Assembly: GCF_009914755.1 (NCBI RefSeq)
Contig: NC_060925.1
Reading direction: 5' to 3' (one strand)
Length of the DNA stretch: 64,000 nucleotides
From: the human T2T-CHM13v2.0 reference genome, Homo sapiens
Every line of letters begins with the position of its first letter. The first letter of the stretch is position 1. Under the pieces are notes generated by a model that was given only the letters and a program-made list of their open reading frames with translations, searched no databases and was not told the DNA's origin. This document shows positions 1-64,000 of the stretch, in pieces. The position numbers were made by a program, and so were the translations under genes.

Positions 1-508
1 TAAGCTAAGGTGTTGCAGCAAGAGAAGAGGTCACACGCTGGCTGGGCTTCTTGCTTCGGTCTGTGGAGCTGTTACCATTGTTTACTAACCAGTAGAATGG
101 TGGCTAAATGATCGTACCTGATCTACCTGGCTACTGGCTTCTTTGTCCTTTATTCATTCTGTGCCTACATATTGAGCATGGTGCTAAGGATTGGGGGTAC
201 ACTGTCGAATAAGAGAGATACAGTTCCAGCTGTTGTGAAGCTTTTAGTTTATCTAAAGTAGTCACTAAACCAATAATTATATAGAAATACTAGTATCATT
301 TACAAGTGTGAAATATTCTATAAAGGGGAGAGTGAAAGTGTTCACGCTAAGAAACCCACGATTGCTCCAGGAGAACCATGAGGTCTCAGGAAGAAAGCTA
401 TGTATGTTTCCAGACTTGACTGAATAATGGCAGAATTACTTGAGCATGTTAAAGATGCAGCTTCCTGGATCCCACTCTCCTAGATAATTTGATTGAGGAA
501 TTTGTGGG

Positions 509-819
<311 letters not shown>

Positions 820-1016
820 AGAATCTGTTTTTAGCAGACTTCCCAGGCCATTCCTCTGCGGCCAGTCTGGCTGTCGAGAACTGCTTTCCTAATCAGCTTT
901 CCCAAGTCACCCAGAATAATTGTCCAGGTCTGTGTTCTACTGTGTGGTAGCCACCAGCCATGTGTTGCCATTTAAATGTAAGTTAGTCTGCAGGACTAGG
1001 TATGATAAAAATTCTT

Positions 1017-2108
<1,092 letters not shown>

Positions 2109-2831
2109 TCAGTTACAATAGCTGCATTTCACATGCATAATAGCAACCATCATTGCCGAAAGTTCTGTTGGATGGTGTTGGTCTGGAAGTATCTTTTTGT
2201 TTGTTTTTTTACCTTTTTGCTTTATCTTGGTTGATTTCTTCTGACAGTTGGGGGAATATAAGAAGAGGGAAACCAGATCCTTTTCCTTATTTAGTGTTAC
2301 TATTTGTGATCACTTAGGGTCTGTTTGAGGAAAAACTTTCCACAAGAAGGTTTGGAGAGTCTAGGCTTTGGATAATGGTCCTGCTAGGTCAGCACCAGGA
2401 AATTCTCAGTTGATGTTGAGTGGTGAACAGACCCAGCTCTTACTCTTGAAGAACATTTCTTGCTGTTCACCAGTGGCTCAAGAAAATGAGAAAAGGTTAT
2501 ACTTCTGACTGGAGAGTCAGTGACCAGTGCAAGGAGTAAAGAGCCAAAAACTGGACTGAAGTTGCAGTTGGGGGTAAATGTAGCCTGAGGTCAGTGGCAA
2601 GAATGACTGTAACATCAGAATGCAGGGCAAGCTAGAAATTTTCAGCATTTTTTTTTTAATCAAGAAGTTCTCCTAAAGGAGGGGAGACTTACGAGACAGT
2701 ATGAGCTAATGAATGAATTGTGGAGAAATAGAGGTCTAGGGCAAACCTAGAGTTAAGTGGTGCTCGTTTTCCTCTGGCCAAGGACCCCACACTGTCTTCT
2801 AAGGTCTTTTTCTTGCTTCCCCTTTCCCCAG

Positions 2832-3023
2832 GTGCGATTTGGTCAACAAAAGCGATACCAAGATTGGTTCCAGCGCCAGTACCTGTCAACTCCAGATAGT
2901 CAGTCTCTGCGCTGTGACCTCATTCGCTACATCTGTGGGGTAGTCCACCCTTCTAATGAAGTACTGAGTTCAGATATCTTGCCCCGGTGGGCCATCATTG
3001 GTTGGCTCCTGACAACGTGCACG
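2832..3023 (+). CDS. INTS3: INTS3 exon (VRFGQQ...LLTTCT)
   Basis: cccag|GTG ... ACG|gtgagg; 192 nt, phase 0-0. Confidence 0.95.
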
Positions 3024-3784
3024 GTGAGGGCAAAAGATACTGGGTGGTGAAGGGTGCCTCTTCCATGGTGTTCCCATGTTTCCATTCTTCTTCCTGACTC
3101 CAGGGCCACTTGACCCCTAAGGGCCCTTCTTTCACTCTGGTCTTCCAGAGTGTCTCAGCCTTCACTTCCCTTTGTGTCTCTAGAAATTTACTTACACTCA
3201 TTATTTTCCATCTGGGTTTGAGATTGAACAGGTTCATCTCCCCCATTACTGCCAACCCCCAAAAGCCTGGGTTTCTGGAGCGTCCCTGCCTTTTTCATTT
3301 TTGCTTCCAGAAACCATATACAGCTATTCCTCTTAACTGTTTCTTTCTCAGATTCAGAGCTTGCATTCTTTAGACCCTCACCACCATGCCTTTTTGGCAT
3401 CAGCTTTGTCTACTTCCCTTCTGTAAATGCAGCGAATCTGCAGTGGAGGCATTTCCTTTCAAATGTTTTCCTCTCTGTGCCTAGGGTGGGAAACTATCCA
3501 TTCTCTGGCATCTGGCTGCCCCCTGACCTCTTCCAACAGGGTTCCTCCTCCCCCATTTGACTGGGTCCTTGGAATGTGCTGATTCAGATATGACAACAGG
3601 CTATTCCTGGAGGGGTGGGGGTCTCTTCTTCAGGAATGTGCCTGGAGAGCCCAGAAAGGGCAGCCAAGGGGTGCTAGTCTGACTGTTGCCTCAGCTCAGG
3701 GGTGATGAGTGGACTTCTGAGTCCAAGCATTGTCCCCTATGGGAATCAGAGATATGAACTGCTGGATGTATCAAGAACCCAGGC

Positions 3785-4548
3785 CTGCCGAGCATGGTGG
3801 CTCACGCCTGTAATCCCAGCACTTTGGGAGGTTGAGGTGGGCAGATTGCTTGAGCTCAGGAGTTTGAGACCAGCCTGGGCAACATGGCAAGACCCCATCT
3901 CTACAAAAAAATACAAAAATTAGCCAAGTGTGTTGGTGTGCGGCTGTAGTCCCAGGCTGAGGTGAGAGGACCGCTTGAGCCTGGGAGGTAGAGGTTGCAG
4001 TGAGCTGAGATCCTGCCACTGCACTCCAGCCTGGGTGACAGAGTCAGACCCTGTCTCAACAACAAAAAGAAAAGAACCCAGGCCTGGCCAGGCATGGTGG
4101 CTCTCACCTATAATCCCAATACTTTGGGAGGCTGAGGTGGGAGGATCACTTGAGCCCAGGAGTTCAAGACCAGCCTGGGCAACATGGCAAAACCCATCTC
4201 TACCAAAACAAAACAAAACAAAACATAAAGCCACGCATGGTGGTGTGCTCCTGTAGTCCCAGCTACCAAGGAGGCTGAGGCTGGGAGGATCACCCGAGCC
4301 TAAGAGGTCAAGGCTGGAGTAAGCCGTGATCATGCCACTGCGCTCCAGCCTGGGTGACATGGCAAGACCCTCATCTCTACAAAAAAATAGAAAAATGAGC
4401 CAGGTGAGGTGGTGCGTGCCTGTAGTCCCAGGCTGAGGTGAGAGGCTCTCTCGAGCCTGGGCGGTGGAGGTTGCAGTGAGCTGAGATCATGCCACTGCAC
4501 TACAGCCTGGGCAACAGAGCAAGACCCTGTCTGGAAAAAAAAAAAAAA
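3785..4548 (+). mobile_element. AluJ-type cluster
   Basis: Alu consensus with GAGCCCAGGAG/GACCCTGTCTC J-type diagnostics. Confidence 0.85.
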
Positions 4549-4784
4549 GGTTCGGGGGGTACCTGGCCCAATCCCTGTCCTCTGTCCTCTTGGTTAAGAC
4601 CATAAGACCACAGAGTATTCACTCATACACAACACAAGGGGGGTTAGCATTTCACCGTGTTTCACTAGGAACTGAATTTCATAGATGAAACAGCCAAGTG
4701 GGGCCTGGAATCTGTCTTGGGACTCTGAAATGGAGGGGGGTGATTGATGAAACTAGCCCTCTGTTTCTCCCCTCTCTTTTCCAG

Positions 4785-4872
4785 TCAAATGTCGCTGCCT
4801 CCAATGCCAAGCTGGCTTTGTTTTATGACTGGCTGTTCTTTAGTCCAGACAAGGATAGCATTATGAACATAG
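4785..4872 (+). CDS. INTS3: INTS3 exon (SNVAASNAK...SIMNI)
   Basis: ttccag|TCA ... ATAG|gtatgt; 88 nt. Confidence 0.95.
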
Positions 4873-5569
4873 GTATGTGACCAAGACCAGGCGGCTCCAC
4901 TTCCCCATCCCCCTAAGCCCCCACTGCCTTCCTTAGTGATAGCAGTCATAAATCTCAGGGCACCGTGGAGTGGAGGCAGTTTATCTGGGAGCAGCTCTGT
5001 TGTTCCTCATCAGTTTTCCCTTGACCTAGAAAGAGAATTGCTTTGATAAGGCTAAGCCATCACTGTACCTCCTCCCCACAGTCTTCAGGATGCATGGTCT
5101 TCAGGAGGGGAGGGCATGGGCAAAGGAAAAGGCTGTACCATGTCCTGCTTCTCCTCACCTATTACTTCCCTTCTCAAAGCTGAATGCTGGGAACAAGAAG
5201 GGAAATGAGGGCTACAAGCTGTTTCGGGGCCTGTCTGCTCTTGGGTCTGCTCAGTGGAAATGGGGGGAATAGACATAGCACTTCCCAGAGCCATTCATGT
5301 ATATTGACATCCCATTTTATGGAGATAGAAACAGACTGACTTTAGCCTGGCGTGGTGGCGCACACCTGTAATTCCAGCTGCTGGGGAGGTTGAGGCATGA
5401 GATTCGCTTGAACCTGGGAGGCGGAGGCTTCAGTGAGCTGAGATCGTACCATTTGCACTCCAGCCTGGGTGACAGAGCAAGACTCTGTTTCAAAAAAAAA
5501 AAAAAAAAAAAAAAAAAGAGAGAGAGAGACTGACTGATGTGAGGGGCTCTTTAATTTCACATCCTCCAG

Positions 5570-5649
5570 AACCAGCCATCCTGGTCATGCACCACTCCAT
5601 GAAGCCCCACCCAGCCATCACTGCCACACTCCTGGACTTCATGTGCCGC
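5570..5649 (+). CDS. INTS3: INTS3 exon (EPAILVMH...DFMCR)
   Basis: ctccag|AA ... CGC|gtaagt; 80 nt. Confidence 0.95.
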
Positions 5650-6085
5650 GTAAGTGTTAGAGCTCTCTTTTCTCCCCATGCCTGGATGAGCAGAATTCAG
5701 TGTATCTCCCCTAATCTCCCAGTGAACGGGTCTTCTCGGTATGCCTTGACTGAGAGCAGAAATGGTCATGGGTCCTATCCCCCAAGTTAATAAATGCTTC
5801 CCTTCCATATTCCACTGTCTGCACTTGGATCTTCCCATTTTCTGTGGGGTTTCTCAATCACAAGGATGGTGACTCAAGGTAGAATCTGGTTTCCTTGGGG
5901 AGCAGCCAGGTCCAGTAAGAATTTCTCATTTGAGTGGCCTGGAGTGGTCAGGAAGTCCAGTTCTCTCTGCAGCCATACTCCCCAGTGTCCCCTGATCAAA
6001 ACCAAAGCAGCTTTTCAGATCTAATTCAGCGGAAGCCTCTGGATGGAGTCCTGTGCTCATTTTTCCCCTCCTTCTTCGCTTCCAG

Positions 6086-6177
6086 ATCATTCCCAACTTC
6101 TATCCACCATTGGAGGGCCACGTGCGGCAGGGTGTCTTTTCCTCCCTCAACCACATTGTGGAGAAACGGGTCTTGGC
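6086..6177 (+). CDS. INTS3: INTS3 exon (IIPNFYPP...KRVL)
   Basis: ttccag|ATC ... GC|gtaagg; 92 nt. Confidence 0.95.
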
Positions 6178-6487
6178 GTAAGGAATTTGGTGGGGGAAGG
6201 AGGTTGTTTTCCCATTTTTCATTAGGTCCAGGTGTATCCAAATGTTGCCATAGCACTGCTGGCCCTTTTCTCTGACAGGTGTAAAAAGTATTGGCTCTAC
6301 CTCAGACTGCTGGGCATATGTCTTCTTGGCTCTTAGAGGAATTTCTCTCCTGCCATCGTATTACAAAGGTCTTCAAATGCCTTCATGTTCCCTGTTGACC
6401 CCCTTCAGGGATCTGAGTATGGTCCAGTTAGACTGATTGTGCTTAGACCTATCTCAACTCCATGTTGAGTTAGAAATGAGAAGCTCT

Positions 6488-6786
<299 letters not shown>

Positions 6787-6828
6787 AGAGAAGCTCTGAT
6801 ATTGACCTTCATCATGTTCCCCATTTAG

Positions 6829-6935
6829 ACACCTAGCTCCCCTGTTTGACAACCCTAAGTTGGATAAGGAGCTGCGGGCAATGCTGAGAGAGAAGTTTCC
6901 TGAGTTCTGCAGCTCACCCTCCCCACCTGTGGAAG
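6829..6935 (+). CDS. INTS3: INTS3 exon (HLAPLFDNPK...SPPVE)
   Basis: atttag|AC ... GAAG|gtatga; 107 nt. Confidence 0.95.
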
Positions 6936-7412
6936 GTATGAGGCCCGCCCATTCCATCACCTGTGTCAAAAGAGGGGCAAGACAACCAGGCCTTCAGGCC
7001 AGAGCCCCTTTCAGGATGTCCCACACAGTTCTCCACTTCCGTGACACTGTCCATCACAGTTTTTCCTTCCTCAGTTTATCTTTTTTATTCATTTTTGTGT
7101 TGTCTGTCTTGATTCTCTTGCTTTATCTAATCTTATTTGACTTGCTCATCTTTCTTGTTCTCTTAACTCTTTTCTCCTAGTAACTCCTGCTCAGTAGTTA
7201 GAAGGCTTTCATGTAATATTTACAATATTTATCTCACTTTAACTTGCCCATCTCTCTTCCCAGCTCTAGGCCCTGGCCTCTGATGACAGTTTGTCATGTT
7301 GGGCCTCAAACCTTACTCTCAATACAACTGCCATCTCCTTACCACACATACACACTTTGTTTTGGGATAAGGGTCTAAGTCAAGTAGTATTTTCCAACTT
7401 GGTTTTAAATTA

Positions 7413-7696
<284 letters not shown>

Positions 7697-7986
7697 AGCA
7701 CTTCGGACTGTCCCTGATCTTACTCTAGTTACCAATCCTAATGAGCTGAGCATAGAGGAGTCATGTCCAGTGTTGCTCTTATTCCTGGCAACATCCCTCT
7801 GCAGGTCATGGAGGGTTGTGAGGACAAGAGGTTTGTCAAGAGGTTTGTCCTCCCAGGGTCAGTATTCCATTTAGATGATAAACTCCTTATTCTCTCACTT
7901 GCCCTCCATTCTCCCTTCCTAGAAGCATGGGGCATGTTAGAGGACCCAGGAGGCCATTAAATGCCTTATCTTTTTTTACTCCCAAG

Positions 7987-8106
7987 TCAAAATTGAGGAG
8001 CCAGTTTCCATGGAGATGGACAACCATATGTCGGATAAGGATGAGAGTTGCTATGACAATGCAGAGGCAGCCTTCAGTGACGATGAAGAGGATCTCAACA
8101 GCAAAG
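7987..8106 (+). CDS. INTS3: INTS3 exon (VKIEEP...SDDEEDLNSK), acidic linker
   Basis: cccaag|TC ... AAAG|gtgagg; 120 nt. Confidence 0.93.
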
Positions 8107-8491
8107 GTGAGGCCATCAGCAAGGGCTAGTTCAGGGTTGTGTCAGCCCTGAGAGGACCAGTTCCCAGAAGCAGCCTCTCTGCACTCTTCCTGTCACCCTT
8201 ATTCCTGTGAGTTAAAGTTTTGTTCACAGGGTATCTGGATGAGACTCCAGAATGCAGAGCCCTGTACTTAACACTCAAGGCAGGAAGGAAAAAAGAAGTG
8301 GTTCCTGCCCTTGTTTGCTTGTAAGAGCTAGTACATGTGCACAGTCAGGGAGATGCTTCAGGCACTCACACAGCATTGAGGAAACAGGTGCACACTTAGG
8401 GCATGTGAGGAAGGGGATAAGTCATTGAGGGGACTGTCTCTGTTGCTGGCATCTGGGCAAACTGACTTCTTTCCCAAATCACTCCCTTTAG

Positions 8492-8621
8492 GAAAGAAGA
8501 GGGAGTTTCGCTTCCACCCTATCAAGGAGACAGTTGTGGAGGAGCCAGTTGATATCACCCCTTACCTTGACCAGTTGGATGAGTCCCTGAGGGACAAAGT
8601 ACTCCAGCTACAGAAGGGGAG
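8492..8621 (+). CDS. INTS3: INTS3 exon (GKKREFRFHPI...QLQKG)
   Basis: ctttag|GA ... GAG|gtgggt; 130 nt. Confidence 0.94.
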
Positions 8622-9090
8622 GTGGGTACAGACCTTGTTCTCAACTTCAGGAGGTTCAGCCCCAGGCTCTCTACCTGGTGCTTAATGGGTATAGCAGGAG
8701 ATGGGGGTTGGAGGCAAACATGATAGGAGTGTGTGGAGAGGTAGCTGAAGCTTCATGAGGGAGTTCTTCTGCACTTTACGTTAGGGAGTATGAGCTGGGA
8801 GTGGGGCAGCCTCATTCCGTAACACCTTGAGTTCCCACTCTGCAGATTCTTGGGAGAAGAACCTCTGAGAACCAAGGCAGGATTGGTGGGGATTTTCCTT
8901 TTCTTTGGGCCTCTGCCCAGAGAGCAGCCAATTCTGCCCTAAAGCCTCCCCATCCAAGCTGGGATTTTACACAGAGCTCCTTTGTTTTGTCTCTGTGCAT
9001 GTGAGTGTGCTTGTGCACTGTTCTGGGTGTGTGTCCTGCCCTCTGCTATCATTTATGTCCCTGGGATTTCCTCTCATTTCTGTCCTGCAG

Positions 9091-9145
9091 TGATACGGAG
9101 GCCCAGTGTGAGGTCATGCAGGAAATTGTGGACCAGGTCCTGGAG
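9091..9145 (+). CDS. INTS3: INTS3 exon (DTEAQCEVMQEIVDQVLE)
   Basis: ctgcag|T ... GAG|gtgagg; 55 nt. Confidence 0.94.
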
Positions 9146-9376
9146 GTGAGGAGGAACCCAATCCCTTAGGGAGGAAGCAGCCTAGCCTGCTTAGCTTACA
9201 CGTCTCCCAGGGAAGACAACTCACTTTTTCCCTCCCCTAGATGAGTCCCTCTTATAGTGGGGAGGGGAGCTTGCTGATCCTGGAGGTGGAAGCAGATGAG
9301 TTCCAAGACTGGGATCGTGGGGGCAGGAGGGCTTGGGTGTAGGTAGTGACTCTCCCTCCCTTGTCTCATCACCCAG

Positions 9377-9480
9377 GAAGACTTTGACTCGGAGCAGCTG
9401 TCTGTCCTTGCTTCCTGCCTACAGGAGCTCTTCAAGGCCCACTTTCGAGGGGAGGTCCTGCCTGAGGAGATTACTGAGGA
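9377..9480 (+). CDS. INTS3: INTS3 exon (EDFDSEQ...EEITE)
   Basis: acccag|GAA ... GA|gtaagg; 104 nt. Confidence 0.94.
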
Positions 9481-9948
9481 GTAAGGCTGATTTTCCCTCA
9501 CTCCAGAGCCTCAGGAGCCAGAGGGTGCTCTTACAGCCTGAGTCCAAGAGACCCCTTACTGTAGACTTGAGAAAAATCTGTTCACTTGGTGTTTTTATTC
9601 TCACATGTACCAACTCATTTAAACAAGAGCTTATTTCTACCTGCTGAACACCGTGCGTACTGGGGAGGTTGACACCTCCTCATGCTTCCAGCCCTTGCTG
9701 CTGGGCCCAGTAACTCTAATCTGCTGAATTAGGTGTGATTGGACCTTGGCCTGGAGCCTGTCTCCAAAGGGCAAGAGCGTGGTCCCATGTTAGGAACCTG
9801 TTTTCTCTGTTACCAAGCCTGCGGAGCAGCAGGAAGTTTGCCTTTTGGGTAGGGAAGGAGCAGGCTGGTGTCTAGCCTCCAGCTGGTCCTCCGTATGTGC
9901 CAGCAGCCCCCCTCACATGGATTCTCAAATATAACCCTCTTCTTGTAG

Positions 9949-9993
9949 GTCCCTGGAGGAGTCTGTAGGAAAGCCTCTGTACCTAATATTTAG
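9949..9993 (+). CDS. INTS3: INTS3 exon (SLEESVGKPLYLIF)
   Basis: ttgtag|G ... AG|gtaagc; 45 nt. Confidence 0.93.
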   Translation, partial: VPGGVCRKASVPNI

Positions 9994-10202
9994 GTAAGCA
10001 CGCAGCTATAGGAGATACTGTTCTACCCTCCATCCTCCCTGACAGCACACACATGTGCTCCTGTCCTGGGGTAATGGGACTCGCTTTCCAGGGAGGAGGA
10101 CATATGCTGTGGGCACAGACAGCCCATGCCACCTGAGAAACTCCATGGGAGAGTCTGCCCTGGGTAAAGTTCTGTTCCTCTCCTCCCATGCCCCACCTCC
10201 AG

Positions 10203-10322
10203 GAACCTATGTCAGATGCAGGAAGACAACAGCAGCTTCTCTCTACTTCTAGACCTTCTCTCCGAGCTATATCAGAAGCAGCCCAAGATTGGCTACCACC
10301 TGCTCTACTACCTGAGGGCCAG
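10203..10322 (+). CDS. INTS3: INTS3 exon (NLCQMQED...YYLRA)
   Basis: ctccag|G ... AG|gtgggt; 120 nt. Confidence 0.94.
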
Positions 10323-10454
10323 GTGGGTATGGTCCCCATGTTTCAAATGGTGTCAGGACACATCCTGGAGAGCCTCTCTTCCACACGCTGACTCCCCAAC
10401 CCTGGACTGTCATCACCAGGGCCTTCTTTGTGGGTCTGTTTGGTTGAGTTGGTT

Positions 10455-12585
<2,131 letters not shown>

Positions 12586-12932
12586 GTCACTGCCCTCATG
12601 GTTAGAGCCCAGAAAGCAAGAGAGAAAGCCTTCTCCAGCCTGACCTGAGCCCTCCCTCTTCTGTTCCTGACTCTCATCCGGCAGTAGCTTCACTCACTGA
12701 TCGTGGTTGGAGCCCTTTTGAGCTCTGGGGAAGGATGGACAGAAAGAAGAGTATCCCCTGGTTCCCCTGAGTTATCAAGCCCCTGTGGGAGGCAGTTGGG
12801 AGGGACATGAGGCAGATTAGCACAGGGCATCTGGAGCCAGCAAAGCAGTTTTAGAGCGGGAGCCTGCTTCGGGGATGCTTGAAGGTGGGCACTGGGGTCA
12901 GGCTGCTGGCTCAGGCCCAGCTGGTCTTGCAG

Positions 12933-13086
12933 CAAAGCCGCCGCAGGGAAGATGAACCTGTACGAGTCATTTGCCCAGGCTACCCAGCTGGGCGATCTGC
13001 ACACCTGCCTGATGATGGACATGAAGGCCTGCCAGGAGGACGATGTGCGGCTCCTGTGCCACCTCACGCCCTCCATCTACACAGAG
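12933..13086 (+). CDS. INTS3: INTS3 exon (KAAAGKMNLYE...SIYTE)
   Basis: ttgcag|C ... GAG|gtcagt; 154 nt. Confidence 0.94.
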
Positions 13087-14151
13087 GTCAGTGCCTGCAT
13101 CCGTATCTGTGCCGGGGGGCTCACAGGAACACACCTCAGTGAACACTCTGAGTACACACAACCCTGAACCCTCTTTTGTTCATCCCCACTAACCTAGGTG
13201 GGCCATTGCTTCCCACACTCACAGCTGTCCCCTCCTTCCACTTCTCTTTATTAGTGGTTGAAACATTTCTAAAACTCCCTGAATTCCTATACTTTGGTGT
13301 AACTGATGTGCGTTGGGGTCTGAGCCTATATACTTGGCTTCTCAGATTGGGCCCCATCATCTGGACCCAGGACAGATCCCACAAACCAGATCCATGTTCA
13401 TATGTCCCAGGCCCTCTTGTCCTCTGATGGCTCACCCTTGCTTGGATTCTCTCTGATAGTTCCTGATGACCAGGGCTTCTGTAGTGGAGACTCACTTTCA
13501 TTTCCCCTGGTTCACTCACACTCTAGGAACTGGGACATAACAGGTATCGGCCCTTTCTCCTCTTGGTAGAAGTTCCCAGGAAGAGGGAAATAAGGACCCA
13601 GGGCATGACAGGAGGAACTGTGATCTCAGCCGAGTACTGGAGGGAGGAGGGGTGCAGATCCTGGACACAGGGTACTTTCCTCCCCCTTCTCTAGATGAGG
13701 CCCTGCCTACCCCACACACCTCCAGACATAAACTCTCTACACCACCTCTTTGGCCAAAGGTCAGCACAGGTTGGACTTCTTTGCTGCCAGGGATGCAAAT
13801 ATTTATTCTACCACTGCTCCCACACAGAATCAGCCACCATGGCCAGTCCTCTCAGCTCTGGCTTTATCTCTAGTAGTTCCCCATTCCTTTCTGTACACAC
13901 ATGCTTTGGGAAGTATCAGAGAAAACCCACACCCCTGATGGTGTGCACACATAAATAACAAAACTTGGGGGCTTCAAGTTCTTGAAGTCTTCCAGCATCA
14001 TAGCTGTTGGATCTCTGTTTAGGGGTTTATTTTAGGGCCTGTGTCTGGCTGACCCAGTCAAACCTTGAGATGTAATAAGGAAGGAGAGTGGGCTATGGGA
14101 TAAAAGCTGAGGAGCCCATCCAGGACTCTTCCCCTCTCTTTTTCCATTTAG

Positions 14152-14220
14152 TTTCCAGATGAAACCTTGAGGAGCGGAGAGCTGCTGAACATGATCGTGG
14201 CTGTTATTGACTCTGCACAG
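14152..14220 (+). CDS. INTS3: INTS3 exon (FPDETLRSGELLNMIVAVIDSAQ)
   Basis: atttag|TTT ... CAG|gtgaac; 69 nt. Confidence 0.94.
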
Positions 14221-15027
14221 GTGAACATTGAGCTCTGACCTCCCCAGAAGATCTGGGAGGCAGCATTAGGGACATAGGGCCTCTGCTCTCCCTCCAGGCC
14301 TGCAGACAGGGAGCCCATGCCTCCCAGGCACCCTCCCTCCTGGCTACAGTGGTGTGCGCTTTCAGCCATGGGGCCTGGGAAGGAAAAGTGGAACACAAGC
14401 AAGGCAGGCTGAGGTTAGGCCAATCCTGCCTGGAGTTCCCCTTATTCTCCATATTCTTTGGGCACTCCTGTTCCACAGCAAAAGCTGAGGGGGTTGTGAT
14501 TTTAGCTCTCAACTGGCCTTTCCTTTGGCTCGGAATGAAAATGGTCAGACCATTTCTACTTGACCTTTTTACCATGCATAAGGTCCCCAAGAGGCTGTAG
14601 CTTTGCTCGGGTCCTTCTGAGGCCTGCACTGGGATCCCATTTCTCCTCCTCTCCACTTAGTTCTCATTCATAAAAGAGGAAGCTTAGCACCCAAGAATCC
14701 TCCTTCCTTTGTCTTTACCCTGCCCAACCTACATCCAGAGCCCAGCCTCTCAGGGTCCTTTCCTCCTCAGGCTTAGACCAAGGCTGTAACTATTTTTGCC
14801 CAAAATAGTCCTAAGGTTCCCACTCAGGCCTTACTTTATCAGCCCCTTCATCCTTCAGAGATGGCAGCATTCGTTGTGTGCCATCTCCTTCCCATTCCTT
14901 TAAACTGGGCCTTCACTTCCTCTAATTTTTTTTTTTCCCTTACGAGCCCTCCTGCGTCCCCCTCCATACTAGCTTCCTGGCCCCTTTCAGAGCTGATGGG
15001 TTCTGCCTCCTTCCTCCACCTCCTTAG

Positions 15028-15103
15028 CTCCAGGAGCTGGTCTGCCACGTGATGATGGGTAACCTGGTTATGTTTCGAAAAGACTCAGTTCTCAACATAC
15101 TCA
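15028..15103 (+). CDS. INTS3: INTS3 exon (LQELVCHV...VLNIL)
   Basis: ccttag|CTC ... A|gtaagt; 76 nt. Confidence 0.94.
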
Positions 15104-15294
15104 GTAAGTGATCAAATCTTTAGGTGCCTGGGAGAGGAGAGGAGGGCAGGGTGTCAGTCCTGTGTATTTTACACTATCAGGAAAGCTGGTTCTGGGGCTG
15201 GGAAGTTAAGGGGAGAGAATTGTACTCCACCCTGGTGCGGTCTGGGGCAGTATCTTTCTGGATCTGTCCTACCTCTGTAACATCCCTGCTTGGG

Positions 15295-15316
15295 GTGCTG
15301 GTAGTCAGTGGATTGG

Positions 15317-15360
<44 letters not shown>

Positions 15361-15406
15361 GTAGTCAGTGGATGGGGGGGTGGGGGGGGTGTGTGTGTGT
15401 GTGTGT
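15295..15406. repeat. Compound (GT)n microsatellite within a duplicated GTGCTGGTAGTCAGTGGAT unit
   Basis: Unit at 15295 and 15355, each followed by a G-run and (GT)n. Confidence 0.9.
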
Positions 15407-15451
15407 TCGTTTGTTCATTCTTGAGAGAGATGTTTCTTTTGTCTCTTCCAG

Positions 15452-15565
15452 TTCAGAGCCTAGACTGGGAGACCTTTGAGCAGTATTGTGCCTGGCAGCT
15501 CTTTCTGGCCCACAATATTCCCCTGGAGACCATAATCCCCATCCTGCAGCACCTCAAATACAAGG
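15452..15565 (+). CDS. INTS3: INTS3 exon (IQSLDWETFEQY...HLKYK)
   Basis: ttccag|TT ... AAGG|gtgagt; 114 nt. Confidence 0.95.
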
Positions 15566-15938
15566 GTGAGTAGGCTTTTGGGTAGGGAGCACATCAGATA
15601 TGACACTTCCTATACAGTTAGGGCAAGGCTGAGGCCTCTAGGCTTCTAGGATGAGCCCAGATCCATTGTCCTCCTTCCCACCAAAGTGCACAAGGGCAGG
15701 CTCTCTGTCAGCCACTTTTGTTCTTTAGGTGAGTCCTGTGGGCCCACCATGAGCCAGGCTCTGGGCTGGGGCTCAGGTGGCTCAGGGACTGATAGGAGTG
15801 GGGTAGGGGATTCTTCCTGGCTCCTCATCAAAGACTGTCCTTATTCCCTCCAGTGGCTGTTGGGGGATGAGAGAGGTCCCCAGATTCCATCCTGGAATCA
15901 TACCTTCCCCCTGAACAGCCTCTGCCCTTCCCTCACAG

Positions 15939-15987
15939 AGCACCCAGAGGCCCTGTCCTGCCTACTGCTTCAACTCCGAAGAGAAAA
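15939..15987 (+). CDS. INTS3: INTS3 exon (EHPEALSCLLLQLRRE)
   Basis: tcacag|AG ... AA|gtgagt; 49 nt. Confidence 0.94.
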
Positions 15988-17049
15988 GTGAGTTCCACTT
16001 CTGGGGCTCTTCAGCCCTCAATTTTAACATCCCAAGAGCTGCTGTGGTCTAAAGGGCTTCTGTCCTGCTCCTTATTGCCATATTTTTTCCTGTCGTTAAC
16101 ATCTGCTTATTCTGCCCTTCCCCCAACGTGACTTACAAATGAGCAGCTCCCCTGGGATCTGGGCTTCCTCTCGACTTTACCCCCCTGCCCACCAGGAGCT
16201 GCCCTCGGAGGTGGGGAGGTGGGGACCGGACATCCCTGTTTCCTGCTGCCACAGCAGTTCTAATCCCTGGTGGCTCCTGCTCCCCGCCGCGCCCCCCCCA
16301 CCGCCCCATGCTCCTGCTGGCCACCGCACAGCTAATCCAAGAGGAGGGAGGGTCAGGGTAGAGGGGTCACGCACCATCCTCTCCCTCACCCTGTGCAGAG
16401 CAGAGCCAGCTGGACCTACTGTGCCTTGACAGGGTGGGGCAGAGAGGGAGAGGGTGGCAGCCCCCTCTTCCCGCAAAGCCCTTTAGCAACATCCCCCGAT
16501 AAATGGGGCAGCAGCTGTGTATCTTATCCTTCCTACCTTTCTGCCTTCCTTCCACCCTTTCTGCTCTCTTGCCTGAGAGACTATAAATGGTACAGAGTGT
16601 CCTAGAGGAAGTGGGAAGCTTGGAGGCTGTATGGGGCTGTGACTTCACAACCCTCTCCTGCCCCCTTCCTCCAGCTGGAAGCCAGGTTGGCCCACAGCTT
16701 TAGCAGGGTAGGGGTAGGGGAGCATCTGCATGCCACATGCTTGTGCTTCTGCCTCCCAGGCCCACTCCCTGACTGTTCTAGGGGAGGAGGAGGAGAACTG
16801 AGGGTCCTCCTTCCCAACACACACACGCACACGCCTTCTCCTACCACAGCAAGTGAAGAATCTCACTTCTTCTCTCCTGGCTTCCACAGAGGATGAAACC
16901 AGGCATTCCTTGGCCTAAGGAGAAGAGGGAGAGGGATGTGAGAGTAGTGGGTGGGTGGGGAGGCCAGGGCTTGGGAAATAAGTGGGAGAGACCCAGCATG
17001 CCCTGCGGCCACTGTGCAAGCAGCACCCAGTGCCCCCTTCCTCCCCCAG

Positions 17050-17217
17050 GCCCAGCGAGGAGATGGTGAAGATGGTGCTGAGCCGGCCCTGCCATCCTGA
17101 CGACCAGTTCACCACCAGCATCCTGCGGCACTGGTGCATGAAACATGACGAGCTGCTGGCCGAGCACATCAAGTCCCTGCTCATCAAGAACAACAGCCTG
17201 CCTCGCAAGAGACAGAG
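17050..17217 (+). CDS. INTS3: INTS3 exon (PSEEMVKMV...PRKRQ)
   Basis: ccccag|G ... AG|gtggga; 168 nt. Confidence 0.95.
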
Positions 17218-17274
17218 GTGGGACACGGTCCCTGTCTACCCTCCAGGCCATGGCGGTCTGCAGTGATTGCTGTC

Positions 17275-17304
17275 GGTGGTGGTGGTGGTGGTGGTGGTGG
17301 TGGT
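17275..17304. repeat. (GGT)10 trinucleotide repeat
   Basis: Direct reading. Confidence 0.95.
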
Positions 17305-17593
17305 GATGGGGGTCAGTGCTGTCCCAGCCTGGTTTGTGGGCGACATCTAGTGGTCCGAAGCCACATGGCATGCGAGACCACCGTGGCCCTTTCTCCCCAT
17401 CTTCCAGTGCCCCTGTGGCCAGGATCCCCTGTTCTAGGCACACCTTTCTCACCCAACCCCAGCCCTCCCAGGCTGCCTATCCTGTTCCCCATGTAGGCTG
17501 CCTCTGTCTTAAGGGGGCCCTGGCGGGTGGAGGGTGTCTCGCACTCTGGAACCCTCCCACACTCAGACTCTGGCTCTGGTGATTCCTGCACAG

Positions 17594-17694
17594 CCTGAGG
17601 AGCTCTAGCAGCAAGCTGGCCCAGCTGACTCTGGAGCAGATCCTGGAGCACTTGGACAATCTGCGGCTCAACCTGACCAACACCAAGCAGAACT
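17594..17694 (+). CDS. INTS3: INTS3 exon (LRSSSSK...NTKQN)
   Basis: gcacag|C ... T|gtatgc; 101 nt. Confidence 0.93.
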
Positions 17695-17892
17695 GTATGC
17701 CTTCCACCCTCGGCGTCCAGTGTAGACGGTGCTGCCCTGGCCCAGACTATGCCTGGAGCCAGGCTGGGGGCAGGGGCAGGACACCCGGGGCCACAACCCA
17801 CACTCGGGATAAAACAACCTGTGCGTGCTGTTTAATAAGCTCCCAGACATCTGATTGTTTTTCCTTCCCTGCTCTCCCTTTTCTTCCTCTAG

Positions 17893-17965
17893 TTTTTAGC
17901 CAGACGCCAATTCTCCAGGCGCTGCAGCATGTCCAAGCGAGCTGTGACGAAGCCCACAAGATGAA
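17893..17965 (+). CDS. INTS3: INTS3 exon (FFSQTPIL...EAHKM)
   Basis: ctctag|TT ... AA|gtgagg; 73 nt. Confidence 0.94.
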
Positions 17966-18178
17966 GTGAGGCTCCTGCCACTTTGGGCCTTGGAAAGTAG
18001 TAGGGGAAAAGCCTAAGGGAGAGGAAGCCTGCTAGGGACATAAACGTAATGGCCAGCAAGACCTTAGGGTCCAGGGTTGAAGAAAAAGAAGGCCTAGGCC
18101 TGGGGGCAGAGAAGAGGATGGGAGGTGCCGTAGGAGCAGCAGGCTCCCACTCAAAGAGCTACCGCTCCTTTTCCTTAG

Positions 18179-18335
18179 ATTCAGTGATCTCTTCTCCCTG
18201 GCGGAGGAATATGAGGACTCTTCCACCAAGCCACCCAAGAGCCGGCGAAAAGCAGCTCTGTCCAGCCCTCGAAGTCGAAAGAATGCCACACAGCCCCCCA
18301 ATGCCGAAGAAGAGTCGGGCTCCAGCAGTGCTTCA
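18179..18335 (+). CDS. INTS3: INTS3 exon (FSDLFSLAEEY...SSSAS)
   Basis: ccttag|A ... TCA|gtgaga; 157 nt. Confidence 0.94.
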
Positions 18336-18446
18336 GTGAGAACCCAGCCAGTGCACAGGGGGAAAAGGAGCACTGGGTGCAGGTGGAGTCGGCGCCAGCA
18401 GCTGCCCAGGCTGTTAACTTCCCATTTCCCCTCCCATCTCTTCCAG

Positions 18447-18524
18447 GAAGAGGAAGACACGAAACCGAAGCCTACCAAGCGGAAACGAAAAGGGTCCTCT
18501 GCAGTGGGCTCTGACAGTGACTGA
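18447..18524 (+). CDS. INTS3: INTS3 last coding exon (EEEDTKPKPTKRKRKGSSAVGSDSD*), with basic NLS-like motif
   Basis: ttccag|GAA ... TGA at 18522-18524. Confidence 0.95.
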   Translation, partial: EEEDTKPKPTKRKRKGSSAVGSDSD

Positions 18525-19312
18525 GGCCCTGCATTCCCCATCCCACCCCCGGCTGGACTGCCCTCTCCTTCTTGGTGATTCAAAGGTTAATAGAGGCTGA
18601 GGAGATTGCAGGGGAAACACCCTTGCTGCATCCCCAAGCTCCCCCGGTGGAAGGAGGAGCTTTCTCCTCTGGCTGAGTTTGAGAAGCTGCCATGCAGCCC
18701 CTAGCCCCTTCCCTCCTCCTGGGGCCTCCAGCCCCTCACACTGCTGTTCCCAGTGATATTTGGGATCTGACTGAAGCCAGAGGCTCTGTAAAATCAGACC
18801 ATAGTGGAAGTCCTCAGCCCCCTGGCCCCTTCCGCAATCTCCTCCCCCAGTCTCCCAAAGAGCCATTTCAACAGAGAAGGGAAATGACAAAGGGGCAGCT
18901 GGCCAGATAAGCTAGGATGAGAGCAGAGACTCAGTGTGTGGGTGTCCCTTCCTGCTTCCCCTTCAGGTCTTGGTTTGTTCTGAAGGGACGTTTTATAGTC
19001 ACTATCCACATGCCAGTGTGAAATGGGCATCTATGACGTGGTCAGGGTGTCCATTCCTAATCATGGGGCAGATGCCACAAGCATTCAGAAAGGAGTCTGA
19101 AAGGGTGGCCACAGCCCCACGTGGTGTGCCCTGGAGGCTTAGGTTGGTCTGAGGTTGGCACCTCAATCTACACCAGAGCCCAGGGAGTCCCAGAGGCAAG
19201 TTTCACAGAATTGTCAAATGATCCCATTTCCTTGAGTCTGTTTTTTTTTTTGTTTTTTTTTGTTTTTTTTTTGGCAGAGATAATCGTGTCTTAAAAGTTG
19301 TTTTTAAATGAC

Positions 19313-19318
19313 AATAAA
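19313..19318 (+). terminator. INTS3: INTS3 polyadenylation signal
   Basis: AATAAA preceded by a U-rich tract and followed by GU-rich tgtcttttgtg. Confidence 0.85.
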
Positions 19319-20199
19319 ACAAGCCAGAATGTCTTTTGTGCTGGAGTGTCTGCTGGCATTTGCCCCGTGCATGTATAGCTTGGTCTTGATTTGATTGGCA
19401 CCCCTACTTGTAACCGCAGAACATCCCCCTTTCCCTTCCTGTTCTGCCCCCACTTTTGTCTAGAGCAGAAGGGACTTGGCTTTGGCCACTACCCATCCTT
19501 CCTGCTGCCACTGGAGGTGGGAGCCAGGCACTGATCTGTCTATGCAGAACCATCCCCCGTAGGATGAGGCCTGTCCTTACTCATTTCTCAAGAAACAAGA
19601 TGCTTCCAAAAGGTCTGTCATCCTCCAGTTGAAGTCTGTGTGCCTACCAAGAATGGCCGGAGGACTCGCTGCTTGACGGGAGGGATGCTCCAGCTTGGTC
19701 TCCAGGGACAACTGTACCTGGAGATAAAGTCTGGATACCAGGGAGGGACAGAGATGCTCTTCCTTCCACAGTGTGGCCACTTGCTGGGCCATGTGAACCA
19801 GCAGAGGAGAGTTCCTTGGCTATGCTGTTGTTCCCCCGCTGTCCAGGGAGAATGGAGGTGGACTGAGGAGTGAAGTTTGGGCGAACTGCACAGAGCTGCT
19901 CCTCTTCACCCCGAAAATTTGTCTTTTTACAGAATCCAGGTTCTCCCCTCCCTCATCACTGCTGTTGCTTCCTTTGAAAGTCTAAACCACTGGAGGCTTC
20001 TTTTTCCTTCCTCTCTCCTTCCCCAGTTTCCTCTGTCCCAATTAAAACCAGGATGGAGAGCATTTGCTGGCTGGCCCCAATTATTGTACCCTTGCCCAAA
20101 GGGAGGGGCCTCTGTCGTGACCCCTCAGAAATCTGGCAGTCTGGGTTTCCACCTTTCCCCTATTTAACTCTCAGCCCCCACCCATCCCCTGGGGTTGCG

Positions 20200-21480
20200 G
20201 CTGGCAGGCCGGGACTTGCAGAACCAAATGGGCCAGGGGCCAAGTTCATTCTTTTGGGAGAGAGCAATGGTACCTTCCCTTAACGGGAAAACGAGAAATA
20301 TTGAGGGGAAGATGGACTGCGATCCAAACGCCCTGGCTCTCAGGCCTGGACTCTAGGGCTTAGCCAGATGCCTAAACCGCCCAAGCCGAGAAACAACTTA
20401 GAAGACAGACATAACCCTGGGATTCAGGGAAGGCGCGAGCACCGCCCAGGACCTGGTAGGGTGCGAGCCGCGAGCAGTCCGGGAGGGAGCGCGCCTAGGG
20501 CGGAGCGTAGGCTGTGGGGGGAGGGCTGGGAGTCCGGGGCCGCCCCACACCCGCACTCCTCCCGGGTTTCTGCTCTCCGCCCGTGTGGAGTGGTGGGGGC
20601 CTGGGTGGGAATGGGCGTGTGCCAGCGCACGCGCGCTCCCTGGAAGGAGAAGTCTCAGCTAGAACGAGCGGCCCTAGGTTTTCGGAAGGGAGGATCAGGG
20701 ATGTTTGCGAGCGGCTGGAACCAGACGGTGCCGATAGAGGAAGCGGGCTCCATGGCTGCCCTCCTGCTGCTGCCCCTGCTGCTGTTGCTACCGCTGCTGC
20801 TGCTGAAGCTACACCTCTGGCCGCAGTTGCGCTGGCTTCCGGCGGACTTGGCCTTTGCGGTGCGAGCTCTGTGCTGCAAAAGGGCTCTTCGAGCTCGCGC
20901 CCTGGCCGCGGCTGCCGCCGACCCGGAAGGTCCCGAGGGGGGCTGCAGCCTGGCCTGGCGCCTCGCGGAACTGGCCCAGCAGCGCGCCGCGCACACCTTT
21001 CTCATTCACGGCTCGCGGCGCTTTAGCTACTCAGAGGCGGAGCGCGAGAGTAACAGGGCTGCACGCGCCTTCCTACGTGCGCTAGGCTGGGACTGGGGAC
21101 CCGACGGCGGCGACAGCGGCGAGGGGAGCGCTGGAGAAGGCGAGCGGGCAGCGCCGGGAGCCGGAGATGCAGCGGCCGGAAGCGGCGCGGAGTTTGCCGG
21201 AGGGGACGGTGCCGCCAGAGGTGGAGGAGCCGCCGCCCCTCTGTCACCTGGAGCAACTGTGGCGCTGCTCCTCCCCGCTGGCCCAGAGTTTCTGTGGCTC
21301 TGGTTCGGGCTGGCCAAGGCCGGCCTGCGCACTGCCTTTGTGCCCACCGCCCTGCGCCGGGGCCCCCTGCTGCACTGCCTCCGCAGCTGCGGCGCGCGCG
21401 CGCTGGTGCTGGCGCCAGGTAAGGCTGGAGCTCCGAACTGACTAAGGCGGGGCCAGCCACAGAAGGGGGCGTGTCGGAGA
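20200..21480. promoter_or_regulatory. SLC27A3: CpG island / promoter and exon 1 of SLC27A3
   Basis: Dense CpG, GC boxes (ggggcgg, ccgcccc). Confidence 0.8.
20752..21418 (+). CDS. SLC27A3: SLC27A3 coding exon 1 ([12 protein letters not shown]...LVLAP); ORF open upstream to 20368
   Basis: Hydrophobic N-terminal anchor; CCAG|gtaagg. Confidence 0.93.
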
Positions 21481-24400
21481 CCACAGAAAGGCTTGGTCTC
21501 ATCCCTGGGCCTGGGAAGAAGCCGACTATCCCTTGGGGTTCGAAAGTGGGTGGAGATAGGAGTCTCCGGGTTTGAGAAGGGATGAGGCTGAATCTTTGGT
21601 GCCCCAAGGATCCCCAAGGAGTCGAGTTCCAGGCCTCAGACCCAAGATGGAATGTCCATACCCTTCACCCTCATCCAAGAGCAGTGTGGGCTGGGATAGG
21701 GAGGGGACATGGGTCATAGGCTCTTCTAGGTAGAGCCAGGGCCCCGGCGTTGTGCTTTCCCACCCTTCTAGAGTTTCTGGAGTCCCTGGAGCCGGACCTG
21801 CCCGCCCTGAGAGCCATGGGGCTCCACCTGTGGGCTGCAGGCCCAGGAACCCACCCTGCTGGAATTAGCGATTTGCTGGCTGAAGTGTCCGCTGAAGTGG
21901 ATGGGCCAGTGCCAGGATACCTCTCTTCCCCCCAGAGCATAACAGACACGTGCCTGTACATCTTCACCTCTGGCACCACGGGTGAGGGCCGGGCACCATA
22001 CTTAGCTCCCCGAAACCAAGGCAGAGGAAGGCAGGGGTCTGCTCCCAGACCACTCCTTCAAAGCCCCCAGAGAGGATGCTGATTTCATTGGCACATCCTT
22101 TTTCTCCCCATCATTTCACTCCCCAGTCTCCTCACCTCCTACTCATTTCTCCACCTCCCCCAGACCACCCATATTTCCAGGACAGCCTGGTCTCGGTCCT
22201 CAGCTTCTGTCCTGCCTCCGCCTCTTTCTGTGGGAAACCCAGCGGGGGTGCAAACAGATAGGTAGAGCTTGGAGTTTGCCCTTCCCCTGATCGTCCCATA
22301 ACTGCCACCCCACAGGCCTCCCCAAGGCTGCTCGGATCAGTCATCTGAAGATCCTGCAATGCCAGGGCTTCTATCAGCTGTGTGGTGTCCACCAGGAAGA
22401 TGTGATCTACCTCGCCCTCCCACTCTACCACATGTCCGGTTCCCTGCTGGGCATCGTGGGCTGCATGGGCATTGGTCAGTCTCCCCAACCCCACCTTCAT
22501 TAATTCATCCAGTAGACATTTATTAAGCACGTACTATGGTGTGAGTCCTCCAGGGTAGATAATCTAGAGGACGGATGGGGCAGAGCCCTACTCACCAGGA
22601 GCTCTGTACAATAGGGCAATGTCACCTGCCTAGACCTACAGACTGAGGAACGGTGAGGGGGGCCATACAGCCACATAACTCCAGGCTGCAGGGTCAAAGG
22701 CAGGGAAGGACTGTGTCAGTCCAGGAACAGGCAAGTAAGAGAAGAGGGAGAGAGAGACAAGGAAGTGAGAGTGTGGAGGATGAGATCTTTGGGGCTGGGA
22801 AGTAGGGAAAGGGCATTCACCTCTTCTAAGGCTGGGGACAGGGGCCGGGGGAGGGGAAAGAGGGCCAGCACGGCTTCCTGACGGTGTGACTCCCACAGTG
22901 GGCCCTTCCCAGGGAAAGACTACAGTGATGGCTGGGGTCTGGAAAGAGGGGCTTGGGCTCCCCACTCTGCTCCTAATCTTACCTCCTTCCTTCTTCCCCC
23001 TGCCCACTTCTGGCAGGGGCCACAGTGGTGCTGAAATCCAAGTTCTCGGCTGGTCAGTTCTGGGAAGATTGCCAGCAGCACAGGGTGACGGTGTTCCAGT
23101 ACATTGGGGAGCTGTGCCGATACCTTGTCAACCAGCCCCCGGTGCGTGGGCACAGATCCTGGGCAGAGCTGCTGACACAGGGCTAGCTCACGGGGAGCAG
23201 GACAGTTGACAGGAGACAGGGAGTTGGAGGGAGAAGCAGCAAGAAGAAAATGGCAGTGTAAGATAAGGAGCCAGAGATGGCCTAGGCCATCTGATGCTTA
23301 CGGCCTCTGAAGGAGGTCACAGTAGGAGGGGGTTCTGGGGAATGGGGAACAGGAATTCACTTCCGGGAGCGGGCATCTTGATGCTGAAGCTCCGGCCCCT
23401 CTCCCACTCATCTCAGAGCAAGGCAGAACGTGGCCATAAGGTCCGGCTGGCAGTGGGCAGCGGGCTGCGCCCAGATACCTGGGAGCGTTTTGTGCGGCGC
23501 TTCGGGCCCCTGCAGGTGCTGGAGACATATGGACTGACAGAGGGCAACGTGGCCACCATCAACTACACAGGACAGCGGGGCGCTGTGGGGCGTGCTTCCT
23601 GGCTTTACAAGGTGAGGGGCAGAGAGGAAACTGAAAACCCGTGGAACAGCAGAGGGCTGGCAGGAGAGGGGGCTCATGTGACTGCAATGATCCAGTACCC
23701 AGGTCTCCCTTTCCCCAGCATATCTTCCCCTTCTCCTTGATTCGCTATGATGTCACCACAGGAGAGCCAATTCGGGACCCCCAGGGGCACTGTATGGCCA
23801 CATCTCCAGGTTGGTGGTGTTCTGGTGGGGTGGGCGGGGTGCTGAAGCTGGCACAGGAGGACTGGAATTGGAGACTGGGGTGGATGGGGGCAGAAGGCTC
23901 TGGGAAAGGTGACACCACTCCTGACCCTGGTGACTCTGCCAGGTGAGCCAGGGCTGCTGGTGGCCCCGGTAAGCCAGCAGTCCCCATTCCTGGGCTATGC
24001 TGGCGGGCCAGAGCTGGCCCAGGGGAAGTTGCTAAAGGATGTCTTCCGGCCTGGGGATGTTTTCTTCAACACTGGGGACCTGCTGGTCTGCGATGACCAA
24101 GGTTTTCTCCGCTTCCATGATCGTACTGGAGACACCTTCAGGTATCTGTCCATAACTGGTTTTTCATCCTGGACATCTGATCTCTGTGATCCAAAGCTTC
24201 TGAACCTCAACTCTCTAATCTGCCACCTCAACCTGGGTCCTAAGCTAATCTCTCATTCTCAGATCTCACCATTTCATCCCTGTGACACTGACCTCTGACC
24301 TCATCTCCCCACCAAGCCCATAAGGCCCTGACCCCTGACTCCCAGTTTCAGATCTCTGCTCTCTGACAGGTGGAAGGGGGAGAATGTGGCCACAACCGAG

Positions 24401-25256
24401 GTGGCAGAGGTCTTCGAGGCCCTAGATTTTCTTCAGGAGGTGAACGTCTATGGAGTCACTGTGCCAGGTGCCTAGGCATGGAAGGTGGGGGAGGCACCCA
24501 GCCACCACCCCGAATTGGTAGTACTTGGGCGCAGGGAGCACGAGGCCTTCGTGGTGGTCAGCCATGGAGGGGCTTACTCTGTCTCCCACACCCACCAGGG
24601 CATGAAGGCAGGGCTGGAATGGCAGCCCTAGTTCTGCGTCCCCCCCACGCTTTGGACCTTATGCAGCTCTACACCCACGTGTCTGAGAACTTGCCACCTT
24701 ATGCCCGGCCCCGATTCCTCAGGCTCCAGGTAACCGGCCACTTCCCCCGCCGGCCCCTCACCCCATATATCCTCACCCCACATATCCACCCCGTGTATCA
24801 ACTTAGGAGTTTGATGGCTCCCAAACTCCACAAAGGGACCCCCAACGTAATACACTCCGTGAAGAGAAAAAACACGGAGACACAAGCTCTTCACCCCACT
24901 TCTTTCCTTATCCCTGCCTTCTTCTGGCCTGGCTTTCTCCTCCCTGTCACCTCCTCCCCTAAACCTTGACCTCACACTCCCTTTCCCAAGACTTGCTCCT
25001 TAACAAAATTCAGGCAACTCCCCTGAACCACGTGGGCAGAGTCCCCTTCCCTCCAAATCCCTGACCCTCCTGTCCCCAGGAGTCTTTGGCCACCACAGAG
25101 ACCTTCAAACAGCAGAAAGTTCGGATGGCAAATGAGGGCTTCGACCCCAGCACCCTGTCTGACCCACTGTACGTTCTGGACCAGGCTGTAGGTGCCTACC
25201 TGCCCCTCACAACTGCCCGGTACAGCGCCCTCCTGGCAGGAAACCTTCGAATCTGA
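20752..25256 (+). CDS. SLC27A3: SLC27A3 (FATP3/ACSVL3), very-long-chain acyl-CoA synthetase; 10 coding exons, 683 aa from ATG 20752
   Basis: Exons 667+210+159+125+195+91+199+98+131+177 = 2052 nt. AMP-binding motif [22 protein letters not shown] signature GDVFFNTGD...[14 protein letters not shown]. Confidence 0.97.
21772..21981 (+). CDS. SLC27A3: SLC27A3 exon 2 (...YIFTSGTT)
   Basis: ttctag|AG ... ACGG|gtgagg. Confidence 0.95.
22316..22474 (+). CDS. SLC27A3: SLC27A3 exon 3 (LPKAARISH...LPLYH...)
   Basis: ccacag|GC ... ATTG|gtcagt. Confidence 0.95.
23017..23141 (+). CDS. SLC27A3: SLC27A3 exon 4 ([11 protein letters not shown]...[10 protein letters not shown])
   Basis: tggcag|GG ... CCG|gtgcgt. 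Confidence 0.95.
23417..23611 (+). CDS. SLC27A3: SLC27A3 exon 5 ([10 protein letters not shown]...YGLTEG...WLYK)
   Basis: tctcag|AGC ... AAG|gtgagg. Confidence 0.95.
23719..23809 (+). CDS. SLC27A3: SLC27A3 exon 6 ([11 protein letters not shown]...ATSP)
   Basis: ccccag|CAT ... CCAG|gttggt. Confidence 0.94.
23943..24141 (+). CDS. SLC27A3: SLC27A3 exon 7 (GEPGLLV...DRTGDTF)
   Basis: tgccag|GT ... CAG|gtatct. Confidence 0.95.
24370..24467 (+). CDS. SLC27A3: SLC27A3 exon 8 ([11 protein letters not shown]...YGVTVP)
   Basis: tgacag|G ... CCAG|gtgcct. Confidence 0.95.
24599..24729 (+). CDS. SLC27A3: SLC27A3 exon 9 (HEGRAGMAA...PRFLRLQ)
   Basis: caccag|GG ... CAG|gtaacc. Confidence 0.95.
25080..25256 (+). 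CDS. SLC27A3: SLC27A3 exon 10 ([13 protein letters not shown]...GNLRI*)
   Basis: ccccag|GAG ... TGA 25254-25256. Confidence 0.95.
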   Translation, partial: ESLATTETFKQQKVRMANEGFDPSTLSDPLYVLDQAVGAYLPLTTARYSALLAGNLRI

Positions 25257-25369
25257 GAACTTCCACACCTGAGGCACCTGAGAGAGGAACTCTGTGGGGT
25301 GGGGGCCGTTGCAGGTGTACTGGGCTGTCAGGGATCTTTTCTATACCAGAACTGCGGTCACTATTTTGT

Positions 25370-25375
25370 AATAAA
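25370..25375 (+). terminator. SLC27A3: SLC27A3 polyadenylation signal
   Basis: AATAAA about 115 nt after the stop codon. Confidence 0.85.
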
Positions 25376-26598
25376 TGTGGCTGGAGCTGATCCAGCTGTC
25401 TCTGACCTACAGTATCTGTCATTATCTCTCTGTGGAACTGCTTTTTCCTTGAGAGTTTTCTCCTGGCGTGGAGCCACAGGCCCCACATTCCTGCCCTGAC
25501 TGGCTGTGGGCCAGAGCCCCGTATCTGGACCTTGGTGTTTTCCTCTCAGGAGACCCTGTGTGACCTTCGTCCTTGGAGAACCTCTGGTGACTGATGTTTG
25601 TCTGTGCTCCTGTGTAGCTCGCCCCAGTTTTACTCTCCGAGTGCCAGGCTCCCACTGCTCTGTCTTGGGAACTGGAGGACCCGAGGGGTCGGCTCAAAGG
25701 GCAGAGGTGGACAGAAGCACACAGAAATGCCACCTCCGGCAGCCAGCCCAAACTGCTCCCCCAGAATCAGGTGTGGCCGGGCCTGGGGAAGAGTCTTAAC
25801 CAGCCCAAACAAGTGTTTGACTGTGGGGGAAAGGATGCTCAAGATATCCCTCTGCCTCGCAGCTGTCTCTGAGAAGCCAATCTTTGAGGGGGAAGAGTGG
25901 GGTGCCCCTGCCTCCAGATGTTCCTACTCCTACCTGGTGACTGTCAGACATTCCCAGAAGGAGCAGTCCCCAGGGGGGACCCTCCGGTACTGCAGGAGAG
26001 TTTGACGGAAGCCCCTCCATGGAGTGAGGCTCAGAGTGCATGTGGTGGCAGGAGGGATGGTGGGAATCAAAAGGACAAAGGCCTCTCGATCCCCAAATGA
26101 GGTGTCCAGAAAGTTCATCATCTAAAAGCTTGAAATGATGAAGCTCCTGCTTCTCCTAGGAACTACAGTCCCCCTCTGTTTTGAGCTGTGGGTCCTTGAA
26201 ATTTTATGCTACTTTGCCTTTCCCCTTCTAGCCCCTCTCCCCAACATGAGAGGTCAGGGGACATGCCCTACTGGCACACTTGGGTCTCTATTGCGGGCCC
26301 TCCTGTTCCAAAACTTTACAACTTGCCCCCTTCCACCAGCAAGCCCGGTGCAGCCTCACTGACAGACTAGGTAAGGCACACGCTAAGGTGCAGGGGAAAA
26401 CTTCATGCGTAGACCAATAAATGTGGAACTTAACTCATTCTGTGCACCTCTCCAATCTGCCCCAGGAGGAGTACAATAGTTTGGGTGTGCCTGGGGGTAG
26501 GGCGGGTAGGCAGCCTGTGTTGGCTGGCAGTGGGGCACCTCCTGCAGCTGCTCTCCCACACCTTAACTCAGCCCAGATTTCCCAGACCTGCGAGCTGA

Positions 26599-28240
<1,642 letters not shown>

Positions 28241-28414
28241 ATGAACTAGGGTGGTCCTCAGGTGGTGAGTGCCCTTTCTCATCAGGTTGGATAGAGGAGG
28301 ATGATGGATGCAGAGAACCTAGTCCACAAATCGTAGCAATACTCTCAGCCTCGTTGTGTCTGCGGAACCTTCCCTGGGGGTAAAGGGGCCCCCTTCCCAA
28401 ACCTGCCTCAAAGG

Positions 28415-28713
28415 CAGGAGTCAGCAAACTATGCTGCCTGTTTTTGTTACATACAGCACACTAAAAAATGGTTTTTATATTTTTAGGTGGTTGAAAAAAA
28501 AAAGACTATTTCATAACATGTAAAAATTACACGGGTTCAAATTTCAGTGTCCATAAATAGTTCTGCTGGCACACAGCCGCGCTCGTTCGTTATGATTGTC
28601 TATGTCCGCTCTCCTGCCACAACAGCAGGGCCGAGTGTTTATGAGACCCGATGGCCTGCAAAGCAGAAACTACTTCTCGTGCGGCCCTGGACTGAAAGAG
28701 TTTGCCGACGCCT
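28415..28713. mobile_element. MER58-like hAT-Charlie DNA transposon
   Basis: Ends caggagtcagcaaact ... agtttgccgacgcct resemble MER58 terminal inverted repeats; internal acacagcc/gcctgcaaagc segments. Confidence 0.7.
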
Positions 28714-29200
28714 CTATCTGCCCCATCCCTCCTGCGCCGCTGGGCTGCGGCTGCTTCCGTGAGCCCCGGGAAGGGGAGGGGAAGTGGAAGGAAGCCCGCG
28801 AGCTGCGAGGCACCCGGGGCGGCCGCGCGCGAACCCACAAGCGGGGAGATGGCTTGGCAGGGAGAGTCGGGAGGCACCCCTCGCCCGGAGACCCCCGTGG
28901 GGCTTGGCAAAAAAAAAAAAACCCATCTCGGGCGCTGCTGGGGGCGGAAAGGCGTCAGGCGCATGGAGCCAACATACTCCCTGGCAGCCTCCGCCCGGCG
29001 GGCCCCTGCAGGGCGGTGCTTCGCGCCTACGTAAACCCGACCTCGCTGCGCAAGCGCAAATCGGTGCCCGCCCGGCGCGCGAGAGGGGCGGGGCAGGCTG
29101 GGGAGGCGGGCGGAGCCATTCTTATGGTGGTACAGAAGCTCCTGACTTCCAGCCAAAAAGACAAACGGAGGGGCGAGGCCGGAGTACCTGGAGTTTTCCT
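28550..29200. promoter_or_regulatory. Intergenic CpG island with promoter-type motifs
   Basis: High CpG density; GGGGCGGGG GC box ~29085, TGCGCAAGCGCA (NRF1-like) 29047, GGCGGAAA and TTCGCGCC (E2F-like). Confidence 0.65.
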
Positions 29201-29245
29201 CCCAGAGCCTCTTTAAAACTCACCCGTTTAAAGTGTAAAATTTAG

Positions 29246-31175
<1,930 letters not shown>

Positions 31176-32081
31176 TTTTGTGTCTGTCTTCTTTCACTTA
31201 GCAGAATGTTTTCTTTTTCTTTCTTTTTTTTTTTTTTTTTTAAGACAGGGTCTCACTCTGTCACCCAGGCTGGAGTGCAGTGACACAATATCAGCTCACT
31301 GCAACCTGCGCCTCCCAGGTTCAAGCAATCCTTCCACCTCAGCCTCCCCAGTAGCTGCCACCATGCCCAGCTAATTTTCTTTTTAATTTTTTGTAGAGAT
31401 GGAGGTTCGCCATGTTGTTCAGGCTGATCAGAAACTCCTGAGCTCAAGTGATTCACCAGCCTTAGCCTCCCAAAGTGCTAGGATTACAGGTGTGAGCTAC
31501 CACACCTGGCTTCATTCCTTTTTTATGGCTGTATAATATTCCGGTGTATGGATCTATCACATTTTGTTAATCCATTCATCTGTTGATGGACACTGGGGCT
31601 ATTTATGCCTTCTGGTTATTTAAATAATATGGCTATCAACATTCATGTACAAATTTTTGTGTGAACATATACATTCAATATTCTTGGGTAGATATCTAGG
31701 AATGGAATTGCTAGGTCAAACAGTAACTCTATGTTTAACTTTTTGAAGGAACTGCCAAACTGTTTTCCACAGTAGCTGCACCATTCTACATTCCCACCAG
31801 CAGTATATGAGGGGTTCCAGTTTTTCCACATCCCCACTACTTGTTATTATCTGTCTTTTTTTACTATAGCCATCCTACTGGGTGCGATGTGGTATCTCAT
31901 TGTGGCTTTGATTTGCATTTTCCCATGGCCAATGAGGTTGAGTTTCTTTTCATGTGTTTACTGGCCATTTGCATATCTTCTTTGGAGAGATGTTTATTCA
32001 TATTTTTTGCTCACTTTGTAACTGGGTTATTTGCCTTTTAATTATTGAGTTGTACAAGTTTTTCTTTTAATCTGGACATAA

Positions 32082-32602
<521 letters not shown>

Positions 32603-33548
32603 TGAGCCACTGCGCCTGGCCGATTTTGTATATTTAGTAGAGACAGGGCTTTACCATGTTGGCTAGGCTGGTCTGGAACTCTAGGGCTCAGATGATCTGC
32701 CCGCCTTGGCCACCCAAAGTGCTGGGATTATAGGCGTGAGCCATCACGCCTGGCCCAGGCTTTACATTTTGATGAAGAACAGTTTATCTTTGTTTTTTGT
32801 TTGTTTGTTTGTTTGTTTTGTACAGTGAGAATTTTGTAATACTTAGTTTTTCCCCAAGGAAGAATAAAGATATCTTATACTTCATTTGGTAATGTACTTG
32901 TTAAAGGTAATATGGGTGTTATTACTTGAAACTATTTAATGGCATATTGTATAACAGTGCACATATTAGGGGTCAATATTTCCAGAGAAAAAGTATTTTA
33001 GTATAAATAAAACTAATTGAATAAAAATCCTGGCACCCTTAGAGGAATGGTTGATCTCAGGTCTGGGGGAGAAAATACTCTGAATGAGCCTGGGGCAGAT
33101 GGTTCCAGAAAGCAAAGATACCAAAGAACGGGGGAATAGCAAATGGACACTGAACTCCCACTGGCCTGAGATAGAGACAAATTGAACCTCAGAGAGATTG
33201 CAGCAGAAACATTGAATTAAAAAAAAAAGTATCAGTGCAAACTCCCACTAAAGGGACTTCTACTAAAGGGAAGATGGATAAAGGGAGAGAGAAAAAGAAA
33301 CACATTGGACAGAGTACCAACTCTTTACTCTGATAATTGGCAAACAAAGGAAAAAACTAAGCACTCTCCCTTCTTTCCCATGTGAACTGAATTTCAGGGT
33401 TACCAAATTGTCCTAGTTGATGAGGGGACTTTCTTTACAGAAGAATTTCAGTTAATAAATGAGAAAGGAATGACAGAACTGGAAAATCAGCATTTTGCAA
33501 CCCCTAATGAAATAACTGTCAGGCAATTATTACCAATAGCTATGACTA

Positions 33549-34094
<546 letters not shown>

Positions 34095-34603
34095 TTATCA
34101 GCACCTGTAGCCCCTAATCAATTTTAGAATCACTAACAGTAAGACAACCAGATATTGTGCATCTCCTGAATGCAGTGTGCAGCATAAAATACCAACAATA
34201 AAGTCTTCTTGCCTAAAAGTGGAACCTGAATAAACCAAGCCTCTGAGCCAACATCCATTTATAGAGGAACGTATTCAATAGCACACACACACACAAAAAT
34301 CAGACAGATCCAGAACATGCAAAATTTTACTGGAAAATTTACCCAGTCTCTTCAACAATTCAATGACATATAAGGGTGAGGGTTGGGGGTGTTTGCCTTT
34401 GATAAGATCATTAAGAGACACAATAATCAAATGCAGCGTATAAACCTTGTTCTTGATTCAAAACAGAAAAACAGTAGAAAGACATTTTTCAGACAATCAG
34501 GGATATTTGGTTAAGGACTAGGTATTAGATGATATTAAGGAATTATTAAAGAATTTTGTCATATATGATAATGGCATTGTGGTTATGAAGAAAACGTTTG
34601 TAA

Positions 34604-34795
<192 letters not shown>

Positions 34796-35034
34796 TGACC
34801 TCAAGTGATCAGGTGCTGGGATTACAGGCGCGAGCCACCAAGCCCGGCACCTCCTCCCCTTAACAAACATTAACTGAGAGCCCATCCTGTGCCAGACTCT
34901 GCTCTGGGCACACAGCTGGGAGCACCACAAAGTCCCCGCCCTCCTGGAGCTCGCTCTGGGGTAGACACGCATGAAAGCCGGTGTGAAATGCAGCGCCCTG
35001 GATTGAACATCAGAGACGGAGCCCACAGGAGTCG

Positions 35035-35480
35035 TGCGTTTCCTGCGGGGGCTGTAACAGATTACCATAGACATAAGGGCTTCAAACATGAATGTCTGAT
35101 CTGATAGCTTTACAGTCAGACGCCTGACAGGGCTTTCTGGCCTAAAATTAGCGTTGGAAGGCTACGTTTCCTTCTGGAGGCTCTAGGGGAGCACGCGCTT
35201 CCTCACCTTTTCCGGTTTCTAGAGGCCGGGCATCCTTGGCTGTGGCCCCTTCCTCCTGCACATCGCGTCTCTGGCTCTCCATCTCTCTCTCCTCTCCACC
35301 TTCCTCTTCCGCTTTTAAGGACCCTCATGATGACATTGGGCCCACCTGTATAATCCCGGAGCACCTCTTTAAGATCAGCTGTAGCAACCTTAATTCCTCC
35401 CCGCCAGGTAACTTAGCACATTCATAGGTTCCGGGGATGACGACTTGGATCTCTCCAGGGCCCTATTCTGCCGACCACAG
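35035..35480. mobile_element. MLT1-type MaLR LTR
   Basis: gctgtaacagattacca...tctggaggctctagggga...tgacattgggcccacc...gaccaca. Confidence 0.65.
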
Positions 35481-35984
35481 ATGGGAAGGCCAATGGAGAT
35501 GGACAGAGAAGGGAAGAGGGAGAAAAAGGCTCGGAGAGAGGCAGAGGACCAGGCTGACAGGAGAGAGGAGGTGGCTGAGAAAGGAGACAGTGTCCTGGGC
35601 GTGCTTGGGGACTTTTCGGGGGATTCTGTTTGCCAGCTGAGACTTTCCAGGGACGTTATTCCAGGAAAGCCTGGGCAGCTGTGAAAACTCAGATGACGCC
35701 AGAGGACTGTTCGGGGTTGAGCCAATAGGCAATTGTTGGAGAGGGAGGGAAGGAGGGCAGCTCTCAGCAAGTCCATGTTGGCGGCGTTTCCTGAGCTCCA
35801 AGGCTATTCCGGGCTCCATCCCTGGGATGGAGCTTCCTAGCCTGCGTCAGGACGGCGTTTGCCAGCGTTCCAGGGAGTGTGGGTCTATCCCCTTGGTGGC
35901 AGGAGGGAGGCTTTAATCAAATTCTCAAGGGGGCCTGGGACCAATAAAAGTTAACTCCTATCCTGAGTGTTATAAAAAGAAGTG

Positions 35985-36930
<946 letters not shown>

Positions 36931-37269
36931 TTATCTCTTCTAAAAAAAGAGGAAGTGCTTGGCCCTTAGCACCACATTTCACTTCGTCCTTGCAACTGTG
37001 AAAGGCAGGCCTTGACCTTCTCCCCTCTTACAGGTGAGCAGATGGCAGAGAGGCGAGGATCACTAGGCTAAGATGGGATGGCTGTTTAGTGACAGGCCTT
37101 GGACCAGGTCTCCTGTATGGGTCATTCTTTGTCCTGCGAGCCATGCTGGAGTGTGGATTTGGAGGTGACAGGCAAGTGGCGCAGTCAGTGATGCATCTTC
37201 TCAGTAGCTGTTGGAGAGTGGGCAGTTCTGACAGCAGCAGGGGAAGCTGGCCGGGAGATGGGGCGTCTG

Positions 37270-37826
<557 letters not shown>

Positions 37827-39054
37827 AGGTAAATTTGCCTATGCAAGGACACGCAGCTAGTGATTTGTTCCACATCTGACCCCAGGGCCTATGCGCCTTT
37901 CCCTACCCAGGCCACCGCCATGACTCAGGAGGCCCCTCTGGGGAAGCAGCGGGAACCCTCATAGGAGGCTCCGGGACAGAGAGATGCAGGGCTGGGACGA
38001 GGAGGCCCCGAGGGGAGGCTGCTCGCTCTCCTGTCCCATGGAGGTCTCTGCTAGGGGTAGCCCCGTCCTGGGACACAGACACCAAGGACTGCTGTCTGAG
38101 AGGAGGAGGCTGAGTTGGGAGGGACAATGGCCTGAGTTGATTCTGAAGCCTGTGAGCAAGGTGGGACAAGCCGGAGAGGCAGCTGAGCAAGTGGGGGCGA
38201 AGACTGAGGGTGAGAGTTTGTGCTGAAGAGGCAAGGGGCAGCCTCAAGTGGGCAGGGCAAGGCCAGATGCAGAGGCTGACAGGAGTGGGCAAGGGGACCG
38301 GGATTCAGGGGGAGACTGAGTCAGGGGCCAGACAGGCTGGAGCTCCTAGGGTTGGAAGCTGGGTGATGGGGCCTCATTCTCTGCCACACGAGACTCCCCC
38401 AGCCCAGCCTTCCCCCTTATTGTCTCTCACAGATACTCCCATACATCCCTGGTACCCCTGTCATCTTTCCTAAGCTATGCTCTTTTTCAGGAGGGTGGCG
38501 TTTAGGGGAGGGTATCCTCCAGAAATAGCAAGTCTCAAAGTCAGCTCTTGCCTGAGTCCCAGTCTCCTTTGGTGGAAGGGTAGTCCCTCTTTTTGCATGT
38601 TTTAAGTGGTCAGCCTGGCAAGGGGCGGGAGGCCTGGGTTTCTTTCTTCTCTTTAGGATGGGGCTGGTCCTCCACCTCCCACTGGCTGGCAGCCTCCCGG
38701 CCCCTGGTGGCCCCAATCCATTGTCCCAATAAGAATAGAGAAAACAGCTTTGGAAATTGACACTATGAATGGTGCTGGGGCTGCTGGGCTGGGACTGAAC
38801 TAATGGGATGAGGTCCCCCACTTCAGGCCCAGGCTCAGCACCTGGGACGGTGACTCTACTAGGAGAGTGGGGGCTCTGCACCCCTCCCCAGGACCCCCAA
38901 ATTAGACTTCAAGCCACCCCTGTCCAGGACATGGATCCCCAGGGATGGGCTTGGGGGACCAGATGCCCCAACTCCTCCTAGAACTTCACTCTCATTCAGT
39001 CAAAGTTTGAGAGGGAGTAAGGGGTGGGTAATGGGCTGGGAGAGATTTCTGGAA

Positions 39055-39135
39055 GCTGAGAAAGGGGCGGGTCTGACCCCCCAACTTTGCCCCGCTCTCA
39101 TTGGCCCTCGCCCCCTTTCCCCGCCCCAATTGTCT
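39055..39135 (+). promoter_or_regulatory. Putative promoter of the IGDCC3-like pseudogene
   Basis: GGGGCGGG 39064, ATTGG 39100, CCCCGCCCC ~39119 and CCAAT 39126, about 310-380 nt upstream of the signal-peptide ATG. Confidence 0.55.
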
Positions 39136-39440
39136 CGGTGTCTGGGTCCTGGCCCTGGGAGGAGGGGACAGTGGGGATAGGAGTGGGGAGGGGGCTCAGG
39201 CTGAAAGCAGAGAGAGACCCAGCTCCAGGAACACGAAGGCAAGGACAGTAGCCTTCAGTCTCGACCCCAGAGCTTGGCACCCCAGAACCTGGGCTCCCCA
39301 AAGCAAGACCAGGGCCCCCACATTGTGCGCCAAAGTGCGGGGTGGAGAATGCCCACAGCCCAAGGGCCCCCAGGCTGAAGGCAGGAGACTGGGGCTGCTG
39401 GAGAAGTTGCCCAGGCTGAGGGGCCGTGCCTGGCAGGGAC

Positions 39441-39474
39441 ATGGGGCTGCTGCTGCTGCTGCTCCCAGGCTGGG
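39441..39474 (+). pseudogene. Pseudo-exon 1: signal peptide MGLLLLLLPGW
   Basis: gacATGG strong Kozak, (CTG)5 leucine run, phase-1 donor G|gtaaga matching exon 2. Confidence 0.7.
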
Positions 39475-40689
39475 GTAAGAGGCTGAGCCATGGGGGCCAT
39501 AGGGAAAGCCAGGGCAGAGGGACGGGGAAGAAAAAGAGGCAGGCATAGGGGTGGGAGAGTTGCGGGGCAAGGTTGGGGAAGCAGAGGGATGGAGGTGGCC
39601 GGAGTGGAGATGGAGAAACCCTGAGGACAGCAGAGGAGAGGGGTGAGCAGGAGGGGCAGGCAGGGCTGCGGGAGAGCTGTGGGGGGTGCTCTAGGAGCCC
39701 AGGCTTTGGGGCACAGTGGCTAGAAGGGGACCTGGGGGCCACGTGAGGCAAGTGGCTGAGCAGACTGCGGGGCATGCAGAGGCAGGGCCCCAGAGGCTTA
39801 CCCACAGATGTCCCTGAGCCAACCAAGGCTGGCTGAGCCCCCTGCCCATGTGCCCCTCGGAGGCTCTGTCTGCCCGCCTATCCACCCCATCTGCTGGGGG
39901 TCCTGGCTCAGCCTTACAGGCTGAGTTATTGTATTTATGGGGGTGTGTGGGAAGGGAGGCTGTGGGTTCACAGCTCTGCTCATGCATTTCTGGGCCTGTG
40001 CTGTTAGTGTCTGTGGCCCTGTGCTTATGTATTTGTGACTTTGAGTCTGTAGGGACATCTATGTGTGACCTGTGTTTGGGGCCTCCTTGAGTGTGCATCT
40101 GGGATGGAATCTGTCTGTGTCTAGAAGACCTGGTGGCCAGTGAGGTTGTGATTTTTAATCCAAGTGTGTGTGTGTCCGTGAATGAGTGTGTGTGAGTGTA
40201 AGTGTGTTCCTTCCCTATTCAGAGGCCAGGGTCCTGGTGGCGGGAGGGGGAAGGGGGAGAGCCAGGAGTCCTGGGAAGCTGACCCTGCAGGCAGACAGGC
40301 AGATGGGCCGGTGGGGGAGGGAGGGGGCGATCCCATTGTCCCCTGGGGAGCACAATGCTCACGCCTCAGCCCCTGACCTCACCATTGTGCCCACCCCGCC
40401 CCCTCCCCGTTGCCAGGGCCCAGCTGAAAGAGGCCATCAATCACAGCCGGCCCGCCAGGCCCACACCGCACCCGCCAGCCGGACAGTGGCCCGCCCTGCT
40501 CCTCAGATGGCCAGGCCCTGCCCTCTCTTCCCTGTTCCTCCTTTGCTGACCCAAAGTCTCCCTAAAGTCAAGTCCTGTCCCTTGCCCCTCGCCAAGGCTG
40601 GGAGGGAATCAAAGCCATGGGGGAGGTGGTGGACAAAGGGTGGGCCTCAGGGGGCCGCCGTGTTCAGGCTGTGCTGGCTGTCCCTACAG

Positions 40690-40987
40690 GCTGTGCTGCA
40701 GGCTCCGAGCTGGCCTTCGTGCAGGAGCTGGGGGACACAGTGGCTGTGTGGGAGCACCCACTGGTGCTGCCAGGTGGAGGGTGAGCCGCCTGTGTCCATT
40801 TCCTGGCAGCGGGATAGGCTGGCCTTAGCCAATGAGAGTGGTGTCACCCTGATGCCAGATGGCTCCCTGCACCTGGCCGCCCTGCCTTCCCGCCGGAGCC
40901 TCCCTTCCCGTGCCCACGAGTACCACTGCGTGGCCCAGAACCGCTACGGGCGGCTGGTGAGCCGACGGGCCCGGGTACAGCTGGCAA
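40690..40987 (+). pseudogene. Pseudo-exon 2: Ig1 (frameshift at ~40767)
   Basis: ctacag|GC; GSELAFVQELGDTVAVWEHPLVL / CQVEGEPPVSISW...EYHCVAQNRYGRLVSRRARVQLA; A|gtaagt. Confidence 0.9.
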
Positions 40988-41087
40988 GTAAGTGACAGGG
41001 CTGCTCCTGGGATTGGGGGATGAGAGTTGGTGGGGCACCCACAGAAGGCACCCATGGGGCCCAGACTCGCTGAGAGTGGGCCTGAGC

Positions 41088-41338
41088 AGGGCCAGCCCAG
41101 CCATTAGACACAGTGTACACACTGGTAGAGCCTCTGATTCTTTTAGGGGCCCACAAAAATGTTTTAACTTCTTCAAAACCAGAAGAAAAAAATGAATACA
41201 ATAATAAATATGTAAAAATGAGTCCAGACTGGATTATATTTGTCTATATTCCAATGCCATTGTAAACTATGATTTAAAATTTTTGTAATGGAGGAAGGCA
41301 AAGTGCTTATAGCCCACAGAAGTCCTAGACATGAGGCT
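41088..41338. mobile_element. MER96B-like hAT element in pseudogene intron 2
   Basis: ttttaggggcccacaaaaatg...tccagactggattatattt resembles MER96B in reverse. Confidence 0.6.
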
Positions 41339-41468
41339 GCAGGGCTCTATACTGAAGAGGATGTGGCAGATGTGGGCACAGAGGTGGGGCCCAGCCCTGG
41401 GACTTGGTTGTGGGGGGATAGCCCAGGGCCAGCTCTGCAGGTGCCCAAGTGGCCCCCCCATCCTCTAG

Positions 41469-41613
41469 GTCTGTCCCGCTTCCACCAACATCCAGAATCC
41501 ATTGAGGTGGAGCGGGGTGGAGTTGCTTGCTTCCAGTGCCTGATCCAGGGGGTGCCTGAGCCATCCATTTCCTGGGAGCACAATGGCACAGCCCTGAATA
41601 CTGCCAACCACCG
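41469..41613 (+). pseudogene. Pseudo-exon 3: Ig2 N-half
   Basis: ctctag|GT; LSRFHQHPES...FQCLIQGVPEPSISWEHN; CG|gtgagc. Confidence 0.92.
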
Positions 41614-41696
41614 GTGAGCACCTGCCAGGAGTGCAATGGGACGGTGGGCTGTGGGCCAGGGCACAGGCCATGGAGCCCTGACCTCTGCATCCTCAG

Positions 41697-41827
41697 GGTC
41701 ACACTGCTGCCTAGTGGCATCCTCCACATCACCAGTGTGAGCCAGACTGACATGGGAACCTACCGCTGCGTGGCATGGAATGTGGCCAGTACCCGCCACA
41801 GCCAGGATGCCCAGCTGACCCTGAGTG
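41697..41827 (+). pseudogene. Pseudo-exon 4: Ig2 C-half
   Basis: cctcag|G; VTLLPSGILHIT...DMGTYRCVAWNVAS; G|gtaagc. Confidence 0.92.
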
Positions 41828-42654
41828 GTAAGCCAGGCCCAGTGTGGGCACTGGGCAGAGGGGAGGGTATGGTTGCTGTGGTTGTACATGGGACAGGCAG
41901 GCATTTTGAGCACCTATGACTGTGCCAGGTGTGGGAGGGCAGCAGGCTTGAGCCATCCCTGGCTTCCTGGAGCTCACAACCTGAGAGAGAAGGTGGTGCT
42001 GCGGGAACCCAGGGTTGGGCTGTGGGCAAGGATTGTCAGGGGCTTCTGGAGTAAGCTACCCCAAGCCGGGTGTTGAAGGGTGAGTGGAGAGAGGCAAGCC
42101 AAGGTCAGGAGGTAAGGGCAGGGGCATTTCCTTGGACAAATGCACAAGGGTGAGGACAACAAAGTTCACACAGGCAGTTCTGTGTTGTTGGACCACAGAA
42201 TGGGCAGAATTCAGGGTAGCAAAGTTAATGTTGGCGAGTAGGCAAGGCACATACCATGAAAGGAGTTTGGACTTGATCCAGAGGGTAGTGGGAGCTCTGG
42301 AGGGTCTAGCGTTGGGGCTGAGTCAGCCTGTGTTTTGAACACGTGGCCCCCATACACATGGCGTGTAGATGTGCATGTGTTCGTGTATGTGTCTGTGCTT
42401 GCATGTACATGTGCATGTGTGCATGGACACTTGCACGTCTCCTTCTTGGGGTGAGGATGAAAATAGCTTTGTACCTGAGATGAAACACCCAGGATGACCC
42501 CACTTGCAGGCCAAATGGGGTGGGAGAGTTTTGTGCCCAAAGTGAAGGCCACAGCAGAGCCTATGAGGAGCTGGTGCCTAGCAGGAGAGGCAGGTTAGAC
42601 CCTGCCTAAACCAGAGATGCCGCAGGTGTTTGTGAGGGAAAGTCATGCCTGAAT

Positions 42655-42673
42655 CAGCCACTAGGGGGCTCCA
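42655..42673 (+). promoter_or_regulatory. CTCF-binding motif
   Basis: CAGCCACTAGGGGGCTCCA closely matches the CTCF core CCAC(C/T)AG(G/A)GGGC. Confidence 0.65.
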
Positions 42674-42681
42674 GGGTATAA

Positions 42682-43061
<380 letters not shown>

Positions 43062-44684
43062 GTATATAATTTTTAAACTTAAGACTGGCAGGGGAAGGGG
43101 GAACGGTTGTGTTTCTGATCTGTAACTGACTTAGAAACTCAAAGCGAGGGTGGGGGTCAGCGGCTCCTCTGCAGGAGCAGAGGAGCCCAATGAGGTCCCT
43201 CTGGCCTGTGGTGTTCCGTTCCTATCCACAGTCTGGGGCAGGAGGGCAGGGCAGGAGGCTATGTCTCTCAAGGCTATCGAGCAGACATAGGATTCTGCTG
43301 CCCGCGGAGCAGGGAGACGAATGGCCAGAGAGCGACAGGAGGTTAGCAGGAGGAGCAGGCGCCTGTTGGGGGCAGAGGACCAATCAGAAACCGAAGGCTC
43401 AAGGGTTGCCTAAAGGAGCTGGTGTCAAGAGTAGTCTTCCCCAGGGGCAGGAGCTGGGGACCAAGGCCCCAAGCCATTCACCCCTAATGCACTCAACTGC
43501 ACACACCTGGACAGGCACTTACCCTGGGCGTGCACCAGGGTGAGACAGAATTTCCCAGACTTCAAGGAGCTCACAGCGGCTAAAGAGGGGATCCTCTTTG
43601 TCAGCTGTTCAGTGCTACCAAGATCCAGGAAGTCCCCCAGTTCTGCCAGTGCCTCTGTCATTGGGCAAGTTACTTAACCTCTCTGATCCTTGATCTTCTC
43701 ATGTAAATGGGGGAAATAACAGTACTCCGCACACAGGCTGTGGTGAGGGCAAAATGGGACAATCTGTGGGGCTCGCAGCCAATGTCTGGCATGGGGAAGG
43801 GGTCGGCCCGGGTGGCCCAGCCTCCCCTCACTGAACTGTCTGGCCAGGCAGGACACAGCCTCTTTGAATGAGGCCAGGAGATTCCAGGGCAGCCCACAGC
43901 CTGTACTGCAGCTTGCAAGAGGCAAATGGAGAAGGGCTGGGCCCAAAGTAGGCCTTCAATCTATAGTTGCTGAATAAGTGAATGAACAAAACACAATCCT
44001 ACACCTTGAGGGATAAAGATGTGTAAGACTTTAGACCAGCCCTTGAGAAACTTTCATTTTAGAAACATTTTATCTGAGACATTCTTAATAAAGGGCATTT
44101 ATGAAAGGAAAGACACGTTAAGTTCTCACATGATACAAGGTGGTAAAGAAAATGAGGATGATGGCCTATGGGAAGGCAGAGCTCTGTTTCACACGATGTT
44201 GTTCACAACTGTGCTCCCAGTGTGAGGGTGCTGCCTGGCACATGGGAGCCCCCAGTGATGACCTGTTGAATAAACTAATGAAACGGGGGAGCATGGCATA
44301 AAATGAAGATGTGATTTAGACCCAAAACAAGAGTTACTTTGGGAAAACACATCCTTCCTAAGCAGCTAAGCAGGCTGAGGTCTTAGGAGGCTGGTCATGC
44401 TTTCTGAGGGAGCGCCTCCTACTAACTTTGTGGGTGCCTCTACCTGCCCCTCAGGGTGAGGCGCCCAGGGAAGGTGGGGCCACCCACAGGGTTTGTAGGA
44501 GGAGAATGCTCTCTCCTCTCTCTCCGCACCCCCAGTCTACCAGACCTTCAGCCTGATAGCTACTTCCATGGGACTTTGGGCAGGTCATTTTTAAAATCTG
44601 TAAATTGGGGATGGAATAGCAGCTGCAAAGCACACCTCTGAGGTCTGGTGACATTTGTGGGCTGGAAGAGTGTGCTTGGAGTAG

Positions 44685-45680
<996 letters not shown>

Positions 45681-45744
45681 TAGGGCCACTCCACTAAGTC
45701 TTGGTGGGAAAGGGCTCCCAGTAGCTGAGTTTGTCTTTCTCTAG

Positions 45745-45989
45745 TACGCTGATGCTGGCAGGGGTTTCAGTTGAGGATGAGGCCATCTATCAATGCGTGG
45801 CAGAGAACAGCACGGGCTCCAACCAGGCCAGTGCCCGCCTGGTTGTGACAGGGGGCCCAGAGCCACCCCGTCCCCAGGGGACTGCATGCCATGGCTCTCT
45901 CTACTTCTGCCATTCGAGTGTCCTGGGAGCCACCCCCCCCTCCAGCAGGGACATCATTGGCTACGTGCTGCACCTCCGGCCTGTGGGAG
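45745..45989 (+). pseudogene. Pseudo-exon 8: Ig4 C-half plus FN3-1 N-part (two compensating frameshifts)
   Basis: ctctag|T; EDEAIYQCVAENSTGSNQASARL / PRGLHAMALSTSAIRVSWEPP / SSRDIIGYVLHLR; G|gtgggt. Confidence 0.9.
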
Positions 45990-46420
45990 GTGGGTGTGGG
46001 TGGGTGGAGAGGGCTTTGACCTCAGAGAAGGGCCAGGGGCCAGGAGTCCCTGGCACCAGCCCATCTCTGCTCCTGACTGCTGATGTCCTGGGTGAGTCCC
46101 TCTCACTCTCTGAGCCCCAGTCTCCTCCATGACCCCAGACCCTTCTGGATTCTTCCCAGGCCTCTGGGCCTGTGGTTCTCTGGGCTGGCTGCCTCTGTAC
46201 ATGGTCTTTTGGTGCTTCCTTACTGCTTTTCAGCTTGACTCTAGGCCCTTTCCTCATCCTCATCCTCATCCTTTCTCAGCTTAGCTCCAACTTCTGTAGC
46301 TCCCTTCCCTGCTCTCCTTGGAGGCTTGGCTGGCCCAGCCAGGCACCAAGAGGGGCTTCGTCCCCAGTTTGTGAAGGTGTGGGGACGTGGCTAGTGAGAA
46401 GATGCTGCTTTGCTCCTCAG

Positions 46421-46585
46421 AGCCATCTGGCCCGGAGCTCCAAGAGGCCATAAGCAAAGGCACTTCTGAGCACGTCTTCTCCAACCTGGAGCCTGCCACA
46501 GCCTACACCATCCATTTGCGGGCCTACTCAGCAGAGGGTGCCAGTCAGGACTCTGCTCCCATCTTTGCCTCCACCATGGGCAGCA
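46421..46585 (+). pseudogene. Pseudo-exon 9: FN3-1 C-part
   Basis: cctcag|AG; QEAISKGTSEHVFSNLEPATAYTIHLRAYSAEGAS; A|gtgagt. Confidence 0.92.
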
Positions 46586-46671
46586 GTGAGTGACAGCCTC
46601 TCCAGCCCTGGGAAGTCCCTGGCCTCAGGTGGGCAGGGACTGCCAACTAGTTTGCTTGTTTTCCTCTGCAG

Positions 46672-46858
46672 CCCCTGCTGCCCTGGGCTTCTCCACCAAA
46701 GTGCTGAATGCCACCTCTGTGCAGGCCTCCTGGGAGCTGCCACCCCAGCTGGGGCCCATCCAAGGCTTCAAACTTTCACCGCAAGCTGCCTGCTGCCCAT
46801 TTTCAGGGGCCTCTGCTCCTGGCCAGCAGTGTCAGCTCCTTCCTCTACACAGACCTGG
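46672..46858 (+). pseudogene. Pseudo-exon 10: FN3-2 N-part (frameshift at ~46776)
   Basis: ctgcag|CC; VLNATSVQASWELPP...GFKL / HRKLPAAHFQGPLLL...YTDL; G|gtgagg. Confidence 0.9.
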
Positions 46859-46980
46859 GTGAGGCTCTGAACCTTCCTGTGCCACTCAAGGCCTGCCTTT
46901 CTCAGTGTGATCTTGCCCCAGGTACTGAGCTTCCTGGCCCAGAAATGCCCGTCCCCTTCACATTCCCCTGCTCCCGGCAG

Positions 46981-47088
46981 AACCGGCTGCTCTCTATGAC
47001 ATCAAGCTGCAGGCGTTCAATGGCAATGGGGATGGAAATAGCAGTGCCCGCTGTGTCTCATTGCGTGATGTGCCCCTGGCCACTCCTG
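46981..47088 (+). pseudogene. Pseudo-exon 11: FN3-2 C-part
   Basis: cggcag|AA; EPAALYDIKLQAFNGNGDGNSSARCVSLR; G|gtaagt. Confidence 0.9.
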
Positions 47089-47216
47089 GTAAGTGGGGTC
47101 TGGTAGGAGGGTAGTAGGGCTGGGGTCAGAGCAGGCCCCTCTGATAGGACCCATGGCTGCCAGTCTTCAGGAAGAGGGCTGGGCTTCACCTCCAACCCTG
47201 GTCCTCTCTCTGACAG

Positions 47217-47364
47217 ATGGCACAGTGTCCACAGAGTCCAAGACTGGGTGCTCTTGCAGCCAGGGTGAGAGCAGCCCACTGCCTGGGGTTGTGGTGGGCA
47301 TCCACGTGGGCCTGGCTGCCCTCATCATTTGCCTCCTCTGCCTCTTCCTGGGCTGGAGACATAG
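47217..47364 (+). pseudogene. Pseudo-exon 12: juxtamembrane CxC plus transmembrane helix; donor mutated (AG|ctaagg)
   Basis: tgacag|AT; GCSCSQ...GVVVGIHVGLAALIICLLCLFLGWRH. Confidence 0.88.
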
Positions 47365-47768
47365 CTAAGGGCCAGGTAAGGGCTAATGTGGGAAATCTGC
47401 CAGGGAGACAGTCTGCATCACTGTGGCACAGGGCCAAAGAGAGCAAAAAAGCCCCAATCTACAACCAATCTATTTTACCAATGAGGAGACTCAGGCAGAG
47501 AGAGGAAGCCAATTCTTTTCAGAGCTGTGTGGTACCAGGGGCAGGAGAAGGCCTGCCATGAGCCGGGAAGAGAGAACTGGGGCTCCCAAAGCAAAGAACA
47601 AGGGCAGCAGAAATGAGCTAGAGCCAGTTCCCTGCCATCCAGCAGCATGAAGAGGGGTCCACCCTCTCCATCTCTGGGGAGCATGGAGCAGGAGGAGGGG
47701 TTGGGAGCCATGCGAGGCAGAGGGAGGCACCAGACAGACCACACTGCTGACCCTTCCTACCCGGGCAG

Positions 47769-47898
47769 CCTCCTCTGCAAACAGGAGTCCCAGGAATGCT
47801 GGGCAGTGCCTCGGACTGCCTCAGACAGAACTGGGGGCCATCAAGGCCAGACTCAGAGTGGAGGGAAGCTGGGGGAGAAGACTGAACTCACCACCCAG
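47769..47898 (+). pseudogene. Pseudo-exon 13: cytoplasmic tail (LLCKQESQECWAVPR...ELTTQ)
   Basis: gggcag|C phase 2; LLCK matches the recalled IGDCC3 post-TM motif; CAG|gtgagg. Confidence 0.75.
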
Positions 47899-47986
47899 GT
47901 GAGGCGGATTCAGTGATGGGGAATGAGTGGGGGAAACTGGAGTGTTTGAGGCCTTGGTCCAGAGGCCTGACCTCCTTCACCCTCAG

Positions 47987-48016
47987 GTGACTGTGGAACA
48001 GCTGGCCTTGGCCTAG
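47987..48016 (+). pseudogene. Pseudo-exon 14: terminal coding segment VTVEQLALA*
   Basis: ctgac branch-like site, pyrimidine tract, cctcag|GTG phase 0; TAG may be native or a CAG>TAG lesion. Confidence 0.5.
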
Positions 48017-49247
48017 GGCCCTCCAAGTTGGCTCCCTCCGAGATGCCACTAACTCCAGATACACCAAAGAATCTACCTCACCTGTCCCTGTCACCCCAGA
48101 GTCAGGAAAGAACCAAAAGTCCCTCAGCTCCTCTCCGGGGAGGGGCAGGACTGGCCATAGTGGGAGAGAAGAGGGTGTGGTTTCTCTGTTCCTCCCAGAC
48201 CTCAAGAAATGGGAGAATCTGCATCCCTTCCCCCAACACACCAAATAACCTCAAACTAAACCAAGCCCAGCTGGGAGTTACCCCCAACCCAGTTACTCCT
48301 GCCTCATAACCCCATCCAGTATATTCACCTCTTCTTGATCCAAATATGAACCTGCCCAAAGACACCTAGCTTTAAGGGTTCCCCACAAAATGGCGGCAGG
48401 GGAAGAGGCTCTGTCATCACCTCCATCTCACAACCTGAAGCCCTCCAGTCTAAAATCTGTCTCTGTCTCCTCGTGCCCAAGCTGAGCTCTGCCCAGGGAC
48501 AGGCGACCTGCATTCCTTGTGGTCCGAGTGAGCAGGTGGGCAAAGGGGGTGCAGAGTTTCTTGCCCCCCTTCTCCCTACAACATGACTCTTAAATATCTG
48601 AGCTCATATGAGCTTCTCTGAGCAACCAAATACCCATTTCCCCCTTCCCAGATCCAAAGCACTGGCTCCTCCGCAGGGGGTCCTCCTTACCCATTTGATT
48701 TTTATTTTTGAAAGAGATTAGTTTGAGTCAGGGTTTTGGCAGTCTTGAATCGCCTGTAGAATGAGCACAGAGGCTGGGGAGCACTCCCCATCTCCCCTCC
48801 CTCAACTCTTGGGGTCTGAAGAGCACCTCTTTCCCACTTCTCCCTCTACCAGCCTATTGGCATCCAGAGCACCACAGTCCCTCCTTATCCAGCTCTGCCA
48901 TGCTCTAAAGCCAAAGCCCCAGCCACTTCCTCAATCACTCTCTCTCCAAGGCTGCCCAGTATTGTGCCAAAAAGGGAAGGGTCTTGGGGGAAGGAAAGCC
49001 CATGGCTTAGAGGACCCCAAAACTGTCTCCTGTGCTCTTATAGAGTAATGCTAGTACCAATGACAAGACTCCAGAAAGGCTGGGCTCTGGCCCTCCACAA
49101 TAGTGCCCTCTGCACAAGGCACAGCAGCAGCTGTAACTAAAAAACGTGGCTGAGGAGCAAGAGGGCTAAGAATAGCCCCAAACATCAAGTCCTTGAGGAA
49201 ATGACATCCTCTTCTCTGGTTGGGCCTGGTCTAACTGCTTTGTTGGA

Positions 49248-49275
49248 AATAAATAACCAAAACGGAAAAAATAAA
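49248..49275 (+). terminator. Candidate poly(A) signals of the IGDCC3-like pseudogene
   Basis: Two AATAAA (49248, 49270), the first seen after pseudo-exon 14. Confidence 0.4.
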
Positions 49276-50008
49276 TTAGGATCTGGTTAATGCTTTGGGC
49301 TGAAAGGAAAACTTGGGGGAGGGGAGTGATGAGATGGTGAGAAAGTGTAGTTCCAGATCTTTCAGGGGATGCTGCATTCAGATTGTTAAAGAACTATATT
49401 CGGTAGTTTACTAGAAAACAGCAATGTGAACCCCTGCTGGTAAATAAGGCAACTGTCTAGAGGAACAAGCATGTTACAAAAGATTATTTATTTTCTTTTA
49501 TAGAGATGGGGTCTCACTACATTGCCCAGGCTGATCTCCTGGCTCAAGTGATCCTCCCACCTTAGCCTCCTGAGTAGCTATAGGCATGCAGCACTGTGCC
49601 TGGCTAAAGGATTCTGTCACTAGAGACCAGAGCAGTGTGGTGGGAAGGGCCAAGCACTGCTAGGGGACACCTTTCCCTAGGAGAGAATGGAGACCCAGCC
49701 CCCTCCCCATGATACCATTAGACCTAAAGTCATCAGATAACTAAAGTGGGGTTGGTGGCTTCCAGAATACTGGCTCCAGCTAGAGCTGGAGGGGAACAAG
49801 AACACAGAAGTAGGTCAGGGCTTTAAACAATCATCACAATCAAAGAGAAGGATACAAACCAAAGGTACTCAGTCCGTGGCTGGACTGACTAGGGAAGACA
49901 GCCATAGCTCATCTCCCAATTACCCTGAAAATTCTCCCGCCAAACTGCCACCCCCAGCCCCATAACTAAAGCACAAGCCACAGGAAAGTTTTAGAAACCA
50001 TTCCTTTC

Positions 50009-50014
50009 TTTATT
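50009..50014 (-). terminator. GATAD2B: GATAD2B distal polyadenylation signal
   Basis: TTTATT on + (AATAAA on -) at the end of a long Alu-free 3'UTR. Confidence 0.8.
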
Positions 50015-53000
50015 AAACATAGCTTGCAAGTGATAAATATTACAAAGTTTTTTTTTCTTTTAATCCTTTCTCCAAAAATTAGCTTATTATTTGAATCTGT
50101 CACTGCTGAAATGCTCAGCAGCATCTGAAACAGATGGGAGTGTATTTGCCTTTTTGAAAACCAGTTTCTATTGGTCTTAGTTTTTTCATTTTATTTCCCA
50201 AACACAATGCAGAAAATCAGAATGAGTTAAAAAAGAAATAAAGGAAACTTAAAGAGAGTTGTGCAAAAGGGTCTTGTTCCCCTCCCACCCACCCTATTCA
50301 GGGAAGGCCATTCCCCATCCCACCTCCCTGCTCCCCACCCCCCAACCCCAATCTATCCTTTCACCTTCACCAGGGCTTCACCCATCACCCTGTACCCTCT
50401 CCAGGCTTTATCAGCCCAGAACCTAAAGAAGAGAGTAGGAGTACTCAGCCCAGGCTTTGGGGAAATTGGGCCCCTGAAGGAGACAGACTGTGAAACAGCT
50501 GCCTTTAGCGGGGTTCAGATGAAATCTGAGGAAAGGAGACAAAATGTGGGCTGTGTCTGCGCTCTCCTATTTTATCACCAAGATGGGGGAAAAGTTACAC
50601 ATCCTGTAGCTCACAAAGGGAGTAAATAACTAAAGTACCAACCTGGGGCATTCAATTGTCAACCACCCTTAAGGGCTCTGTGGTTGGCTGTGAGATGGGG
50701 CTTGAGGCCTAGTCCCCGCCCTCAGATGACTAGAGGCATAAAGGCAAAGATGTCACTGGTCTGATGCCCTGGACATGACTCTGCTGCCTCTCCCAAATCA
50801 AGGGTAACCATAGAGGACTGGCAGTTCTCCAAGAGCATTGTCATACACATAACCACTTCAACGCGAGTCACTTTCAGTTCCTCCCTGGTTTCTGGGCCCA
50901 ACACTTTCCTCACCTCAAGTTGTTTTTTGGTTTTGGCAGGTGAGAAGTATAGAATTTTAAACTTGGTGGCCAGATGATCCCCCTCTTCACTTCACAGATA
51001 AGAAAATTGATACTCAGAAAATTAACTCTACCAAAGATCATATAGCAAGTTAGTAGGAGACCCCAGGTCTCCAGATTGTAGCCCCCTCAACCCCTTTTGT
51101 GTTGGTGGTTCTTTTTACTCTACAAAGTCCTGGACCAGGAGGTCTTGGCTTTCACAGGAGCTCAGCCTCACCTCGGTTCACGCAGCCTAAGGCTGTGCAG
51201 ATGGATGTGGCTCTCACTAGGTGAAATTTCCTCAGGATGACTTATTAAAATCCTTTCTATCATCCCCTGACAATCCACCCTCAAAGGCCCATAAGACTAG
51301 GTTCTTTCTTTTTTGAGGAGGTGGGGTGGGGGAAATCCCTTGCATAAGAAAGCTTGACACTGAATTTTGTTATATAGGTATATTGTATATATGCTGATGC
51401 AATCAGAGGAAAAAAACAGTGCAAATACAATTACAATTCATAATAATACTTGGTTTCGATGCCCCCGGGAACTGCCCCATTCCTCGGCTACCTCCCAGCC
51501 CCCAGCACTTCCCCACAGTATCAACCTAATGCTGGGGGATAGGGAGGGTGGGCAGGTTAGGGTAGGGAGTGGGCTCTGCCAAGGCAGTGCTGGTGACCCG
51601 GAGGGACTACTCCAGGGTGGGGAGGCAAGGCACAAATTAGGGGTGGGTGGTGGGGGAGGTGGCATCTCTAAGGAGGGATGGGGTTGGAGCAGCTGCCAGT
51701 CTCAGTGTGCTGGGCCCGGCCCACTCCCCTACCCACCCTCCACAGCCCTGCCTCCCTACCCCCTCCCCTTCCCCAGAAACCCTTTTGCACGGATCATACA
51801 CAAACGGGCACATTACAAAATGACATAACACAGTTTCACAATATCCATGGCTAGGGCTTTTTTTTCTCTTTTTCAGGTTTTTTTTTTTTCTACACAATGT
51901 ACAATTCCTTTTAAATGGATCAAGAAATAGCTTATATACATGAACGAGTCCTTGTTATAACATCTCGGCAGCAAATATCATAAGCTAATGAAGGTCTTGA
52001 TGGAAAGGATGGGAGCCTAGGACGGGGGTGGGGGTAGGGGGTGTGGAGAGAAGGGTTATGCCTTCTGGAGGAGTGGGGAGAAAAGGGAATGATTAGGGAA
52101 AAGGAACAAAAGTAAAATATCAAGAAGCATCTTTACAAAGCAGTTCTATAGCTAATTCCTTTTAAAGGGGAAAGGAAAGGTAACCAAAGCAGGAAAACGT
52201 TTATCTCTGTGTCTTAAAAAAAAATTGTCTACCATACATATATCCAAAAATGTGGGAAAAATACTTATTCCAGGGAGAGAGGGAGTTCAGATGCTGTGGT
52301 CAAATTATAAAATAAAATCGACAAATAAGAACCTCTGTCCCCTAGTTTTACTCAAGCCTTACCGCTATTCCACCCATTTCAGGCTTCCAGGGAGTAAGAC
52401 ACCAACCTTAAAATACTGCTTTTAGTGCCTCTGGGGATGGAGGAAGCCAGGCAGAACTGGTGGGATCCTCACTCTACTAATAATGCTCCAAACAGAGGGT
52501 CTTTCCTCCTGTCCTTAGGGCATGAGGTTTAGTGTCTACACGGCCCAGAGCCTGGAGATGGATAGTAACAAGTAGACTTGGAGGGACACAAGGCAATCAG
52601 TGATGAAAAAAAAGAGACGGAGAATTGAGGAAGACAGAAGGATGAGGAAGGAGGAGGGAAGGGAGGAGGTGGAAGGTTAACACTTTACCATGATTAGGGA
52701 GACCTCACCTCCATCACTAATCCCTGGGAAGAGTATGAAAATGGGGAGAAGAAAGGGTAAGAAATCAAACCTCAGCGGTTGAACAAAGGGTCACCGAGCT
52801 ATACTAGTCAAGAAGCAGCTTCTATGTAACTGACCCTGAGGGGATAAAAACAGGGAAGATTCCACCATCTCCCCTGTGACCTCAGCACCTAAGCAGGCAC
52901 TCGACTATAGGCTTTCCTTCTCCATGATTCCCCAACTCTATACATCTTACTTCCAAACCCCATTCTAAGGTGGCCTGGCTCCCAGGGAAAGGACTCAGCT

Positions 53001-55439
53001 CAGGGCAGGGCAGGGACAGCCCCCAGCCAGACGGTATTGCACATTCTCTGTTCCTTACTTTTAATCTCAACTGACAAACTTGGGTATCTCGTACCTCTGA
53101 GCACCTCTGAGCTTGGGGAGAGGGAGACGTAACAGAAATGGCACTTCATCATGAGGGAGGGAGGAAGAGGCTAGACAGACATGCCACAAGGCAAGATGAC
53201 TTGTGGGGAAAACATTTTTAAAAAAAGCTTCCAATTTTGTGGAAGAGAGAAAAGCAAAACCAAACAATTTATCCAGTGCTTTCAAAGCACAGAGGGCAAA
53301 GAAAAGATGTAAGAATATATCTTTATATATATATATATAATTTTAAAATAATCCCAGACCCAGTTCCATTAACCCCCCTCCCTCTCCCACCACTTACAGT
53401 CAGGGGTACCACATTCCCCGGAAAAATACTCAAAAAACCCAATCACTACCTGTTACTAGCATCTAGCTTCCAGATCATTTCACCACTGGGGGAGCCCAGA
53501 CACTGGCTGCATCTCTGCTCCTTTAAGTGCTCAATGAATTTGGGGTAAGGGAGGAAAGAAAAAAGCCAGGAAGGCCCGTAGGGCCAGTATAGTCACCCAC
53601 AGTGGCACTGGGGTGTGGGGAGTAGAGGCCAGAGTAGGGGAACTGAGCCTGATTTTAGCTCTTTCTCCCACCCCACCTCCAAATTTTATGGGGAAGGTGT
53701 GCAGTTCATGTGTGTGTTAATTTTAAAAGTGCCTTCTTTAAAAAATTACTTAATTTTAAAAAATAAAAGTGGGGAAACTTCCTCAGGTGACTTTCAAGGG
53801 CAAAATATTAAACTTCTCCTCATTCTTCTCTGCTGAGAACATTCCCCCCAGTGCACTCTGGCAGCTTCTGGAGCCAGAGAGGCAGGTGGGTGTACACTAT
53901 GAGAAGAGCAGAAACCCGTACCTTTAAGGGGCTTCCCTTACTTCAAAAACAGCCTGGTCCACTCCGTCTTCCCACAGTGTGGGCAAATGGGATGCTAATC
54001 TCCCCAGTCCCCAGAACAGCAACATTGCACAATTCAATTCATTCTCTACATTAGTAGCGCTTAAAAAAAAAAAAAAAAAAAAGGCAAAATTAATATCATT
54101 CTGGGGGCGGGCGGGGGGCAGTGGGAAGCAACTATTTGTACAGCAGAGGTCCTAAGCTGGTTTTGCCATGAGCTGTTTGGCTTTGAGCAGTTGGTTCTGC
54201 AGCTGGTGCAGCAGAGTAAGGACAGGACTCCAACCTGATTGTGTACCCCCAGCCTCTCATCTCCTGGCACTCAGAGGGTGAAAGAATAGGCAAATATGCG
54301 AATCTCAACTGTTGGAAGAGAAATCCTTTCTTTCGTCTAAGTCTATTTCCTCCTGTTGTCACTTGACTCATTTATGTCCACCCAACTTGTGGGACACCCA
54401 GCAAACAGCCTTGGAACAGCCGTTCCTCTGTATTATAGATGGGGCTATGGTTAGAGGGGATAGATTAGAATTTTTAAAAGCAGGGTGGGGTGAGGGAGAA
54501 TTTTACAAAGAATACAAGATGAAATAATTTTGGGCTGGTTGGCCTGGAATAGACTTCCGTGTTCCCAATGGGGTCAGGAGATCGGTCTTATTTCCCCAAG
54601 ATACAGAAAGGCAGGACCTAGTTTCAATCCTCCCTGGCTCATAATTGAGCCCATCTTCATACCTCTTTCTTCCCATCTTCTATGGGTAAATTCCAGAGTG
54701 GTTGAGTTTTAAGCTCCTCCCCAGGCTCTTTCCCCTCATTCTTAGAGCCCAACTTCAGTACCAAACACTGCCACCCAAATTGTCCAGCCCCCAAACACCC
54801 ACAGGTAGGGTGCTATTCGTCCTTCTTTGATACCCCCCACCCTGCGCCCTCCTCCGGTTAAGTGCATTCAAAACTTCTGCCCCTAACACTCCTAGTCATG
54901 TCCTACTTGGCAGCTGGGACCCCTACTGCAATCTGCAATGCTCGTATCATTGAACTGAATGTCATTTGTGTTTACAAAAAAAAAAAAAAAAAAGGAAGAA
55001 AAGGAAAAAGAAAAAGATTGGTTGAGTGGGGGAAGGTTTAACCGTCCACTGAACAAAGGGAGGACACACAACATCATTAAAAATGGTAATAATTATAGCA
55101 TAAAACAACTTTAGAAACACACATCGGAGGGCTTAGATTCTCCCCAGGACCTCATTCTGACCTCTATCAGAGGTAAAGATCCACCTCACTGTTAAAGAAA
55201 ACTGAAGAGAGAAGACAGAGCGGCAGAAGAACAGATCGCAGCAGTGTGAAATAAAGGGGAGGTGGCAGGGCAGGGCGTGTGTTTTCTTGCTGATCTCTAT
55301 TTTTTGTCTTCTGTTTTTCTGTTTTGCTTTCCGTGTATGGTAGGCACCAGTACAGGCACTGCATGCGACAGAAGTTGGGGGAATGAAAGAGGAAAGGGAT
55401 AAAGGATTCAAGGATGGGGCAGTACAAGTGGAACAGGCG

Positions 55440-56462
<1,023 letters not shown>

Positions 56463-56982
56463 ACAGCAACTTTATTTCAATCCCCACTCATATTCCTAAG
56501 CTTTAGGAAAAGGGGACTTCCTGAAATTTCGGTCCTACCAAGAATAATGAACATGCTTCTGATGGTATGGGAGAGACAAGTGAAACAGTGGTGAGAGGAA
56601 GATGAATAAGACAGAGAGATAGAATCATTAAATCAGCTTTGATTTTGAGGCTGCAGATTGTGCAGAAGCATCCCTGGATCATTCAAACAGAACAGTTAAC
56701 CCTGCTGTCCCGGCCAAAAGAGATCAATAACCACATGTCTACTGAAGGGATATTAAAAGTTAAATTGATAATGGTAGGATCTGGGTCATTTTCACCACCA
56801 AAACCCTAGTGCATTGTGGGTGGCACTTAATATGAATTTAGCAAACATTTGCTGAGTAACAGAAGAGTGAGAGTGTATGCCCTAAAGAAAGAACAGAAAG
56901 TAAAGGAACAATTCCCTTAAAGGGGCTGCTACAGAACTGTATACTAACTAACAGCTGACCCATGAGAAACATTTTCAGATTA

Positions 56983-57413
<431 letters not shown>

Positions 57414-58424
57414 TCAGGTGATTGAGCAGGACAGCACCCAATACCCAATTTCCTTTTTTTTTTTTTTTTTAAACAGAGACACAATCTGACTTTGTTGCCC
57501 AGGCTGGTCTGGCACTCCTGGGCTCAAGCAATCCTCTCACCTTAGCCTCCCCAAAGTGCTGGGATTACAGGCATGAATCACTGCACCTGGCCCACCCAAT
57601 TTCCTAACCAGAAAACCTGGAGGTGTTCTTACCTCTAATGTTGTTGGCTAGTTGGTGGAATATGGAAAAGGCAAAAGAGTTTGGTGGGGGTGGTACACTG
57701 AGATTTCTGGGTATAAGCAGCTAACTTGCTTCAATGATCAAGGGATCCTCCTCTCTTTCTCCAGGAAAGCTGGCTCTAAGAAGTTGGCTGGAGGTGATGA
57801 ACCAACTGATATAATTAAGGCTGATGAATTACTGGGGTTTTATTTTATCACTTTTTCTTTTCTCTTTTTAAAAATTTTTATTTATTTATTTTTTACCACC
57901 AGTCCTAGAGCATAAATGGGGTTTTATTTTTGACTCCTGCCTACCCGATCTTCCAAAAAGTCCATGATGCTACTCAAACAAGGGACTCTGATGGGTGGAG
58001 TGGGAAATAGGAAGAAAAGGATCTGAGTTTCCCAACACATTTTTCCTTCTCTAAGATATTCTCATCCTATAACTGCTACATGAGATGTTCACATACTCTA
58101 GAACCACTACTCTTCACTGGGCTACTTCATAATTCACTCTTTCTTTCGTCATTTCTTATCAAACACGCACTGCAAATAACTGTTTCAAAGAGATTTATAG
58201 CACAAATATAAATTCCTCCCACCAAAATCTATTATTTGTTTTAGGAAAAAATGAAGATGAGAATAGAGTGCTATGGAAAAGCCAAGAGTCCCAAGCTTTC
58301 TGTCCCTTTCTGTTAACCTCAGCCATTATATTTTACCATGTTCTTAATCAGAATACTCGCTCAAATGGAAATAGGACACAATGATAAGGAGACAAAAAGG
58401 GAACCTGTGGACCTGTAGGGATCA

Positions 58425-58841
<417 letters not shown>

Positions 58842-58918
58842 CTATAATTTACAAAATACTTTTATTTCATCTGATTATAACAGTATCACTTTAGGGAATT
58901 CAGACAGTACCATCCTCA

Positions 58919-60580
<1,662 letters not shown>

Positions 60581-60649
60581 AGAGAAGTTCTATTTATCAA
60601 ATTATGCAAGCATCATGCTAGCCACCATTTAAAAGAACTAAACAAAATA

Positions 60650-60845
60650 CAGTCAGTCCTCAATGTTGTTGACAGGTTCTCAGAGACTATGATTTAAGTG
60701 AAACAACATACAACAAAAACAATCTTTTTTTTTTACTAATGTTATAATAAAATGATGTTATTTGAGGACCCCCTTCACCGTAGTTGTTTCACTTAAAGTC
60801 ACAGTTTCTAAGAAACTATTGATGATGTTAAGTGAGAACTTACTG
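60650..60845. mobile_element. MER6-like TcMar-Tigger MITE with ~60-bp imperfect terminal inverted repeats
   Basis: cagtcagtcctca...tttaagtgaaacaac versus gttgtttcacttaaa...tgagaacttactg. Confidence 0.7.
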
Positions 60846-60940
60846 TCCTACAAAAAACACACAAGATAGATAAAATCCAAATAAAAATATCAAGCCTCAA
60901 TGATAGCTGACCTGCTGAAGGGAAAAAAAAACAAGCCGAA

Positions 60941-61011
60941 AGATAGATGATAGATTAGATAGAATAGAATAGATAGATTAGATAGATGATAGATTAGATA
61001 GATAGATAGAT
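60941..61011. repeat. Imperfect (GATA)n microsatellite
   Basis: Direct reading. Confidence 0.9.
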
Positions 61012-61039
61012 ACATAGGCAGGCTGGCCCCGGCCGGCTG

Positions 61040-61479
<440 letters not shown>

Positions 61480-61507
61480 TCAATCAGGCTTGGCAACCAC
61501 TTGCTTA

Positions 61508-61948
<441 letters not shown>

Positions 61949-62052
61949 CTACTTAGCTTCTCCAAAAATAGGAGGTGGTCAACTTATTTATTGAAAAAGA
62001 ACTCTGACACATAGGAAAGGAGAATGATGATGACCATGAGCTAACATTGCTA

Positions 62053-62199
<147 letters not shown>

Positions 62200-62623
62200 T
62201 TAGCTGGAAATTCCTTGAACCCAGGAGGCAGAGGTTGCAGTGAGCCAAGATCATGCCACTGCACTCTAGCCTGGGCAACACAGTGAGATTCCAGCTCAAA
62301 AAACAAACAAACAAACAAACAAAAAAGAGACAGAAATAAGATTTTGCTTTCTGTCACACATCCTTGTGCTTCTTATTCCCTAGATCACTCTCTTCTAGGC
62401 AGATTTTTAGCTTACTGCTGCTCTGCTGTATAACCTCTCTCCTCCACTACTATTTTAATATAATTCCTCAAAGCTTCTACTTTTGGGACTGCTCTCAATT
62501 AAATCCCTACCAAAATAACCATTTTTGTCCTAGAGTTTATCTATGTATAAAAACTTAAAACCTATGGCCCTTTCGACAAGCAAAGCAAACAAAGGGATTT
62601 CTCTGTTTCCACATTAGGGCTCA

Positions 62624-62947
<324 letters not shown>

Positions 62948-63291
62948 TTAATGGTCTATGGGATAAATCTACCATCATTGTAAACCCTGATTAGTGGCTG
63001 GGAAGTCCTTGGCTTTTTTTGGTATAAACTATCTAATCCTATAGGGTTAGATAGAAAACTATCTACCCCTTCTCTAGAGAAGCTGGAAGCATTCTCTAGA
63101 CAAGAAAAACTACAGTGGAAACATGAAAGTTACTCATCCTTCTACTGAAGACTAAATCATGCCATAATGGGCCAACAGAACAATCAGTAGTAATAACACC
63201 TCTATCATGGCCAGGTTCTTCTATAATCTTCACAAAAGCCCAAAAACAGAGACAGGATTAGACACGGCCCTCCAACACTAAGATCCCACTA

Positions 63292-63498
<207 letters not shown>

Positions 63499-63502
63499 CT
63501 AG

Positions 63503-63876
<374 letters not shown>

Positions 63877-64000
63877 GGGAGTCAAGGTTTTCTTAAGGCC
63901 TAAGATTAAAAAAAAAATCACTACTACTACAGACTAAAAAACTACGGACCCAAAGAAATGAGCCACCCAACTGAACCTACCTGGGGGAACCTACTCTCAA

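What the first reader, a model, noticed from the sequence alone, without database searches (positions are those of the whole stretch)
39441..48016. Complete but disabled gene for a lost IGDCC3-like DCC-family receptor between SLC27A3 and GATAD2B
Seen: 14 exons with mutually consistent splice phases (34, 298, 145, 131, 138, 168, 164, 245, 165, 187, 108, 148, 130, 30 nt). Repairing 5 small indels gives ~2103 nt (~700 aa): signal peptide, 4 Ig domains with their Cys/Trp cores, 2 FN3, TM helix and short tail. Known: 4 Ig + 2 FN3 is the IGDCC3/PUNC architecture (DCC and NEO1 have 4+6; PRTG and IGDCC4 have 4+5), and motifs match recalled IGDCC3. Inference: it has introns and many substitutions versus IGDCC3, so it is neither a retrocopy nor a recent duplicate. 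It looks like a separate family member that humans have lost (unitary pseudogene). I recall a generic IGDCC3-pseudogene LOC entry at 1q21.3 but no functional study of an intact orthologue.
Basis: partly seen in the sequence, partly recalled or inferred. Interest (0 to 1): 0.9.

Follow-up and report, generated by a model that had tools for sequence, protein, structure and literature searches.

The report
Dead human copy of PUNC's sister gene
Between SLC27A3 and GATAD2B lies the broken remnant of a sixth member of the DCC family of cell-surface receptors, an ancient sister of IGDCC3/PUNC that other mammals, reptiles and fish are still predicted to encode and that the papers found here do not mention.

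Summary
Thirteen introns start after an AG, and 12 of 13 donors are GT. Read through, they give a signal peptide, 4 Ig domains, 2 FN3 domains, a membrane helix and a short tail.

The gene is dead. It has five frameshifting indels: -5 in exon 2, -2 in exon 7, -2 and +2 in exon 8, and -2 in exon 10.

Predicted 'IGDCC3-like' proteins of horse, mole and opossum map colinearly on the exons, horse and mole at 82-95% identity on the clean exons. In a careful tree the human sequence sits among eutherian members of a clade running from fish to mammals (support 100/100). That clade is sister to true IGDCC3 (99/96) and separate from IGDCC4. Forcing it into IGDCC3 is rejected (p-AU 1.2e-5).

Decay began before the human-gibbon split and continued afterwards.

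RefSeq already calls the 5' part an 'IGDCC3 pseudogene' and the 3' part an unrelated lncRNA. No paper found describes this sixth member. Synteny in other species and dN/dS could not be tested. Interest is moderate.

The parts
39216..39440 (+). 5' untranslated part of the transcribed pseudogene (first exon of NR_126565.1)
   Evidence: Annotation table supplied with the finding. The ATG at 39441 opens a Leu-rich signal peptide that aligns with the N-termini of the orthologues.
39441..39474 (+). Exon 1: start codon and signal peptide, phase 1 donor GT
   Evidence: The end coincides with that of RefSeq exon 1.
40690..40987 (+). Exon 2: Ig domain 1. A 5-bp deletion at about 40768-40772 shifts the frame and gives a TGA at 40782-40784.
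   Evidence: Pfam I-set E 8e-07. The horse HSPs overlap by 5 nt. Macaque and gibbon read HPLVLPCQVEG intact. Sequence.
41469..41613 (+). Exon 3: first half of Ig domain 2
   Evidence: Pfam I-set E 1.5e-09; 87.5% identical to horse.
41697..41827 (+). Exon 4: second half of Ig domain 2
44747..44884 (+). Exon 5: first half of Ig domain 3
   Evidence: 89% identical to horse.
44974..45141 (+). Exon 6: second half of Ig domain 3, with an in-frame 9-bp tandem duplication at 45007-45024 found only in human
   Evidence: All 9 other mammals in the alignment, gibbon and macaque included, lack the three extra residues.
45285..45448 (+). Exon 7: first half of Ig domain 4, with a 2-bp deletion in its first codons (orthologues read APPEFVQW)
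   Evidence: The phase sum requires frame 2, but only frame 0 is open. Macaque and gibbon are intact here.
45745..45989 (+). Exon 8: end of Ig domain 4 and start of FN3 domain 1. It has a -2 at about 45866-45869 (shared with gibbon) and a +2 in the C run at about 45932-45942 (human lineage). The two cancel but scramble 23 codons.
46421..46585 (+). Exon 9: rest of FN3 domain 1
   Evidence: Pfam fn3 E 3.9e-06; 80% identical to horse.
46672..46858 (+). Exon 10: first part of FN3 domain 2, with a 2-bp deletion at about 46773-46776 (GFKL|FHRKLP)
   Evidence: The gibbon mapping changes frame here as the horse mapping does, so the deletion is later than the gibbon split.
46981..47088 (+). Exon 11: rest of FN3 domain 2 (the same as an exon of the lncRNA model XR_007070737.1)
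   Evidence: annotation table.
47217..47364 (+). Exon 12: stalk and transmembrane helix. The ancestral acceptor is probably 47235. The donor at 47365-47366 has mutated from GT to CT.
   Evidence: In horse, mole and bat the short models end WRHR plus a stop, which I infer to be read-through past an intact donor (no orthologue DNA was seen). The RefSeq lncRNA exon 47217-47898 retains this intron.
47769..47898 (+). Exon 13: cytoplasmic tail
   Evidence: Aligns with the tails of donkey, whale, bat and marsupial orthologues.
47987..48016 (+). Exon 14: last nine codons (VTVEQ...) and the TAG stop
48017..48351 (+). Probable 3' untranslated region (last exon of the lncRNA model)
   Evidence: Annotation table only. 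No AATAAA or ATTAAA was found between 48017 and 48600.

Best explanation
This is a unitary pseudogene. It is the decayed, still transcribed human copy of a sixth DCC-family gene, sitting at what appears to be its original place. That gene is the ancient sister (most likely a whole-genome-duplication partner) of IGDCC3/PUNC.

The ancestral product was a type I membrane protein of about 695-700 residues. It had a signal peptide, four I-set Ig domains, two FN3 domains, one membrane helix and a tail of about 55 residues with its own conserved motif.

In the human lineage it makes no such protein. The first lesion was a 2-bp deletion in exon 8, shared with gibbon, which cut off everything after Ig domain 4. 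Later came a 5-bp deletion in exon 2 (stop after 42 codons), three more frameshifts, a 9-bp duplication and the loss of the exon-12 splice donor.

What is left is RNA. RefSeq lists the 5' part as the pseudogene LOC343052 and the 3' part as the lncRNA LOC124904425.

Shown: the exon structure, the lesions, the relatives and the tree. Inferred: the origin by genome duplication, the order of the lesions beyond human versus gibbon and macaque, and any function of the intact gene.
For: - Exons, phases and lesions.
- Domain content: for the human pieces. One search finds 4 I-set and 2 fn3 stretches in a whale orthologue, a sugar-glider orthologue and human IGDCC3.
- Colinear match of horse, mole and opossum proteins; horse and mole are 82-95% identical on the clean exons, opossum 58-90%.
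- Best genome-wide match of the horse protein is this locus, with IGDCC3 second.
- Careful tree of 53 rows and 724 columns (LG+C20 PMSF): the clade with human has support 100/100, IGDCC3 99/96, IGDCC4 100/100. Human sits inside the eutherian group (100/100).
- AU test against placement with IGDCC3: p 1.2e-5.
- In the drawn 61-row quick tree both clades largely follow the species tree, from Polypterus and gar to mammals. A shark groups with IGDCC3, so the split is old (the careful tree was not drawn).
- The tail motif of this clade is conserved from gar to reptiles and differs from IGDCC3's.
- Faster protein change on the human branch. In 321 columns of exons 2-7, human has 10 private changes since the gibbon split. 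Mole has 6 and horse 15 on their whole branches.
- Transcript evidence fits. The RefSeq models reuse the ancestral splice sites, and the lncRNA model keeps the intron whose donor is mutated (annotation table with the finding).
- Paralogy of the two regions. DENN-domain exons with the same exon breaks lie about 137 kb from this locus on chromosome 1 and about 0.4 Mb from IGDCC3 on chromosome 15. That these are DENND4B and DENND4A is recalled, not shown.
Against: - Synteny in other species was not tested, so orthology rests on similarity, best hits and the tree.
- 'Intact' orthologues are predicted protein models. Two carry NCBI's LOW QUALITY flag (donkey, humpback). Several have gaps or read into introns (Tupaia, grey and minke whale, horse P0004, opossum P0010).
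- No DNA of orthologues was available, so there is no dN/dS.
- The tree's named outgroup is IGDCC4 only. Eight unnamed representatives used could not be labelled; the three that were tried were not close to solved DCC.
- Macaque has only 8 private changes in exons 2-7, fewer than human. The time of death in Old World monkeys is therefore open, and the Ig1-4 part may have stayed under constraint for a while.
- Only one human assembly was read.
Confidence: 0.9

Rival explanations
1. It is a recent duplicate or a processed copy of IGDCC3 that decayed after landing at 1q21.3, as the RefSeq name 'IGDCC3 pseudogene' could be read.
For: IGDCC3 is the closest human gene, with up to 82-84% protein identity on one exon and the same exon breaks for Ig3 and Ig4. 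The architecture is the same, 4 Ig plus 2 FN3.
Against: - Thirteen introns are present.
- Identity to IGDCC3 is only 56-60% on other exons, against 82-95% to the horse and mole '-like' proteins.
- The tree places it in another clade as old as bony fishes.
- The AU test rejects placement with IGDCC3.
Confidence: 0.01
2. The locus is dead as a receptor gene but still functions in another way: as a regulatory RNA, or through the 42-codon open frame left at the 5' end (signal peptide plus the start of Ig1).
For: RefSeq lists a curated transcribed pseudogene RNA and a predicted lncRNA that reuse the old splice sites, with enhancer elements just upstream (annotation table). The gene name appears in two association gene lists.
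Against: - Both papers list it only as a neighbour within large intervals (passages read).
- The human branch changes fast and collects indels, as neutral DNA does.
- Nothing here tests RNA function.
Confidence: 0.07
3. The lesions are errors or rare alleles of this one assembly, and most humans carry a working gene.
For: Only one human assembly was read. Three of the five frameshifts lie in C-rich or repeated stretches where errors and slippage are common.
Against: - There are seven separate lesions.
- One is shared with gibbon.
- RefSeq's curated RNA has the same 298-nt exon 2 and treats the gene as a pseudogene (annotation table).
Confidence: 0.02

Closest known systems
IGDCC3 (PUNC), human chromosome 15
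   Same: - Architecture of 4 I-set Ig plus 2 FN3 plus one membrane helix.
- Same exon breaks in Ig3 and Ig4.
- Sister clade in the tree.
   Different: - A separate clade that contains ray-finned fishes, a lungfish, amphibians, reptiles and mammals.
- A shorter tail of about 55 residues in mammals, against roughly 190 in human IGDCC3 (a figure recalled, not measured), with a different motif next to the membrane.
- Only 56-84% identity per exon.
- The human copy is broken, while IGDCC3 is intact.
Predicted 'IGDCC3-like' genes of other vertebrates (for example horse, Iberian mole, greater horseshoe bat, opossum, painted turtle, anole, axolotl, lungfish, gar)
   Same: These are the orthologues. 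They map colinearly, horse and mole at 82-95% identity, and form one clade with the human sequence.
   Different: - They are open reading frames in the databases, whereas the human copy has five frameshifts and a dead donor.
- They carry only automatic names.
- No paper on them was found.
IGDCC4 (NOPE), PRTG, NEO1 and DCC
   Same: The same family: four N-terminal Ig domains followed by FN3 repeats and one membrane helix. [quoted passage not shown]
   Different: They have five or six FN3 domains instead of two (same paper). IGDCC4 falls outside the pair formed by IGDCC3 and this clade.
Other human unitary pseudogenes (the class; GULOP is the textbook case, recalled)
   Same: - A gene at what appears to be its ancestral place, with introns.
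- Disabled by small lesions.
- Open in other species' protein models.
- No working copy of its own kind in the genome.
   Different: Apparently also absent from mouse protein sets: no rodent appears among the 120 best hits. Screens that rely on mouse as the reference would therefore miss it (inference).

Membership tests
DCC family of Ig receptors, PUNC/IGDCC3 type | Signal peptide followed by four N-terminal I-set Ig domains | tested here: met
   Pfam I-set or Ig_3 on all eight Ig half-domain pieces (exons 2-8), clearly for Ig1, Ig2 and Ig4. For the two Ig3 halves all matches stay below the curated cut-offs (Ig_3 E 3e-05; V-set E 5e-04). The Leu-rich N-terminus aligns with the orthologues. 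Four I-set stretches are found in the orthologues.
DCC family of Ig receptors, PUNC/IGDCC3 type | Exactly two FN3 domains, then one membrane helix | tested here: met
   fn3 matches on exons 8-11 (only exon 9 above Pfam's cut-off, the three short pieces weak). Two fn3 stretches in the orthologues and in human IGDCC3. A hydrophobic stretch in exon 12 aligns with the orthologues' helix. No dedicated predictor of membrane helices was run.
DCC family of Ig receptors, PUNC/IGDCC3 type | Placement in a tree next to IGDCC3 rather than another family member | tested here: met
   It is sister to IGDCC3, and the pair has support 100 against IGDCC4 and eight unnamed relatives. Careful tree. Named PRTG, NEO1 and DCC were not included.
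IGDCC3 itself (orthologue or recent copy) | Falls inside the IGDCC3 clade | tested here: not met
   It lies in a separate clade (100/100). The AU test rejects holding it with IGDCC3 (p 1.2e-5).
Unitary pseudogene | Lesions that prevent the ancestral protein from being made | tested here: met
   Five frameshifts and a GT to CT donor change. The first stop comes after 42 codons.
Unitary pseudogene | Keeps the gene's own intron structure (neither processed nor a duplicate of a working human gene of the same kind) | tested here: met
   Thirteen introns. The genome search found no other human locus matching the horse protein over 60% along most of its length; IGDCC3 reaches up to 82% on single exons (that search used a stricter first look, so weak hits may be missing).
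Unitary pseudogene | Working orthologues in other species | tested here: inconclusive
   Full-length open models exist for mole, horseshoe bat, three marsupials, reptiles, amphibians, a lungfish and fishes. Horse's own model reads through intron 11. The clade is conserved and largely follows the species tree. However, these are predicted proteins, and no dN/dS or expression data were available.
Unitary pseudogene | Orthologues sit at the same place in the genome (between SLC27A3 and GATAD2B) | not testable with these tools
   No vertebrate genome other than the human one can be read here.

The most novel reading that the evidence does not exclude
Jawed vertebrates started with six DCC-family receptors, not the five listed in current papers. 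The sixth is PUNC's genome-duplication partner. It has gone unnoticed because it is dead in humans and seems absent from mouse.

It survives in horses, moles, horseshoe bats, marsupials, reptiles, salamanders, caecilians, lungfish and ray-finned fishes. In those animals it may be a fourth receptor for WFIKKN proteins.

In our own lineage it died in steps. The membrane anchor went first, through the exon-8 lesion shared with gibbon. The Ig1-4 reading frame stayed open in gibbon and macaque, so a secreted four-Ig product may have persisted for a time before the final hits in the great-ape or human line.
Probability: 0.35. Interest if true: 0.6.

Novelty: new member of a known kind. Interest (0 to 1): 0.42.

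Why it matters
Papers on axon guidance describe the vertebrate DCC family as five receptors, based on mouse and human (bioRxiv 10.1101/2023.06.15.544950 and PMC10084454, passages read). This locus shows that a sixth, PUNC-like member existed. Other vertebrates are still predicted to encode it, so work on PUNC, NOPE and protogenin ligands (WFIKKN2) in fish, reptiles or marsupials should allow for an extra receptor.

For human annotation, two separate RefSeq entries are halves of one 14-exon unitary pseudogene: a three-exon 'IGDCC3 pseudogene' and an 'uncharacterized lncRNA'. The name wrongly suggests a copy of IGDCC3.

The macaque and gibbon entries labelled as protein-coding look like broken genes. 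The macaque model runs into an intron, and the gibbon model is read in the wrong frame.

Tried and rejected
- Labelling distant relatives. The search of representative proteins with the opossum orthologue was swamped by giant Ig-repeat proteins. Eight mid-sized hits served as unnamed outgroups. Three of the eight were sent to the solved-structure search to name them.
- Solved structures. Searching with exon 2 gave only general Ig relatives (titin, ROBO, DCC Ig domains) and nothing specific.
- Literature. One literature search was badly framed (any two of four terms) and returned 15,093 irrelevant papers. It was replaced, where the listing of 6 papers showed none on a PUNC paralogue.
- Retrocopy, recent duplicate and assembly error were considered and rejected (see the rival explanations).
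- A stop codon as the native end. I first read the stop at 47365-47370 as the normal eutherian stop, because horse, mole and bat models end there. I dropped this when donkey, whale, Hipposideros and marsupial models were seen to splice on into exons 13 and 14.
- Shared lesions with gibbon. I first noted that gibbon shares the exon-10 deletion. Re-reading the frames showed that it does not (note 4).

Full report
**What is in the sequence**

I read window 39100-48400 and checked every exon boundary. Every acceptor is AG, and 12 of 13 donors are GT. The exception is the donor after the 148-nt exon 12, which reads CT (47365-47366).

Exon ends coincide with RefSeq exons of two separately annotated genes (annotation table with the finding):
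- The pseudogene RNA NR_126565.1 uses exons 1 and 2 and the 5' part of exon 3.
- The predicted lncRNA XR_007070737.1 uses the donor of exon 10, all of exon 11, the acceptor of exon 12, the donor of exon 13 and the acceptor of exon 14.
- The lncRNA's exon 47217-47898 runs straight through the intron whose donor is mutated.

Pfam finds halves of I-set Ig domains in exons 2 to 8, and fn3 in exons 8 to 11 (only the exon 9 piece passes Pfam's cut-off).

**The lesions**

I placed the breaks by ungapped tblastn of the horse protein (P0004) and of the gibbon, macaque and tree-shrew proteins, and by reading the DNA.

| # | Where | Change | Effect or note |
|---|---|---|---|
| 1 | Exon 2, about 40768-40772 | 5 bp missing; orthologues read HPLVLPCQVEG | TGA follows after 42 codons |
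| 2 | Exon 6, 45007-45024 | 9-bp tandem duplication | In frame, three extra residues |
| 3 | Exon 7, first codons | 2 bp missing; orthologues read APPEFVQW | Frameshift |
| 4 | Exon 8, about 45866-45869 | 2 bp missing in a C-rich run | Frameshift |
| 5 | Exon 8, C run at about 45932-45942 | 2 extra C | Cancels lesion 4 after 67 nt: exon 8 is open in one frame, but 23 codons are scrambled, including the conserved Trp of the first FN3 domain |
| 6 | Exon 10, about 46773-46776 | 2 bp missing (GFKL\|FHRKLP) | Frameshift |
| 7 | Exon 12 donor, 47365-47366 | GT to CT | Donor lost |

The five frameshifts sum to -9. Read through with X at each break, the 14 exons give 700 positions with no internal stop.

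The alignment also suggests that the ancestral acceptor of exon 12 is 47235. It lies 18 nt downstream of 47217 and is in frame, because other mammals read TP|ESKAGC there.

**Relatives**

The protein database holds vertebrates. A search with exons 6-7 listed 120 of 690 hits. Apart from the window's own frame, most are 'IGDCC3' or 'IGDCC3-like' proteins; full-length models run 600-790 residues, and shorter partial and a few longer models are listed too.

- Eutherians listed: Iberian mole, plains zebra, donkey, two horseshoe-type bats, three baleen whales plus an unnamed entry (bmy), tree shrew, rhesus macaque and siamang.
- Also listed: six marsupials, turtles, squamates, a crocodile, salamanders, caecilians, a lungfish and many ray-finned fishes.
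- Not among the 120 listed: any rodent, carnivore, ruminant, pig, afrotherian, bird or frog.

Eutherian orthologues would score highest against a human query. Their absence from the list therefore suggests that those groups have no annotated protein. It is not proof of loss.

Horse, mole and opossum proteins map colinearly on the human exons. Horse and mole are 82-95% identical on the clean exons, opossum 58-90%.

In the human genome the horse protein hits this locus best (93% on exon 2). IGDCC3 on chromosome 15 comes next (82% on one exon, 56-58% on others), then IGDCC4, PRTG and DCC exons.

The full-length form in donkey, whales, Hipposideros and marsupials continues from exon 12 into exons 13 and 14. 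Shorter models that end WRHR plus a stop simply read past an intact donor. That is how the human donor mutation was recognised.

**Tree**

I collected true IGDCC3 proteins and IGDCC4 proteins, using human chromosome-15 exons as queries.

- A quick tree of 61 rows and a careful tree of 53 rows and 724 columns (LG+C20 PMSF) agree.
- The 25 '-like' proteins plus the human read-through form one clade (100/100).
- The 19 IGDCC3 proteins form its sister (99/96).
- IGDCC4 is outside (100/100).
- Human sits within the eutherian group (100/100), with an end branch of 0.10. Mole is 0.05, horse 0.08, bat 0.12 and humpback 0.13.
- In the drawn quick tree both clades largely follow the species tree, and a shark groups with IGDCC3.
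- Eleven species or genera have one protein in each clade.
- Holding the human sequence with IGDCC3 costs 202.6 log-likelihood units and is rejected (p-AU 1.2e-5).

Rows left out of the careful tree: the eight unnamed distant representatives, which had long branches. Named PRTG, NEO1 and DCC were not available as proteins.

**Age and origin**

The split precedes the divergence of ray-finned and lobe-finned fishes. If the shark placement is right, it also precedes the divergence of sharks.

Origin in the early vertebrate genome duplications is an inference. I recall that 1q21-q23 and 15q21-q26 share many gene pairs. Here I checked one pair. DENN-domain exons with the same exon breaks lie about 137 kb from this locus on chromosome 1, about 0.4 Mb from IGDCC3 on chromosome 15, and on chromosome 9. 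The names DENND4B, DENND4A and DENND4C are recalled.

**When it died**

- The gibbon protein model, mapped on human DNA, keeps one frame across the first exon-8 site. It therefore shares that 2-bp deletion.
- It changes frame at the C run and at the exon-10 site exactly as horse does. It is intact at the exon-2 and exon-7 sites, lacks the 9-bp duplication, and splices exon 12 to exon 13.
- The exon-8 deletion is therefore the oldest lesion seen, older than the human-gibbon split. The other six are later.
- The macaque model is intact through exon 7 and then runs into intron 7. Whether its exon 8 is broken could not be seen.

Private protein changes in 321 comparable columns of exons 2-7:

| Lineage or pattern | Changes |
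|---|---|
| Human only | 10 |
| Gibbon only | 22, of which 6 come from a mis-modelled first exon |
| Macaque only | 8 |
| Both apes | 3 |
| All three primates | 7 |
| Mole, whole branch | 6 |
| Horse, whole branch | 15 |
| Horseshoe bat, whole branch | 21 |
| Humpback (low-quality model), whole branch | 33 |

With recalled divergence times, the human terminal branch changes several times faster than the earlier primate stem. This fits relaxed constraint. It is a rough protein-level estimate, not a dN/dS test.

**What the intact gene is like**

The orthologues have 4 I-set and 2 fn3 stretches, as human IGDCC3 does.

Their tail differs from IGDCC3's. Next to the membrane, fishes, amphibians and reptiles read GYR(K/R)SLFC(R/K)KGxQDSWxVP. 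The mammalian version is GWRHSLLCRQGSQECWAVP, and the end reads ELxxQ VTVEQ. IGDCC3 has a longer, different tail.

The mammalian stem branch of this clade is long (0.44) and the mammalian tail is shortened.

No function is known. [quoted passage not shown] The most economical guess is therefore that the intact protein is another WFIKKN-binding receptor. This is untested.

**What is known already**

- RefSeq names LOC343052 an 'IGDCC3 pseudogene' with three exons, and lists the 3' half as an uncharacterized lncRNA.
- NCBI's pipeline names 'IGDCC3-like' genes in many species (names).
- For 'LOC343052', the search found 2 papers. Both only list it as a neighbour within large intervals (passages read).
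- The search for 'IGDCC3-like', 'IGDCC3 pseudogene', 'IGDCC3P' and 'IGDCC3L' found 1 paper, on the trout Y chromosome. I saw only its listing.
- 'IGDCC3' together with 'unitary pseudogene' found 0 papers.
- The five family names together with 'phylogenetic' found 0 papers.
- 'igdcc3' together with 'paralog' found 6 papers, none on this topic by title and abstract.
- Two papers state that the family has DCC, neogenin, Punc, Nope and protogenin: the WFIKKN2 preprint and the review PMC10084454 (passages read).
- The searches cover only the held open-access library. Subscription journals and supplements were not seen.

**Verdict**

The interpretation as a unitary pseudogene of a separate, ancient PUNC-like family member is supported. 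Synteny and dN/dS remain open. It is a new member of a known kind. It is of moderate interest for the DCC family and for annotation, and far from the 0.9 first proposed.

Noticed in passing
window 45866-45942 (exon 8): The two exon-8 frameshifts (-2 and +2, 67 nt apart) cancel each other. The whole exon is therefore open in a single frame, although 23 codons of the first FN3 domain are scrambled. Gibbon has only the first of the two.
   Followed up: yes
proteins P0003 (rhesus macaque, 436 aa) and P0025 (siamang, 603 aa): These database entries are labelled as protein-coding IGDCC3 or IGDCC3-like, but they look like models of a broken gene. The macaque model reads into intron 7. From exon 8 onwards the gibbon model is translated in wrong frames of exons 8 and 10-13 and skips exon 9.
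   Followed up: partly
proteins P0004 (plains zebra) and P0010 (opossum isoform X1): Two models carry likely artefacts. The zebra model reads through intron 11 (GEWGPAG in place of ESKAG). The opossum model has an insert of about 65 residues between the two halves of Ig3 that looks like a retained intron.
   Followed up: no
tree, mammalian stem of the '-like' clade: The branch leading to mammals is long (0.44 changes per column), and the mammalian cytoplasmic tail has lost a middle segment that is present in reptiles, amphibians and fishes. Among eutherians, only a few orders have a listed protein.
   Followed up: partly
window 42760-43084 (intron 4); also 40160-40200 and 42340-42440: An Alu-like repeat with a poly-T head sits in intron 4, and there are TG-rich low-complexity runs in introns 1 and 4. 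They are ordinary intron content.
   Followed up: no
G000 C1:153077703-153078311, C15:63538505-63547244, C9:19308899-19318284: DENN-domain exons with matching exon breaks lie near this locus, near IGDCC3 and on chromosome 9. This fits an old block duplication. The gene names DENND4B, DENND4A and DENND4C are recalled.
   Followed up: partly
window 38500-39500: The region around the old promoter and first exon is 60% G+C, but its CpG observed/expected ratio is only 0.14. It is therefore not a CpG island now.
   Followed up: no
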